Origin: Psychroflexus sp.
GTDB taxonomy: Bacteria; Bacteroidota; Bacteroidia; Flavobacteriales; Flavobacteriaceae
Assembly: GCA_051859645.1 (NCBI GenBank)
Contig: JBHYFG010000004.1
Coordinates: 102,014-166,013, forward strand
Reading direction: 5' to 3'
Length of the DNA: 64,000 nt
Shown here: positions 1 through 64,000 of the stretch, piece by piece
Numbering within the stretch: position 1 is the stretch's first letter
Layout: each line of letters begins with the position of its first letter
Notes under the pieces: generated by a model
Told to the model about the DNA's origin: nothing
Databases searched by the model: none
The model's input: the letters and a program-made list of their open reading frames with translations, nothing else
Program-made: the position numbers and the translations under genes

Positions 1-151
1 CTCATAACCAAAAAGTTACATATAATTATAAGAGGATTAAACTAAGTTTGTAGTGTAAATGTTTAGTTTTTTAAAGCTTAGAAAATCTTAAGCTAAAACC
101 AAACTTTTAGTGTAATTATTTAAATACTGCTTAAAGCTAATAACAATAATT

Positions 152-189
152 AAAAAGCAATACCCTTAAATTAAAGGGTATTGCTTTTT
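152..189. terminator. Intrinsic terminator after GH16 gene (bidirectional geometry)
   Basis: Perfect 16-bp inverted repeat AAAAAGCAATACCCTT / AAGGGTATTGCTTTTT just past the stop at 198. Confidence 0.85.
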
Positions 190-197
190 ACATTAGT

Positions 198-1871
198 CTA
201 TTGGTAAACTCTAATATAGTCTACTTCCATTGAACTTTCTACAAAGTTAGGGTCTATTGTATTTCCAACAAAAACACCTCCCATTGCTACGTTCATGATA
301 ATAAAGAAATCGTCATTAAACGGAAGTCCACTGTTGTTTTGGAACGTATGGTAAACAACATTATTTACGGCGAATTTAATATGGTTTTCGTTCCATTCTA
401 CGGTATATAAGTTGAATTCATCCGATACACTTTCAACAAGTGTAGTTTGACCAATTGCATTTCCTCCTGAGTTTCCGGGGAAGTGAACAGTTCCGTGAAC
501 TACGCCCTGATCGTTTCCGCTGTGTTCCATCACATCGATTTCTCCACAGAATGGCCATCCTATGTCAGGGAAGTTTGTTCCCATCATCCAAAGTGCAGGC
601 CATGTTCCTCCTCCAAAAGGCATTTTTGCACGGAATTCTATTCTTCCGTAGTTGAAGCCAAATTTACCAAGGGTATTTAATCTAGCTGAAGAATAGTTGA
701 ATCCGTTGGTAGGTTCTGCTCTAGCGGTAATTTTAAGAACACCATTCTCCACCACTGCATTATCCTCAGTATAGTATTGTTGTTCTTGGTTACCCCAACC
801 CGGGATGCCTTGAGCTGCGCCATTTCCTATTTCAAAATTCCACACATCAGGGTTTGGAGGCCCGTCTACATCAAATTCTTCAGACCATACTAAGGTGTTG
901 AATTCTGTTTCTAGTTCATTAGAACCAGGTTCGCCAATTGTTCCGTCTGGGTTGGTAGTGAAAATCAAGTACCACGCTAAAGAATCACTTCCTGGTCCCG
1001 CAATTGCTCTCAAGCGCATAGAATTTTCTGTGATTTCTAATACTTCGTAGGTACTTTGATTAATAAAGTAATTCATGAAACCATCATCCGAAATGTTCAG
1101 TTGAGTTCCTGTACTTTCTTCAGCCGGAACGTTTGAGTCAGCTGGAGATAAGCTGATGGTTTTTTGCCCACTTACGTTAAGTGGTAAGCACTGATCGTCT
1201 GTACCTCCACCTCCTTGAGAGGCAGCAAAAAATCCGTTTACAAAACTTGCGCCTGCATTGTCGTGCTCAAAACGGATAAGTCCATTGCCATCTAATGAAA
1301 TAGTTATTTCATCATCATATAAGCAAGTAGCTAGTCCATTTGGTGGTGCTGCAAAGAAGCTAGGAAAGAAATTTTCTTCATTTCCTGGTAAATCAGGGCC
1401 TGGGCCAACTCCTAAATGACCTGGTACAGCAGAAGCAATATACCATGTTTTTGAGCTATCTCCTGTAAGTAGAGATTTCACTACAGGATCGTCAAATTCA
1501 TTAAATACAGTAACTTCTGTAGAGATGGTAGATTTTACACCTCCAGTTCCGTTGGCGGTTAAGGTTACTATAAATGTATTAACACCCGTTACGTTAAACG
1601 TGTGAGTGAATTCTCCATTATTCTGAGTCCTAGTTCTACCATCGCCAAATTCAAATTTAAAGCTTATTGCATTCTCTGCAGAAACACGGAATGCTACTTG
1701 GCCCGAACCATCTCCAAAGGGAGTTTCCTCAGTTGCGCCAATTACTTCAAATTCCATCTGGAGGTTGGTAGGGGTAATTATTTCCCCAAAGCTGTAATCA
1801 TCGTCATGACATCCGAAAAAGATGAACACGGATAATAAAGCAATGCTTTTTAAAATTTTATTTATTTCCAT
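198..1871 (-). CDS. GH16 endo-beta-1,3-glucanase (laminarinase-type) lipoprotein with N-terminal PKD and probable glycan-binding domain
   Basis: Lipobox FFGC followed by acidic HDDD; C-terminal GH16 with WSEEF, WPALWM and catalytic EIDVME (ExDxxE), final VDYIRVYQ. Confidence 0.9.
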   Translation of the reverse strand: MEINKILKSIALLSVFIFFGCHDDDYSFGEIITPTNLQMEFEVIGATEETPFGDGSGQVAFRVSAENAISFKFEFGDGRTRTQNNGEFTHTFNVTGVNTFIVTLTANGTGGVKSTISTEVTVFNEFDDPVVKSLLTGDSSKTWYIASAVPGHLGVGPGPDLPGNEENFFPSFFAAPPNGLATCLYDDEITISLDGNGLIRFEHDNAGASFVNGFFAASQGGGGTDDQCLPLNVSGQKTISLSPADSNVPAEESTGTQLNISDDGFMNYFINQSTYEVLEITENSMRLRAIAGPGSDSLAWYLIFTTNPDGTIGEPGSNELETEFNTLVWSEEFDVDGPPNPDVWNFEIGNGAAQGIPGWGNQEQQYYTEDNAVVENGVLKITARAEPTNGFNYSSARLNTLGKFGFNYGRIEFRAKMPFGGGTWPALWMMGTNFPDIGWPFCGEIDVMEHSGNDQGVVHGTVHFPGNSGGNAIGQTTLVESVSDEFNLYTVEWNENHIKFAVNNVVYHTFQNNSGLPFNDDFFIIMNVAMGGVFVGNTIDPNFVESSMEVDYIRVYQ

Positions 1872-1887
1872 AGTACTATTTTTTCAA

Positions 1888-3924
1888 TTATTGTTTTACG
1901 AGCTTAAATTGCCAAATTCCTATACCTTCAACTTGAATATGTGCTCTCATAACCGTTGGGCTTTCAAATTGAACAGTATATGTTATTTCGCTTGGAACAG
2001 GAACGTTCGGAAGTTCAGCTCCATTTAAAGCTTTTGCAAGTCCTAAATAAGCTCCTTCACCGCTAAGTGTTAGTGCGTTTCCATTTAATGAATACGTTGC
2101 AGGGTTTGTACCGTTATGTGGTGCTACAGGAGTACCACATTGAGGATTTGCTACGCCTTGCCATTCTTCAACCCACGTATCTCCAGCGCCAAAGCCATTG
2201 GTGAAACTACCATCAGCTCCAAATGTGTAAGTGTCATCAAAATAACAAGCTCTTTCTGTAAGGCATGGGCCATTACAATTAAACCAACTAACATCGCCTA
2301 CAGCTGGACCAACTCCTAAGGAGCCGTCTTCATTAGCCATAACCCAAGTGCCTACAATGTCACTTTCTGCATCGGTAACATAATTTAAGTCGTCGAAGTA
2401 GAATTCAAGACCACTACCTGTATTTCCAAAATCGAAGAAGAAAATTACACGAGACCAATCTACAGAAGTATCTGCTCCTGAGAAATCAAAAGTAACTTCT
2501 GTCCATTCGTTTGTTGTATTTACAACAGTAGAAACTTCAAATTCAGCATCTGTTATGGGGTCTTCTAATTTAAGAAGTACTTCGTTGTTGGCTATTGGCG
2601 ACCATACTTTCAACGATAAAGTCGAGCTTATGGATAAATCAATAGGTTCAGTTAAATCTATAAATGCGCCGGCAAATGTTGCGGCTCCACTTGCTTTTAA
2701 GGTACGAGCTACATTTGCACTAGTGTTTATACCTGATTGATCTGGGTTAGAGATAACCTCTGTGGGAGCCCCAGCAAACTCAATAAAGTTATAAAATCCA
2801 GCTCCGGCTTCAAAATCAAGCGGCAATCCTAAAGTAACAGGATTAGTTAGACGAATATTATCGAAATAATAGGTTTCTCCATTTCCGGAAGTTTCCCAGT
2901 TAAAGAATAGTGCAATTACATTAAAGTTTGGACCCTCATTGGCTCCTGGTAAATTAAATGTAAGGGTGTGCCACTCATTAGCTACCTCTGTATTCTGAAT
3001 GCTTTCAACAAAAATATCAGGACTTCCGTCTTGCTCTATTTTAAACAAAATAGGCGTTCCTGCTTGTGGCGCCCAAACATCCATAGCAATGGTTGTGGTA
3101 GAAGAAAAATCGATAGCTTCGTTTAACAATGCTGAGGTTCCAGCCCATACTTCTGAACCTACTGGTTTAGTATAAGAGGCTACTTTTTGAGAATTATTTA
3201 CATTATTTGGATCAGGATTATCGATAATTGGCACGCCATCACCTTCGCCTCCACCGAAATTGTTGAATAAATAATTCACCGTCGTTGATTCGAAATCTAT
3301 CGGCATAACAAACGGATCGGTAATGGTAATTTCCTCTTGATAGGTAGTAGTTGCTTCACCGCCACTTAAAGCGACTACGGTAACTGTAAAGGTACCTACA
3401 CTTGAGTATTCGTATACGCCTAATTCGCCTCTTAGAATAAAAGTTGGCTCTTCGTCCTCTACTTCACCAAAGAACATATTAAAGCCCATCGCATTGTCTG
3501 CTGAAGCTTCAACACTAATTTCAAGTGGATTAGTAGTTGAAATAGTAATATTAACTTCTAAGTTTTCAGGCGGAAGAAAGGAAACTACAATTTCTTTTTC
3601 TACAGAAGCGATTTCTCCAGCAATATTTCGAGCAAAAATCTCGACGGTATAAATCCCCTCCTCATAGGTATGAGAAACGCTTCTACCGGCTTGAAACTCG
3701 TCTGAAATTTCACTTCCATCTCCAAAATTTACAAAAAAGAAATTAGCTCCTTCTGCTGATGGTGTAATGGTTACATCGCCAGAATTATCTTGCTTAATCG
3801 AAAACTTTGCGCCGATATTCTGAGGTACACCTAGATTAACGCTAGTAAGCGCATCATCATCCTTGCAACTGGTAAAACCAGCAGCAATGAAAAGTGTAAT
3901 AAATATGATTTTAATTTTATTCAT
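1888..3924 (-). CDS. PUL surface glycan-binding lipoprotein (PKD-like domains plus two tandem CBM-like repeats)
   Basis: Lipobox FTSC-KDDD; internal duplication DFES...YYFDNIRL / DFEA...FYFDDLNY; position directly after susD. Confidence 0.75.
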   Translation of the reverse strand: MNKIKIIFITLFIAAGFTSCKDDDALTSVNLGVPQNIGAKFSIKQDNSGDVTITPSAEGANFFFVNFGDGSEISDEFQAGRSVSHTYEEGIYTVEIFARNIAGEIASVEKEIVVSFLPPENLEVNITISTTNPLEISVEASADNAMGFNMFFGEVEDEEPTFILRGELGVYEYSSVGTFTVTVVALSGGEATTTYQEEITITDPFVMPIDFESTTVNYLFNNFGGGEGDGVPIIDNPDPNNVNNSQKVASYTKPVGSEVWAGTSALLNEAIDFSSTTTIAMDVWAPQAGTPILFKIEQDGSPDIFVESIQNTEVANEWHTLTFNLPGANEGPNFNVIALFFNWETSGNGETYYFDNIRLTNPVTLGLPLDFEAGAGFYNFIEFAGAPTEVISNPDQSGINTSANVARTLKASGAATFAGAFIDLTEPIDLSISSTLSLKVWSPIANNEVLLKLEDPITDAEFEVSTVVNTTNEWTEVTFDFSGADTSVDWSRVIFFFDFGNTGSGLEFYFDDLNYVTDAESDIVGTWVMANEDGSLGVGPAVGDVSWFNCNGPCLTERACYFDDTYTFGADGSFTNGFGAGDTWVEEWQGVANPQCGTPVAPHNGTNPATYSLNGNALTLSGEGAYLGLAKALNGAELPNVPVPSEITYTVQFESPTVMRAHIQVEGIGIWQFKLVKQ

Positions 3925-3942
3925 AATGTTTAAATTTCTTCA

Positions 3943-5466
3943 TTAATAACCAGGGTTCTGTTGCCAATTTCCTTGAGAGAATTGAAGCTCTTCTAACGGA
4001 ATTGGGAAAATTTCATTTTTATTAGGTGTAAACCCTTGAATAAATTGTGCAGCTCTACCTGTTCTTACTAAATCGAAGAAGCGGTGTCCTTCGCCAATAA
4101 GTTCTAGTCTTCTTTCGTTGTATATAACTTCCAGCAGTTGAGCTCCAGAGGCCTCTGTATCGGCTAAACCAGCTCTGTTTCTTACTTGGTTTACATAATT
4201 TCTCGCTAAATCGTCGTTTAATCCAGCGCGGTTAAGTGCTTCAGCGGCCATTAACAATACGTCTGCGTAACGAATAGCTCTGTAGTTGTTAGGGTTAGTA
4301 AGGTTAACATCTGGTTGGGTGTCTACATTTCTTGGTAAATATTTTCTGTTGTAGTACCCAGTATGCCCGGTAATTTCATCTTGATTTCCGATTGTAAAAA
4401 CAGCTCCCGTCTGAGCTGCCCAAGCTTCGATATCTAGAATAGAAACATCTCTTCTTAAGTCATTTGGACCAAATGCATCGAAGGCTTCCTGTGTTGGTAA
4501 ATTGAAGCCAAATCCAGATTTAAAAACAGGTCCTTCATAACCTCTAATTCCGTTAAATCCTACAGCCACGTTACCTTCACTACACTGCAAACAATCGAAT
4601 CCAGCACCTTGAACTCCAGTGTATTGTATTTCGAAAACAGATTCGCCGCTATTTTCTGCTATAAATTCGAACAAATCAGCATACTCTTCATCGCCTCTAG
4701 TACCATATAAATGATATGCCCCAGAGTTTATAACATCATTCAACATTTCTGAGGCTTCCGCAAATTGCTCATTGTATAAATATACTTTTCCTAGCAATGC
4801 TTTGGCTACAATTTGGTTAACTCTCCACACAGCCGGAGAAGTTGTTTCTAGGTTTTCTACAGCAAAAAGTAAATCATCGATTATATACTCATATACTTGG
4901 GCCTTGGGCGTTCGAGGTATGGTAAGCTCTTCGCCAAGCTCAAATTGACCTTCTGGTTTAATTGGAATATCTCCAAACCATTTAACCAGCTCAAAATTGA
5001 AATATGCGCGCAGAAATTTAGCTTCTGCAACTAGTCTTTCGCTCCCATCAAATTCTGCATTTCCCTCATTTTGAATGATAAAAGTTGCTCTAGAAACACC
5101 AGCAAAATTAAAGTTCCATACCGTTCTTACGTCTTGGTTAATTTGCGTGTGAATCATTCTGTCTACTTGCTGCCAACCGATTACATCGTTTGGACCTTCG
5201 CCGCCTGCATTGGTATTGTCTGAGGCAATTTCGCCTAGAATAACATTAATGTAAGTAGATTGTAAAATGTCGTATGCTCCGATAAGTGCATTTTCAAAGT
5301 CCTCTTCTGTTTGAAAGAATGTTTCTTGGTTTACGGTGAACGGAGGAGTTATTTCAACAAAATCATCCGAACAAGATAAACATGCTAGAAGGACAAATAA
5401 GATACTTATTTTCTTCATCATTTTATGTGTAATTTTTTGTGTTGTTTTCATGTTACAATTTTGCAT
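3943..5466 (-). CDS. susD: SusD/RagB nutrient-binding outer-membrane lipoprotein (true start probably a downstream Met, about 5421-5451)
   Basis: Lipobox CLSC-SDD; AEAKFLRAYFNFELVKWFGDIP, RYADVLLMAAEA, ERRLEL.GEGHRFFDLVR motifs. Confidence 0.93.
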   Translation of the reverse strand: MQNCNMKTTQKITHKMMKKISILFVLLACLSCSDDFVEITPPFTVNQETFFQTEEDFENALIGAYDILQSTYINVILGEIASDNTNAGGEGPNDVIGWQQVDRMIHTQINQDVRTVWNFNFAGVSRATFIIQNEGNAEFDGSERLVAEAKFLRAYFNFELVKWFGDIPIKPEGQFELGEELTIPRTPKAQVYEYIIDDLLFAVENLETTSPAVWRVNQIVAKALLGKVYLYNEQFAEASEMLNDVINSGAYHLYGTRGDEEYADLFEFIAENSGESVFEIQYTGVQGAGFDCLQCSEGNVAVGFNGIRGYEGPVFKSGFGFNLPTQEAFDAFGPNDLRRDVSILDIEAWAAQTGAVFTIGNQDEITGHTGYYNRKYLPRNVDTQPDVNLTNPNNYRAIRYADVLLMAAEALNRAGLNDDLARNYVNQVRNRAGLADTEASGAQLLEVIYNERRLELIGEGHRFFDLVRTGRAAQFIQGFTPNKNEIFPIPLEELQFSQGNWQQNPGY

Positions 5467-8400
5467 TTAAACCGAGAATAAATGTTCTAGGAAGCGGGTA
5501 AAAACCGAAGTCGATTCCGCCTCCAATTGGAGCACCAGTAGATGCTGTAGGATCGTAACCGGAATATCCTGTAAAGGTGTAAAGGTTATCTACTTTGCCA
5601 TAAACTTTTAGCATTTTAAGTCCAATTCTTTCGATTACGTCCGGCTTAAAGTTGTATCCTAAGCTCAGGGTTTGTATTCGTAAAAATGAGCCATCCTCTA
5701 CAAAGAAATCGGAAAATACATTGTTTGAAGTAGCCCCCACTGTAGCTCTTGGAACAGTATTGCTTGTTCCTGGTCCCGTCCAACGGTCTAGGTTGTAATT
5801 CATTCGGTTAACATTGGGCTGATCACGCTCAAAGTTTCTTACAATTTCGTTTCCTACGTTAGCAAACATAAAGGTAGATAAATCCCATTGATTGTAAGTA
5901 AGTGTTAAATTGTAACCAATGGTGAAATCTGGAAGTGGGCTACCAATTTTTACACGGTCATTTTCATCTATAACTCCGTCTCCATTGGTATCTACAAATC
6001 GAATATCACCTGGTTGCGCATTGGCGCCAAGAGCAATTTGGGAAGGGTGAGCGTTTACTTCATCTATAGTTTGAAAAATCCCATCAGTTTGGTATCCATA
6101 GAAAAATCCTATTGGTTGTCCAACTTCCATTCTTGAAGGGAAAGGTTGGCCTACTCCAAACTGGCCTCCTTCTAAGAAAGGTGCGCCATTAATTGCTGTA
6201 ACTCTGTTATTGATTGTAGCAATATTGAAACTTGTGTTTATACCAAAACCACTTTTCCAATTATTGGCGTAGGATATATCAAATTCAATACCTTGGTTAC
6301 GAACCGACCCTGCATTTTGAACTGGCGATGATGCTCCTGGAGCAAAAGTTCCAAAAATTCCTGAAACAGGTATATCTGGGATTAATAAATCTTTGGTGTC
6401 TTTTATATAATATTCAAGTACTATATTTACCTTATTGTTAAATAAACGTGCATCTAGACCAAAATTTGCTTGTTGGGTTTCTTCCCACTTTACATCATTG
6501 TTTCCAAGTCTTCCTTGTGCAAGACCATTAATTAAGTCACCATTACCATCAACATAAGTAGCCTGACCATTCAAAAGGGACAAGTAAGCAAATTCAGGAA
6601 TACGGTCATTACCCAATATACCAAAACTACCTCTTAATTTAAAAAAGTCTATGTAGTCTGTTTTTGGGAAAAAGTCTTCGTCTGAAGCGACCCAACCCGC
6701 TGTAACAGAAGGGAAGTAACCTACTCTATTGTTTGGTCCAAATTGTGTAGAAGTATCCCTTCTTAACATGGCTTCAAATAAATACTTATCTTGTAGAGCG
6801 TATTGTACTCTTGCAAAATAAGATAGACGTCTAACATCGTAAACGTAAGAACCTGCAGTGTTGTTTTCTCCAGCTCCAGTAGCAGTACCAATGTCAGCAA
6901 ATTCAAACGAATTAGAAGGAACCCCAGTTCTTGAACCAAAGAGACCTTCACCAAATTGCTTAAACACGTTCATCCCTAAAACAACTGTTACATCATGTAT
7001 GTCATTGAATTTATTCGAGTAGGTGTTGAACAAGTCGAAGGTGTAATCATTATCGGTTATTCTACCTTGGTTAACAAGGTTATCTTCTAGTCTGTTAAAT
7101 ACTTTGCCAGGACCATAATTAAAAACTGGAATAAATGAACGTGTAGCGGTATTCGCATTATTAAAACCAATGCGTGCTTGTAAATCTAAATTCTTAGCAT
7201 AGTCGAGTTGTGCGCGAAACATACCGTTTAGTCGGTTAGTAACTCCAGTATTATAGGTGTTACGTATTTGAGTAAGTGGATTAACAACTTCGATACCTAA
7301 GTCTATCTGGCCTGTTAAGTCGTCTACATCAGGTCCTATGGTAGGCGCCATGTTAATTGCATTAAAAAGTACCGAACCTAAACCAAAGCTGTTTAACGAA
7401 TTGGTTTCTGTACTAAGGTAGTTTAAACGTGTTTCTATGGTAAGTTTATCATTAATTTCTGTCTGAATACCTAAGGCTGCAGTATTTCTTGTGAATTGAG
7501 ACTTAGGTCCTCCTACAATACCTTCTTGGTCTAATATAGAAGCCGAGAAACTGTAGGTTGTTTTTTCTGATCCTCCTCTTACCGATATATTATGACTTAA
7601 GATTGGTGCCGTTTCGAAAACCTCTCGTTGCCAATCTGTCCCTCTTCCTAGTCCACCAATGTTTTGAATGGGTGATATTTGACCTGCATTCGCATAGCTT
7701 TCATTAAGAAGTAAAGCATACTCTGTTGCATTCAAAAGCGGAAGTCTTCGTGTGGTTTCCTGAAAACCATAATATGTAGAATAATCTATTTGTGCTGCCT
7801 GGTTTTTCTTACCGCTTTTTGTTGTTACTAAAATCACACCATTAGCAGCTAAAGTACCGTAAATAGCAGCTTGAGCATCTTTTAAAACGGTAATATCTTG
7901 AATATCTTGTGGGTTTATAGAGTTAAGTCCGCCCTCGTATTGAAAACCGTCCAAAATAATTAATGGTGCATTGTTTCCGTTGGTTGAAATACCTCTAATT
8001 CTGATATTGGCTTCGGCTCCTGGGCTTCCCCCTTGTGGAGTAACGTTTACACCAGCAGCCGTACCTTGTAACGCTTGTGCGGCATTAATGGGTTCTAGTT
8101 TTTCAATACTTTCTGCTCCTACTTTAGAAACAGAACCTGTAATGTTCCTTCTACTAGACTTACCATAACCAATTACGACAACATCTTCAAGAGCTTCGGA
8201 ATCGGTCTCTAAGTTGATGGTGTAAAAATCATCTTTCCCTACTTTAATTCGTTGGGAAACAAATCCTAGGTAAGAGATTTCAATTTCACTACCAACGGCT
8301 ACATTGGAGAGTTGAAAGTTTCCATCGAAGTCGGTAACCGTCCCTTGAGTAGTTCCTAAAACTTCAACGTTTGCGTCCGGAAGCGGAATGCCGCTCGAGC

Positions 8401-8491
8401 CGTCAAAAACGACCCCCGAAATGTCTTTGGTTTGCGAAACAGCCGCTAAGCTGAAACAACAAAGAATGAGAAATACATATTGTTTAATCAT
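5453..8491 (-). CDS. susC: SusC-like TonB-dependent transporter
   Basis: N-terminal carboxypeptidase-regulatory-like domain, plug motifs (IRIRGIST, VLKDAQAAIYG..AANGVILVTTKSG), VKWEET, C-terminal YPLPRTFILGLNAKL. Confidence 0.95.
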   Translation of the reverse strand: MIKQYVFLILCCFSLAAVSQTKDISGVVFDGSSGIPLPDANVEVLGTTQGTVTDFDGNFQLSNVAVGSEIEISYLGFVSQRIKVGKDDFYTINLETDSEALEDVVVIGYGKSSRRNITGSVSKVGAESIEKLEPINAAQALQGTAAGVNVTPQGGSPGAEANIRIRGISTNGNNAPLIILDGFQYEGGLNSINPQDIQDITVLKDAQAAIYGTLAANGVILVTTKSGKKNQAAQIDYSTYYGFQETTRRLPLLNATEYALLLNESYANAGQISPIQNIGGLGRGTDWQREVFETAPILSHNISVRGGSEKTTYSFSASILDQEGIVGGPKSQFTRNTAALGIQTEINDKLTIETRLNYLSTETNSLNSFGLGSVLFNAINMAPTIGPDVDDLTGQIDLGIEVVNPLTQIRNTYNTGVTNRLNGMFRAQLDYAKNLDLQARIGFNNANTATRSFIPVFNYGPGKVFNRLEDNLVNQGRITDNDYTFDLFNTYSNKFNDIHDVTVVLGMNVFKQFGEGLFGSRTGVPSNSFEFADIGTATGAGENNTAGSYVYDVRRLSYFARVQYALQDKYLFEAMLRRDTSTQFGPNNRVGYFPSVTAGWVASDEDFFPKTDYIDFFKLRGSFGILGNDRIPEFAYLSLLNGQATYVDGNGDLINGLAQGRLGNNDVKWEETQQANFGLDARLFNNKVNIVLEYYIKDTKDLLIPDIPVSGIFGTFAPGASSPVQNAGSVRNQGIEFDISYANNWKSGFGINTSFNIATINNRVTAINGAPFLEGGQFGVGQPFPSRMEVGQPIGFFYGYQTDGIFQTIDEVNAHPSQIALGANAQPGDIRFVDTNGDGVIDENDRVKIGSPLPDFTIGYNLTLTYNQWDLSTFMFANVGNEIVRNFERDQPNVNRMNYNLDRWTGPGTSNTVPRATVGATSNNVFSDFFVEDGSFLRIQTLSLGYNFKPDVIERIGLKMLKVYGKVDNLYTFTGYSGYDPTASTGAPIGGGIDFGFYPLPRTFILGLNAKL

Positions 8492-8724
8492 AGTTATTGT
8501 GATTTTTGATAAAATTATGCAGTTTAGTTATTAAATCGTTAACAAAACCTTTTACAAAACATCTACAACCAACTTTTAGGATGGTAAAATAGTCTCATCG
8601 CAAGAATAATAAGCCTTAACTGTTTATTGGAAAGTTCGTGTAGAGTTGTAATAAACCAGAGAAAACGTTTGAAATCTCACTTGTGTAGTGGTAATGTTTG
8701 GTCAAAAAATAACTTGGTATTGGT

Positions 8725-11547
8725 TTAAATTTCAAGTATATAGTTGGTTAAACTCTCTTCTCTGGGTAAATCCATCTTTTTTCGCAAACGATATCGTTTA
8801 ACTTCTACGCTTTTAAGCGAAATGTTAAATAGTGGTGCAATTTCCTTTGAAGACAAATTTAAACGAAGGTAAGCACATAGGCGAAGATCGTTTGGAGTTA
8901 AACTTGGGTGCTTTTCTTTTATTTTTTTCAAGAAGTCTTTATCGGCATTATTGAATGCTTCTTCAAAAAACTTCCAATCGTCATTATTATTAATGTTTTT
9001 ATCAATTATTCGAATAACTCGTTTTACACCGGCAGATCTTTCTTTTTCTTTATTGAGCTCGTCTTTAATGCTATTCAAAAATTCATTTTTCTTAATTAAA
9101 CTCATGGTAGATATGGCTAATTCTCTATTTTTTGAGTCAATGTCGGATTGAAGTTGTTCGTTCTTGATGCGCATTAACTTACGTTGACTTTCTAAATCGC
9201 GAAGTTCAATTTCTTTTTTATTTTCTTCCTTAAGCTTTCGTTTTTGTTTTTTGTAATTCGTGTTGTATATTGTATGGACTGTACTTACAATTAGAAGAAA
9301 AACAATAACATATACAACAAGCATTAAGTTAGAGAGAAAAAACGGACGTTCTATGGTAAAGGGATAACTTACCACGTTTGCCGAAAGTTGTCCTCCAATT
9401 TTAGACCTTACTTCTAAAGTGTAATTTCCGAAATCTAGGTTATAAAATGAAGCTTCGGGCTCTGATCTCCACTCACTCCACTCATCAAACAGGCCGATTA
9501 ATCTGTATTGGTATTCTGTACGCAAAAATTTTCCATAATTTGGGACGTAAAATTCAAAGTTTAAATTGTTATGTTTACTATCCAAGCTAGGCTTTTCAAA
9601 TTTTGACAAAAAGTTTTTTCTTTCGCTGATGGACCAATTTGAGACCGTACTAATGGAAGTGTTGAAGCTGAATTTTAGCTCTTTAATTTTCATTAAGTCA
9701 AAAATATAGTAACCTTCAGCATTTCCCAGCAAATACTTTTCACCTTCAATGGATGAAATAGACTCATAACCAAGCATTGTATTGCGCATACTTGAATTGA
9801 TGGGAATTGTAAACTGTATTAAACTTTGATCTAAATCATTCGGAATAAACTGATGAATTCCTTGCGCAGTAAACAGCCAAAGAACGCGTTTGTTTTTTTG
9901 ACTTATTAATCGGCCAGAGGAGTAGCCTTCTTCTTCGTAAGGATAAGAAAGAAAATCGTTTTTAATAAATTTTTTCTCTGTTGCATCATATTTGTATACA
10001 CCCTTTTCGAAGGCATAATAAATAGCACCTTCGAAACTAGCTAAACTAGAATATAAACCTCTTTGTGCATTTTTAATTTCATTTACTTTGGTGACTTTTT
10101 TAAACTCGGAGTTTAAACTTACTTCATAAACACCTTGGTATTCGTGACTAACTAAAAAAGTGTTGCTGTCCAAAAACTCCAAGTATCTTGCAGAAAGGTC
10201 GAAACCTTCAATAGTGTGAGAAAATGACCATTTGTTGTTTTCTTTCTTTAAAACAGAAATCCCATTGTAGTTTCCTAATAAAAGTAAATCGTCTCTTTCT
10301 GGAAATGAACGCAAAACCCACGTTGGTTTTGGGGTGACCTGCTCGATACCGAAATTATTTACCTCAAAAACTCCGTTGTTATGTCCACAAAAAAGTGTTT
10401 CTTGGTGTTCAAATAGCGACCAAACTTGGCCCGCTGTACCTTCAATAAATCTAAAATCGTCGTTTGAATCAAGTTTTTTGGCAAATAGGCCTTGATTTGT
10501 TCCTAAATAAAGAATGTCTTCAAAAACTAATGAAGTGTAAACCGTTCCCAATAAACCAGACTTGTCCTGGTAAATTCTTACAGGAGAATTGAGGTTAACA
10601 CAATCAATACCATGGTCTAAACCTAACCAGATGTTTTGTAAATTATCTTCAAACAACGAAAGCACCGTGTTGTTTCGTAGGGTTTGGTCTTTGGTAATAT
10701 GGTAATTTATTTCACCCGTGTCCAGACTAACAAAAACAACACCCTGAGAGATTGTACCAAGAATTAAATCCCCTTTTTTTGTTTGAAGCGAGTTATATAC
10801 TGTAAAATTAGCTAATGAACCAGAAGCATCCTTTTTCCAAGGCTTTGTTGATTCGTCTAAATGAAAAATACCTCTCTTGTCTGTTTGAACAAGTAACTCA
10901 TTTCCGTCTTTATAAATATTTAAAACTTGGTTTTCTGTAAAAACAAGAGCATCAGAAAGTAATTGAATTTGCGTGTTTTTGATGGTAAATATTCCTTTAT
11001 TGGGTTGACTAAAGTAAATTTCATTGTCCACTAAAAAAACTTTGGTAATTTCTCCTTCAATAGAAATTTTCCTTACCTCTTTATTTTTGCGATGATAGAG
11101 GTAGAGATTGTCAAGGGATTGAAAGATGAGCCAGTCCTCTTGTTGGACAATGGTCCAGAATTCTTCATTGGCTTCGATTTCTATGTCTATATTTTTTGAA
11201 ATAGATTCATAATTTAATTGTCCAAATTCGTCATACTCCCAATACCCAAATTCCCGAAAACAACCTGTATAAATTCGATCATTGATGGCATACACGGAGC
11301 GAATAATACTTTGGTTTGGAGATTTGTATAGTTGCCATCGCTCGCCATTGTAAACCATAAGCCCCTTGTTATTAGCTACATAAATCAACTCATTTTCATC
11401 TTGTGTAATGCTCCAGTTTTGATTATCCGAAAGGTATTCGGCAGGGGGAAAAGAAATAACAGGAGGTAAATCTTGTGCATTCATCTGAGGTGAAATAATG
11501 AAAATCACCAATAAGAAAAATGTATATAGGTATTTAATTGAAGTCAT
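8725..11547 (-). CDS. Membrane-anchored one-component PUL regulator: beta-propeller sensor, Y_Y_Y domain, TM helix, LuxR-type HTH
   Basis: YQYRL...FYNLDFGNYTLEVR (Y_Y_Y), TM NLMLVVYVIVFLLIV, C-terminal LTPNDLRLCAYLRLNLSSKEIAPLFNISLKSVEVKRYRLRKK. Confidence 0.88.
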   Translation of the reverse strand: MTSIKYLYTFFLLVIFIISPQMNAQDLPPVISFPPAEYLSDNQNWSITQDENELIYVANNKGLMVYNGERWQLYKSPNQSIIRSVYAINDRIYTGCFREFGYWEYDEFGQLNYESISKNIDIEIEANEEFWTIVQQEDWLIFQSLDNLYLYHRKNKEVRKISIEGEITKVFLVDNEIYFSQPNKGIFTIKNTQIQLLSDALVFTENQVLNIYKDGNELLVQTDKRGIFHLDESTKPWKKDASGSLANFTVYNSLQTKKGDLILGTISQGVVFVSLDTGEINYHITKDQTLRNNTVLSLFEDNLQNIWLGLDHGIDCVNLNSPVRIYQDKSGLLGTVYTSLVFEDILYLGTNQGLFAKKLDSNDDFRFIEGTAGQVWSLFEHQETLFCGHNNGVFEVNNFGIEQVTPKPTWVLRSFPERDDLLLLGNYNGISVLKKENNKWSFSHTIEGFDLSARYLEFLDSNTFLVSHEYQGVYEVSLNSEFKKVTKVNEIKNAQRGLYSSLASFEGAIYYAFEKGVYKYDATEKKFIKNDFLSYPYEEEGYSSGRLISQKNKRVLWLFTAQGIHQFIPNDLDQSLIQFTIPINSSMRNTMLGYESISSIEGEKYLLGNAEGYYIFDLMKIKELKFSFNTSISTVSNWSISERKNFLSKFEKPSLDSKHNNLNFEFYVPNYGKFLRTEYQYRLIGLFDEWSEWRSEPEASFYNLDFGNYTLEVRSKIGGQLSANVVSYPFTIERPFFLSNLMLVVYVIVFLLIVSTVHTIYNTNYKKQKRKLKEENKKEIELRDLESQRKLMRIKNEQLQSDIDSKNRELAISTMSLIKKNEFLNSIKDELNKEKERSAGVKRVIRIIDKNINNNDDWKFFEEAFNNADKDFLKKIKEKHPSLTPNDLRLCAYLRLNLSSKEIAPLFNISLKSVEVKRYRLRKKMDLPREESLTNYILEI

Positions 11548-12060
11548 GAGTTAACATTTTTTATTTATAAAGCTATAGTACTTTTTAAAAATTTTCTAAA
11601 TATAGTAAAATTATAAATGTATTGGTTAAAATCTCTTGTAAATGAACCCAAACAAAACAAAAACCTTTGGCACAAATATCTTTTCAATATATTGATTTTC
11701 ATACATATAATTAATTAAACATATTACAAGAACACTACAGCTTAATTTAAAAAAATGAATTGCAAGTCAGGTAAATATCATGGTGTGTTTTTGAGATTTT
11801 TTGTGACTCTCGTTGCTACTTGCGTTTTTTGTGTTACAAAAATTAGTTATTACACTAAATCTACAAAGTAATTACTAAGTTTTAAGAAGTTGATCTAAGG
11901 ATAAAACTTTTAAATTGATAGTTTAATTTATCAAGTAACCGGAATAAACAGTTAAAAAATTAAGCTTTAGCTTGTTTCATAAAAATACGTTAAATCGAAA
12001 TAAGTTTTAACATTTGGCATGCTGATTGAAGAATTATTACAAACTTAAAAACCCAAGATT

Positions 12061-12834
12061 ATGCAGTTCAAAAATTTTTTATTAGTTGCTTGTGCGGCCT
12101 TATTTTTATCAAGCTGTGCCGTTATAAGACCCGGAGAAGTTGGAGTAAAACAACGCTTAGGAAAACTAAGTGATAAACCCGTAGAAGAAGGAATACGTTT
12201 TTTTAACCCTTTTACTACTACCTTTATTAGGGTTCCTATTCGAACCACTAATGTCGAGCAAACCCTGTTATTACCTTCTAAGGAAGGCTTGACTATTGTA
12301 GCCGAAGTTTCGGTTCTTTACAACATCGAAAAGTACGAAGCGCCAAACATTATTCGAGACATCGGAAAAAATTACGAGCGTAACGTACTTATTAATACAC
12401 TAAGATCTTCAGCAGCGAATATTTCAGCTGAATATTTTGCTAAAGACATGCACAGTTTAAAGCGTAACGAAATTGAACGTTCAATTCAGGATAAAATGAA
12501 TCGAGTGCTTTCTGAAAAAGGTTTCGACATACAAACTGTACTAATGAAAAGCATCAATTTACCGGCAAGACTTTCATCAGCTATTGAAGACAAGTTACGT
12601 GCAGAACAACAATTTCAGGAAATGGAATTTATTGTACAGCGTGAGATTAAAGAAGCTGATCGTAAACGTGCAGAAGCCGAAGGTATTAGAGATGCACAAG
12701 CAATTATCAACGAAGGATTGTCGCCATTGCTAATTCAGTACCAAACCATTGAAGCTTTTAGAGAATTAAGCAGGTCTAACAACGCAAAGGTTATTATAAC
12801 AGATGGCAAAGCCCCTATAATGATAGGACAATAA
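12061..12834 (+). CDS. SPFH/prohibitin family protein with lipoprotein-type signal
   Basis: LFLSSC then VIRPGEVGV, PSKEGL, AIEDKLRAEQ, AEAEGIRDAQ prohibitin-like motifs. Confidence 0.85.
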   Translation: MQFKNFLLVACAALFLSSCAVIRPGEVGVKQRLGKLSDKPVEEGIRFFNPFTTTFIRVPIRTTNVEQTLLLPSKEGLTIVAEVSVLYNIEKYEAPNIIRDIGKNYERNVLINTLRSSAANISAEYFAKDMHSLKRNEIERSIQDKMNRVLSEKGFDIQTVLMKSINLPARLSSAIEDKLRAEQQFQEMEFIVQREIKEADRKRAEAEGIRDAQAIINEGLSPLLIQYQTIEAFRELSRSNNAKVIITDGKAPIMIGQ

Positions 12835-12895
12835 ATCTGCAATTCAACTTTTTGAAGTTAATCTCCTTCATTAGTAAATGCAAAACTTCCCAACG

Positions 12896-12923
12896 CAACG
12901 TCTTTTCTTATGAAAAGACGTTG
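12896..12923 (+). terminator. Hairpin downstream of the SPFH gene
   Basis: Perfect 12-bp stem CAACGTCTTTTC-TTAT-GAAAAGACGTTG; weak U-tract. Confidence 0.55.
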
Positions 12924-12961
12924 TTCGTTTATATAAATAAAATTCAATTCCAGTTTGGCCT

Positions 12962-12993
12962 ATACCGTTTATCAAGTAAAATTCCCGTTATTA
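12962..12993 (+). repeat. Degenerate copy of the 32-bp dispersed element
   Basis: ATACCGTTTATCAAGTAAAATTCCCGTTATTA, 27/32 identical to the 63809-63840 copy. Confidence 0.65.
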
Positions 12994-13199
12994 AATATCC
13001 TTTTTACGTTTCGTTTTTATCATTGCAAAAGAAACCACTTCTTTCGGTGTAATTGGTTTTTCTACTTCACAAATAGAAAGAATCATCACTCTCTTTCCCT
13101 GTAATTTCAACTGATCATTGGTGATATTTCAATATTTAATTGGTTTGGTTTCAACTAAAAACGATCATAAATATGTAATTTTGCATCAAAATTGATTTT

Positions 13200-13439
13200 A
13201 TGAAGTGGCTTGTGCGTGTTTTATTCTTTTTAATACTCATTTCGTTTGGGGTAGGTTTTTATGTCCGTCATTTTGAAGAAACACTTAAAGGCGATAGAAT
13301 AATCGGGCTATCGGTATTGGCTACTGTTTTTATTTTAATGCCTGTTTTTTTAGTGTATTCATGGAAAGGAAAAAAGCTTCAAGACTATATGCTGACCAAA
13401 GAAAACTTAGACAAAATGAAAGATAAAGGAATAGAGTAA
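13200..13439 (+). CDS. Small two-TM hypothetical membrane protein
   Basis: 79 aa, two hydrophobic segments, ATG preceded by TAATTTTG promoter-like box. Confidence 0.7.
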   Translation: MKWLVRVLFFLILISFGVGFYVRHFEETLKGDRIIGLSVLATVFILMPVFLVYSWKGKKLQDYMLTKENLDKMKDKGIE

Positions 13440-13889
13440 TGTACCTTTTGTTTATAACATTTCACACAAAAAGACACTGAATAGTCAAGTTGATCTTTAA
13501 TCACAGAAATTTCAAATAATTACTTGGTTAATTAACTAAGTGTTCAAGCTGAAAATTAAAAATATAGCTTTCAACATATTCTAATTTAGTAATGGAAGTA
13601 ATGGACTAATGCTACACGTTCAACTAAGTTTATTAGTAAACTTTAACTACTTCATCAGCTAAATAATGAAAAATGCTGCTTTACTAGCGAAACTTTCACT
13701 TATGTTTTTAAGCAAAATAAAAGTACTTGCGTAAGACTACCTATTCACATAACATAAATCTAAGCCATTTTAGACCTTGTTATTCGCTTGGAAATCAATT
13801 TTTTATTGTTAAATATGAGTAATATCATAAAAAAACAAGTATTTTAATAAATAAACCCTCGAAAAAAATTTTAAGGGCTTAATTATGTG

Positions 13890-13897
13890 TATGTTTG
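13890..13897 (+). promoter_or_regulatory. Bacteroidota -7 promoter box for cold-shock gene
   Basis: TATGTTTG matches TAnnTTTG, 30 nt before the ATG at 13928. Confidence 0.6.
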
Positions 13898-13927
13898 CAC
13901 TTTATTAAATTATTTATTTATTTCATT

Positions 13928-14122
13928 ATGGAAGGTACAGTTAAATTTTTCAACGAGTCTAAAGGTTATGGATTCATCACCAACGAGGACACAGGTAGAG
14001 ACATCTTTGTTCACGTAACAGGTTTAAATGGTGAAAACATCGCAGAAGGTGACCGCGTTGAGTACAATGAGCAAGAAGGAAGAAAAGGCATGAACGCCAT
14101 CGACGTTCGTGTAATCGAATAA
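13928..14122 (+). CDS. cspA: Cold-shock protein (CspA family); start moved from 13895 to ATG 13928
   Basis: MEGTVKFFNESKGYGFI (RNP1) and DIFVHVTGL (RNP2), 64 aa. Confidence 0.93.
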   Translation: MEGTVKFFNESKGYGFITNEDTGRDIFVHVTGLNGENIAEGDRVEYNEQEGRKGMNAIDVRVIE

Positions 14123-14148
14123 TATATATTATTTTTCAAGCTATTGTT

Positions 14149-14179
14149 AGCGCTCCTATTCTTTAGGGGCGCTTTTTTT
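14149..14179 (+). terminator. Intrinsic terminator of csp
   Basis: AGCGCTCCTA-TTCTT-TAGGGGCGCT followed by T-run. Confidence 0.85.
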
Positions 14180-14194
14180 GTGTATTTTTGCGGC

Positions 14195-14800
14195 ATGTTT
14201 CAAGTAGGAAAAACACTCGTATCTGAGGAAATTTTAGAAAAAGAATTCGCATGCAACTTAAGCGCTTGCAAAGGGGCTTGCTGTGTTGCTGGTGATGCTG
14301 GTGCGCCGCTAGAAAAAGGCGAAGAACAAAAACTAAAGGAAGTTTATCCAGTTGTGAAAAAGTACATGCGTCAAGAAGGCATACAAGCAATAGAAGCTCA
14401 AGGTACACACGTTACTTCAGATTTTGACGCAGAGGAGCTAGAGACCCCGCTGGTGAACGGAAAGGAATGTGCGTATGTTTTTTTTGATGAAAAACAAACC
14501 GCACTATGTAGTATTGAAGCAGCCTTCCGAAACAAGGAAATAGATTGGAAAAAACCTGTTTCATGCGAACTTTACCCTATTAGAGTAAGGCAATATTCTG
14601 AATTTTCAGCTATCAATTACGACCGATGGGACATTTGTAGCCCCGCTTGCGAATTAGGAAAAAGCCTTGAAGTTCCCGTTTATAAATTCACAAAAAATGC
14701 GCTTATTCGAAAATTTGGCCCCGATTGGTACAAGGAGTTAGAACTCGTAGCAGAACACTACCCAACCTATAAAAATCAGCAAAACAGTACTAATTCCTAA
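14195..14800 (+). CDS. DUF3109-type cysteine-rich protein (start moved to ATG 14195)
   Basis: FACNLSACKGACCVAGDAGAPL, ECAY, CSIE, KPVSCELYPIR, WDICSPAC pattern. Confidence 0.82.
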   Translation: MFQVGKTLVSEEILEKEFACNLSACKGACCVAGDAGAPLEKGEEQKLKEVYPVVKKYMRQEGIQAIEAQGTHVTSDFDAEELETPLVNGKECAYVFFDEKQTALCSIEAAFRNKEIDWKKPVSCELYPIRVRQYSEFSAINYDRWDICSPACELGKSLEVPVYKFTKNALIRKFGPDWYKELELVAEHYPTYKNQQNSTNS

Positions 14801-14930
14801 ACTTTTGCCTTTCAATTAAGTAGTAATGCAAATTTAAATTGCAAAATACGTAGATAATTTTGGCTAAAGTTTCATAATATAAAGGATTTATCTTATTTTC
14901 GCCCACTATATTTTTAAACACCAAATTAAA

Positions 14931-16997
14931 ATGGCGATATTAAGCAAAATTAGAGAAAGAACCGTATTTCTTATTATCATTATTGCACTAGCATTGTTCT
15001 CGTTTGTACTAGCAGACGTAATTAACCAAGGAGGATTTTCAGGAGAAAAAGGAGCCACCTTTATTGGAAGTGTAAACGGAGATGAAATCAACAAAGAAAG
15101 CTTTTCTCGTCAAGTAGAAAATTACAACAGCCAAATGGGAGGCTCAAGTATGAGGAACTTGAACCTTGTTTGGGAGTCTAATGTAAATCGTTTAATCCTA
15201 AAACAAGAATTTGAAAAGCTAGGATTGCAAGCCAGCGCAGATCAAATTCTGGATTTTATGGTAGAACAATTTGCCGGAGACCCACGTTTTCAGGATGAAA
15301 ATGGATTTTTTAGCGAAGACAGATTAGGAGAATATATAGCAAACCTGAAAGCAACTAGCCCGCAAGAATATGCCGCTTGGAAAGAATTTGAAAAGAATGT
15401 TGAAGTAGAAGTACTTACCAACATGTATTTTAATATGGTAAAAGCTGGCGTTGGAGCTACTTTATTTGAAGCTAGACAAAAATACAAGCGAGAAAATGAC
15501 AATTTATCTATCGAGTTTGTTCAAGTGCCATTCGATACAGCTGGAGATGTAGAAGTTTCTAAAAACGATATCAAAAAATACATTGAAGAAAACAAAGCTC
15601 AGTTCAAACAAGAAGCTACAGCAGATTTTCAATACGTGTTTTTTGAAGAAAAAGCATCTACAGAAGACGAGGCTAATATCCAAAATGAACTAGAAGAATT
15701 GAAAAATGCATTTAAGCAAACGGATGATGTAGCTGCATTTTTACTTAATAATTCTGAAAACCAATACCAAGATATCTTTCGTTTTGAATACGATTTTGAT
15801 GCAGCATTTGGTCCTGAAATTTTCAAATTAGATGAAGGTGAAGTTTATGGAACGTACAAGGACAGAAACTCTTGGAAGCTTTCAAAACTAGTGGAGTCTA
15901 GTACAAAGGTAGATTCTGCACAAGTAGCTCACATACTAATTACTTTCGAAGGAGGACAAATAGACCCTAACGAAACTAGAACCAAAGAAGAAGCAGAGCA
16001 ATTAGCTGATAGCTTACTTGCTGTTGTTAAAAGAGACGCTACTAAATACGCTGCCTTGGCAGAAGAATTTTCAGCAGATAAACAATCTGCTACTAAAGGT
16101 GGAGACTTAGGGAAATTAAAATACGGAAGTTTCTTTGAAAAGTTTAATGACTTTGTATTTGAAACGAACAACAGTTTGGGTGTTGTAGAAAGTGATTTTG
16201 GTTACCACATCGTAAAAGTTGAAGAACGCACTTCTCCTAAAAAAGCGGCAAAAATAGCTACTATTTCTCTACCAATCAGACCATCAGAAAAGACATTGGA
16301 TAAGGTTTATGAAGAAGCAAATACCTTTGCCTACGATGTACAAGGTGGAGATTACTTGACATTAGCAGAAGCAAAAGATTACGTAATTAAACCTGTAAAC
16401 GCTGTTAAAATATTAGAAGAAAACATTCCAGGTCTAGGAAAGCAACGAAACATTGTAAAGTGGGCTTTTGAAAACGACACAAAAATAGGCGATTCTAAGA
16501 TTTTTGATATCAATAACGGATTTGTAGTGGTTCAACTAGTAAGCAAAAAACCTGAAGGTTTACAAAGTGTTGAAGATGCATCAGCTAAAGTAATTCCTAT
16601 TTTGAAGCAACAAAAACAGGCAGCTAATATTATCGCTCAAATTAAATCTAATGATTTAGAGGCGGTTGCTGGCCAATTTGATGTAGCTAAAAAAACAGCT
16701 AGTGCCGTAAACCTTGATAGTCCTTTACTTCCTGGAGTTGGTCAAGAACCAGCGGTTGTTGGTGCTGCATTTGCTTTGAACGAAGGAGCTACTAGCGCAC
16801 CTGTAGTTGGAAAAAAAGGTGTTTTCTTAGTTAAGTTAACTAAACGTACAGAAGCTACTGAATTGCCTTCTTACGCTAGCGTGGCTAAAGAAGAAACAGA
16901 AAATAGAACAAGAAATATCGCTGGTCAATCGTCTAAACTTACAAAAGCGCTTAGAGAAGCGGCTGAAGTTGTAGATAATCGTTCAGACTTTTACTAA
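14931..16997 (+). CDS. ppiD: PpiD/SurA-like periplasmic peptidyl-prolyl isomerase
   Basis: MAILSKIRER + N-terminal TM; parvulin motifs AHILI, SAD..SATKGGDLG, SDFGYHIVKV. Confidence 0.85.
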   Translation: MAILSKIRERTVFLIIIIALALFSFVLADVINQGGFSGEKGATFIGSVNGDEINKESFSRQVENYNSQMGGSSMRNLNLVWESNVNRLILKQEFEKLGLQASADQILDFMVEQFAGDPRFQDENGFFSEDRLGEYIANLKATSPQEYAAWKEFEKNVEVEVLTNMYFNMVKAGVGATLFEARQKYKRENDNLSIEFVQVPFDTAGDVEVSKNDIKKYIEENKAQFKQEATADFQYVFFEEKASTEDEANIQNELEELKNAFKQTDDVAAFLLNNSENQYQDIFRFEYDFDAAFGPEIFKLDEGEVYGTYKDRNSWKLSKLVESSTKVDSAQVAHILITFEGGQIDPNETRTKEEAEQLADSLLAVVKRDATKYAALAEEFSADKQSATKGGDLGKLKYGSFFEKFNDFVFETNNSLGVVESDFGYHIVKVEERTSPKKAAKIATISLPIRPSEKTLDKVYEEANTFAYDVQGGDYLTLAEAKDYVIKPVNAVKILEENIPGLGKQRNIVKWAFENDTKIGDSKIFDINNGFVVVQLVSKKPEGLQSVEDASAKVIPILKQQKQAANIIAQIKSNDLEAVAGQFDVAKKTASAVNLDSPLLPGVGQEPAVVGAAFALNEGATSAPVVGKKGVFLVKLTKRTEATELPSYASVAKEETENRTRNIAGQSSKLTKALREAAEVVDNRSDFY

Positions 16998-17016
16998 TAT
17001 CGATTTTACCAAACAT

Positions 17017-17052
17017 AAAAAAGCTGATTCAAAAAAATGAATCAGCTTTTTT
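17017..17052. terminator. Bidirectional terminator between convergent ppiD and recJ operon
   Basis: AAAAAAGCTGATTCA / TGAATCAGCTTTTTT perfect inverted repeat. Confidence 0.88.
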
Positions 17053-17081
17053 ATTAGAATTATACTGTAAAAAACGGGGTA

Positions 17082-17378
17082 TTAGGTTACCTTTCCCAGG
17101 AACCATTGTACCAACGTATAAACAATAAATAAACTAATTGATAAAACAATTAGGTTAACTATTAAATTTTTATTTCGTTCTTTTTTTGCTTCATGTTTTA
17201 TTTCTTTTTTTACTCTGGCTAATTTGTTAGGGCAAACTGTTTTCTCTGAAAATTCAATGGTAAATTTAGACTTATGTTGCTCTTTAGGTTTTTTTCTTTT
17301 TTGTGAACGCAGTTGATTTCGGTTATTTTTCATCCGATTAATCATGTCTTGAATATGTCCTGCGCCACCTCCTAACAT
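17082..17378 (-). CDS. Small basic hypothetical protein with C-terminal TM helix
   Basis: MLGGG...DMINRMKNNR N-terminus, hydrophobic C-terminus; overlaps recJ stop by 7 nt. Confidence 0.65.
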   Translation of the reverse strand: MLGGGAGHIQDMINRMKNNRNQLRSQKRKKPKEQHKSKFTIEFSEKTVCPNKLARVKKEIKHEAKKERNKNLIVNLIVLSISLFIVYTLVQWFLGKVT

Positions 17379-19066
17379 CTAATGTCTTTAATATTAAGTT
17401 GAATACTAATAGTTCCGTTCCACTCGTTTTCTTCAATACTAAAAAGGATATCCACAGAACGATGTTCTTTTAATAAGGCTAATTTTTCGCCTAAACCAAA
17501 CCCAATTACATCAAACCGAGGGCCAGGTGCTTGTTGAAATAACGTTGCTTTAAGATGGGTTCCGTCGCTTCCAACTACTTTAGCAAAGCCTGTATCTTTA
17601 ACATTTCTCGCCATGAAAAGTGGACTCATATTTTCGGGGCCAAAAGGAGCAAATTGTTTTATAATTCGATGGAATTTTGGGGTGATGTCTGTGAAGTTTA
17701 TTTCCGCATCATAGACCAGTTCTGGTTCTAATAGCTTTGGGTCTATTTGCTGACGAACTACCTCTTCAAACTTTTGTTTAAATGCCGTGTAGTTTTCTTC
17801 TTTTAGGGTCAAACCAGCAGCGTACATATGTCCTCCAAACTGTTCAATGTATGCTGAAGATTCTTCAAGTGCATTATATACATCAAACCCCTTTACAGAA
17901 CGTGCAGATGCTGCTAATTTATCTCCACTTTTGGTAAACACTAAAGTAGGTCGATAGTAGGTTTCGGTAAGCCTGCTTGCCACAATGCCTATCACTCCTT
18001 TGTGCCAATTTTCTTTGTATACAACACTTGTATATCTGTTTTGTTCGTTTAATTCTTCAATTTGAAGCAAGGCTTCTTGGGTGATGTATTTGTCTGTGCT
18101 TTTTCGTTCTTGGTTATATGCTTCTATTTCTTTGGCAAATTGCTTTACTTTTTCTTCGTTTTTTTCAATCAATAATTCAACGGCATGTAAGCCATGTTTC
18201 ATTCTTCCTGCAGCATTAATTCTGGGGCCAATAATAAATACTACATCGGTAATATTCATTTCTTGCTTTTTATTCAGCTCGATAATTGACCTAAAACCTG
18301 GCCTGTTTTTAGTGTTAATTTGTTGTAATCCATAATAAGCCAAGACCCGATTTTCGCCAGTAATGGGTACAATATCTGCCCCAATAGCAGTAGCTACGAG
18401 ATCTAAGGATGGGATTAACTCAATAAAGTCTTGTTTTCTGATTTGGTGAAGCGCTTGAATAAGCTTGAAACCAACACCACAACCACAAAGCTCCTTATAG
18501 GGATAGGTACAATCTTCTCTTTTTGGATCTAAAACAGCAACTGCCTCAGGTAGTTTTGTTCCTGGTCTGTGGTGGTCGCAGATAATAAAATCGATGCCTT
18601 TTTGCGAAGCGTAAGCAACTTTATCAATGGCTTTTACACCACAATCCAAAGCTATAATTAATGTACAAGATTGTTCGTTTGCACGATCGATACCTAAAAA
18701 CGAAACTCCATACCCTTCTGTATACCTATCTGGTACATAAGGAACCACGTTTGGATAAAATGATGTTAGGTATTCAAACATTAACGCAACACTAGTTGTT
18801 CCATCCACATCATAATCTCCGTAAACCATAATTTTTTCTTTATGCTCTATGGCTTTTAGAATTCGTGATATGGCTAGTTGCATGTCTTTCATCAAAAAAG
18901 GGTCGTGCAAATCTGATAGTTGAGGTCTAAAAAATTGTTTCGCAGTGTCAAATGAGGTTATACCGCGTTGCGCTAAGAGCGCAGCAATGGTTTGGTTAAC
19001 CTGAAGTTTTTCGGTCAGGTGTTTAATAATTTCTGGTGAAGCTTGTGGGCTTAAATTCCAACGCAT
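17372..19066 (-). CDS. recJ: Single-stranded-DNA-specific exonuclease RecJ
   Basis: YGDYDVDG, ALDCG, CDHH, GPRINAAGR, GSARS-like ASARS, FGGHMYAAG, PFGPEN. Confidence 0.97.
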   Translation of the reverse strand: MRWNLSPQASPEIIKHLTEKLQVNQTIAALLAQRGITSFDTAKQFFRPQLSDLHDPFLMKDMQLAISRILKAIEHKEKIMVYGDYDVDGTTSVALMFEYLTSFYPNVVPYVPDRYTEGYGVSFLGIDRANEQSCTLIIALDCGVKAIDKVAYASQKGIDFIICDHHRPGTKLPEAVAVLDPKREDCTYPYKELCGCGVGFKLIQALHQIRKQDFIELIPSLDLVATAIGADIVPITGENRVLAYYGLQQINTKNRPGFRSIIELNKKQEMNITDVVFIIGPRINAAGRMKHGLHAVELLIEKNEEKVKQFAKEIEAYNQERKSTDKYITQEALLQIEELNEQNRYTSVVYKENWHKGVIGIVASRLTETYYRPTLVFTKSGDKLAASARSVKGFDVYNALEESSAYIEQFGGHMYAAGLTLKEENYTAFKQKFEEVVRQQIDPKLLEPELVYDAEINFTDITPKFHRIIKQFAPFGPENMSPLFMARNVKDTGFAKVVGSDGTHLKATLFQQAPGPRFDVIGFGLGEKLALLKEHRSVDILFSIEENEWNGTISIQLNIKDIRC

Positions 19067-19069
19067 ATG

Positions 19070-21796
19070 TTAGTGTATTTTTTCTTCAAAGGGATGGTTT
19101 ATATCTAGTATTTCTGAGAGTAAACTTGCGAGCACTTGTTTAAATGCTGTAATAACCGACTCGTCTATTGCTTTGTTTTTCTCGGCTTGGAACCAAAGGT
19201 ATCCGCTGTTTAGGTTTTTGAACGATAAAATACCCGAATGTACTTGCAGTTGAGGCGTTAATTTTTCTTCAAAAAACAAGGCATAAGTAAGAACCTGAAA
19301 AGCCTTACTGTACTTGTAATCCGTTACTAACTTACTAAAATCTTGCTTGATTTGTAATTCTTTAGCTTCTACTTTGCCGGTTTTGTAATCTATAATGCGT
19401 AAGGTGTTGCTATTTACTAAATCTATTCTATCTGCAATTCCTTTAATTTTTATATTAAAATCAATTCCGTCTAGTTTTAACTCTTTTATTTGTCGTTCTT
19501 CCAGCTGCTGAATGACTACTTCATTTGTTGCTAAAAATTCTTCTTCAACAGCCAAAAATCGATTTAGTTGTTGTGTTGCAATGTGTTTACTAATTAAGTT
19601 TGTTCCTTGTTGTAAGCCTTGTGTACTAAATTCTTTTTCAAAATTTAATTGTAGTAGAGAAATAATCGTCTTTTTTATTTCTTTAAGGTCTTCTTTTGTA
19701 AGTACTTTTCCAACGTAAGCTTGGTATGCATCTTCTAAGGTTTGGTGAAGAATATTTCCGTATACACGATAAGAAACTTCTTCTTCAAATTCATTTTCTT
19801 CTTGAATTTTTAATACATAACGTTTATAGAAATCGATTGGGTTTCTAATATAAGTTGTTAATGCAGAAGGAGATACTCCATTACTAAAAAGTTGTTTTAT
19901 GGTACGGATTATCTCAGGAGTCTTAGGGATTGTAAGTGGTTGAATACGCAGCGCAGGAGTTGGCGGAGTCCAAACAGTTTCTGAGTATTGATGATTCGGT
20001 AGGGCAAAGGTTTTAAGTTGAAGTAAAAATCGACTTGGCTCTGCCTTATCCATACCACTTGCATCGTTATTATAAATTAAATGAATGTTTTCTGCTCGTT
20101 GCAATAACCTAAAAAAATGGTAACTATATACCGCATCCTTCTCTCTGTAGGTAGGCAAACCAAAGGCCACTTTTAAATCGAAAGGAATGTAGGAATTAAC
20201 GCTTTTTCCGGCTGGTAAAACTCCCTCATTTACAGATGTAATAAGTATGTTTTTGTAATCCAGCAAACGGGTTTCTAGCATTCCCATTACCTGTAACCCT
20301 TCAAACGGCATACCTTCAAAGTTTAAGCTTTCTAGGGCTAAACTATCTTTGTAAAGCTGGTAAAAAGTGCCAAGTTGTATGGGCGTTTCTTGCTTCCGTA
20401 TCTGGTCGCGTAAACGCTTAAAAAAAACATCGAAATAATAAGCGTATTCCGTAAATAAATCTTGCCTTTGTTGCTTACTTTTTATGTATTGAATGAGGCG
20501 TAAACAGGATTGCATTAAGTTGTCAGGTACCTCATTATCCTTGGCTAATGCTAACTGGAGCAGGTGCGATATTGGTGGGTAATCGCTTGCTTTTTGCAAA
20601 AGCTCTTCGGTGGTTAGGAAAAATAGTTTTTGTTGTACCAAGGCTTGCTTAAATGTGGTTGCCTCTTTACCCGCGACATGCGTTACAAACACATGCTCAA
20701 TTAATTGAAAAACATCCTTTACAAACCACGTTTCTTTGGGTTTGGTATGCAGCGAAATTAATAAATCGAAAAAACTTGCAAAAGGAGTTTTATTTAAAGG
20801 CAGTCCCATGGTTATATTTACCTCCGAAACATTGGCTGGTAAATGATTGAGTAAAACAGGAAGCAGCTCTTCATCGCCCAAAACTACCGCTGTTTCTTTA
20901 ATTTCCTTAGGGGTCATTTCTTGCAATAAATGGGCTACAAGCTTGGCTTGTCCAACTTGTTTAGCTGTTGCATATGTATGTATTTGCTTAGCTTCAGAAA
21001 ATTTAGTTGTACTTGCTTGTATAGGTGCCTCCTTTGGGCTAAAAACTTCCCAGTTTCTTGCATAGGATTGGATAAATCGAGCTACACCAAACTCAGGATG
21101 CGTTAAAAAATGCTGATCGATGTCCCAAATAACTGTTCCTTTTTTTTGTCGAATTGTTTCTTGAAAAATAAATTGTTCTGCGGCATTAAGCGCATTGAAA
21201 CCTAAAAAAACAAGCTGTTTTTCAGTCGAAGCTAAATAAGTTGCAAAGCGATTGCTAGCTTCTCGATAAGCCAAGCCTTGGTAAGCAGCTTTTTGTTGAA
21301 GTAAATAAGCAGAAAACGCTTTGTAGTAAACAGGCATTTTTCTCCAGAAGTTAAGGTATTTTTGAAGCATTTCAGTTGGTTGTTGAGACAAACTCCAATG
21401 CTCCAAATCTTTTACAGCCGACAGGTTGCTAAAAAAATGCTCGATATCGATAAGGTAACGGTCAATTTCATTGAAATCTTGCAGTAATACTTGTGACCAG
21501 TTATAAACCACATCGAAGGATTCTTTTTCGTTTTCAGGAACTACTGTTTGGTAAACGTGGTAAAATGAAAACGCAAGTTGCATAGGGTTAAGAATTTCCA
21601 ACTGGGAAACTTCTTTTATAAAATCCTCTATACTATACATTTCAGGAACCAAAATACTTGTACTTACTTCCTTACTGAGGCTTTTTTTGAAGTAATTAAT
21701 CGCTCTTCTACTGGGCAGAATATGTACCGTAGATTCTAGGTTTTTAGTGTTTAGCTTAAGTTCACTTTGAAGGTATGAATCAATGAATTTTTCCAT
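19070..21796 (-). CDS. AddB-like PD-(D/E)XK nuclease family protein (start moved from 21853 to ATG 21796)
   Basis: ILPSRRA N-terminal motif, VSPSALTTY, GNILHQTLE, GIADRIDL...IIDYKTG nuclease motif. Confidence 0.85.
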   Translation of the reverse strand: MEKFIDSYLQSELKLNTKNLESTVHILPSRRAINYFKKSLSKEVSTSILVPEMYSIEDFIKEVSQLEILNPMQLAFSFYHVYQTVVPENEKESFDVVYNWSQVLLQDFNEIDRYLIDIEHFFSNLSAVKDLEHWSLSQQPTEMLQKYLNFWRKMPVYYKAFSAYLLQQKAAYQGLAYREASNRFATYLASTEKQLVFLGFNALNAAEQFIFQETIRQKKGTVIWDIDQHFLTHPEFGVARFIQSYARNWEVFSPKEAPIQASTTKFSEAKQIHTYATAKQVGQAKLVAHLLQEMTPKEIKETAVVLGDEELLPVLLNHLPANVSEVNITMGLPLNKTPFASFFDLLISLHTKPKETWFVKDVFQLIEHVFVTHVAGKEATTFKQALVQQKLFFLTTEELLQKASDYPPISHLLQLALAKDNEVPDNLMQSCLRLIQYIKSKQQRQDLFTEYAYYFDVFFKRLRDQIRKQETPIQLGTFYQLYKDSLALESLNFEGMPFEGLQVMGMLETRLLDYKNILITSVNEGVLPAGKSVNSYIPFDLKVAFGLPTYREKDAVYSYHFFRLLQRAENIHLIYNNDASGMDKAEPSRFLLQLKTFALPNHQYSETVWTPPTPALRIQPLTIPKTPEIIRTIKQLFSNGVSPSALTTYIRNPIDFYKRYVLKIQEENEFEEEVSYRVYGNILHQTLEDAYQAYVGKVLTKEDLKEIKKTIISLLQLNFEKEFSTQGLQQGTNLISKHIATQQLNRFLAVEEEFLATNEVVIQQLEERQIKELKLDGIDFNIKIKGIADRIDLVNSNTLRIIDYKTGKVEAKELQIKQDFSKLVTDYKYSKAFQVLTYALFFEEKLTPQLQVHSGILSFKNLNSGYLWFQAEKNKAIDESVITAFKQVLASLLSEILDINHPFEEKIH

Positions 21797-21807
21797 AAAA
21801 TAAAAGT

Positions 21808-21835
21808 AAAAAAAAAGCCCCAAATTGGGGCTTTT
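21808..21835 (-). terminator. Intrinsic terminator of ompA
   Basis: AAAAGCCCC-AAATT-GGGGCTTTT with long A-run on + strand (U-tract on minus). Confidence 0.85.
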
Positions 21836-21859
21836 AATCTCGAATTTATTCAACTTTTT

Positions 21860-23251
21860 TTACTTAACTAAATTGATTTCAACTCTTCTGTTTTGTTTTC
21901 TTCCTGCTTCAGTTTTGTTGTCAGCCACTGGTTTGTCTGGTCCGTACCCCTCTGAAGATAAACGAGCTTTATCAATTCCATTTTCAATTAAATAGTCCTT
22001 AACAGCTGCCGCTCTTTCCTTAGAAAGTCTTAGGTTTAGTTCTCTTCCTCCGGTGCTATCAGTATGCCCTTCAACAATAAATTTAGCGTTAGGGTACTCA
22101 TTTAATTTCGGGATTACTTTAGTATTAAGAATGTCTTTAGAGTAGTCTGTAATTCTAGCTTTTCCTGTTTCGAAGTTCAAGACTTTTGCAAATTCGTTTA
22201 ACTCTTTTTGCACTTCTTCAGTTACTTCTGGACAACCTTCGTTAGACGCTGGACCTGCTACCTCTGGACATTTGTCAAGGTGATCTGGTACGCCATCGCC
22301 ATCCGCATCAGGCCAAGGGCATCCATTATTTTCTTTTGGACCAGCTTCGTTTGGACACTTATCCAAATGGTCTGGAACTCCGTCGCCATCAGAATCTGGG
22401 CAACCTTCAAATTCTCCAGCTACTTCTGGACATTTATCTAAATGATCTGGAACACCATCGCCATCGGTATCTGGACAACCGTTAAATTCTGGCAAACCTG
22501 GTACATCTGGACAATCGTCTAAATGGTCAGGAATACCATCGCCGTCGGTATCTGGACATCCATTAAATTCTTTTAAGCCAGGTACATCAGGACACTCATC
22601 GTCTTTATCTGGAACTCCGTCTCCATCTCTGTCCGATCCGCCAAAAGCAAAACGAATACCAGCAGTGTGTTGAAATAAGCTCATATCTGCTCGCTCAAAA
22701 ACCTGCTTGTACGAAGACTCTATGGTTAGCGCAAGACGCTCAGAGAACCAGAAATTGAAACCTACACTAGTGTTAAATGTAGAAACACCTTTTCCGCCAT
22801 CTAACCAATAGTAACCAAGACCTGCACCAATATATGGGTCAAGCCATGTGTGTTCTTTCATAAATGAATTGAAACTGTAAATTAAATCGGCATCTAGCGC
22901 TATATAACTTTCGCTATCTGATAGCCTAGCTTTACCAATTTTGTCTATACGGTTGAAGCTAAATCCACCTCTAACGCTAAGGTTTTGACCAACGTAATAG
23001 CCCACTTGAATAGTAGACATTGCGGGAAAAAAATTCCAGTTTGAGGTGTCAAAATAATCTTGCATAAAGCGCTCGCTGGACATTTGAGGATTAAATAAGT
23101 TTGATTCGCCCCCTTTACCTGTTGGATAAAAGTCAACTGCATTTGTACCTATCATTACCGACCAACGATTAACTTCGTTTAACTGAGCAGTCATTTGAAA
23201 AGTTCCTAGAAGGAACATTAACACTGCAGAAATTTTAGTAATCATCTTCAT
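21860..23251 (-). CDS. OmpA-family outer membrane protein with TSP type-3 (Ca-binding) repeats
   Basis: N-terminal beta-barrel, repeated DxDGDGVPDxxDxCP, C-terminal VEGHTDS...LSKERA...NRRVEI. Confidence 0.93.
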
Positions 23252-23370
23252 AAATATGCGTTTTTTAATTCAGTATCTATACAAATATATAAAAAACAAC
23301 AATAATTTATCTTACAATTTATTATTGCTGTTAACTACAACGATGTAGATTGCTAAATTCTTAATAAATT

Positions 23371-24567
23371 CTACGAAATGACTTTCATTTCTTTACCCAC
23401 TTTAATGAAAGCTGCGATTGCTTTATCCAGGTGTTCTTTTGTATGAGCTGCAGAAAGTTGAACTCTTATTCTAGCTTTTTCTTTAGGAACTACAGGATAA
23501 AAGAATCCGATAACATAAACGCCTTCATCTAAAAGCTTAGAAGCCATTTCTTGTGATAGTTTAGCATCGTACAACATTACAGGAACAATTGCGGATTCTC
23601 CATCAATAATGTCGAAGCCAGCATCTTTCATTCCTTTTTTAAAGTATGCCGTATTTTCTTTCAGTTGCTTGGATAGGCTGTTGTCTTTTTTAAGTAATTC
23701 AAATACTTTCAAAGAAGCACCAACAATGGAAGGGGCTAATGAATTTGAAAATAAATAGGGTCTTGAGCGTTGGCGCAAAATTTCTATAATTTCTTTGCTT
23801 GCAGTTGTGTATCCCCCCATGGCTCCACCTAGGGCTTTTCCTAAAGTTCCGGTAATGATGTCTACTCGACCAAGCACTCCTTTTTCTTCAAGTGTACCAA
23901 TACCATTTTCTCCAATGAAGCCTGTTGCATGGCATTCATCTATCATTACTAGAGCTTCATATTCGTCGGCTAAATCACAAATTTTATCTAATGGCGCAAC
24001 GAGTCCATCCATAGAGAATACACCGTCTGTAACAATAAGAATGTTTCTAGCGCCATTTTCTTTAGCGGCATTTAGTTGGCTTCGTAAATCCTCCATATTG
24101 CCATTTTCGTAACGATAACGTGCTGCTTTACACAAGCGAACTCCATCGATAATGGAAGCGTGATTAAGCGAATCTGAAACTATAGCATCTTCAGCTGTAA
24201 GCAGGGGTTCAAAAACTCCTCCGTTTGCATCAAAACAAGCAGCATATAAAATAGTGTCTTCAGTTCCGTAAAAATCTGCAATTTTCGCTTCTAATTCCTT
24301 GTGAATATCTTGTGTTCCACAAATAAAGCGAACGCTAGACATCCCGAACCCATGAGAGTCTAAGGTGTCTTTAGCAGCTTGTATAACTTCTGGATGCGCC
24401 GATAAACCTAAGTAGTTATTGGCACAAAAATTAAGAACAGTTTTATTATTAACCGTAATTTCTGGGCCTTGCGGAGAGGTAATTATTCGTTCTTTTTTAA
24501 AAAGCCCGTTTGTTTCTATTTCAGCTAATTCGTTGGAAAGTTGTTGCTTCAATTTATTAGAATACAT
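23371..24567 (-). CDS. kbl: 2-amino-3-ketobutyrate CoA ligase (glycine C-acetyltransferase)
   Basis: [48 protein letters not shown]. Confidence 0.97.
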
Positions 24568-24965
24568 AAAATATGATGTTTAATTTGCTCACGAAATTAC
24601 GGAAAATCTAACCAACTAGCATTAAAATTATCAGAAATTGAAAGTAGAATAATCAACTCTCCTAAAGTATAAGAAAAATGAATTGATTAACTTTTTAAAA
24701 CGGTAAAAGCATTGTTATTGTATTTCAAAAAAAGACATTCACCACTGCTAAAGAAACGATGAAGCTATAAATTCTACCACAAAAAACATCTAATTGAAAG
24801 TAAGTAGGTATCTAATTTCTTGCCTCTAATCTGTCTATTCTTCTTATTACATAATGCTTTGTAAATTTTTACCCGTTTCGCTGTTCTCACGAAATTAATT
24901 CCTTGGCTATCTAAGTAGAATTGAAGGTGCACAATTACCCATGTAAAAATGGCTTTCTTATTAAA

Positions 24966-25007
24966 TTTGTACTCAATACTTTGTACTCAATACTTTGTAC
25001 TCAATAC
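24966..25007. repeat. Perfect 14-bp tandem repeat x3 (TTTGTACTCAATAC)
   Basis: Read directly; abuts/overlaps the rnr stop codon. Confidence 0.95.
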
Positions 25008-27220
25008 TAAATTATCTTTCCGTTTTTGTAAAATTTTGATTCAGTGCTTGAAACCAACTCTAAATCGATGTTGCGTTTCACCAAATCTGCTTTTTTAACC
25101 TTTACAACAACTTCGTCTCCTAGTTGGTAAGCTGTTTTGGTTCGTTTTCCGATAACGGCGTAGTTTTCTTGGTCAAAATAAAAATAGTCTCCTTCCATAT
25201 CACGCAGACGCACCATTCCTTCGCAACGATTTTCGTTCATTTCTACAAACATTCCAAAATCGGTAACTCCCGTTATTATTCCTGTAAACTCTTCGTTTTC
25301 GAATTGTTGAATAAACTTTACCTGCATAAACTTGATAGAATCTCGTTCGGCGCTTGTGGCTAGGTTTTCCATTTGTGAAGAATGCTTGCATTTTTCTTCG
25401 AACTCTTCTTGACTTGCACTCCCTTTTCCGTCTAGGTAATGCTGCAATAAGCGATGTGCCATTACATCTGGGTATCGGCGAATAGGCGATGTAAAGTGCG
25501 AATAATGCCCAAATGCTAAACCATAATGCCCAATATTTTTAGTGGAGTAGTAGGCTTTTGCCATGGATCGAATAGCAAGGGTATCAATCAAGTTTTGCTC
25601 ACCTTTTCCTTGTACATCTTCCAATAACTGATTTAGTGAAGAAATGACTGATTTTCTGTTTTTTAAACTTAATTTATAACCAAATTTGTTCACTAAATTG
25701 TTGAGCGACATCAGTTTGTCCGGGTCTGGTTCGTCGTGGCAACGATACACAAAGGTCTTAGGTGGTTTTTGAAGGCTTATAAACTCTGAAACTTTTTTAT
25801 TAGCTAACAACATAAACTCTTCTATTAGCTTGTTGGCGTCTTTAGAGGTTTTAAAAAATACACCTTCAGGGTTATTTTCTTCGTTTAAATTGAATTTTAC
25901 TTCCATTTTATCGAAAGAAATAGAACCATTCTTCATGCGTTGGACTCGCATTTTTTTGGCTAGCCTATCCAGTTGAAGCACGGCATTTTTAATTTCTTCG
26001 CTTACCTCGTATGTTTTTCCTGAAAGGGAAACGCTGGCGTCTACAATGTTTTCTTCTGTTTCGATAATGTACTGCGCTTCCTCATAAGCAAAACGTGCAT
26101 CAGAGTAGGTAACCGTTCTTCCAAACCATTCTTCGACCAATTTTCCTTGTGGTGTCATTTCAAAAACAGCAGAGAAGGTATATTTTTCTTCGTTTGGTCG
26201 GAGGGAACATGCGTTGTTGGACAAGACTTCTGGCAACATAGGAACTACTCTATCTACTAAATAAATAGAGGTAGCTCGGTTGTAAGCTTCTTCGTCTAAA
26301 ATAGTGCCTGGTTGTACGTAATAAGAAACATCGGCAATGTGCACCCCAATTTCGTAATTACCATTTTCTAAAACTTGAAAACTCAGTGCATCGTCAAAAT
26401 CTTTTGCATCTGCGGGGTCTATGGTAAAGGTAAGTACGTCGCGCATATCGCGTCTGCGTTTAATTTCCTCTGGTTGAATAGAAGTATCGATTTGGTTTGC
26501 AAACTCTTCTACTTCCTCGGGGAATTTTTCTGGTAATCCATACTGGGCTAAAATGGCATGCATTTCGGTTTGATGCTCGCCTGGCTGACCGAGTACTTCT
26601 ACTACTTTTCCACGAGGAGAATCTTCATTTTTACGCCAATCGGTAAGCTCTACAACCACCATTTCACCATCTTTGGCTTCGTCTAAATGATCTGGAGAAA
26701 CAAATATATCCGTGTACATTTTTGGGTCTTGCATGACTACAAATCCAAAGTTTTTTTGAATTTGAAGTACTCCTACAAAGCGGTTTTTGTGGCGTTCGAT
26801 AACCTCTACAACTTCTCCTTCTGAGCTTGAATTTTTTCGGTGCTTAAAAACATATACTAAGACACGGTCTTTGTGTAATGCTTTGTTTAAGTTTTTGTTG
26901 GAAATCCGAATATCGTTTTCCATATCTTCTACAACGACGTACGCGTCTCCTTTCGAGGTCATGTCTACAACTCCTTCGAACATATCGGATGTACCGTTAA
27001 ATTGGAAATTCCCTCTACTTACCTGAACCAATTTTTGTTTAGCTGTAAGTTGGGCAAGAGTTCGTATAATTCTGTTGCGTGTTTTGGTGTCGGTAACTTC
27101 TAAACGGGCCGCTATTTGTTTGTAATTGAAATGTTTAGTGTCGTTAGCCCTGAATATGCGTAAAATTTTTTCAGTTAAATGTTCGGTAGATGGGTTGTTG
27201 GTTTTTCTTTTCTTTTGCAT
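25007..27220 (-). CDS. rnr: Ribonuclease R
   Basis: N-terminal HTH, CSDs, RNB motif TIDPADAKDFDDA, HFTSPIRRYPD, C-terminal S1. Confidence 0.97.
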   Translation of the reverse strand: MQKKRKTNNPSTEHLTEKILRIFRANDTKHFNYKQIAARLEVTDTKTRNRIIRTLAQLTAKQKLVQVSRGNFQFNGTSDMFEGVVDMTSKGDAYVVVEDMENDIRISNKNLNKALHKDRVLVYVFKHRKNSSSEGEVVEVIERHKNRFVGVLQIQKNFGFVVMQDPKMYTDIFVSPDHLDEAKDGEMVVVELTDWRKNEDSPRGKVVEVLGQPGEHQTEMHAILAQYGLPEKFPEEVEEFANQIDTSIQPEEIKRRRDMRDVLTFTIDPADAKDFDDALSFQVLENGNYEIGVHIADVSYYVQPGTILDEEAYNRATSIYLVDRVVPMLPEVLSNNACSLRPNEEKYTFSAVFEMTPQGKLVEEWFGRTVTYSDARFAYEEAQYIIETEENIVDASVSLSGKTYEVSEEIKNAVLQLDRLAKKMRVQRMKNGSISFDKMEVKFNLNEENNPEGVFFKTSKDANKLIEEFMLLANKKVSEFISLQKPPKTFVYRCHDEPDPDKLMSLNNLVNKFGYKLSLKNRKSVISSLNQLLEDVQGKGEQNLIDTLAIRSMAKAYYSTKNIGHYGLAFGHYSHFTSPIRRYPDVMAHRLLQHYLDGKGSASQEEFEEKCKHSSQMENLATSAERDSIKFMQVKFIQQFENEEFTGIITGVTDFGMFVEMNENRCEGMVRLRDMEGDYFYFDQENYAVIGKRTKTAYQLGDEVVVKVKKADLVKRNIDLELVSSTESKFYKNGKII

Positions 27221-27251
27221 ACGTATGTCAATCTTCTTCTTAATTCTCCTT

Positions 27252-27259
27252 CAAAGGTA
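27252..27259 (-). promoter_or_regulatory. -7 promoter box for rnr
   Basis: TACCTTTG on minus strand, 31 nt upstream of ATG. Confidence 0.6.
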
Positions 27260-27532
27260 CTACATATCAGCCAACAATTTGTTTTTCAACAATAATTCTT
27301 TGTTAATTCGACTGAAGTTGCTTAGAATAAAATGATAAACTAGGTGATTAGGACATCTTGGTTAGTGTTGAGCGTTTAAATGTGCGTGTTTCGCCTAGTG
27401 GTGTTCGGTTTTTTAAAAAGTCATTGATTATCAAATTGTTAAATTTTAAAATAAAATCAATAAAGCTTTAAGATTAGTTAAAAAAACCTTAATTTTGTTT
27501 TTGTGGAATTCCCCGCAATTGATATACTATTT

Positions 27533-27682
27533 ATGTTTCAACCACGAAAAATTACGCTTCTATTTGTTTTTATTCTTCTCGTGGGGATGTTAGGGATATA
27601 CCTGTACCTAAAGTTATTTTTATCTACTACCGTTAGCGTTCAAGAAGAAGAGTGTCTTCAAGAAGTTTTTGCCTTTGCATAA
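27533..27682 (+). CDS. Possible 49-aa single-TM small protein (below ORF-track cutoff)
   Basis: MFQPRKITLLFVFILLVGMLGIYLYLKLFLSTTVSVQEEECLQEVFAFA; hand translated. Confidence 0.35.
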   Translation: MFQPRKITLLFVFILLVGMLGIYLYLKLFLSTTVSVQEEECLQEVFAFA

Positions 27683-27903
27683 CTTATGCTAAGCTTTATT
27701 GTTGATTGAATTTTACATCGTAAAATTCTTTTTTCTCCCTTCTGTTTCATTACAAAAAGAAACATCGCTAATGCTTTACTTGATTTTTTGCCAAGGCTAC
27801 TCAAAAAGATAATTCAATTTCTTTTAGCTTCATTGTAAAATTTAAGGAATAAAAATGCCATTTAATAGTCAAATTGGTATTATTTTTAAAAAAATTTCTA
27901 CTT

Positions 27904-28146
27904 ATGTTAGATTTCGAAAAAATTGCTGTTTTTAGTTTTCCACATGAATATGCTGTTCTTCAACTTTTATTGGAAAAGGAGCATATCCGTTTCTTTTTTC
28001 AAAATGAAACTGCCATTGGGGTAATGCCGTTTTATTCTAATGCTATTGGGGGGATTTTTCTAAAAGTTCACCCAGATGATGTAGAAGCAGCAAAAGCTAT
28101 TTTATCTTCCTTTAACGACGCGTCTACCAACCTTAAAATTGTCTAA
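27904..28146 (+). CDS. DUF2007-type putative signal-transducing protein (start moved to ATG 27904)
   Basis: F.FPHE...LLEKEHI...E......YSNAIGGIFLKVHPDD pattern. Confidence 0.75.
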   Translation: MLDFEKIAVFSFPHEYAVLQLLLEKEHIRFFFQNETAIGVMPFYSNAIGGIFLKVHPDDVEAAKAILSSFNDASTNLKIV

Positions 28147-28153
28147 ACCCTTC

Positions 28154-28185
28154 TAATACCGTTTATCAATTGAAATTACGGGTAT
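28154..28185 (+). repeat. 32-bp dispersed element (REP-like, imperfect hairpin)
   Basis: TAATACCGTTTATCAATTGAAATTACGGGTAT, identical to 63807-63838. Confidence 0.9.
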
Positions 28186-28204
28186 AAATTGAAATAACCT
28201 TAAC

Positions 28205-29842
28205 TTATGGCAAGCGGATGACTTCGGAATAATCCCAATTGGCTCTAACGGTAAATGGTTTAGGAAAGTATACCGCTTCTTCTGGCTGACGTCCTTTTAG
28301 GTAATTTCCTGTGTCCCAAACTTGGTTATTATTAGTGTCATAAATCACCCTGACATAATATTCGCCTGGGTCTATTAAATTAAACTCGAATACTTGGCGT
28401 TCTTCAGCAAACTGTTCGTATTTAACCTCATCTTTTGCTGAGACTAATTGAACAATTTTTGCCCCTTCTTTCATGTTTTGAATGGTTAGCAATAAGTTAC
28501 CAAATTGAGCATTTTTAGGGGTTTTTAGCTTTACTTTTAGCGTATCGTTGGTTTCGTCAAAAAAACTTGTAATTGCACCTGGAAGCAGGAGTAGCTCGTA
28601 GGAGGTTTCTTCTTCTTTATCGAACTTAATTTTGAAATGGTTTTTGAACGTATCTAACTCTGCTTCGTAAGGGTGCGCAATTGAGTCAGGAAGCTTCATT
28701 AATTGAATAGAGTCCTTTTCAAAGGCTACTATAGGAACCCTACTGGTCAGGTAAAAGTCTTCTTTTAATTTGATACTTCCCTTAACTTTCTCTTCTATTA
28801 CTAACGAATCTTTTTCTAGTTCTTTAGGAAATATTTTTAGCGTGTCAAGTTTCGTTAAAGTACCGTTATTAAAAGTGAATAAAAGTGAATCTGTTTCGAT
28901 AAATGGTTTGTACCAATAGTAAAGGGTATCTGTTTTTTCATCTTTTATCACACTGTATGAAAAATCTTCTGGCGCTTCTGAAAGTAACTGGATATCGTAA
29001 TTATCGCTAGTTACTTTTCCGTTGTAGCCAAACATAATGCGGTTGCGTTTGTCTTGCTTTGGACGTTCAGGTTTAAAATTCGGAATTTCTTTAAAAATTG
29101 GCAGTTCATAAAAGCGAAGATCGTCTTTGGGCAGGTCTATAGTGTCGTTAATAAAACCAATTTTATCTTGCGAAGGAATAAAGCGGTAATTGTTAGCTTT
29201 ATCTGAAAGAGCTACCAATTTATACTTGCCCTCTTTCAGGTTGTCTAAGGAAAAAAAGTTCGTAGAATCTACGGTATACGTAATGTAGGTAGGATTTTTT
29301 TTGAAGACGATAGAATCGGTGTAAGCGGTGTCTACAGCATACAACATGATCGAAACAAACTCATCGGCAACGCGTTTCATAGGGTCGTAAAGTTTTCCTT
29401 GAACGCTCAACGAATCGATATAATCCCCAGTTGAAAATACGTACTTGTAAAAAGGAAATTTGTTTCCTTCGTTATTATCTTCTATGCTTAAACCAAAATT
29501 TATGGTGTATGTGGTGTTGGGTAATAACGAATCTAGCTCTATACCTACATATTTTGCTGGCAATCCCATAGGAGTAACGTTAGGTCGCGGATCGATAGGA
29601 GGCGAAAAAATAATTTGATTTCTGGGTTTGTCGAGCTTTACAAACTCATCAAAATAAATTCGAATTTCGTCCTTGTCGAATAAGGTCGAGAAGTTTGGGG
29701 GGCGTTCCACCACAATTTTTGGTGGATCTTCGTCCAAAGGTCCACCATCTGGCCTTCCACGTTGGGCACATGCATAAAGCAGCAAGCCAATAAACAAAAG
29801 GCTTAAAATCTTGCGCAATAAAGCTAGTGTAGGTTGTAGCAT
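28205..29842 (-). CDS. Ig-like (Big_5-type) domain lipoprotein
   Basis: Lipobox LYAC-AQRGRPDGGPLDEDPP, FDEFVKL, NTTYTINFG, WDTGNYLKGRQPE. Confidence 0.82.
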   Translation of the reverse strand: MLQPTLALLRKILSLLFIGLLLYACAQRGRPDGGPLDEDPPKIVVERPPNFSTLFDKDEIRIYFDEFVKLDKPRNQIIFSPPIDPRPNVTPMGLPAKYVGIELDSLLPNTTYTINFGLSIEDNNEGNKFPFYKYVFSTGDYIDSLSVQGKLYDPMKRVADEFVSIMLYAVDTAYTDSIVFKKNPTYITYTVDSTNFFSLDNLKEGKYKLVALSDKANNYRFIPSQDKIGFINDTIDLPKDDLRFYELPIFKEIPNFKPERPKQDKRNRIMFGYNGKVTSDNYDIQLLSEAPEDFSYSVIKDEKTDTLYYWYKPFIETDSLLFTFNNGTLTKLDTLKIFPKELEKDSLVIEEKVKGSIKLKEDFYLTSRVPIVAFEKDSIQLMKLPDSIAHPYEAELDTFKNHFKIKFDKEEETSYELLLLPGAITSFFDETNDTLKVKLKTPKNAQFGNLLLTIQNMKEGAKIVQLVSAKDEVKYEQFAEERQVFEFNLIDPGEYYVRVIYDTNNNQVWDTGNYLKGRQPEEAVYFPKPFTVRANWDYSEVIRLP

Positions 29843-29845
29843 TGT

Positions 29846-31117
29846 TTAGGCTATCGTGTCAAATCCTGTATAAGGAACCAAAACGTCGGGTATTTTTATA
29901 CCTTCTGGTGTTTGGTAATTTTCTAAAATACCTGCGAGAACACGCGGTAAAGCTAGAGCGCTTCCGTTAAGGGTGTGTACAAGATGTTTGTTTTTGTTTT
30001 CGTCTTTGTATCTGATTTTAAGTCGATTTGCTTGAAAGGTTTCGAAATTTGATACAGACGAAATTTCTAGCCATCGGTCTTGGGCTGTGGAAAACACTTC
30101 AAAATCGTACGTCAAGGCAGAAGTGAAGCCTAAGTCGCCACCACATAAGCGTAAAATACGGTAGGGAAGCTTCAACTCGGCTAAAATTTCTTTGACATGC
30201 GCTACCATTTTGTCCAACATTGCGTAGGATTCTTCCGGTTTAACAATATTTACTATTTCAACTTTATCGAACTGATGCAATCGGTTAAGTCCTCGAACGT
30301 GTGCGCCGTAAGAGCCTGCTTCTCTTCTAAAACAAGGGGTGTATCCGGTACATTGAATGGGTAAGTCAGCTTCGGTAAGTAAATCGTCTCTAAAAATATT
30401 GGTTACTGGAACTTCGGCGGTTGGAATAAGGTATAAATTATCTTCCGTAACGTGATACATTTGTCCTTCTTTGTCTGGCAGTTGTCCCGTACCGAATCCA
30501 GATGCTTCATTCACTAAGTGCGGAACTTGGTATTCGGTGTAGCCAGCTGCGGTATTTTTATCAAGGAAATAAGCAATTAATGCGCGCTGAAGTCTTGCTC
30601 CTTTTCCGATGTAAACAGGAAAACCTGCTCCTGTTATTTTATTGCCTAACTCAAAATCGATAAGCTTGTATTTCTTTGCCAATTCCCAATGCGGTAAGGC
30701 TTCCTTATGAAGCTGAGGAATTTGGCCAGCTTCTTCCACCACTTCGTTGTCTTCTTCATTTTTTCCAGCCGGCACACTATCGTGCGGAATGTTTGGTATG
30801 GTGTATAAAGCTTGCTGTAAGTTTTGTGCTACTACTTCCATTTCAGCAGAAAGGGTTTTCGTAGTTTCTTTTAGTTGCGTGGTTTTTTCTTTTAAAATTC
30901 CTGCTTTTTGAGCTTCTCCATTTTTAAAGAGAATACCTATTTCTTTAGAAAGCGCATTAGACTCCGCCAAAGCTTGGTCTAACTGGGTTTGTAAGGACCT
31001 GCGAGTTTCGTCCCAAGTAAGTACCTGCGTAAAAATTTCTGCTGCATCGAAATTTCTTTTTTGCAAAGCTTGTATGTAAGCGTCTTTGTTTTCTCTAATG
31101 TTTTTTACTTCTAACAT
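29846..31117 (-). CDS. serS: Seryl-tRNA synthetase
   Basis: LIPTAEVP, CFRREAGS, GLNRLHQFDKVE, EISSVSN, TLNGSALALPR. Confidence 0.98.
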   Translation of the reverse strand: MLEVKNIRENKDAYIQALQKRNFDAAEIFTQVLTWDETRRSLQTQLDQALAESNALSKEIGILFKNGEAQKAGILKEKTTQLKETTKTLSAEMEVVAQNLQQALYTIPNIPHDSVPAGKNEEDNEVVEEAGQIPQLHKEALPHWELAKKYKLIDFELGNKITGAGFPVYIGKGARLQRALIAYFLDKNTAAGYTEYQVPHLVNEASGFGTGQLPDKEGQMYHVTEDNLYLIPTAEVPVTNIFRDDLLTEADLPIQCTGYTPCFRREAGSYGAHVRGLNRLHQFDKVEIVNIVKPEESYAMLDKMVAHVKEILAELKLPYRILRLCGGDLGFTSALTYDFEVFSTAQDRWLEISSVSNFETFQANRLKIRYKDENKNKHLVHTLNGSALALPRVLAGILENYQTPEGIKIPDVLVPYTGFDTIA

Positions 31118-31240
31118 AGGTTGTTTCTTGAAATGGAAAATTCATCTTTATTCATCCCTGATGCACTAGGTAAAGGCACATGGAATTTGTACGTTGCAAA
31201 TTTAGTAAAAACCTACTAGCGATAATGCCCCAACCTGTTT

Positions 31241-32404
31241 TTAATTCACCTTAATTAGGCTTGCTATTTCTTTTGCTTTTTGCCTTAGCTCTTGCAATGG
31301 GGTGTCAAGGTTTCCGTAGGTAAACGCAATACCCATTCTTCTGTAAGGTCTAGTACTTGGCTTTCCGAAAATACGAATGTCGGCATCTTGATGCTTTGCA
31401 GCAACTTCTATGCCTGAGTATTTAGGTAAATCTGTAGATTCATCGTGCGAAAGAATCACCGCATTTGCGCCATGACGTTGAAGTTCAATTTGTGGTACTT
31501 CCATCCCTAAAACAGCGCGTGCATGTAATTCGAATTCATTGAAATTTTGCGTTCCCGCTAAAGTAACCATGCCGGTATCGTGTGGCCGTGGAGATAACTC
31601 TGAAAAATATACCCCATCTTTAGCAATAAAAAATTCGACTCCCCAAATTCCAGCTCCTCCGAGCGCTTCAGTTACTTTTTTAGCCATTTGCTGCGCTTCT
31701 ATTAAGGCACTTTCGTTCATGGGCTGTGGTTGCCAACTTTCTTGGTAGTCGCCACGTTCTTGCCGGTGACCAATTGGCGGGCAAAAAAGGGTACTTCCGC
31801 TTTTTTGCGTAAGGGTGAGCAGGGTAATTTCAAAGTCGAAGTTAACAAATGCCTCGACAATTACTTCTTGTGCATCTCCTCTCCCTTTAGTTTGAGAAAT
31901 TTCCCACGAGGTAGAAATATCCTTTTCTGAGTTAATTACCGACTGACCTTTTCCTGAAGAAGACATAAGCGGCTTAACTACGCAAGGAATACCTATTTCG
32001 GCCACGGCATTTCGAAGTTCTTCTTCTGACGAAGCATAGCGGTAATCGGCAGTTTTTATGCCTAATTCTTTAGCAACTAAATCCCGTATTTGCTTGCGAT
32101 TCATTGTGTAATTAGTTGCTTTAGCCGAAGGAACCACTTGTATTCCGTCCGCTTCAAATTGGTATAGTTTTTCGGTACGAATAGCTTCTATTTCTGGTAC
32201 AATAATGTCGGGCTGATGTTTTTGTACGATGGCCTCCAAAGCATTGGCGTCTAGCATATTGATTACTTCATACGTGTCTGCTATTTGCATAGCAGGGGCG
32301 TTGGGATAACTATCTGTGGCAATGAGGTAATGTCCGTAACGCTTAATAGCAATACCAAATTCTTTTCCTAATTCCCCCGAACCGAGTAAGAGTATTTTTT
32401 TCAT
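31241..32404 (-). CDS. purT: Formate-dependent phosphoribosylglycinamide formyltransferase
   Basis: [42 protein letters not shown]. Confidence 0.96.
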
Positions 32405-32427
32405 TTTGTTCGAAATTATTCAAGTTT

Positions 32428-32435
32428 CAAATGTA
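32428..32435 (-). promoter_or_regulatory. -7 promoter box for purT
   Basis: TACATTTG on minus strand, 23 nt upstream of ATG. Confidence 0.6.
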
Positions 32436-32529
32436 TTACTTATTTAGAATTTAGCGGTACGAATCCAGTACAAAGTCACATTTTACATTTTTCATTTCAA
32501 ATTTCAAATTTCAAATTTCTCATTTTTAA

Positions 32530-32999
32530 CTTCTTTATTAGTAATTCAGTATTCGATATTTGTCTACTGTGATTCGTTGCTGGTTGTTCGTAAATCTATC
32601 GACCCGGTTATTTAAAATTTTTCACTTTTCAGTTCCCCCTCCCGTGCTGCTTGCGCTGAGTATAATCGAAGTGAGCTTAGTCGAAGTATCGAGGGTTTGG
32701 GGGGCTCATTTCAAATTTTTCATTTCACATTTTTCATTTCAAATTTCAAATTTCAAATTTTTCACTTCTTTATTCGTAATTCAGTATTCGATATTTGTCT
32801 ACTGTGATTCGTTGCTGGTTGTTCGTAAATCTATCGACCTGGTTATTTAAAATTTTTCACTTTTCAGTTCCCCCTCCCGTGCTGCTTGCGCTGAGTATAA
32901 TCGAAGTGAGCTTAGTCGAAGTATCGGGGGTTTGGGGGCCTCATTTTAAATTTCAAATTTTTCATTTCAAATTTTTCATTTCACATTTCTCACTTCTCA
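32530..32999. repeat. 235-bp tandem duplication (two near-identical copies)
   Basis: CTTCTTTATT at 32530 and 32765; few substitutions between copies; contains REP-like TGAGCTTAGTCGAAG and a C-run/G-run hairpin. Confidence 0.92.
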
Positions 33000-33243
33000 T
33001 CTCTCATTTCTCTTCTCATCTCTCATTTCTCTTCTCATCTCTCATTTCTCACTTCTCATCTCTCATTTCTCTTCTCATTTCTCTTCTCATTTTTCTTCTT
33101 CACTCTCCACTCTTCACTCTTCACTCTTCACACTTGACTCTTCACTCTTCACTCTTCACACTTCACACTTCACTCTTCACTCTTCACTCTTCACACTTCA
33201 CACTTCACACTTCACTCTTCACTCTTCACTCTTCACTCTTCTC
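32941..33243. repeat. Period-7 short tandem repeat array (TTTCAAA, CTCATTT, TTCACTC variants)
   Basis: Read directly; unit drifts along the array; similar short arrays at about 32480-32520 and 32708-32765. Confidence 0.92.
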
Positions 33244-33306
33244 ATCCCCTCTTGAGGGAAAAACGACGAGGGCGTGGGTTTTGGATAGAAAAACAAGTAG
33301 AATTTG

Positions 33307-34227
33307 CTAAAAAAAGATTTCTTGCGCTAACCGAAAAGTGTTGGCATGTGCTTCTATAATAATTTTTATGTCGGGGGAATATCCACCACCCATGCTTACT
33401 TCTACAGGAATTTCAGCCGAATGACAAGATTCTAGAACGTATCGATCACGTTCTTTACATCCTTGAACGCTACAGCCAAGCTTCCCCAGTTTATCGCTTG
33501 CTAAAATATCTACTCCTGATAGGTAGAAAACAAAATCGGGTTGTACCTCATCCAATAATCGAGGTAGGGTGTTTTTTAAAAGCTTAAGAAAGGTTGCATC
33601 GTCGCACTTATTAGGTAATGGAATATCTAGATCTGATTTTTCTTTTTTAAACGGATAATTACCCGCCCCGTGCATCGAAAAAGTAAAAACGCGTGGATCA
33701 TTTTGAAATATTTCAGCAGTTCCGTTGCCTTGGTGAACATCTAAATCTATAATTAATACTTTATTGAATTCTGGTTTGGATAAGACATAATGCGCCCCGA
33801 TGGCTTGGTCGTTAAGCATACAAAAGGCTTCCCCCCGATTGGAATAGGCATGATGCGTACCTCCAGCAATATTCATAGATACGCCGTATTTTATCGCATA
33901 ATCGCAAGCTTTTAGCGTCCCATCGGTTATAATTCGTTCCCGCTCCACCAAGACTTCGGAAAGCGGAAAGCCAATTTTTCGGGCTTCTCGGGGTGGAATA
34001 CGCAAAGCAAACAAATCTTCAACATAAGCTGAAGTGTGTGCTTTTAAAATGTACTTATTGTCTGGGATTTCAGGTTCAAAAAAATTGGCTTCAATGCAAG
34101 TGCCTTCATACAGCAATTGCCGAGGCAACAAGTCGTATTTTTCCATCGGAAAACGATGTCCTTTGGGTAAGGGGTGTTTGTATAAAGGATGAAACGCAAT
34201 TTTAAGCATACTTAACTTTTGCACCAA
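33307..34227 (-). CDS. Histone-deacetylase-family (HDAC/AcuC-like) metal-dependent deacylase
   Basis: GHRFPMEKY, GGTHHA, GFC-like AFCMLND, DLDVHQGNGT, GVDILASDKLG, MGGGY. Confidence 0.92.
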   Translation of the reverse strand: MVQKLSMLKIAFHPLYKHPLPKGHRFPMEKYDLLPRQLLYEGTCIEANFFEPEIPDNKYILKAHTSAYVEDLFALRIPPREARKIGFPLSEVLVERERIITDGTLKACDYAIKYGVSMNIAGGTHHAYSNRGEAFCMLNDQAIGAHYVLSKPEFNKVLIIDLDVHQGNGTAEIFQNDPRVFTFSMHGAGNYPFKKEKSDLDIPLPNKCDDATFLKLLKNTLPRLLDEVQPDFVFYLSGVDILASDKLGKLGCSVQGCKERDRYVLESCHSAEIPVEVSMGGGYSPDIKIIIEAHANTFRLAQEIFF

Positions 34228-34429
34228 AATAAAAGCTTTTTAAAGACAGCTCAAGTTTTTTCTATGGTAATTTTTTGTGAAAACCTAAGCCTTTTCAACT
34301 TTTCAAAGGTAAGCTATGATTGATATAGGTGAAACTGCTTTTTTGTCTTTTGAGAGAATCAATTTTGAAGAGAGAAGGTTGGAGAACTGACTTTAAAGAA
34401 CCTAGCAACAGAAATATTTTGAAAATTAT

Positions 34430-35851
34430 TTATTCAAATAAAATTTCCATAGTTAAATCATTATCAACAACTCCTATGCTATGTTGATTTTTTTGAATTC
34501 CATAGGTAGTAATCCAAGTTGAAAATATGTTCTTCTTAGAAGTTGTTGCTTCTATGAAGACTCTTTTTTGTCGTTGGATTTTTTCAGCATCTTTTGCAGT
34601 AAAGGGATAGGCGGTATCGTAAAATTTCATTTCACATAAATTTACTGTATTGTCTTTTCTGTCTATAACAAGGTCTATTTGTGCATTTTGATTTTGTGGT
34701 TGGTTGTTTCTGTAGAAGGAATAATTTTCACTGTAAACACCTTCAATACCTAGCGCTTTTTTTATTTGATAGCTATGTTGTAGACAAATATTTTCAAAAG
34801 CATATCCCGTCCAAGTTTTATATGATTGTGTTCCTTGGAGCGTCATAAAATATCCTTTAGTTGGATTTTTAGAGGGTAAAATAAACTTAAAATAAAACAA
34901 TGTGTAATAATCTGTAAGGCGAAATGTTTTATCCTTAGTTTTTTTTCCAAAAGGGAAATAGGAAGCTATAAACCCGGACTGTTCAAGTTCTTGTAACACC
35001 TTCGTTAGAGCCCCTCCATTACTTAACGAAGATTGTAATGCAATTTCTTGTCGGCTTAATCCTTTTGTTTTTTTACTAAGTAATTCAACAATTTCTTCAT
35101 GCCTTTCTGCTTTACGAAATAAAGATTGGTATAAATTGGTAAATTCATTTTTTAAAAATCCATTGGTCTGAAAGCATTGTGAATCTATATTTTGTGCAGC
35201 ACTTAATCCTTTTTCGACTTGATTTAAGTAATGAGGAATTCCACCAAAAACCATATAAAGTTGAACTATTTGATAGGTATTCAATTGAATTCCTTTATAG
35301 GTTAAAAATAGCTTTGTTTCTTCCAGAGTGAAAGGACTTAAATTAATGTACTTGGTTACCCTATTATGTAGTCCGCCTTTGTCGTTTAAGACTTTATCAA
35401 TCATATATGATGCAGCACTTCCACAAATAATTATCAAAACATTTTTGGAGGATGCATAACTATTCCAAAAATGGGCAAAAGCAGTTTTGAAACCTGATTT
35501 TGGACTATCAAGCCAAGGAAATTCATCAAAGAATATAATTTTTTTCTCTTTTTTTGGAAGGTTTTCTACATATTCGCTTAAAAGCTCAAAAGCTTCCAAC
35601 CAATTTTGAACTGTTCTTGGCTGTGCCATTATTGAAAAAACCTTACCTAATTGAATTTGAAAATTTTGAAGTTGTAGCGTTAAGCTAGCGTTTTTTATAC
35701 CTACTAGTTCAAAGTCAATTTTTCCTTTCAAGCTATTCCTTATAAGGTAAGTTTTTCCTACTCTTCTTCTTCCTGCAACGCAAAGTAACTCCGATTTTTT
35801 AGAGCTGTATAACTGCTTAATAAGGTGTATTTCTTTTTTTCGTCCTATCAT
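34430..35851 (-). CDS. Archaeal-type AAA ATPase with probable winged-helix and C-terminal PD-(D/E)XK nuclease domain (DUF234-like)
   Basis: Walker A GRRRVGKT, Walker B IFFDEFP, CGSAAS, FGGIPHYL, QIDLVIDR...CEMK. Confidence 0.85.
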   Translation of the reverse strand: MIGRKKEIHLIKQLYSSKKSELLCVAGRRRVGKTYLIRNSLKGKIDFELVGIKNASLTLQLQNFQIQLGKVFSIMAQPRTVQNWLEAFELLSEYVENLPKKEKKIIFFDEFPWLDSPKSGFKTAFAHFWNSYASSKNVLIIICGSAASYMIDKVLNDKGGLHNRVTKYINLSPFTLEETKLFLTYKGIQLNTYQIVQLYMVFGGIPHYLNQVEKGLSAAQNIDSQCFQTNGFLKNEFTNLYQSLFRKAERHEEIVELLSKKTKGLSRQEIALQSSLSNGGALTKVLQELEQSGFIASYFPFGKKTKDKTFRLTDYYTLFYFKFILPSKNPTKGYFMTLQGTQSYKTWTGYAFENICLQHSYQIKKALGIEGVYSENYSFYRNNQPQNQNAQIDLVIDRKDNTVNLCEMKFYDTAYPFTAKDAEKIQRQKRVFIEATTSKKNIFSTWITTYGIQKNQHSIGVVDNDLTMEILFE

Positions 35852-35952
35852 TATAACTCGCTAAAAGTAGGTCAAATATACAGCTTTTAGCGATTTATAA
35901 AAATATAACTCGCTAAAAGTGGGTAAAACATACAAGATTTAGCGACTTATAA
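35851..35952. promoter_or_regulatory. Two tandem 50-bp palindromes (52-bp period) enclosing the -7 box of the ATPase gene; candidate operator
   Basis: TTATAACTCGCTAAAAG-N16-CTTTTAGCGATTTATAA (16/17 arms) and a second copy (13/17); TATATTTG on minus strand at 35873-35880 inside the first spacer. Confidence 0.7.
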
Positions 35953-36081
35953 TTTTTCCTAAGCAGTTTTTGCCTTTAGATAAGTAAGGTTTAGTGCCCT
36001 ATATGAAAAAGTTTTTGTCAAATGTTGTTCTTGCAAGATTTTAGTTGATGAGGTAAAAGTAGGGAGATTTGGGGTTGGTGG

Positions 36082-36141
36082 TTATTCGTTTTTCGAAAAA
36101 ATTATTCGTTTTTGGAATAAAGTTATTCGTTTTCGGAATAG
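36082..36141. repeat. Three direct repeats TTATTCGTTTT at 20-21 bp spacing, each an imperfect TTATTC-N7-GAATAA palindrome
   Basis: Copies start at 36082, 36102, 36123. Confidence 0.8.
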
Positions 36142-36360
36142 TTTTTCGGTAATAAATTTTCATTAAGCATATTTTTAAAAAAGGTTAGAAAGGCTCTAAA
36201 AGCAAGCTATATTAAAAACCTTAAGTGAAATACGAACTTACTTTGCTTAGCATTTTATAAGTATTAAGTTCGGTAAAATCGTGTTGTTTCGAACATATAA
36301 AATTAGTATTTTCGGGAGGAATATGAGGGGGCTCTTATTACTAATTTTAAGTATAATTTT

Positions 36361-37323
36361 ATGAACAAAATTATTTATGTATTCCTGTTTATTCTTTTCA
36401 GTATAAACGGGTATACACAACTTGTAGAAGTTAAAGGCTATGCGTTAGACACGTTGACTAACGGGGAGATATTTGTTATTTCAGTTAATGATACCTTAAA
36501 TAGATATAGTAAACAACTAAACATCAGCGATTCCCCATCAATTTACCACAAGATAAGGGAGCGATATACAACATCCACAAAAAAAGACGGAAGCTTTACC
36601 ATAAAAGCTAAGTTGGAAGATTCGCTATACGTTGATTCTCCCTTGAGTTTTACAAGGTATATTCCACAAGTTCATTCGGTAAAAGATTTAATGGCTAAGG
36701 ATAGCATTTATGTTTTTTTAGAACCAGAAGAATGTGTGAAGTACGTGGAATGTGAAGATGAAAACCCGAAATTATATGTATTTGTAGGTGAAGTTATAGA
36801 GGTTAATGAAGTTGAAGAGACCTACTATTGCAACTACATAAATATGGATTACAAGTTCAATGCTAAATTGAAAATTCTTCAAGACCTGCACGGTAATTAT
36901 ACCAAAGATACTATTGAATTTTTTGCTTACGACCATTATGGATTTCCTAATTTTGCCTCCCATAGCCACGTTTTGATATACGTTTCGGAATATTGCGAAA
37001 ATTTATTCCATCTAAAATATCAATTTCAACCCGTTTATAAAGTTGAAGGCAAATGGGCAACACCTTATTATACAACAAATAACGCGAATAAAGAACTTTA
37101 CCTTGAAAAAGCAAGGCCGATGAAGTTTCCAGCGCATGCTTCTTTTAGGGTGCATCAACATATTTCAGATTCGCTACTTAACGAACGCTATCATTATCCT
37201 TATTTTGTGAAAAAGGATAGCCTTTTTAAACCTTTATATGGGTTTGATGCCGAAGATTTTTTCAGCATCATGAAACAGACCTACTTTAAAAAGCATAGCC
37301 ATACCAATTATTTCTTAGATTGA
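36361..37323 (+). CDS. Hypothetical secreted protein
   Basis: Signal peptide; N-terminus resembles carboxypeptidase-regulatory-like domain (GSFTIKA..EDSLY); cysteine-containing C-terminal part. Confidence 0.8.
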   Translation: MNKIIYVFLFILFSINGYTQLVEVKGYALDTLTNGEIFVISVNDTLNRYSKQLNISDSPSIYHKIRERYTTSTKKDGSFTIKAKLEDSLYVDSPLSFTRYIPQVHSVKDLMAKDSIYVFLEPEECVKYVECEDENPKLYVFVGEVIEVNEVEETYYCNYINMDYKFNAKLKILQDLHGNYTKDTIEFFAYDHYGFPNFASHSHVLIYVSEYCENLFHLKYQFQPVYKVEGKWATPYYTTNNANKELYLEKARPMKFPAHASFRVHQHISDSLLNERYHYPYFVKKDSLFKPLYGFDAEDFFSIMKQTYFKKHSHTNYFLD

Positions 37324-37362
37324 ACATTTGGCGACTCAGGCCACTAACTAGCGCTAAGTCTT

Positions 37363-38763
37363 TTAGTAATCTATTTTTTCTTGCCTTACATCTACCTTGC
37401 CGTCTTTATCGGCTTGTATCAGCAAAAAGTAACCCGGTTTTGTTCGCATAAGAAAAGGAACCTGATCCATGGATCCAAATAACGAAAGTTTTGAATCGAT
37501 GTTGTTTTTTACAAACTCTCCATTGTAATAGGTAATCAAGCCACTAGTGAGTTCTGCCCCAGAAATTAAAGAAATCTTTTCTACACTAAAGTAGAAAAAG
37601 GTAAGCCCTTTTTTCTCTTCTAAAAAATGACTGAACTGATAAGCGTAATAAGGATGGTAACTCCCATACGCAAAAAAGTTTCGTGCAGGGTAACCATCAT
37701 CTATGATTTTTCTTGATTTCTTTTCTACATCAAAAACTTGGGTAATGTTGAAGTCTTCATCAAACTCGAAAAACACAAAATCTTTGAGCAACAGAAAAAT
37801 CGGGTTAGATTGAAAATATTCACCAGCCATAACACTATTCCCCGTCTGCTTATCAAACTTAAAGTCGTGTGTATACAAAAAGCCTTGCTTTTTAAAATAG
37901 CCATCGTTTCTTACCTCTACAACCTGCTGAACATCCTTCCAAGTTAAGGTTTTTGAGTGGGTTATAGTTCCATCTACATCTAAAACAATCCTAAACATTC
38001 CAGTGGTTTTAGCGGATATGGTAGCTGTTTTGGGCTTAAAAGTATCGCCATACACCACAATTTTATTGTCAATGATTTGTGCATTTTTAAATTCGTACTT
38101 TGTATTTTTATCGTCTATTGAAATGCTTTTTATTACTTCACCTGTTTTAACATTTATGATAAGTAATTCTCTTGTGCTTATTTTAGCTTTTCTTTTTGCG
38201 TATCTTTTTACATTAAAAACGGCAACATTTTCGTTACTTGCTAATTTAATAAACCTTTCGATGGATTTCTTTTTAGCTATGGTGTAAAGAGTAGTAGTAG
38301 TATACAGCTCCTCGTGTTGGTTGTTAATGGCGTATAAGTGATTAATTTTTGTATCAAAATTACTCGTTATTGCAGCAAACCCTTCGTTTTGGATAGGGAA
38401 AATAGACTCGATAACTTCTCCTTTTTTGATGCTTATTTCCCTTAATTCGCCTATCTTTCCTGTTTCAGGATTAAACAAGTAATAACTACTTCCGTAGGAA
38501 ACTTTTATAAAAATTTCTTGGCCATTGTAAAAGGCACTTTTCAACTTGTAGTTATAAGCTTCGAAGGAGGTAGACGAAACCTCGTTTAGATTAATGTCTT
38601 GGAACTTAAGTAAAAAAGTAGATTTATCCTTGTTTACTTTTTCTAGACGATACAAAGTTAAGTATCCGTACACTTCGCCATTGGTATCTAAAACAGGTAT
38701 AAATTGTGCAAAGCTTGAAATAAACGTAAAAAGGAGCAGTAAGGTAAGTACAATTTTTTTCAT
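37363..38763 (-). CDS. Hypothetical secreted protein (possibly DUF6770-like)
   Basis: Signal peptide, 466 aa beta-rich ORF, downstream of the M48 gene. Confidence 0.75.
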   Translation of the reverse strand: MKKIVLTLLLLFTFISSFAQFIPVLDTNGEVYGYLTLYRLEKVNKDKSTFLLKFQDINLNEVSSTSFEAYNYKLKSAFYNGQEIFIKVSYGSSYYLFNPETGKIGELREISIKKGEVIESIFPIQNEGFAAITSNFDTKINHLYAINNQHEELYTTTTLYTIAKKKSIERFIKLASNENVAVFNVKRYAKRKAKISTRELLIINVKTGEVIKSISIDDKNTKYEFKNAQIIDNKIVVYGDTFKPKTATISAKTTGMFRIVLDVDGTITHSKTLTWKDVQQVVEVRNDGYFKKQGFLYTHDFKFDKQTGNSVMAGEYFQSNPIFLLLKDFVFFEFDEDFNITQVFDVEKKSRKIIDDGYPARNFFAYGSYHPYYAYQFSHFLEEKKGLTFFYFSVEKISLISGAELTSGLITYYNGEFVKNNIDSKLSLFGSMDQVPFLMRTKPGYFLLIQADKDGKVDVRQEKIDY

Positions 38764-38789
38764 GTGTATTGTGGTGTTTAGGGTTTATT

Positions 38790-40100
38790 TTAGCGGTAGC
38801 TTTCGTATTTAGTTGCCATTTCTTTTAGTTCGGAAGACCTCATTTTATCTAATATGGTAAGAAATAAATTGTATTCATCTGTATATTTAGTAACATCTAC
38901 TTCGTCTACGTACTTTTTAAAACGGTAATTTCTTTTGGCTTTGTACAATCCATCATAAAACAAATAAAGCATATGTTTTGAGAAGTTATCTTCAACTGGC
39001 GAAAGTAAGCCTTCTTCTTGCAATTGCAGGATGTTGTAAATTCCTTTTCCGTATTCGTTTGCGCAGTAGTATGCAAAGATTGCTTCTAATTTACGTTTTT
39101 CTTGAAAAGGAATTTCGACTAGAGCAAAAGTGTTTTTTGAGCGTAATTCAGGGAAATTTTGTTGAAGTTTTTGTACGCGGTTTTCAATTTCTGGATGGCT
39201 TTTTAGCGAATCTTTATGGAAACCAAAAATATCTATTTTGCCACGCTTGTAGTTGTAACTTGAAAAGTCAAAACCTACGGTCCAAGTTTCGTCGAAGGCT
39301 TGGTTTGGGGTTGTAAAATGCGACTGAAACACCTCTAAACTTAAAGGGTAATACTCTTGAAGGTAAGTGGAATCTAGTTTTTTGAGTGCCGACAGCGCTT
39401 CTTGTTTAGCGGAAGTTACATTGCTAAATAAAAGGTACCCAAGGGAGTCGGCTTCAAATTCTTTTTGACGACTTTCCTTCATGCTTTCGTGTTTAAACTC
39501 TTTAATAAAGCCAATGCTTTTACTGAATTTATTGTACTTTCCGCGGGTTTGTTTTTTCTGTTCTTTGTATTCAGAAGATTTTAGAAAAGCCATTTTTTTG
39601 TCCATGTCTTTTTCTAAATGCTGAAGTTGGTAATGGGCTAATTCATGTGCTAAAACAAAATTAAGTTCGCCCTCGGTGGCTAGCTTATTTAGCAGAGAAA
39701 TAGTAATGATAAAAGTGCCGTCGCCTAAACTTAGTGCATTTGGACTGGTTTCTCTACTCACAAAAATACGTAATCCTGCTTCATTTATATTGTTTTTAAT
39801 CGCTAATTGTTGAAGTAGTTGGTTCACATAATTTTCAACCTCATCATCAAAAAGCAAGTAGCTACCTTCTGCAATACCTTCTGCCAATTCGCTTCTTTTT
39901 TTCGAAAAATCTTTTACCACCTTTTTATTATAGGAGGGAAGTTCCTTAAAGTTGGCGACAAGCATTTCGGTTTTGGAATCAAAATAAGCCTCTAATTCGG
40001 CGGTTTTGTTGTGTAAAGTATCTACGGGCTGGTAAATTTGTCCTTTTAAACTAAGGGAGAACAAGCTTAAAAGCAGGAGTGATAACAGGTAATTTTTCAA
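38790..40100 (-). CDS. M48-family zinc metallopeptidase, secreted
   Basis: PNALSLGDG, VLAHELAH (HExxH), EFEADSLG, SHPEIENRV; TTG start. Confidence 0.88.
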   Translation of the reverse strand: MKNYLLSLLLLSLFSLSLKGQIYQPVDTLHNKTAELEAYFDSKTEMLVANFKELPSYNKKVVKDFSKKRSELAEGIAEGSYLLFDDEVENYVNQLLQQLAIKNNINEAGLRIFVSRETSPNALSLGDGTFIITISLLNKLATEGELNFVLAHELAHYQLQHLEKDMDKKMAFLKSSEYKEQKKQTRGKYNKFSKSIGFIKEFKHESMKESRQKEFEADSLGYLLFSNVTSAKQEALSALKKLDSTYLQEYYPLSLEVFQSHFTTPNQAFDETWTVGFDFSSYNYKRGKIDIFGFHKDSLKSHPEIENRVQKLQQNFPELRSKNTFALVEIPFQEKRKLEAIFAYYCANEYGKGIYNILQLQEEGLLSPVEDNFSKHMLYLFYDGLYKAKRNYRFKKYVDEVDVTKYTDEYNLFLTILDKMRSSELKEMATKYESYR

Positions 40101-40399
40101 TTTTAATTTTAGTTTTAATCGTTTGCACTACATGGTAATGGGCGGTTAAATTGAATGAACAACTCCAAAACTCTGCGTTTTTTATTGCAAGTGTGCGGAA
40201 TATGTACTGCTTCCAACGCCTTGCCTAGCAATTGATGCTCAACAAAACTAGCATTATAATCTGAATTTCTTGTTAAAAAACTGATTTTTATATAGCTTAT
40301 TTTTTTGTAAACTTTAGCATACTGAGGTGTTCATGCTTTTGTTTTAGGTAGGTTTATCAGTAAAAGGTGAATTGTTTTTCTAACGACATTCGTTCACAA

Positions 40400-40672
40400 A
40401 TGAAACACGTATGTTGAATAAAGAATATCGAATACTGAAATTAAAAGTGAAAATTTAAACTTTTGAAATGGTAAGTTTGAATTAATAAATTTGAACTTAT
40501 AAATTATACAGATGAAACACGTATGTTGAATAAAGAATATCAAATACTGAAATTAAAAGTGAAAATTTGAACTTTTGAAATGGTAAGTTTGAATTATTAA
40601 ATTTGAACTTATAAATTATACAGATGAAACACGCATGTTGAATAAAGAATATCGAATACTGAAATTAAAAGT
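40400..40672. repeat. 112-bp tandem repeat, two full copies plus a 49-bp partial copy
   Basis: ATGAAACACG at 40400, 40512, 40624; three substitutions between copies 1 and 2. Confidence 0.93.
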
Positions 40673-40733
40673 TGCATTTATTTGTTGAATCCGAGTTTTT
40701 TTTATTTAAATTTGGATAATAAATTACACTATC

Positions 40734-41840
40734 TTGAAAAAAGTTATTCTACCGTTTTTACTCCTTTCAGCTTTCTTAATTGCTTGCGAAAAAAAAGTAA
40801 AATCACCTCATAAAAAACAAACCTATGTGGCTTCGGTGACAAATTTAAGTACGCAATCGCCGTTTCATGAAGTACTTATTCAACAAGAAGACAGCCTTTG
40901 GAAGTACGACTTCTGGAACAATGAAAAATCGGTTGCTTTAGCTCATTTAGATTCCCAAACGGAAGAAGTAATTGTATTTTCTAACAAAGATTCGCTTGCT
41001 CCTTTCGAAAATTACACCCTGTTTGAAGACTTGCGCTTTTTTGTTCAGAACGAAGGTTTCAAAAGCTATGTAGCTACGCCAAAAGGAGCCTCTATTTCGA
41101 CTGAAGAATTTTTATCGCTTGTTGGCCAAGATTATTTTGAAACTTCTTTACATGCCAATAAAACACCAAACTCTTCTATAGAAATTAAAGAGAAAATTCA
41201 ATTTCAAGGAAATCGATGGGTTTATTTTTGGGAGTACTACTACCAAAATAAACTCCTTCATGCAGAAACAGAAGAAGTAGAACTTTCATTTTTTGAAGTA
41301 GATGCTCAACTTTTTCTTATCCCTTCTACGCAAGAAAATCCATACCCCATTTTTCAAGTAAAAAACGCAACACAAAACGAGATTGAGCTGGTTTACTTTA
41401 CCGATTTTGAAGCTAAAACAAAGCTATATTCCAAGGTTCAAAAAAGCACTTCAACAAACTACCAACCTTACAGTTTATGTAAAGACAGCTTTCAAAGTAC
41501 CTATTATTTTGGAGATGAAGTTCGCTATGCAAAAGGCTTAGACCACTTACTCAATTACCTTCAAGAAGGCGCTCCTAAAACTGAAAAAGATGCACTTATA
41601 AATGTACACTTTACGGTGAATTGCAATGGCGAAGTTGGAAAACTAGGTTTAGAAATCTTAGATAAAAACTACCAAAAAACAACCGTAAACCCTGAAATTA
41701 TAAAGCATATAACAGAAAAAATACTTCTGTTGAAGGATTGGGACAATCTAGAAAAGATAGACTACCGCGGTGCAAAAGACGCAAAATTGTTTTTTTTTAT
41801 CCGAGTTACTAACCAAAAAATTAACGAAGTATGTCCATAA
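40734..41840 (+). CDS. Hypothetical lipoprotein, C-terminus reminiscent of a TonB C-terminal domain
   Basis: Lipobox LIAC-EKK; INVHFTVNCNGEVG; TTG start. Confidence 0.7.
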   Translation: MKKVILPFLLLSAFLIACEKKVKSPHKKQTYVASVTNLSTQSPFHEVLIQQEDSLWKYDFWNNEKSVALAHLDSQTEEVIVFSNKDSLAPFENYTLFEDLRFFVQNEGFKSYVATPKGASISTEEFLSLVGQDYFETSLHANKTPNSSIEIKEKIQFQGNRWVYFWEYYYQNKLLHAETEEVELSFFEVDAQLFLIPSTQENPYPIFQVKNATQNEIELVYFTDFEAKTKLYSKVQKSTSTNYQPYSLCKDSFQSTYYFGDEVRYAKGLDHLLNYLQEGAPKTEKDALINVHFTVNCNGEVGKLGLEILDKNYQKTTVNPEIIKHITEKILLLKDWDNLEKIDYRGAKDAKLFFFIRVTNQKINEVCP

Positions 41841-42748
41841 CCAATAAGCTTTTATTCCTTTTAGTTGGTGTGCTAGTCGCTTGTTCAGAAAACGAGACTG
41901 ACCCTGCTACAGTGCAAGAAAAATCAATAGTTCAACGCATCAATATAGAGCAAATTCCGCTTCATGCACCTAAATTGGATTCACTAAAAAGTGACATCTC
42001 GTACGGAAAAGAATACGTAGATTTTTCATATAATTTCTTGCAAACTTCGCCCATAAAACGCCATTTAAACACTATAGGACTAGCCATAGACCCAAGCAAT
42101 ACAAGTTATATAGAACGTTTTTCGTACTCCTACAAAAAATCAGGAGAACACGAAAAAGCCATGCGTATATTATTGGCCTCTGTAGATGCCTCTCAAACAA
42201 ATGAAGAATTATTGGAACATTACAGTTACATGGCATGGAATTACCTCTATTTTTACAGAGATTACCACAATACCATTAAAATAGTAGACGAGATAATGCA
42301 ACTTTCAAACCATGATTTTGGTGCAAGTTGTCATGGAGAATCTTGCCTAATACTCAAAGGCCAAGCATTATACAAATCAGGAAAATTAGACGAAGCTATC
42401 GAAGTTTTTGAAGCTTACCAAACCCATGAAGAAAAGCAGGGCTTTAATGCAATGGATGACCCTTTACTTGTCTTTTACAAAGGTAGATGCTTGGCAGAAA
42501 AAGAAGAATATGAAAAGGCAATACCCTATTTCACTTACTTTACTCGCCACCAACCCAGCGCAGAAGCATACTTTCAGTTAGCACACCTTTTTTTACAACT
42601 CAATTTTAAAGAAGATGCTCGTCTTTACATTAACTTAGCAGAAGAGGCTTTACAAAACGGATACACCTTTAGAGAACCTTATTTTGAACGCTTCGATAAA
42701 GTTTTTATGCATCAAATTGAAGCCTTTGTCGCTAAAATGAATGAATAA
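41831..42748 (+). CDS. Tetratricopeptide-repeat lipoprotein
   Basis: Lipobox LVAC-SENE; TPR-like helices LKGQALYKSGKLDEAIEVF, YKGRCLAEKEEYEKAI. Confidence 0.78.
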   Translation: MSITNKLLFLLVGVLVACSENETDPATVQEKSIVQRINIEQIPLHAPKLDSLKSDISYGKEYVDFSYNFLQTSPIKRHLNTIGLAIDPSNTSYIERFSYSYKKSGEHEKAMRILLASVDASQTNEELLEHYSYMAWNYLYFYRDYHNTIKIVDEIMQLSNHDFGASCHGESCLILKGQALYKSGKLDEAIEVFEAYQTHEEKQGFNAMDDPLLVFYKGRCLAEKEEYEKAIPYFTYFTRHQPSAEAYFQLAHLFLQLNFKEDARLYINLAEEALQNGYTFREPYFERFDKVFMHQIEAFVAKMNE

Positions 42749-43466
42749 TTGAAGATGTAACTACCTCATTTGTAATTTGTTTAGTCGAAGAAAGTAAGCT
42801 TTCAAAATTAGATAATACGTAGTAATCGGTTTGCATAATATCGGTTCTGAATTCTTTTTGCAATACTTCCTCTACATTAAAATCCAAAAAATTGGCTTCC
42901 CCTTTATGAATTTGATTGGTTTCTCCGAAGGAAGATAAAATACCCGCTCCGTACGATTTTATTTTACCTCCTTCTTGAATTACACCAAACTCAATTGTGA
43001 ACCAATACAAGCGTTGCAATTCTTTTAGCAACCGCTTATTTCCTTTAACCGACGCGCCTAATTTTCCAAATTCGTATACAAAATCAGAAAAAACAGGCTG
43101 ACTTAATAAAGGGATATGCCCAAAAATGTCGTGAAACATATCGGGCTCTTCTAAGTAGTCTAAGCTATCTTTGGAACGTAACCAAGTAGAAGAACAGAAT
43201 TTTTTTTCAGCTAACAGCGAAAAGAAATCTTCGACTTCAATTAAGCCAGGAACTACTTCAATTTGCCATCCTGTGGAAGCTTCAAAAAAAGAATTAAGTG
43301 CTTCAAACTTTGGTAGGTTGTGTGCATTTAAAACTGGGCTCATTTCGTTTAAAGCCTTCAAATAAAGTGAAGAAGCTTTATCTTGAATGTTTGCTTCTTG
43401 TCGTTCAAAAAGGGTTTTCCAAACCCATTTGTCTTCTGTAGTGTAAGCCTCAAAATTTTGATTCAT
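42732..43466 (-). CDS. phhA: Phenylalanine 4-hydroxylase
   Basis: DYLEEPDMFHDIFGHIP (two His iron ligands), LYWFTIEFG (Glu ligand), YGAGILSSFGE. Confidence 0.95.
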   Translation of the reverse strand: MNQNFEAYTTEDKWVWKTLFERQEANIQDKASSLYLKALNEMSPVLNAHNLPKFEALNSFFEASTGWQIEVVPGLIEVEDFFSLLAEKKFCSSTWLRSKDSLDYLEEPDMFHDIFGHIPLLSQPVFSDFVYEFGKLGASVKGNKRLLKELQRLYWFTIEFGVIQEGGKIKSYGAGILSSFGETNQIHKGEANFLDFNVEEVLQKEFRTDIMQTDYYVLSNFESLLSSTKQITNEVVTSSIIHSF

Positions 43467-43658
43467 TTTTTTATTTTAGTTGTCATGCTGTCCAAAAGCT
43501 TCGGAATAAGCATCTCATATTTTTGTACTATTATTTTTCGTGTTTTTCGATGCGACAACTAGCTACGTTTTTTTTCTTAAAGAAAGACGTGTTGAAGGTG
43601 CTGCATCGCATTCCTTAATTATTTAGCGTGTTAACCATACACATTTACTTGTAAAATC

Positions 43659-43689
43659 AAAAAAGCCCGTTCTGGATAGAACAGGCTTT
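43659..43689 (-). terminator. Attenuator terminator upstream of phhA
   Basis: Minus-strand RNA AAAGCCUGUUCU-AUCC-AGAACGGGCUUUUUU; the single mismatch is a U-G wobble only on the minus strand. Confidence 0.85.
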
Positions 43690-43712
43690 AGTTTGGTATT
43701 AAACAATACGCA

Positions 43713-43772
43713 TTAGACTGTTCCTTTCCTAAAGAAAGTCCAATAATAATACATATGTTTTTTCGTGTTCAT
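43713..43772 (-). CDS. Aromatic-amino-acid leader peptide MNTKKHMYYYWTFFRKGTV
   Basis: Hand translated 19 codons + TAA; Y-Y-Y-W-T-F-F cluster; lies between a promoter box and a terminator. Confidence 0.82.
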   Translation of the reverse strand: MNTKKHMYYYWTFFRKGTV

Positions 43773-43776
43773 GCTG

Positions 43777-43784
43777 CAAAATTA
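43777..43784 (-). promoter_or_regulatory. -7 promoter box for leader/phhA transcript
   Basis: TAATTTTG on minus strand 4 nt before the leader ATG. Confidence 0.7.
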
Positions 43785-44118
43785 CAAGTCAGTTATTGGT
43801 TGACCGAGTCTTAAAAAAAATAAACATTTGTTTAACGCTTGTTGAAACAACAACTGGTATAACCTATTGGAATAAACGATTCAATTTTGTTGGTTTCATT
43901 TTAAATTCAATTGGTATTACAGTAATTTTCTTGTGTCGCTAAATTTCTAATCTTTTTAGCTTTGTTGGTATTGAGTTAAATTATTTAAACCAATTGTGTT
44001 AATCAATTCAAACTTTAATTTTGGAAAGGTTATTAAATTTGATTTTGCACAACTTAGCTTCAATTGATTTGAATTGTTGATCATGCTTGTGTGCTTGTTT
44101 GTTGTTCAGGTAAAAGTC

Positions 44119-45279
44119 TTACAACTTGCCCACAATAAGGCTCACCGCATTCCCGCCAAATCCAACGGCATTGACCATGATATGTTGTAAATTTTTGTCG
44201 GTGTTTTCTTGTTGAAAAAATGGATTTGGAATAAATTTATTATGCTTCAACATGAGCAATGCCATCTCCAAACTCATCGCTCCTGAAGCTCCGAAAGAAT
44301 GTCCTATTTTCCACTTGTTGGTGGTAATCAAAGGAACTTCTTCAAAACAATGTTGTATAGCTTTTAGCTCTGCTTCATCTCCTTTTTGTGTTCCTGCGGC
44401 ATGCATAACAATCGCATCTACTGAGGTTAATCCTGCGTTATCCAATGCCATTTGCATACTCTTCTGAAAACAGATTGCTTCACTTGAAATGGAGGTATTA
44501 TGAGTGATTATTTCGGTAGCAAAGCCAACACCTAATAGAGAAAACAAAGCTTTTTCTTTTTTTGTTGAAAGTAGAAATACAGCCGCCGCTTCACCTAAAA
44601 TAAGCGTATTCGATTTTTTTGAAAAGTCTAAACTTCTACAAGGTAAATTGCTTTTTGAAGAAGAATAAAGTTTCAAGGCCTTCATTTGAGCTACGGTAAA
44701 AGGGGTTAGTGGCGCTTCAGTACCTCCTACTAAAAAATCCGCTGCCATGCCTGAAGTTAGCCATGCGACGGCATTCAATATGCTATGCAAAGCCGTTGAA
44801 CACGTTATGGAATGAGACATACTCAATCCATCCGAGCCTAAATCCTGCGCTACCCAAGAAGATAAATTCCCTAAGGTGGTGGTGGGCGAACTCAGCGTAC
44901 TTGCTACTGTTGAAGCTAAAAATTCTTTGTGATAGGCTTCAAATAAAGTGGTTGCTCCCCTGGAAGAGCCAATGTTTACGGCTAAGTTTTGAGGAGTTTT
45001 ATCCTTCAATAACTGCCGACTTGCAAAAATTGCATACAGCACAGAAGGGTCTAATTCTTTGTATTTTTTGTTTTCTTCTCTAAGGTTTTCAATAAGCTCA
45101 CATTCCTTCTTTTGAAGTTGACTCACCCACTCTTCTTTTCCTGAAAATTCTTGTTTTTGAAAAAAAGCTTTTGGATCAAGGTAAGCATTCCACACATCTT
45201 CTTCAGAGGAACCTAAAGAAGAAATAGAAGCAAATGAATGGATATATATTTTTTTGCGCAATGGTCTATTTTTTTGCAA
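44119..45279 (-). CDS. Beta-ketoacyl-ACP synthase (FabF/KS-like)
   Basis: Cys-His-His triad: ITCSTALH, MHAAGT, KIGHSFG; GEAAAVF, NAVGFGGN. Confidence 0.85.
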   Translation of the reverse strand: MQKNRPLRKKIYIHSFASISSLGSSEEDVWNAYLDPKAFFQKQEFSGKEEWVSQLQKKECELIENLREENKKYKELDPSVLYAIFASRQLLKDKTPQNLAVNIGSSRGATTLFEAYHKEFLASTVASTLSSPTTTLGNLSSWVAQDLGSDGLSMSHSITCSTALHSILNAVAWLTSGMAADFLVGGTEAPLTPFTVAQMKALKLYSSSKSNLPCRSLDFSKKSNTLILGEAAAVFLLSTKKEKALFSLLGVGFATEIITHNTSISSEAICFQKSMQMALDNAGLTSVDAIVMHAAGTQKGDEAELKAIQHCFEEVPLITTNKWKIGHSFGASGAMSLEMALLMLKHNKFIPNPFFQQENTDKNLQHIMVNAVGFGGNAVSLIVGKL

Positions 45280-45363
45280 ATATCCATTATATAAAACAAT
45301 CTCTTTGCTTCTTATTGGGTAATTTGAAAAACTTTAGGAATAGAAGTCTAACGGTAAATAATA

Positions 45364-45972
45364 CTATTTTGGATTTTTCACTCCCGCTAAAATTTCAATA
45401 GACAAATTATTTTCCTCTGGTGGAACGGCGCAAGAGTATCCTGAAACATAAGCACAATAAGGATTGGTTGATTTATTAAAGTCCAAAGTAACAATGTCTC
45501 CTTCTTCTTTAGGTAAATCTACGTAACAATATCTTCCGTTGGTGTAACTAGTTTCTCCGTTGGTTAAATCCATAAAAGGCACAAAAGCTTTGTTTACATA
45601 TTCTTCGCTAGAAGAAAAACCTTCGTTATAAAGTATAGCTAAAGAAAATGTTTGTCCTTGAAGTTCAAAAGTAAGCGTCCCAAGCCTTGTATATTCGGCA
45701 TAGCGAGATGTACTAGTCGCTAAAAACAGGTCTGATTTTTCAGGAGTGAATACAGCTTGAACACGATACGTACTATCTATAGGAAAAAATGAATGTCCTT
45801 TAAATAAGTGAGTATTACTTTTGAAGGGAGAGGTTTCAGGATTAGTGTAATGCTCCACGTATTCCTCTTGAAATTCTTTCACTTCCTGTATATAAGTTGT
45901 GTTTTGAACATGTAGGTGCATTCTTGCAAAAAGCAACATGCTAGTTAATAAGCTGAGGTAAATTAGTTTCAT
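45364..45972 (-). CDS. DUF1684-type protein
   Basis: FFPIDSTYRVQA, PFMDLTNGETSY..GRY, LDFNKSTNPYCAYVSGYSCAVPP.EN. Confidence 0.88.
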   Translation of the reverse strand: MKLIYLSLLTSMLLFARMHLHVQNTTYIQEVKEFQEEYVEHYTNPETSPFKSNTHLFKGHSFFPIDSTYRVQAVFTPEKSDLFLATSTSRYAEYTRLGTLTFELQGQTFSLAILYNEGFSSSEEYVNKAFVPFMDLTNGETSYTNGRYCYVDLPKEEGDIVTLDFNKSTNPYCAYVSGYSCAVPPEENNLSIEILAGVKNPK

Positions 45973-46006
45973 TAGTTTATTTTTTTACTGAATTTAGTTC
46001 AGCATC

Positions 46007-47311
46007 TTACTCTTCTTTTACAATTACTTTTCCGTCTTTCATCACAAATGCAGGACTTAGGAAAGCTTCTATATTTTCTTTGGAAACTTCTCCTCTGATA
46101 GCTACCAAATCAGCGAAAAAACCTTCTTTTATTTGTCCAAGGCTTTCTTCCATTCGTAGGATTTTTGCAGGTGTTAGTGTGGCGCTTTGAATAACTTCAA
46201 GCAAAGGCATTCCTGCTTCTTCCATATAGATAAATTCCATTGCATTATTACCATGAGGGAAAACACCCGCATCGGTTCCGAAGGCAATTTTCACTCCTTT
46301 TTTATAGGCTTTTCCAAATGTTCCTTGAATTTTTGGACCAATTTCAAGTGCTTTTGGCCTCACAATCTCAGGATAATACCCATCCTCTGCGCCCTTCTCC
46401 GATACAAATTTACCTGCGGTAATGGTGGGGACTAAATAAACACCATTCTTTTTCATCATGTCCATGGTTTTGTCGCTCATTTTTGTTCCGTGTTCAATAG
46501 TGGTAACCCCTCCTAAGATAGCTCGTTGCATTCCTTCATCGCCATGTGCGTGTGCGGCTACATGAAACCCGTAATCGTTGGCAGTTTCGCAAATTGCTTT
46601 TATTTCTTCTACTGTAAATTGTGGGTTATCGCCGCTTTTAGCTTGGCTTAAAACGCCTCCTGTTGCGGTGATTTTAATTAAATCTGCTCCATTTTTGTAG
46701 CGTTGACGCACCGCTTTTTTGGCATCTTCTATACCATTGACCACTCCTTCTTTAGGCCCGGGGTTTCCCATGAGTTTTCGACTACTTCCATTGGTTGGGT
46801 CGGCGTGTCCTCCTGTTGAAGCGAGGGATTTTCCTGCGGTAAAAACACGAGGTCCGTTTACATCGCCTCTTTCGATTGCTTTCTTAAGAGAAATATTTAC
46901 GCCCGTTCCGCCTAAATCACGTACGGAAGTAAAACCTGCTTTCAACGTAATTTCTGCAAATTTTACAGATTTGTAGGCGATGTCCGACTCATCATCTTGA
47001 TAACGTTCGATGTATTTTGTTGGGCTTGTTTCGCTTTCTAGGTGAACGTGCATATCTATCCAACCCGGCATTAGGGTATGTTCACGAAGGTCTATGACTT
47101 CATACTCCATGCTTCTTGGCATATTGATTCCAGGGACAACAGCTTCAATTTTGTTGCCATTAATAAAAACAGAAGATTCGCCGTGTATTTCCTTAGTGGC
47201 TACATCTACCCAATGCTTACAGTGAATAATGAATTTTTCTTGTGAAAAACCAAAGTTTACACAAACCAATAAAAGCATGGTACTTATGATGGTTTTCTTT
47301 TTTTGATGCAT
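46007..47311 (-). CDS. Secreted amidohydrolase (Xaa-Pro dipeptidase-like, metal-dependent)
   Basis: MPGWIDMHVH, AGFTSVRDLG, GGHAD, VAAHAHG, TIEHG, AFGTDAGVFPHG. Confidence 0.9.
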   Translation of the reverse strand: MHQKKKTIISTMLLLVCVNFGFSQEKFIIHCKHWVDVATKEIHGESSVFINGNKIEAVVPGINMPRSMEYEVIDLREHTLMPGWIDMHVHLESETSPTKYIERYQDDESDIAYKSVKFAEITLKAGFTSVRDLGGTGVNISLKKAIERGDVNGPRVFTAGKSLASTGGHADPTNGSSRKLMGNPGPKEGVVNGIEDAKKAVRQRYKNGADLIKITATGGVLSQAKSGDNPQFTVEEIKAICETANDYGFHVAAHAHGDEGMQRAILGGVTTIEHGTKMSDKTMDMMKKNGVYLVPTITAGKFVSEKGAEDGYYPEIVRPKALEIGPKIQGTFGKAYKKGVKIAFGTDAGVFPHGNNAMEFIYMEEAGMPLLEVIQSATLTPAKILRMEESLGQIKEGFFADLVAIRGEVSKENIEAFLSPAFVMKDGKVIVKEE

Positions 47312-47490
47312 GATTTGAATTTTAGTTAAAATTACTAATTATTCTTTCATAACAACTAAAGGTAGTTCATTTATTGAATTATTGCATTGAAATTTCCCTG
47401 AAAAAAATTCTTTTTCTTTTACAATTACAGCTACTTAGCCGCTAAATGTAGCTGTTTAGATCATTCATTTTTTTAAAAATGGTATGAAAT

Positions 47491-49495
47491 TTAATTGGAC
47501 TGCTGTTCTACTGGAAATATAAAAAGAAATGGATTCGTTTTAAAGTAAACAAAAACAGATTTAACTACCGAAGTAAACTCTTTAAATGGAATTTTACGCG
47601 ATTGGAATGCTAAAATCATAGAGAGGCTAAAACTTACCGAAAAATTAATCGCGCCTATTACCACAATACCTAGTAAGCTCCACAGTAGTAGGCTCAATGA
47701 AGCATTCATCCCTTCGCCAAAAATACCAAGAGCGAGATTACCGCTTGCAAAAGCAATGTGCCTAACCCCTAAGTCAATTCCTAAAAATTTACCTAAGGCA
47801 CCTGTGCTTCCCATAAAAACTCCAAACCAAAAATTAGACATAATACCTGGCCATTTTCGCTCTACAAATGAAGCTATTTGTTCCGTTTTATGTTTGCCAA
47901 GTTTACGTTTTAAAAAGGGATGCTCTTGGATGCGGTAATAAAAATGATTAAATTTATTTCTGTTAGCAATAACGCCTGCAATTATTCCTGCTAAAAAAAG
48001 GTAAACTCCAGCAATTGCCGCGTGAAAAAGTAAAGGTGAGGTCGTGAGGTTTAAATCTTCAAGTAATACCTCAGAACGATAAGCAACTAAATTATCTCCA
48101 ACAACTAAAGTTAAAAGATACACCGCGCCTAAAGCTACTGGAAAAGCCATTAATACATTTCCGACAAATGCTATAAACTGAGAGCGGAAAACACGTGCAA
48201 AAAGTGTAGCAAATGCTTGGTGCTTGTTTTCAAGCTCCCATCGCTTTTAAACCCTTTTTCGAGCGCTTCGATTAAAGTTGTAGCCGTCATTGCTGGTTGT
48301 TTGGTAGCCAATGTAAACGAAAGTAAATACAAAATAACAAAGCCTAACGAATAATTCATACTCATGACAAATGCCTTCCCAAAAGCGCTAAGGTCTAATT
48401 TATACAGTAGCGTTTTGGTCAAGCACATTACGCCAACCACCATACCTCCTCCTAATGCGGTCAAAAACATTTTAAAGTATTCTTTTTTTGAAGCGGTAAT
48501 ATAGTGTTCGCCAGTAGTGGCTGTTTGTTGGGTAATTTCATGCGCCAACAACCTTGTACCTTCACTTAAATAGTTGCTAAGGTTGTCTTTTACTGAATTT
48601 AGCAAGACTAGCTTACGGAATAAATTGGCGGTTTGAAGTAATTGCTCATCTGCAGAGGTTGCCTGTAAAAGCGGTAAGACCTCCTCTATACGTTCCAATT
48701 GACGCTTTATGCGCAATAAATCTTGATTAACACGAAGTGAAATACCAAACTTTTCAGCATTTTTATAAGCAAGTTCGACATAATCTTTACACTATTGAAG
48801 TAAAACATTCAGCTGTTTGTAATCTATGTTTTCAGGGTTAATTAGCAGTTCTGGTTTAGTAATTAGTTGGTGTTGAAACCGACTTAATTCGTCTTGAAAC
48901 CCAACAAATGGACTTTCTAAATTGTTGTATTCTGGAACCATTCGGACCACACTACTCTCCATAGCTCTACCCGACAAACGAAGCGTTAAAATTTCTAAAC
49001 TGTACAAAACTTGTGGCAAAGTACCCTCTGCAGAAGCACTTTTCTGCATGCTTGAAAGCTCAAGTAATGTAGCTAATTTTAGCAGCTGATGCTTAGAAAT
49101 TGAAGCAATCCATTCGGCATCTTGCACTTTGTGAAAAATATGATTAAAATAATATGCAAGGTGATTTTTAGGAGGTTGAGAAGGAATAAGTTTTGCCACC
49201 ATCTTTTCTTTTACTTCAAAAAAGAAATCTGATGCCTGAGGTATCCCTGTATCGGTTAAAAGTGAAACAAACTTTTTTTCTGAAAACATCTGCTTTAAAC
49301 AAGTAGCTAGCGTTTGTCTTTGACTTGGGTTTTCTTCTAAAAAAAAATAAATTGGTCTATTCTATATGATTTTTCTTCTGTAGGCTGAGGACGCAAAATT
49401 GCAACTAAATCCTGTAATTTCAGTAGTAGGTATTCTTCGTTTTGCGCCTCATCGCAATTGAAACTAGCTACTATAGATGTGAGTTGATTTTGCAT
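47491..49495 (-). pseudogene. Disrupted multi-TM protein of the family annotated 'site-specific recombinase' (Gcr/SpecificRecomb-like)
   Basis: KQPAMTA, FRSQFIAFVGNV, FWFGVFMG, RHIAFASGN motifs; frameshift at A9 49339-49347, in-frame TAG 48792-48794, frameshift near 48245; repair gives 669 codons. Confidence 0.85.
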
Positions 49496-49661
49496 ATGCG
49501 AAAGGTACAAAAAAAGTTAGTTAACAAGGAATGATAAAACACCTTACAAAAAATTTAACGACACTTGGAGCAAGAAACCTAGTTGTTATTGTTTTTTGCA
49601 TTAAATGCTGAAATATTCGACTAAAAACCTTATTTTTAACCAAACTTAAATCATTTATCGT

Positions 49662-50591
49662 ATGTTACAATCTATTTTCAGTATTTTTCTAGTCGTAATT
49701 CTTGTGCTTTTAGCTTTTTCAGCCGTATTTGTAGTGAAACAGCAAACCTCTGCCATTGTCGAACGCTTTGGGAAATTTGTTGTAGTACGAAATTCGGGAT
49801 TGCAATTCAAAATACCTATTTTTGATCAAGTCGCTGGGAGAATTAACTTAAAAGTACAACAATTAGACGTGTTTGTAGAAACCAAAACAAAGGACGATGT
49901 GTTTGTTGGATTGAAAGTTTCTGTTCAGTATAAAGTAGTTAAAACAAGGGTGTATGAAGCTTTCTATAAATTAGAAAGTCCGGGGGCTCAAATTACTTCT
50001 TATGTGTTCGATGTGATTCGTGCAGAAGTACCAAAGATGCGTCTAGACGATGTGTTTGAACGCAAAGACGATATAGCAAACGCAGTAAAAGCTGAACTTA
50101 ATGATGCCATGGAAGAATATGGCTACGACATTATAAAAGCATTAGTAACCGACATCGATCCTGACGAGCAAGTAAAAGCTGCCATGAATCGCATTAATGC
50201 CTCAGAAAGGGAAAAAGTAGCTGCTGAATTTGAAGCCGAAGCAGAACGCATCAAAATAGTAGCAAAAGCAAGAGCCGAAGCAGAAAGCAAGCGCTTACAA
50301 GGTCAAGGTATTGCAGACCAACGTCGAGAAATTGCGCGCGGATTGGAAGAAAGTGTAGAGGTGCTAAATAAAGTAGGCATCAACTCGCAAGAAGCCTCTG
50401 CATTAATTGTGGTTACGCAACATTACGATACGCTTCAGGCCATTGGCGGAGAAACTAATTCTAATTTAATTCTCCTACCTAACTCGCCTCAAGCGGGATC
50501 AGAAATGCTAAACAACATGATTGCTTCGTTTACCGCTTCTAGCCAAATTGGCGAAGAAATGAAAAAACAACAACAACGTAAAAAAGACTAA
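49662..50591 (+). CDS. SPFH/band 7 domain protein
   Basis: N-terminal TM, IVERFGKF, ETKTKDDVFV, VRAEV-like IRAEVPKMRLDDVF, AESKRLQGQGIA. Confidence 0.92.
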   Translation: MLQSIFSIFLVVILVLLAFSAVFVVKQQTSAIVERFGKFVVVRNSGLQFKIPIFDQVAGRINLKVQQLDVFVETKTKDDVFVGLKVSVQYKVVKTRVYEAFYKLESPGAQITSYVFDVIRAEVPKMRLDDVFERKDDIANAVKAELNDAMEEYGYDIIKALVTDIDPDEQVKAAMNRINASEREKVAAEFEAEAERIKIVAKARAEAESKRLQGQGIADQRREIARGLEESVEVLNKVGINSQEASALIVVTQHYDTLQAIGGETNSNLILLPNSPQAGSEMLNNMIASFTASSQIGEEMKKQQQRKKD

Positions 50592-50597
50592 TTTTTT

Positions 50598-50762
50598 ATG
50601 CAATCTGAACTACCAAAGCCTAGACCTGCAAGGGATACACCCGATAATTTTATGGAGTTTATTGCTGAAAACTGGTTTTTTCTTGGCGCAACTTTGCTGA
50701 TTTTAGTAATTTATATTGCCTATCTAAAATTACTGAAGGATAGAAGAAATAAAAAAGAGTAG
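50598..50762 (+). CDS. 54-aa single-TM small protein (below ORF-track cutoff)
   Basis: MQSELPKPRPARDTPDNFMEFIAENWFFLGATLLILVIYIAYLKLLKDRRNKKE; 6 nt after SPFH stop, 10 nt before next ATG. Confidence 0.75.
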   Translation: MQSELPKPRPARDTPDNFMEFIAENWFFLGATLLILVIYIAYLKLLKDRRNKKE

Positions 50763-50772
50763 TACCTTAAGC

Positions 50773-51114
50773 ATGTTAGCAGATAAAAACCTTTCTTGGG
50801 ATGATTTTTCTAAGATTGAAATGAGAATTGGAACCATACTTTCCGCAGTAATTTTTAAGGAGGCTAAAAAACCTGCGTACAAAATGCTGCTGGACTTTGG
50901 TCCTTTGGGTCAACTGAAAACTTCTGCACAAATTACTCAGCTGTATACACCCGAAGAGCTGATTGGCAAGCAAGTGGTTGCAGTAGTTAATTTTCCGCCC
51001 AAACAAATCGCAAATTTCATGAGTGAGTGTCTTGTTTTAGGTGGGGTTAATGGTGAAGCTGTGGTATTACTTCAACCGGAAAGAAAGGTTGCCAATGGGA
51101 CTCGTATTGGCTAG
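50773..51114 (+). CDS. csaA: tRNA-binding protein / CsaA-like export chaperone
   Basis: MRIGTI, KTSAQIT..Y, VVAVVNFPPKQIANFMSECLVLG. Confidence 0.88.
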   Translation: MLADKNLSWDDFSKIEMRIGTILSAVIFKEAKKPAYKMLLDFGPLGQLKTSAQITQLYTPEELIGKQVVAVVNFPPKQIANFMSECLVLGGVNGEAVVLLQPERKVANGTRIG

Positions 51115-51140
51115 TTGTTAGAAAAATCATGTTGGTCATT

Positions 51141-51233
51141 GCGTGAGGGATAGAAGTGAAAAGCCCACAACGAGGAACGAGTGAGGACTTGCAGCGGATA
51201 GCCCGGTTCCCGTTTTTCACGGGAACACGCCCA
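51141..51233 (+). ncRNA. Flavo-1-like structured intergenic RNA/repeat
   Basis: AGGGATAGAAGTG...GCAGCGGATAGCCCGG frame recalled from flavobacterial repeats, followed by hairpin GTTCCCGT-TTTTC-ACGGGAAC; GC-rich island in AT-rich spacer. Confidence 0.55.
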
Positions 51234-51319
51234 AAAAATTAATACGGGACTCGATTTATTCAGTAAAAGTGGCACTAGTTTTGTAGAATCTTCTTTGCAA
51301 GTCGTATATTTGACTAAAA

Positions 51320-51877
51320 TTGCAGCACGTGGAGTATTACAATTACATCAAATCCCTTCATTTAATTTTTGTGGTTACTTGGTTTGCAGGACTTTTTTAC
51401 ATGCCCAGGTTGTTTATTTACCATATTGAAGCCTCTGAAAAATCCTCGCCAGATAAAGAAATTCTTACCCAACAATTTAAAATCATGTGCATGCGTTTGT
51501 GGAATATTATTACATGGCCATCTGCTATTTTAGCTACCCTTTTTGCGGTTTGGCTACTTGTTTTAGTTCCTGGATGGATGAGCCAAGGATGGATGCATGT
51601 TAAGCTTGCCTTTGTTGTTGCACTTTTTGCCTACCATATTAAAACACACTTAATTTATAAGGAGTTTCAGGTGGATGTAATTAAATGGACATCCAACGGA
51701 ATGCGGATTTATAACGAGGGAGCAACGCTCATTTTATTTGCCGTTGTGTTTTTAGTAATTACCAAATCTACGACCAATTGGATTTTTGGAACGCTTGGCT
51801 TGGTTGGACTTGCCGTACTACTTATGTTAGGAATTAAATTATATAAACGTATTCGAGAGCAAAAACAATCCCACTAA
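51320..51877 (+). CDS. hemJ: HemJ/CopD-family protoporphyrinogen oxidase
   Basis: KSLHLIFVVTWFAGLFYMPRLFIYH, WMHVKL, RIYNEG. Confidence 0.88.
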   Translation: MQHVEYYNYIKSLHLIFVVTWFAGLFYMPRLFIYHIEASEKSSPDKEILTQQFKIMCMRLWNIITWPSAILATLFAVWLLVLVPGWMSQGWMHVKLAFVVALFAYHIKTHLIYKEFQVDVIKWTSNGMRIYNEGATLILFAVVFLVITKSTTNWIFGTLGLVGLAVLLMLGIKLYKRIREQKQSH

Positions 51878-51878
51878 T

Positions 51879-53330
51879 ATGAATTTTTTTCAAGGCTCAT
51901 TACGGTTTCGGATTTTTATATCTATGATTTTGCTCGTTCTTGGAGCTTCTGTGCTTATTGCGGGAATTACCGTTATGCAATACAAAGAAGAAGCTGAAGA
52001 GTTGCATATAGATAAATTAGAACGAAAAGAAAAGGCTATACATTCCAATATTGAGTATGTTTTCAGGAATACAACCTACCCTTTGGATAGTGAAAATTTG
52101 TATTTGATTTTTAAAGAGAAAATTTTTGAAATCCAAGAAATTCACAACGAAGAAATAAATATTTACGATTTGGATGGGGTACTGAGAAAATCTTCTTTTG
52201 CATCGTTTTACCAAGATAGTACCGCTAAGCAAATACCTGAGTATGTTTTGGACGCTTTAGAAGAATCTGTAGACCGAAACTACGTGGAGCGCTTTACTTT
52301 AAATGGACAACGTTACCAATCTTCTTATTCATACTTGACAGATAATTATTTTAAACCCATAGGGATACTTAATTTACCTTATATTGAAGACGATGGGTTT
52401 ATGGAGCGAGAGTTGAAAGAATTTTTAGTTCGGTTATCTCAAGTTTACTTATTCATGTTAGTAGCAGCTATTGTACTTGCCTATTTTTTATCGAATAATA
52501 TTACACAATCCCTGAAAGCAATAAGCGATAAAATTTTAAAAACCAGCTTCGAAAAAGCTAATCCAAAAATTAGTACGGAGGATGCGAGCATTGAAATTTT
52601 ACCGCTTATAAAAGCTTATAATCAGATGATAGATGAGCTGGAAGAAAGCGCAGAAGAGCTTGCCAAAAGCGAGCGAGAGGCGGCTTGGAGACAAATGGCA
52701 CGACAAGTGGCTCACGAAATTAAAAATCCACTTACCCCTATGCGATTAAGTGTACAAAGTTTTGAACGTTCATTTGATCCTGAGGCTAAAAATTGGAAAA
52801 ATAAATTACATGACTTTTGCGAAACATTAATTCAGCAAATAGATACCATGAGCTCTATTGCCGCTGCATTTTCAAGTTTTGCAAAAATGCCAGCGCAGCA
52901 AGATGAGGTAGTGAATGTTTCTGAAACTGTTCGATTGGCGTTGGAGATATTTAACGACAAAAGTCTTCGTTTTATTCATGCGGAAAAGGATGTTTATGCT
53001 AATTTTGATAAAACCCAACTTATTCGAGTGGTTACTAATTTAGTGAAAAACGCACAACAAGCAACACAAGACATAGAAAATCCAACTATTGTTGTAGAGG
53101 TGTTTGCAGATCATGAAAACGTTTTCCTGAAAGTGATAGATAATGGTATTGGTATTGAAGAAGAAAATTTCGATCGAATTTTCGAACCCAAATTCACCAC
53201 CAAAAGCAGTGGAATGGGATTAGGACTAGGCATGGTAAAAAACATTATTGAAGCTCATAAAGGAACTATAAATCTTAGCTCCAAACTAAATAAAGGAACT
53301 AAATTTACATTGCAATTTCCAAAAGTTTAA
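51879..53330 (+). CDS. Sensor histidine kinase (NtrY-like), no adjacent response regulator
   Basis: AWRQMARQVAHEIKNPLTPM (H-box), NLVKNA, DNGIG, FTTKSSGMGLGL. Confidence 0.93.
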   Translation: MNFFQGSLRFRIFISMILLVLGASVLIAGITVMQYKEEAEELHIDKLERKEKAIHSNIEYVFRNTTYPLDSENLYLIFKEKIFEIQEIHNEEINIYDLDGVLRKSSFASFYQDSTAKQIPEYVLDALEESVDRNYVERFTLNGQRYQSSYSYLTDNYFKPIGILNLPYIEDDGFMERELKEFLVRLSQVYLFMLVAAIVLAYFLSNNITQSLKAISDKILKTSFEKANPKISTEDASIEILPLIKAYNQMIDELEESAEELAKSEREAAWRQMARQVAHEIKNPLTPMRLSVQSFERSFDPEAKNWKNKLHDFCETLIQQIDTMSSIAAAFSSFAKMPAQQDEVVNVSETVRLALEIFNDKSLRFIHAEKDVYANFDKTQLIRVVTNLVKNAQQATQDIENPTIVVEVFADHENVFLKVIDNGIGIEEENFDRIFEPKFTTKSSGMGLGLGMVKNIIEAHKGTINLSSKLNKGTKFTLQFPKV

Positions 53331-53528
53331 TTTTATGAACTAGAAACAATGAAATGCCTAGCTTGAAACTACTAAAAGTAGTAGAATGTTACTAATAACT
53401 ATTAGGAGTTTTATTTTTACTCGAAGTGTTTAAGCAAGGCAAGAATCTTCGCATAAAATAGTGAATTTTAAATTTGTTGAATTGAACGAATATGCATTAA
53501 AAACAGTACAAACTAAAAAAATAAACAG

Positions 53529-54302
53529 ATGAAAGCAGAAAACTTATTGGTAAGTATTGAAAATAATATAGCCTTAGTAACGATTAACCGACCAACTAAA
53601 CTTAACGCTCTTAACAGAGAAACGCTAGCAGAAATACACGAGGTTTTTTCAAATTTACGTGAAAACGAAAATGTAAAAGTGATTTTACTTACTGGCGCTG
53701 GCGAAAAAGCATTTGTTGCAGGCGCAGACATTTCTGAGTTTGCAGATTTTTCGGTAGAAGAGGGGAAGAAATTAGCTGCCGATGGACATCGTTTAGTGTT
53801 TGATTATATCGCTAATTTTTCCAAACCTGTTATTGCCTTAGTTAATGGTTTTGCACTTGGTGGTGGATTGGAATTAGCAATGGCAGCCCACTTTAGAATT
53901 GCAAGCGAAAATGCAAAAATGGGATTACCAGAAACCTCCTTAGGTGTTATTCCAGGCTATGGAGGTACACAGCGTTTACCTCAGCTAGTTGGAAAAGGAA
54001 TCGCTATGGAAATGATCATGACTGCCGGAATGTTACCAGCGCAAAAAGCGGTCCAATATGGCTTGGTTAACGAAGTTGTGCCACAAGAGGAATTGATAGC
54101 AAAAGGGAAAGCCGTTGCTGCTAAAATTATGAATAACTCCATGGTAGCCATTAGTGCCGCTATAAAGGCTGTGAATGATAATTACACAGATGGCGTAAAC
54201 GGATTTACTTCCGAAATTGAAGCTTTTGGTGAAGCATTTGGAACTGACGATTTTAAAGAAGGAACACAAGCTTTTTTACAAAAACGCAAAGCTCAGTTTT
54301 AA
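53529..54302 (+). CDS. Enoyl-CoA hydratase/isomerase
   Basis: KAFVAGADISE, NGFALGGGLEL, PETSLGVIPGYGGTQRL. Confidence 0.93.
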   Translation: MKAENLLVSIENNIALVTINRPTKLNALNRETLAEIHEVFSNLRENENVKVILLTGAGEKAFVAGADISEFADFSVEEGKKLAADGHRLVFDYIANFSKPVIALVNGFALGGGLELAMAAHFRIASENAKMGLPETSLGVIPGYGGTQRLPQLVGKGIAMEMIMTAGMLPAQKAVQYGLVNEVVPQEELIAKGKAVAAKIMNNSMVAISAAIKAVNDNYTDGVNGFTSEIEAFGEAFGTDDFKEGTQAFLQKRKAQF

Positions 54303-54324
54303 GGAAGGCGCGCAACTATTGCTT

Positions 54325-54471
54325 ATGCCGTTTATCAATTAAACCCAGTGTATTCATTAGACTATCTTCAAAAGAATAAACGGCTAAGTAAGTAGCGTCA
54401 TTCGGTAGATTAAACCCGGGTTAAACAAATCATCCTCGTGGTGATTTATACCATTTACCAATTAAAATTAC
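54325..54471. repeat. Two degenerate copies of the 32-bp element between convergent ech and nadD
   Basis: ATGCCGTTTATCAATT at 54325 and ATACCATTTACCAATTAAAATTAC at 54448 (21/24); also GCCGTTTAT/ATAAACGGC inverted pair. Confidence 0.6.
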
Positions 54472-54487
54472 TTTTAGGCGATGATAA

Positions 54488-55072
54488 TTAACCTCTGTAA
54501 AAATTCATTTCGTCTATATACAACCAGACTTCATTTGGTAAAAGTGGTCGCACGTCCTTATTTTCTCTTATACTATCTCTAATTAAGGTAGCAGAAATTT
54601 CGATAATTGGAGTGTTAGTAAAATGAATATGGGGATGGCTTTTAAAAATTTCGGGTACTCTACCATCTCCAACACGCGGGCATGTATAAATTTGGTAGGT
54701 TTGTAAAATATGCTCGTAGTTTTTCCATTTATGAAACGTCTTTAGGTTATCCTCGCCCATGATTAAACTAAAGTTTTTATCAGGGTACTTTTCAGTTAGT
54801 ACAGCAAGGGTTTTTGCTGTATAATTTGGGGTTGGTAAGCCAAACTCTATATCGCAAGGTTTTATTTTATCAAAACGTTCTACCGCTCGGTATACCAGTT
54901 CCAACCGATGGTGATTAGCTAAAAGGTTCTTTTTTTTCTTAAACGGACTTTGTGGAGTAATAACCATCCAAACCTCATCCAAATCGGTTTGTTCGGCCAG
55001 GTGATTTGCAATAATTAAATGCCCGATATGTATGGGATTAAATGTTCCAAAGTAAAGTCCTATATGCTTCAT
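54488..55072 (-). CDS. nadD: Nicotinate-nucleotide adenylyltransferase
   Basis: GTFNPIHIGH, SPFKK, IMGEDN, ISATLIR. Confidence 0.96.
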   Translation of the reverse strand: MKHIGLYFGTFNPIHIGHLIIANHLAEQTDLDEVWMVITPQSPFKKKKNLLANHHRLELVYRAVERFDKIKPCDIEFGLPTPNYTAKTLAVLTEKYPDKNFSLIMGEDNLKTFHKWKNYEHILQTYQIYTCPRVGDGRVPEIFKSHPHIHFTNTPIIEISATLIRDSIRENKDVRPLLPNEVWLYIDEMNFYRG

Positions 55073-55202
55073 GTGTATTAATTATCCTGTATTTTAGCAG
55101 ATATACCCGCTTCACTCTTCACCTTACTTATATCACATTCAGGCTTTTTTATTCAGTATTGAGTAAGAACCGCAGAGACGCAAAGAAAGCAAAGATATTA
55201 TT

Positions 55203-55321
55203 TCTCTTCTCACTCTTCACTCCTCACTCCTCACTCATCACTCATCACTCATCACTCATCACTCCTCACTCTTCACTCTTCACTCACTTTTCATTCCCCC
55301 TTTGGGGGCTAGGGGGCCTCA
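55203..55321. repeat. Period-7 array (TCACTCA/TTCACTC) followed by CCCCCTTTGGGGGCTAGGGGGCCTCA
   Basis: Read directly between gmk stop and nadD start; flanks match 32861-32943. Confidence 0.9.
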
Positions 55322-55343
55322 CCTCTAACTTGAATATTCAGTA

Positions 55344-55919
55344 TTATTTCTCTACAAACTCTTTTACTAAATCGTAAGCCTCTTCAAGTGCTACGTTCAA
55401 TTCATTGTTTATAATAATATGATCAAATTGGGGGGCAGTTGCCATTTCAATAGATGCTTTTGCTACCCGCATATTTATTTTATCGTCGGTTTCGGTTTTG
55501 CGTTTTTTTAGCCTGATTTTTAGCTCCTCAATACTTGGAGGTTTTACAAATACAGCAAGTGTTCTTTCGGGATAAATTTGTTTAATATCTAAACCACCAA
55601 CCACATCTATATCAAATACTACGTGTTTTCCTAGTGCCCAAATACGTTCTACTTCAGATTTTAGGGTACCGTAAAAATTATCGCGATACACCTCTTCCCA
55701 CTCTAAAAAGTCTTCGTTTTTAATGTGTTGTTTAAACTCTTTTAGGGATATAAAATAGTAATCGACGCCGTGTTTTTCGTGTCCACGTGGAGCACGAGAA
55801 GTTGCAGAAATAGAAAAATCTAAATTAAGCTCTTCTTTATTTAACAAATACCGAACGATGGTAGTTTTTCCAGAACCTGAAGGGGCCGAAAAAACAATTA
55901 ATTTTCCTTGCTGATTCAT
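55344..55919 (-). CDS. gmk: Guanylate kinase
   Basis: SAPSGSGKTT, SATSRAPR, YGTLKSEV, DIDVVGG. Confidence 0.97.
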   Translation of the reverse strand: MNQQGKLIVFSAPSGSGKTTIVRYLLNKEELNLDFSISATSRAPRGHEKHGVDYYFISLKEFKQHIKNEDFLEWEEVYRDNFYGTLKSEVERIWALGKHVVFDIDVVGGLDIKQIYPERTLAVFVKPPSIEELKIRLKKRKTETDDKINMRVAKASIEMATAPQFDHIIINNELNVALEEAYDLVKEFVEK

Positions 55920-56785
55920 TACAGTACGTTAAGAAGTTGTTCTTTTATTTTCTCTAGTTCATCTTTCATTTCCACCACTAACTTTTGCATGGGTGCAAAG
56001 TTGGATTTACTCCCAATGGTATTGATTTCTCGTCCTATTTCTTGAGCTATAAAACCCAATTTTTTTCCGTTAGAGTCGCTAGAATGTAAGCCTTCCAAAA
56101 AGTATTTCAAATGATTGTCGAGTCTAATTTTTTCTTCGGTAATATCGTATTTTTCGATATAAAAAACCAATTCTTGTTCAAATCGATTTTCATCTACTTC
56201 AATCTTTAATTCATCGATGCTATTTTTTAAACGAAGTCGGAGTAAAGCAATGCGTTCGGGATCAATTTTTTCAACTTCTACTAGTAGTTCTTGAAGACGC
56301 TCAATTCGCTGAACAAAATCTTTTTCTAAAGCACGCCCTTCGTCTAAACGAAATTCATTTATTCGTTGAAGCGCTTCAATTAAAGATTGCATAATTAAAT
56401 TGAATTCGCTTTCTTCAACGGCAGATTTATCGGTAGAAACAGCATCTGGTAGCGATAATGCAATTTCTAAAAGCTTAGCATTTTCATCTGAACCAACCGT
56501 TACTACATTTCTAAGTTCTTTAATATAGGCCTTAACAACTGAAGGATTAATTTTAGCACTGGTTTCTTCGCCTGTAATTTCAACTTGCATGCTAAAATCT
56601 ACTTTGCCGCGAATTAATTCTTTCGCAATAAGTTGGCGCATTTGAAGCTCTTTTTCTCGGTATTGCGCCGGCATGCGAGCGTTTAAATCCAAAGACTTAC
56701 TGTTTAACGATTTTATTTCGATGCTAATGTTTTTGGTGGGAAGTTGCAACTGACTTTTCCCAAATCCCGTCATGGATTGAATCAT
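55919..56785 (-). CDS. yicC: YicC/YloC family endoribonuclease
   Basis: MIQSMTGFG, EIKSLNSK, DITEEKIRL, GKKLGFIAQEIGREINTIGSKS. Confidence 0.95.
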   Translation of the reverse strand: MIQSMTGFGKSQLQLPTKNISIEIKSLNSKSLDLNARMPAQYREKELQMRQLIAKELIRGKVDFSMQVEITGEETSAKINPSVVKAYIKELRNVVTVGSDENAKLLEIALSLPDAVSTDKSAVEESEFNLIMQSLIEALQRINEFRLDEGRALEKDFVQRIERLQELLVEVEKIDPERIALLRLRLKNSIDELKIEVDENRFEQELVFYIEKYDITEEKIRLDNHLKYFLEGLHSSDSNGKKLGFIAQEIGREINTIGSKSNFAPMQKLVVEMKDELEKIKEQLLNVL

Positions 56786-56807
56786 TGTTGAAATTTATGA
56801 ATTCTTG

Positions 56808-56815
56808 CAAAGGTA
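56808..56815 (-). promoter_or_regulatory. -7 promoter box for yicC-gmk-nadD
   Basis: TACCTTTG on minus strand 22 nt upstream of ATG. Confidence 0.6.
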
Positions 56816-57153
56816 ATTGTACTAAGTTAATTGTACAAATGCTTTGTCTAGTACCAAAATTTCCTTTTTACCAAGATTTTGCATTTTCTTTTAAGGCTAT
56901 TCTTTGGCTAAAACTTATCTTCGTACCGAAGTAATACTGGTTACACCAATAAAACCATAAAATAAAACTAATAAATTGTTTCGTTCTTGATTTTATGTTG
57001 TTAAAAAATATACCGTAGCTATGGCTATGCTTCATTTTTTTGCCTAATTAAATCAACAAATAATTCAATTTATTTTAGCTTCACTTTAAAGTTCAATTGG
57101 TATTATTACTTGAAATTACAGAAAACTACATATTGAATTTAAGAACTTAGACT

Positions 57154-57918
57154 ATGAAAATAATTTCCTATAACGTAAACGGTATTCGTGCCGCATTAAA
57201 CAAAGGTTTAGCTGAATGGATTGCAACTACCGATGCAACAGTAATTTGCTTTCAGGAAACTAAAGCGCAACCTGAACAAATAGACGATGCCATTTTTAAT
57301 GAACTTGGCTATCCTTATTGTTATTGGTTTTCTGCGCAAAAAAAAGGCTATAGCAGCGTAGGTATTATTAGCAAAATAGAACCCAAAAACGTTGCTTACG
57401 GAACCGGAATCGACCACATGGATTTTGAAGGCAGAAACCTTCGCTTGGATTTTGAAGACTTTTCTGTTATGAGTTTATACCTCCCATCAGGAACAAACGA
57501 CGATAGGCTATCCTATAAATTTACTTACATGGACGATTTTAAGGATTACATACAGCAACTCTTGAAGAAAATTCCAAAACTAGTGATTTGTGGCGACTAT
57601 AATATTTGCCACGAACCTATAGATATTCACGACCCAGTTCGATTAAAAACAGTTTCAGGATTTTTGCCCGAAGAACGCGAGTGGCTATCTTCTTTCTTAG
57701 GAATTGGTTTAGTAGACTCATTTCGACTAAAGCATCCAGATACAGTTACTTATTCTTGGTGGAGTTACCGTGCCAATGCAAGAGCAAACAACAAAGGTTG
57801 GCGCTTAGATTATCATTTGGTTAGTGAAGCACTAAAAGACCAGATAGAAAATTCTTTAATTTTAACAGAAGCTAAACACAGCGACCATTGCCCAGTTGTA
57901 TTATATTTGGATGTTTAA
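57154..57918 (+). CDS. xth: Exodeoxyribonuclease III
   Basis: SYNVNGIRA, CFQETK, CGDYNICH, YSWWSYR, GWRLDY, SDHCPV. Confidence 0.96.
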   Translation: MKIISYNVNGIRAALNKGLAEWIATTDATVICFQETKAQPEQIDDAIFNELGYPYCYWFSAQKKGYSSVGIISKIEPKNVAYGTGIDHMDFEGRNLRLDFEDFSVMSLYLPSGTNDDRLSYKFTYMDDFKDYIQQLLKKIPKLVICGDYNICHEPIDIHDPVRLKTVSGFLPEEREWLSSFLGIGLVDSFRLKHPDTVTYSWWSYRANARANNKGWRLDYHLVSEALKDQIENSLILTEAKHSDHCPVVLYLDV

Positions 57919-57937
57919 TTTTAAAAACCGAAAACCT

Positions 57938-58894
57938 ATGCGTATCCTCACTTTAATTGCATTTGCAAGTGTTTTACTTAGCTCATGTGTAAGCCAAAAA
58001 AAATTTAAAGACTTAGAATCTCAATTCAACCAAATGGTAGACGACTACGAAAACCTTTCGACGAACTACCAAGATTGCCAGGATAATTTAGCTACAACTC
58101 AAGCTTCTCTTACGGATTTAGAAAATGCCTACAACCAATTAAAGGAGGAAGAAGAGGCGCTTAGGTTGAAGTATGCCAACATGCAAACCAATTTCTTGAA
58201 TTTATCTAAATCATACGATGCATTAGAAAAAAATTCGTCATCTGCATTGGCTGAAAATGCTCAGAAAAACCGTGAACTCTTGAAGGAGCTAGAAGAAAAA
58301 GAACGAGCTTTATCCCAAGAACAAGCACGTTTAGAAAAACTACAAAGCGACTTAGCTTCTCGATCTCAACGAGTAGATGAGCTTGAAAAACTAATTGCCG
58401 ATAAGGAGCAAAAAATGACCGATTTAAGAGAAAACCTTTCTCGTGCATTGGTTAATTTTGAAGGAAAAGGACTAAGTGTAGAACAACGCGACGGAAAGGT
58501 TTATGTTTCTATGGAAAACAAATTATTGTTTAGCTCAGGCAGCTGGTCTGTGGGAAGTGAAGGAAAAAAAGCAGTAGAAGAGTTAGGAAAAGTACTTGCT
58601 GCTAACCCAGATATTGCTGTTTCTATTGAAGGACATACCGATAACGACCCGTATCGAGGAACAGGACAATTAACCGACAACTGGGACTTATCTACCAAAA
58701 GAGCCACCGAAGTATTAAAACTATTACTTACCAACAAAGCTATTAATCCACAAAATTTAACAGCAGCTGGTAAGGGAGAGCATGCTCCTGTAGCTTCAAA
58801 TAGCACCGCCGAAGGAAAAGCTAAAAACAGAAGGATTGAAGTTGTACTAACCCCTAAACTTGACGAAATATCGGCCATGTTGAACGAAATGTAA
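57938..58894 (+). CDS. Coiled-coil OmpA/MotB-domain lipoprotein (start moved to ATG 57938)
   Basis: Lipobox LSSC-VSQKKF, long coiled coil, IEGHTDN, NWDLSTKRA, KNRRIEV. Confidence 0.88.
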   Translation: MRILTLIAFASVLLSSCVSQKKFKDLESQFNQMVDDYENLSTNYQDCQDNLATTQASLTDLENAYNQLKEEEEALRLKYANMQTNFLNLSKSYDALEKNSSSALAENAQKNRELLKELEEKERALSQEQARLEKLQSDLASRSQRVDELEKLIADKEQKMTDLRENLSRALVNFEGKGLSVEQRDGKVYVSMENKLLFSSGSWSVGSEGKKAVEELGKVLAANPDIAVSIEGHTDNDPYRGTGQLTDNWDLSTKRATEVLKLLLTNKAINPQNLTAAGKGEHAPVASNSTAEGKAKNRRIEVVLTPKLDEISAMLNEM

Positions 58895-58945
58895 TAAACA
58901 TTCCTTTTTGGAATGGCTTTTGATTAGCTTATCAAAAACCCAACC

Positions 58946-59716
58946 ATGAATAAATTAACTACATTAGTTTTTGTGTTCCTTTGCTTACAAGCAACAGCAC
59001 AAGTCAAACCAGCTTTTCAAGAAGGGGAATGGCTAAAGTTTAAAATAAAATATGGTTGGTTTAACACCTCTGAGGCTACAATGAGTGTAAAAAACTCAAG
59101 TTTGCAAGGCGATCCTATGTACCATATTTCAGGCTTTGGAAAAACAACGGGCATGTTAGATGTTTTTTTTAAAGTGCGAAATAACTTTGAAAGTTACATT
59201 TCTAAAGAAGATGGTCTTACGTATAAATTTATAAGGCAAACTTCTGAAGGTGGACACACTAAAGACAAAATGATAGATTTTATTCCGAAAGAAAACAAAG
59301 CTATTGTACATAATTACAAACACAATAAGGTTTCAGAACACGAAATTATGCCGCTTACCCAAGATATGTTGTCTGCCTTGTACTATTTAAGAAACAAGGT
59401 AGACATCAAAAAATTAAAGATAGGTGACGAGTTTTTTTTGAATTTATTTTTTGACGAAGAAAATTTCAATTTTAAGGTAAAATATATTGGAGAAGAAACG
59501 ATTAAAACTAAGTTTGGGAAAGTAGAAACACTCATTTTTAAACCCTATGTGCAAGCCGACCGAATTTTCAAAGAAGAAGAAGGAGTAACCATTTGGATTA
59601 CTAAAGATCACAACAAAATACCCATAAAAATTGAAGCGCAGATTTTAGTAGGTTCAATTACAGCAACTTTAGACCAATACAAAGGTTTACGAAATCCGTT
59701 TGTAATTCAGTTTTAA
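58946..59716 (+). CDS. DUF3108-type secreted protein
   Basis: Signal peptide, GEWLKFKIKYG, FFKVRN.FESY, QDMLSALYYLR, WIT.D.NKIP. Confidence 0.85.
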   Translation: MNKLTTLVFVFLCLQATAQVKPAFQEGEWLKFKIKYGWFNTSEATMSVKNSSLQGDPMYHISGFGKTTGMLDVFFKVRNNFESYISKEDGLTYKFIRQTSEGGHTKDKMIDFIPKENKAIVHNYKHNKVSEHEIMPLTQDMLSALYYLRNKVDIKKLKIGDEFFLNLFFDEENFNFKVKYIGEETIKTKFGKVETLIFKPYVQADRIFKEEEGVTIWITKDHNKIPIKIEAQILVGSITATLDQYKGLRNPFVIQF

Positions 59717-59721
59717 CTAGT

Positions 59722-60927
59722 TTATCTATTTCTCCAAGCTTGCATTAATTCTTCTTCCGAAGGGTAATTGTTTTCTAAAAGTAAATCACCAAATTGTGCG
59801 TCTACCAATGACCATTGGTTGTTTTTTTGTGATATCAAACCGTAAGTAAAATCTAAAAAGATAATTTCAATAGTATCGTACTGGACAGGTAGTATTTCTT
59901 CTCCATTAAAATTAAATACACCCCATTTTCCTTTTGATGAGACTAGTAAACATTCGGTCTTCTGCTCTATCCTTATTTCGTCATAATTGGCACTCAATGA
60001 TGGCTCTTGTTCACCTTCACCGTAATAAAAGCCAATTTTTTTTGTTTTGAAATCTTTAAACTTAATTGCGTAACCCCAAGAGTCTAAAAACTCGAAGTCA
60101 ACTGCATTGTAGTTTATTGCTAAAAAACCTACAACGGGTTGTTGCGCTTCATTAGAAGGCAATTCCGCTTGTGGCAAATCTTCACTATTCTCATACACAA
60201 AGGGAGTGTAGGGCATAAATAAATCGTCGTTAAGAAGGTAAACAAATCTTGCCCATTTATTTTTTCTTCTAACAGCAAACTGAATGCGTTCTATTTGTAA
60301 GCTTTGAATTAATTGAGCTATTTCATACTCAAGTTCATTTGCAAATTGTTCTGCCTCGAACAATTGATTCGACTCCGTATCGGTAACTTGAAGAAAAACA
60401 GAATCTATTTGCGCTTTTAGGTGGTTATACTCCTTTAAGTTTTTAAAAAATTCTTGTTGATTAGTAATTTTTATTTCGTCGTAAAAATCGGTTAACATTT
60501 CTTCTTCTAAACGAAACAGGGCTTGTTGATTTTTCTTGTTAGTAACAAAAGTTAACTGATCTGAAAACTGTTGAATAGGAAAATCGAAGGATAAATTTTT
60601 TTCTTCTTTAGAGGGCTTAAAGTCAGCATCGTAATCACTGTAAAGTATCCAATTTCCTTTATTTAATTGCACCCGAAAAGGATAAGGACTTAAGCTATCT
60701 GTATTAAATTGAATCGCTGAAAAGGCATGGTAATTCAAGTAATCTCTAATTACTTTTTCAGGGGTTTTGTCAGTTATAAGAAACTCTTCAAAATCCCTTT
60801 CAGCACCTGGGGTTGTAATTTCATAAGCAATGTAAGCTTCATGAACTGTTTCAATTTTTCGATTTTGTGCCATTAAAAAAAATGGAACGAGGCAAAAAAG
60901 TAGTGTTTTATTTTTCATAACCCTCAT
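59722..60927 (-). CDS. Hypothetical secreted protein with C-terminal WG-repeat-like segment
   Basis: KGKWGVFNFNGEEILPVQYD. Confidence 0.72.
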   Translation of the reverse strand: MRVMKNKTLLFCLVPFFLMAQNRKIETVHEAYIAYEITTPGAERDFEEFLITDKTPEKVIRDYLNYHAFSAIQFNTDSLSPYPFRVQLNKGNWILYSDYDADFKPSKEEKNLSFDFPIQQFSDQLTFVTNKKNQQALFRLEEEMLTDFYDEIKITNQQEFFKNLKEYNHLKAQIDSVFLQVTDTESNQLFEAEQFANELEYEIAQLIQSLQIERIQFAVRRKNKWARFVYLLNDDLFMPYTPFVYENSEDLPQAELPSNEAQQPVVGFLAINYNAVDFEFLDSWGYAIKFKDFKTKKIGFYYGEGEQEPSLSANYDEIRIEQKTECLLVSSKGKWGVFNFNGEEILPVQYDTIEIIFLDFTYGLISQKNNQWSLVDAQFGDLLLENNYPSEEELMQAWRNR

Positions 60928-60988
60928 ATTATGAGGCTAATGTAGTATTTTTTTTGAAACAATAATGTATTTCTAAAGAAATCTACAC

Positions 60989-61342
60989 TTACTTTACATC
61001 CTTTATGAATGTAATTCTCGCTAAAACATAAGTGAATAAACCTCCAACTAAAATTAAACCTACATCAATAAGTAAATTTTTCTTTGCGGCAATGAAATAA
61101 TCTAGTAACGTAAACGCAAAAACCACTCCACAAACCATGATAACTTCTTTAATTTTAGCTCGACCAAAATTTCGAATAAAAAAGGAAAGTAAAAAGTAGT
61201 AAAATGCGGGCTTAAAAAATAAACTAACCTTTGAATTCATTCGCCAATTGAAGGTTTCATTGGTGGGAAAAAGTAAATACGAAACAAAAAAAGAGGCTGC
61301 AATAATAGAAAGTGCAATTAGTAGGTTTTTTAGTCGTATCAT
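60989..61342 (-). CDS. Hypothetical membrane protein (about 4 TM)
   Basis: 117 aa, mostly hydrophobic. Confidence 0.65.
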   Translation of the reverse strand: MIRLKNLLIALSIIAASFFVSYLLFPTNETFNWRMNSKVSLFFKPAFYYFLLSFFIRNFGRAKIKEVIMVCGVVFAFTLLDYFIAAKKNLLIDVGLILVGGLFTYVLARITFIKDVK

Positions 61343-61496
61343 AGGTGCTAGATTAGCCGTGAAATTAGCTCAATTACAGAAAAATTCCAAAAATAATACC
61401 CGAAAGTTTAAAATAAGCCAAGGGAAATTGAATTATTTTTTAACGACATTTATTTAGTACACGACATTTATTAAAAAAGAAAGGCATTACTTCATT

Positions 61497-61868
61497 TTAT
61501 GGCTTATGTAGGTTTTTTTCAGATAGGTTTATTTTTTTGAACAAGTACACACGATGCTCCTTATTAACTAACAATTCTTGCATAAATTCATAACCAAACT
61601 CGTATAAATAATTAAATAAATGTACTTCCGAATTGAACCGAAGCACATCGCCATGAGCATTAGAGAGCACGTTTCTGTTCCGACGCGTATCTCTTACTTC
61701 TTGTCCAAGGTCTATTTTTGCTCGAAGCTGAACATTAAACCATGGATAGTCTGTATCTACACTTAAAAACTGTTCCTTAAGTTCAGATAAATGAGTACCA
61801 TTTACGTACTGAGAATGCGCTGTCGCTATGCTAAGCATAAGCCCTATAAAAAGAAATAATTGCTTCAT
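61497..61868 (-). CDS. Hypothetical secreted protein (start moved from 61976 to ATG 61868)
   Basis: MKQLFLFIGLMLSIATAHSQ signal peptide; the longer ORF would overlap thiL. Confidence 0.7.
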   Translation of the reverse strand: MKQLFLFIGLMLSIATAHSQYVNGTHLSELKEQFLSVDTDYPWFNVQLRAKIDLGQEVRDTRRNRNVLSNAHGDVLRFNSEVHLFNYLYEFGYEFMQELLVNKEHRVYLFKKINLSEKNLHKP

Positions 61869-61955
61869 CACTTCATCGTTTAAAACTCCAAGCCAAAACA
61901 AGCTATTTTCTAAGCTTTGGTAATGTTTAATTACGATATTTGCAAAAAATATACC

Positions 61956-63002
61956 ATGTTTGAAAATACAGATCAAAGTAGAACAAAACTTTCAGAACTA
62001 GGCGAATTTGGATTAATTGAGCACTTAACCAAACACTTTCCCACGCTTCACTCGTCTACGATTACTTCTATTGGAGATGATGCTGCTGTTCTTAAACACG
62101 CCAATGAAATTGTGCTTACTACAGATATGTTGGTAGAAGGAGTTCATTTCGATTTAAGCTATATGCCATTAAAACATTTGGGTTATAAAGCCGTTATGGT
62201 AAATCTTTCTGATGTGTATGCGATGAATGCAACAGCTACACAAATTACAGTATCTATCGCTTGCTCCAACCGATTTACTGTTGAAGCATTGGAAGAATTA
62301 TACGCTGGAATTTTACATGCCGCAGAATTGTATCAGGTAGATGTAGTAGGTGGCGATACTACCACTTCGCCTAGCGGATTAACCATTAGCATAACCGCTA
62401 TTGGTACTGCTCCCTCCGAAAAAATTGTACGTCGTTCTGGTGCAAAACCCAACGATTTGCTTGTAGTTTCTGGCGACTTAGGAGGCGCATTCATGGGACT
62501 AAAAGTGTTGCAACGAGAAAAGGAAGTTTTTAAAGTAAACCCAAATAATCAACCCGACCTTGAACATTACACTTATATCATCGAACGCCAGCTAAAACCA
62601 GAAGCAAGAAAAGATATTCCTGTATTGTTGGATAAGCTTGGTGTGCTACCAACTTCAATGATAGATATTAGCGATGGTCTTTCGTCTGAAATAATTCACT
62701 TATGCAAACACTCAAAAGTTGGCGCATCTGTATACGAAGAAAAATTACCCTTGGACCAAGCCGTTATATCTTCCTGTGAAGAGTTTCAACTGGATAGTAC
62801 AACCGTAGTTCTTAACGGTGGCGAAGATTATGAGTTGTTATTTAGTGTAGACCAAAAGGATTACGACAAAATAAAAGGGAATCCAAACTTAAGCATCATC
62901 GGGCACATGGCAGAGGAGTCCAACGGAATTCAACTAATTACAAGAGAAGGAAACGCAATTGCATTAAAATCTAGAGGATGGAATGCAATGCAGGATGAAT
63001 AA
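61956..63002 (+). CDS. thiL: Thiamine-monophosphate kinase (start moved to ATG 61956)
   Basis: LGEFGLI, IGDDAA, DMLVEGVHF, NLSDVYAM, VGGDTT, DISDGL, GGEDYEL. Confidence 0.96.
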   Translation: MFENTDQSRTKLSELGEFGLIEHLTKHFPTLHSSTITSIGDDAAVLKHANEIVLTTDMLVEGVHFDLSYMPLKHLGYKAVMVNLSDVYAMNATATQITVSIACSNRFTVEALEELYAGILHAAELYQVDVVGGDTTTSPSGLTISITAIGTAPSEKIVRRSGAKPNDLLVVSGDLGGAFMGLKVLQREKEVFKVNPNNQPDLEHYTYIIERQLKPEARKDIPVLLDKLGVLPTSMIDISDGLSSEIIHLCKHSKVGASVYEEKLPLDQAVISSCEEFQLDSTTVVLNGGEDYELLFSVDQKDYDKIKGNPNLSIIGHMAEESNGIQLITREGNAIALKSRGWNAMQDE

Positions 63003-63035
63003 TATAACCATAGTTTTGCATTAATTTCTAGCCTT

Positions 63036-63809
63036 ATGTGGTACCAAATTTGGGCATATTTTCGATTTTTAAGTAAGTCTACTAACCAACACGGCGTTCA
63101 CTCTCCATTTGTTTATAGTTTAGTAACCAAGTGTTTTTACGACCCAAAAAAGTATCCTGCTTACCAGCAATGGAGCAAAGCACAAGATAACCTATACAAT
63201 GATGGTTCGTTTATCGAAATGTTGGATGCTGGTGCTGGGTCTCGTGTTTTTTCTAGCCACCGGCGTAAAGTATCTACCATTGCAAAAAACGCGGGTACCA
63301 AACAAAAAAGAGCCTATTTACTCAATCGGTTAGTGACCTACTTTGAAGTTAAAAACGCGTTGGAATTAGGAACTTCTTTAGGTTTAGGAAGCTTAGCTAT
63401 GAGGTTACAAAATAACATTAACCTAACTACAGTTGAAGCTTGTCCAGCCACCTTACAAAGAGCCCAACAACTGTTTAATTTTGCAGGTGTAAACGATATT
63501 GTTACACACCAAGTAAGGTTCAATGAATTTTTTGAACAGTTACAACCTCAGCAAACTTTCGATTTAGTATTTTTAGACGGACACCATGATGGTAAAGCTA
63601 GCCTTGGTTATGTGGAAAAAATTATCCCTTTTTTACACGAAGATTCCATTGTAATACTGGACGATATTCATTGGAGTAAAGACATGGAAAAGGCTTGGGA
63701 AGTACTTATAAAAGACTCGAGAGTTAGCGTAAGTATAGATACTTTTTATTGGGGGTTTTTGTTTTTTAGAAAAGGCCAAGAAAAGGAACATTTTGTTATT
63801 AGAGCATAA
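63036..63809 (+). CDS. Class I SAM-dependent methyltransferase
   Basis: HGVHSPFVY, LELGTSLG, FDLVFLDGHH, ILDDIHWS. Confidence 0.88.
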   Translation: MWYQIWAYFRFLSKSTNQHGVHSPFVYSLVTKCFYDPKKYPAYQQWSKAQDNLYNDGSFIEMLDAGAGSRVFSSHRRKVSTIAKNAGTKQKRAYLLNRLVTYFEVKNALELGTSLGLGSLAMRLQNNINLTTVEACPATLQRAQQLFNFAGVNDIVTHQVRFNEFFEQLQPQQTFDLVFLDGHHDGKASLGYVEKIIPFLHEDSIVILDDIHWSKDMEKAWEVLIKDSRVSVSIDTFYWGFLFFRKGQEKEHFVIRA

Positions 63810-63840
63810 TACCGTTTATCAATTGAAATTACGGGTATTA
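63807..63840 (+). repeat. 32-bp dispersed element (REP-like), overlapping the methyltransferase stop
   Basis: TAATACCGTTTATCAATTGAAATTACGGGTATTA; arms TAATACCGT / ACGGGTATTA. Confidence 0.9.
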
Positions 63841-64000
63841 ATTTAAAAAAAAGTACTACACGAAATATTGTGATAATCCAATTGAAAAATCAATATCGAA
63901 CAAAATCTTTATAGTAAATAATATACTTTTTTATCTTGTATTTACAATTGAGGCTTAATATTTTTTTGGCCGTTAAGTCTGTTTAAAAATTATTGCTAAA

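Follow-up and report, generated by a model that had tools for sequence, protein, structure and literature searches.

The phhA gene of this Psychroflexus sp. is preceded by what we read as its ribosome-mediated transcription attenuator, responsive to charged tRNA-Tyr, a reading to which we give a probability of roughly four in five. The element lies on the minus strand of the window, by which we mean the whole stretch of 64,000 nucleotides that was analysed, and it is apparently a real, conserved and previously undescribed Tyr-specific member of the leader-peptide attenuator class. Features that mark this class in sequence are found at the locus, i.e. an ORF with tandem codons, a terminator, mutually exclusive pairings, appropriate spacing and a matching gene product. 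Since the attenuation mechanism itself is textbook knowledge, what is new concerns scope and physiology and not principle.

Anatomy of the locus and the proposed switch

The following elements were recognized, in the order of transcription:

43777..43784, minus strand: -7 promoter box TAATTTTG of the Bacteroidota type TAnnTTTG (sequence match and position in the family)
43713..43772, minus strand: leader ORF of 19 codons plus stop, MNTKKHMYYYWTFFRKGTV (ORF reading and covariance-model match)
43740..43751, minus strand: regulatory codons UAU UAU UAU UGG (Tyr8-Tyr10, Trp11), the proposed ribosome stall site
43733..43760, minus strand: region 1, the 5' strand of hairpin P1, made of the Tyr/Trp codons and the next codons (MFE fold)
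43701..43729, minus strand: region 2, the 3' strand of P1
43725-43714, minus strand: antiterminator strand within region 2, GGAACAGUCU, codons 17-19 and stop (duplex with the terminator 5' arm)
43678..43689, minus strand: region 3, terminator 5' arm AAAGCCUGUUCU, the alternative partner of region 2
43656..43677, minus strand: terminator loop AUCC, 3' arm AGAACGGGCUUU (region 4) and U-tract
43467..43655, minus strand: spacer of about 190 nt between the attenuator and phhA
42732..43466, minus strand: phhA, phenylalanine 4-hydroxylase of 244 aa, the putative regulated gene (Pfam and solved relatives)

The leader ATG (43772-43770) is separated from TAATTTTG by CAGC (4 nt), the stop codon TAA is situated at 43715-43713, and the YYYWTFF segment between them holds six aromatic residues in seven positions. 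The terminator stem AAAGCCTGTTCT/AGAACGGGCTTT (43689-43662) consists of 12 bp closed by an ATCC loop, and a T-tract follows. The -7 box, the ATG, the 19-codon ORF, the terminator and phhA had all been named in the original prediction and were recovered exact to the base; the distance it gave from terminator to gene, about 190 nt, measures 195 nt from the end of the stem to the phhA ATG at 43466. The 122 nt leader of the window folds at -35.5 kcal/mol (z = -5.9), with none of 200 shuffles as stable, and the covariance-model match at 43657-43772 scores 63.9 bits (E 1.5e-7). GGAACAG (43724-43718) is complementary to CUGUUCU (43684-43678) in the terminator 5' arm, and with CU:AG included this 2:3 duplex comprises 9 pairs at -10.3 kcal/mol.

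According to the mechanism we propose, transcription would start 4-5 nt past TAATTTTG, which places the leader AUG at or beside the 5' end of the RNA, and a ribosome would translate the 19-codon leader. With Tyr-tRNA in ample supply it would arrive at the stop codon and cover region 2, upon which the terminator (3:4) would form and transcription would end about 115 nt from its start. If Tyr-tRNA, and possibly Trp-tRNA too, were scarce, the ribosome would stall on UAU-UAU-UAU-UGG and melt P1 (1:2), leaving region 2 free just past its footprint; region 2 could then join the terminator 5' arm in the 2:3 antiterminator, and the polymerase would read via the spacer into phhA. Without translation P1 would sequester region 2, and termination would be expected. 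Since the terminator (-15.9 kcal/mol) is stronger than the antiterminator (about -10), the switch must operate kinetically, in the manner of classical attenuators.

The promoter box is by itself not statistically special, as TAnnTTTG has 107 matches in the window against 99 expected; TAATTTTG is the only perfect match on the minus strand between phhA and the upstream gene. Across the family a perfect -7 box was present in 41 of 56 curated leaders, and in 34 the distance from its end to the leader ATG was 4-9 nt, most often 4 nt. This conserved distance suggests leaderless translation of the leader peptide, with a predicted 5' UTR of 0-1 nt, and is in accordance with the nearly leaderless transcript that had been proposed from the single sequence. 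Bacteroidota are, to our knowledge, a phylum without Shine-Dalgarno use, and the leader could offer a small natural model in which to study leaderless initiation and the coupling of transcription to translation.

The leader family and its pairings

The upstream regions of phhA were compared in two independent sets of Bacteroidota loci, 78 from genomes and 74 from metagenomes, in which a Tyr-run ORF was defined as one of 12-30 codons with a YYY-YYYYY run. Such an ORF was found upstream of phhA in 53/78 loci of the genome set and 52/74 of the metagenome set, while it occurs in 0/78 reverse complements of the former, 7/74 of the latter and 2/1383 random windows. Covariance model R1, which was built from part of the genome set and to which the metagenome set is independent, gave 60 matches immediately before phhA in the former and about 58 in the latter, and almost all of its matches have this position. 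Of about 150 phhA loci, drawn from several Bacteroidota families, about 120 have the attenuator arrangement upstream of the gene, and both the aromatic-rich short ORFs and the covarying stems that had been anticipated in phhA orthologues are there. Neither the genome nor the metagenome collection contained relatives with a PhhA more than 75 % identical to that of the window. ORFs of 19 codons and matches to TAnnTTTG are each common in AT-rich DNA, which is the basis for supposing a chance ORF beside an ordinary terminator, or a separate small-protein or sRNA gene unrelated to phhA; with the arrangement recurring at the same position in these loci and the controls near zero, we consider such a coincidence hardly credible and, as far as sequence analysis goes, refuted by the comparative data.

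Among 91 distinct leader peptides conservation is confined to the Tyr run, whose first three positions are Tyr in 100, 95 and 89 %, and F and W number only 41 and 17 in total. The original prediction had considered tyrosine, tryptophan and phenylalanine codons together. Its tyrosine part is well founded; tryptophan is sparse in the family, and phenylalanine probably does not hold, for the two Phe codons of the window crowd region 2 and are probably not productive sensors, since by footprint geometry stalling at these codons would place the ribosome over part of the antiterminator strand. Judging from the peptides, tyrosine alone is the conserved signal of the leader family. The run is always in frame, with the ATG 6-9 codons upstream and the stop overlapping region 2, and its codons vary synonymously (UAU/UAC = 280:60). 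This variation and the fixed ATG-to-stop frame suggest that the leader acts through translation and not through RNA structure alone.

It could be argued that the terminator/antiterminator switch is run by a protein, uncharged tRNA or a small molecule, and that the UAU repeats are merely a strand of P1; indeed, the Tyr codons double as the 5' strand of this hairpin, and their conservation could be partly structural. The constant frame and the synonymous alternation speak against such a switch, as do the position of the -7 box, which puts the ATG at the 5' end, and the Rfam results, in which neither the T-box nor any other riboswitch family scores (the T-box model gave no match in 43350-44250 even at E up to 10). 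In the same genomes R1 also cross-matches leaders of like build with other codons, one with HHHH ahead of hisG and a W-rich one ahead of trpE. For these reasons we regard a switch that bypasses the ribosome as very improbable.

The RNA pairings on which ribosome-mediated attenuation would depend are themselves conserved. A terminator lies 25-35 nt past the leader stop in 56/56 curated leaders (-12 to -23 kcal/mol), and compensatory changes were found in 10/10 of its predicted pairs on alignment A1 and 10/11 on A2. P1 and terminator columns taken together are 86.5 % paired as opposed to 71.6 % in shuffles, and their covariation score of 0.48 compares with 0.21 in shuffles and no more than 0.12 with slid partners. 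The stability of P1 relative to mononucleotide shuffles is also pronounced across the family (mean z -2.8, 44/56 below -2), and its upper helices show compensatory changes. Column-wise covariation of the antiterminator amounted to 70.4 % paired versus 68.8 % shuffled in one register, while the model-fitted alignment splits into two registers, neither of which clearly exceeds its shuffles, and an alignment-free comparison of cognate and non-cognate partners was used in place of this column-wise 2:3 test. Over 41 distinct terminator cores, region 2 pairs with its cognate 5' arm at a mean of -10.8 kcal/mol and with non-cognate arms at -8.0, a preference that none of 20000 permutations reached.

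The geometry is also consistent with a ribosome stalled on tyrosine codons, because the median distance from the last Tyr codon to the start of region 2 is 14 nt, and region 2 stops about 2 nt short of where the stop codon ends. When folding of the nascent transcript was constrained by a ribosome on the last Tyr codon, the antiterminator formed in 107/108 elements; the count fell to 28/108 when the ribosome was left out and to 10/108 when it was placed on the stop codon. For the window itself these three conditions gave 9, 0 and 0 antiterminator pairs, respectively. The pairing of GGAACAG with the terminator 5' arm had been foreseen, along with the idea that stalling on the Tyr codons would free it, and folding with the leader masked or free had been suggested as a check. 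The 9 pairs and the cognate preference uphold the former, and the latter agrees with covariation, geometry and constrained folding, all of them in silico.

PhhA, its role and known attenuators

The identity of the gene is clear, with a Pfam Biopterin_H match (E 1e-43) and the bacterial phenylalanine 4-hydroxylase chains 2v27/2v28 and 1ltu as the closest solved relatives (E about 2e-50). It is monocistronic in the window, with a convergent TPR gene (41831-42748) downstream, and in many leader-bearing loci phhB (Pterin_4a) overlaps its end. Two leader-less loci have phhA in biosynthetic operons, one inside trpC-F-B-phhA-trpA-DAHPS (L064) and the other in the order trpB-A-DAHPS-phhA (L080), and no leader was detected before phhA in either. 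None of the hpd/hmgA catabolic genes was seen to adjoin phhA in the flanks of the examined loci. The product of phenylalanine 4-hydroxylase is tyrosine. That phhB follows phhA, and that leader-less phhA resides in trp/DAHP-synthase operons, supports a tyrosine-supply role for PhhA; this use of the enzyme, put forward in the original prediction, also agrees with the Tyr-run leader, and as PhhA makes Tyr from Phe the circuit would be one of product-limited induction. The suggestion made at the same time that the leader might be a relic of a former aro/trp operon was rejected, because about 120 loci link the leader to phhA, and none was detected where phhA sits in a trp/DAHPS operon.

A circuit of opposite polarity, in which stalling on aromatic codons leads to termination and phhA is induced by plentiful Tyr/Phe for a catabolic role, has its counterpart in Pseudomonas, whose phhABC is under a sigma-54 activator, Phe/Tyr-induced and catabolic (PMC1173090). 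Ribosomes on the two Phe codons of the window would, moreover, partly cover region 2. Modeled stalling on Tyr nevertheless yields the antiterminator almost without exception and a ribosome at the stop codon yields the terminator, and the neighbors of phhA are phhB or biosynthetic trp/DAHPS genes, all of which leaves a reversed response with a very slight chance. The PhhR/TyrR-controlled phhABC of Pseudomonas involves the same enzyme pair PhhA and PhhB, whereas the predicted signal of the phhA element is a shortage of Tyr-tRNA conveyed through an RNA switch. The recurrence of the same arrangement before phhA points to induction of the enzyme by Tyr shortage, and the bacteria that carry it appear to switch phhA on when tyrosine runs short.

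The element resembles the leaders of trpL-trpEDCBA, pheL-pheA and hisL of Enterobacteria, which also have a short ORF with tandem codons of the controlled amino acid, four segments that form the exclusive hairpins 1:2, 2:3 and 3:4, an intrinsic terminator ahead of the structural gene and a stop codon at which the terminating ribosome covers segment 2. It differs from them in that it would sense Tyr, that phhA encodes a hydroxylase interconverting two amino acids and is no chorismate-pathway operon, and that it has a Bacteroidota -7/-33 promoter and a predicted leaderless mRNA. Closer in phylum and build are Bacteroid-trp (Rfam) and the pheA, ilvE and trp leaders from the transcriptome of Flavobacterium psychrophilum (PMC9723704, SI D8-D9, Table S7), among them the pheA leader MNTNNTFYSNNSFYFYWNIGRDCYMVI, which is aromatic-rich and followed by a terminator. 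These Bacteroidota leaders control trpE..., pheA-aspC and ilvE with mixed F/Y/W, W or I codons, in contrast to the nearly pure Tyr of the phhA(B) element. In F. psychrophilum itself phhA is a 584-aa long form, listed with a transcription start 20 nt upstream of the start codon, and is absent from the leaders reported there (PMC9723704). A Tyr-containing leader peptide on an aromatic-pathway gene is also known from Corynebacterium glutamicum, where attenuation by the aroR leader (Phe-Tyr-Phe) before aroF was described by Neshat et al. (2014), as related in PMC11802643; by that secondary account it responds to Phe and not Tyr, and it has a single Tyr codon and belongs to another phylum and another gene.

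At the gathering threshold Rfam gave 0 matches in the window and 20 related loci. Bacteroid-trp, Phe_leader, Thr_leader, His_leader, Trp_leader and the trpB motif scored below it, the best being the trpB motif (34.4 bits against a threshold of 59) and Thr_leader (28 bits against 55). The trpB ncRNA motif (RF04312) aligned as a hairpin and terminator at 43653-43746 on the minus strand, and membership in this family was rejected in view of the score and of a match carried mainly by the terminator. No Tyr-run leader peptide was found in Rfam or in the open-access literature searched by full text, nor was a description of a phhA leader attenuator found in that literature.

Tyrosine would thus join the specificities of leader-peptide attenuators, with about 120 examples open to curation, e.g. 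in Rfam, and with possible use as a natural Tyr-tRNA-responsive genetic part. If PhhA is a biosynthetic, product-regulated source of tyrosine and not a catabolic enzyme in many marine, freshwater and saline-lake Bacteroidota, this would affect metabolic reconstructions and auxotrophy predictions for abundant members of the phylum. It is more speculative, and on present evidence we rather doubt it, that PhhA-PhhB forms a dedicated tyrosine module induced by Tyr starvation across much of Flavobacteriales and neighbors, perhaps as the main or only route in some lineages, and that this is the first natural Tyr-specific ribosome-mediated attenuator, translated leaderless. In lineages where PhhA were the main route, tyrosine synthesis would depend on oxygen and pterin.

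The spacer of the window copy and transcripts in relatives

The window departs from its relatives in one respect. The gap from terminator to phhA is 13-59 nt in 54/56 relatives, and the outliers are the window itself (195 nt) and locus L028 (252 nt); a further locus, L114, has a spacer of about 234 nt. Within the window spacer there is no significant fold (z = -0.26), no notable ORF and no repeat of it elsewhere in the window. A degenerate box-like GCTTTTG is situated about 35 nt before the phhA ATG.

The unusual length and this box-like sequence could mean that, in a family with a real attenuator, the window copy has become uncoupled, with phhA's own promoter in the inserted 195 nt; leader and terminator would then yield only a short dead-end RNA or exert minor control over phhA. 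We regard such an uncoupling as unlikely, since the window has kept leader ORF, P1, antiterminator and terminator in intact form, its element scores 63.9 bits, and a perfect TAnnTTTG is absent from the minus strand of the spacer. Long spacers also seem to be tolerated, because L028 and L114 keep an intact attenuator with spacers of 230-250 nt. Control of phhA by the attenuator of the window is the reading we prefer here as well.

A search of sequencing runs for the sequence of the window gave DNA runs only; transcripts were available for relatives. Long-spacer locus L028 has few transcript contigs, and these come from divergent or rearranged strains. At locus L104, where PhhA is only 54 % identical and the data are assembled contigs without strand or local depth, contigs from 7/8 marine metatranscriptomes start 9-33 nt inside the leader, none covering the 100 nt upstream, and continue past the terminator into phhA, i.e. 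leader and gene are co-transcribed in this relative.

Structure and novelty of the phhA leader

The element on the minus strand upstream of phhA, the phenylalanine 4-hydroxylase gene, is a genuine Tyr-specific leader-peptide attenuator of phhA(B), conserved across many relatives and apparently uncatalogued. Its features, read from the minus-strand sequence, are as follows:

43784-43777, minus strand: -7 box TAATTTTG
Between the box and the leader ATG, minus strand: CAGC, 4 nt
43772 (ATG) to 43715-43713 (stop), minus strand: leader ORF MNTKKHMYYYWTFFRKGTV
Between the leader stop and the terminator stem, minus strand: A/U-rich spacer of about 23 nt
43689-43662, minus strand: terminator AAAGCCUGUUCU-AUCC-AGAACGGGCUUU, then a U-tract
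43466 (ATG), minus strand: phhA ORF of 244 aa, 195 nt beyond the terminator

The original prediction had proposed a Tyr/Trp/Phe leader-peptide attenuator at this site. Checked against the minus-strand sequence, its elements lie where it placed them and all its details hold, among them the base complementarity between GGAACAG and CUGUUC(U); its attenuation reading is supported by family conservation, structure, constrained folding, transcripts of a relative and gene context. The leader codons are AUG AAC ACG AAA AAA CAU AUG UAU UAU UAU UGG ACU UUC UUU AGG AAA GGA ACA GUC UAA. Folding of the 122-nt leader RNA (-35.5 kcal/mol, z = -5.9) gives two hairpins, namely P1, in which the Tyr/Trp codons and those that follow (region 1) pair with the ORF end and 15 nt past the stop (region 2), and the terminator (regions 3:4). 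The 244-aa ORF belongs to Biopterin_H (Pfam, E 1e-43), and the closest relatives with solved structures, 2v27/2v28 and 1ltu (E ~2e-50), were deposited as bacterial phenylalanine 4-hydroxylases. The gene stands alone as a monocistronic unit and is followed by a convergent TPR gene.

The element works like the trpL, pheL and hisL attenuators, all of whose defining features that can be checked in silico were found. It lies outside every curated Rfam family: there was no gathering-level match in the window or in 20 relatives, the sub-threshold scores in the window being 34/59 bits for the trpB motif and 28/55 bits for Thr_leader. Its nearest described relatives are Bacteroid-trp, the leaders of pheA, ilvE and trp reported from transcriptome data of F. 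psychrophilum (PMC9723704, SI) and the C. glutamicum aroR leader (Phe-Tyr-Phe), which is reported to respond to Phe, not Tyr (PMC11802643). The phhA of F. psychrophilum, a long 584-aa form with a start site listed 20 nt before the start codon, is not among the leaders reported there (PMC9723704). Searches of the open-access full-text literature turned up neither a Tyr-run leader nor any attenuation of phhA, and a review of the TyrA family that covers both phhA and attenuators lists the latter only before tyrA operons (PMC1173090). The mechanism is a textbook one; what appears new is the sensed amino acid, the regulated enzyme, which implies that PhhA is biosynthetic in many Bacteroidota, and the leaderless arrangement.

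Conservation and transcripts in relatives

The genome set comprised 80 phhA loci from one-genome-per-species Bacteroidota assemblies, mostly Flavobacteriales (Psychroflexus, Planktosalinus, Flavobacterium gelidilacus, Crocinitomicaceae/Fluviicola, Vicingaceae) with a few Saprospiraceae; since the highest PhhA identity to the window was only 73 %, the source genome is absent from it. ORFs with an ATG start, 12-30 codons and at least three Tyr within 6 residues were present in the 250 nt upstream of phhA in 53/78 loci, compared with 0/78 on the reverse complement of the same stretches and 2/1383 random 250-nt windows of the same loci. An independent set of 80 metagenome-contig loci gave 52/74. 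The reverse-complement control of this set gave 7/74, matches which may stem from the 3' strand of P1, complementary to the Tyr codons. A covariance model of leader and terminator (R1), built from 52 genome-set leaders, gave the element of the window 63.9 bits (E 1.5e-7) and matched directly upstream of phhA about 58 times in the metagenome set and 60 times in the genome set, which is partly its own training set. The element therefore represents a family, found ahead of about four in five of these phhA genes.

Typical leader peptides are MLNTKTYYYYYRLLNNRIG, MKNLNNTYYYYPILTRRIGQ, MQMHNTYYYYSLHLGELDL and MKRKNTYYYYLNSTP, while that of the related locus L012, MILLTSNNYYYWTTCKGTV, is nearest to the window peptide. 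The sole conserved feature among 91 distinct peptides is the Tyr run, with Tyr at its positions 1, 2 and 3 in 100, 95 and 89 %, respectively. Most leaders have their first Tyr at codon 7, and 19 codons is the commonest length. The Tyr codons vary synonymously (UAU 280, UAC 60), and F (41) and W (17) are sporadic. A perfect TAnnTTTG, the flavobacterial sigma-A -7 box (PMC9723704), precedes the leader ATG in 41/56 leaders and in 34 of those 41 ends 4-9 nt from it (mode 4 nt, as in the window), with one-mismatch boxes at the same site in several of the remaining leaders. The box alone shows no enrichment in the window; it counts as evidence through its conserved position. Since the centre of the box falls ~7 nt ahead of the transcription start, the mRNA is expected to begin at the leader AUG or only a few nt before it, and is predicted to be leaderless or nearly so. 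Leaderless mRNAs account for 5.5 % of the 890 mRNAs analysed in F. psychrophilum (PMC9723704).

A search for sequencing runs of the source organism listed no RNA run; its DNA turned up in a single isolate-like run, and soda-lake metagenomes contained related strains. For transcripts, assembled contigs of eight marine metatranscriptomes were aligned to L104, a contig of marine Flavobacteriales encoding a PhhA with 54 % identity to the window protein:

1060-1067: box
1074: leader ATG
1155-1183: terminator
1201: phhA ATG

In 7/8 metatranscriptomes contigs start at 1083-1107, inside the leader ORF, and run through the terminator into phhA. There was no contig coverage of 980-1082 in any of the eight, and those transcripts that belong to the divergently oriented gene upstream stop at 962-979. 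These assembled contigs, which neither reveal the short terminated RNA nor measure attenuation, show that the phhA mRNA of L104 begins at or near the leader and includes the attenuator.

Pairing and switch logic

Terminators of -12 to -23 kcal/mol, starting 25-35 nt past the leader stop, are present in all 56 curated leaders, with compensatory changes at all 10 predicted pairs on alignment A1 and at 10/11 on A2. P1 has support that is independent of any alignment (mean z = -2.8 against mononucleotide shuffles, 44/56 below -2). On a model-fitted alignment of metagenome matches, where fitting biases the figures towards the structure, paired cells of P1 and terminator amount to 86.5 % (shuffles 71.6 %), covariation scores 0.48 (0.21 shuffled, <=0.12 with slid partners), and double changes occur at all seven pairs of the upper P1 helices.

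Almost all members have a stretch of 7-10 nt, directly ahead of the leader stop or overlapping it, that resembles the terminator 3' arm, so that region 2 is able to pair with the 5' arm, and the two change together between lineages.

Antiterminator pairing in different lineages (source: region 2; 5' arm)
Psychroflexus: GAAUCGG; CCGAUUC
Fluviicola-like: GAACUGG; CCGGUUC
L045: AGAACUGAG; CUCGGUUC
L067: GGAAGUCGG; CCGGCUUC
L012: GGGAAC; GUUCCU
Window: GGAACAG; CUGUUCU

Analyzed by column, this pairing falls into two registers, split by the alignment, with neither register distinctly better paired than shuffled controls (70.4 % vs 68.8 % in one of them). When the 108 attenuators were reduced to a single representative for each of 41 distinct 8-nt arm cores, cognate 2:3 duplexes had a mean of -10.8 kcal/mol, a value matched by 0/20000 permutations, vs -8.0 kcal/mol for non-cognate ones.

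Region 2 starts a median of 14 nt (10-90 %: 12-17) past the last Tyr codon. It is known that a ribosome protects ~10-13 nt downstream of its A site, and this start is just beyond the footprint of a ribosome on the last Tyr codon. At its other end region 2 stops ~2 nt short of the last base of the stop codon, which places it under a terminating ribosome. Folding of the nascent transcript, taken as far as the terminator loop, was modelled for three ribosome conditions, with an antiterminator counted if >=5 pairs formed onto the 5' arm.

Constrained folding (condition: elements with antiterminator; pairs in the window)
Ribosome on the last Tyr codon: 107/108; 9
Without ribosome: 28/108; 0
Ribosome at the stop codon: 10/108; 0

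In these modelled folds the pattern is that of classical four-segment trp-type logic, and the alternative antiterminator proposed for the window appears there only with the ribosome on the Tyr codons. The Phe codons of the window (nt 37-42 of the ORF) lie just 6 nt ahead of region 2 and a ribosome stalled at them would partly mask the antiterminator, from which we infer that the sensing codons are Tyr8-10, perhaps also Trp11.

The main rival explanation for the window copy is a second, weak promoter between terminator and phhA, suggested by a spacer of 195 nt vs 13-59 nt in 54/56 relatives. Long spacers are found in three unrelated members:

43467-43655, minus strand: window
L028:2757-3000: 252 nt
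L114:968-1200: ~234 nt

Against such a promoter, the window spacer contains no perfect -7 box, and L028 and L114 likewise keep intact attenuators despite their long spacers. The window spacer also showed no significant fold, repeat or notable ORF.

Gene context and further observations

The amino acid of the leader run is the product of the PhhA enzyme, and a tyrosine-supply role of PhhA is supported by codon logic, operon partners and biosynthetic embedding. R1 also matched a His leader, MNFIKLHHHHFYICPQAK, upstream of hisG (L129:1983-2106) and a Trp leader, MNNYTQNNTWLWQTKSPLGFSW, upstream of trpE (L092:2223-2351), both a few hundred nt downstream of phhA; they share the build of the Tyr leader and serve as an internal control for the codon logic. 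In many leader-bearing loci a Pterin_4a gene (phhB, 80-88 aa) overlaps the phhA 3' end by 3-24 nt (e.g. L017:3723-3965; also L049:3689-3955, overlap ~47 nt), which places phhAB under the attenuator in those loci; no phhB adjoins phhA in the window. Catabolic hpd/hmgA genes were not seen adjoining phhA in the loci examined. Two loci without the leader embed phhA among biosynthetic genes (Pfam): L064:421-5506 reads trpC-trpF-trpB-phhA-trpA-DAHP synthase with overlapping stops and starts, and L080:307-3720 reads trpB-trpA-DAHPS, then 73 nt, then phhA.

Another small ORF, MKTIKHITKRTIILIN, leaderless-looking and followed by a terminator, lies just upstream of the phhA leader in L138:264-382 and L141:262-383; its counterpart in L061:416-533 reads MKTIKHITKRTLILLNKN, and in L138, where the box was examined, TATCTTTG stands 4 nt upstream of the ATG. 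The gene that follows this ORF encodes a 201-aa 4HBT thioesterase, and the ORF itself (R1 E 3e-4 to 1e-3) could be an Ile/Thr-type leader or a mere look-alike matched by R1. In L035:3001-3285 and the next ORF phhA is apparently split into 94-aa and 132-aa ORFs below an intact Tyr leader, which suggests a frameshift, pseudogene or assembly error. L059 (CP034120.1), titled Glaciecola amylolytica, has a Bacteroidota-type leader, MNKHMHISTYYYAFLNPGTE, the same as in metagenome contigs L125, L132 and L139 and closely resembling the leader of the Fluviicola MAG L055, and Flavobacteriales-like phhA genes occur in MAGs titled Actinomyces viscosus and Comamonadaceae (L042, L044); these mismatches suggest mislabelling, binning errors or gene transfer.

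Elsewhere in the window several repeats were observed:

32459-33273 and 55188-55313: long degenerate 7/14-nt tandem-repeat arrays (TTCACTC / TTTCAAA-like)
32476-32945: 235-nt duplication, with a reverse-complement copy of part of the repeat region at 40424-40505
40396-40731: 112-nt unit three times in tandem (copies 2 and 3 are 96 % and 63 % identical to copy 1), immediately upstream of an ORF starting at 40734
22230-22627: a 75-87-nt unit occurring four to five times, in-frame-looking and probably a repetitive protein domain inside a gene
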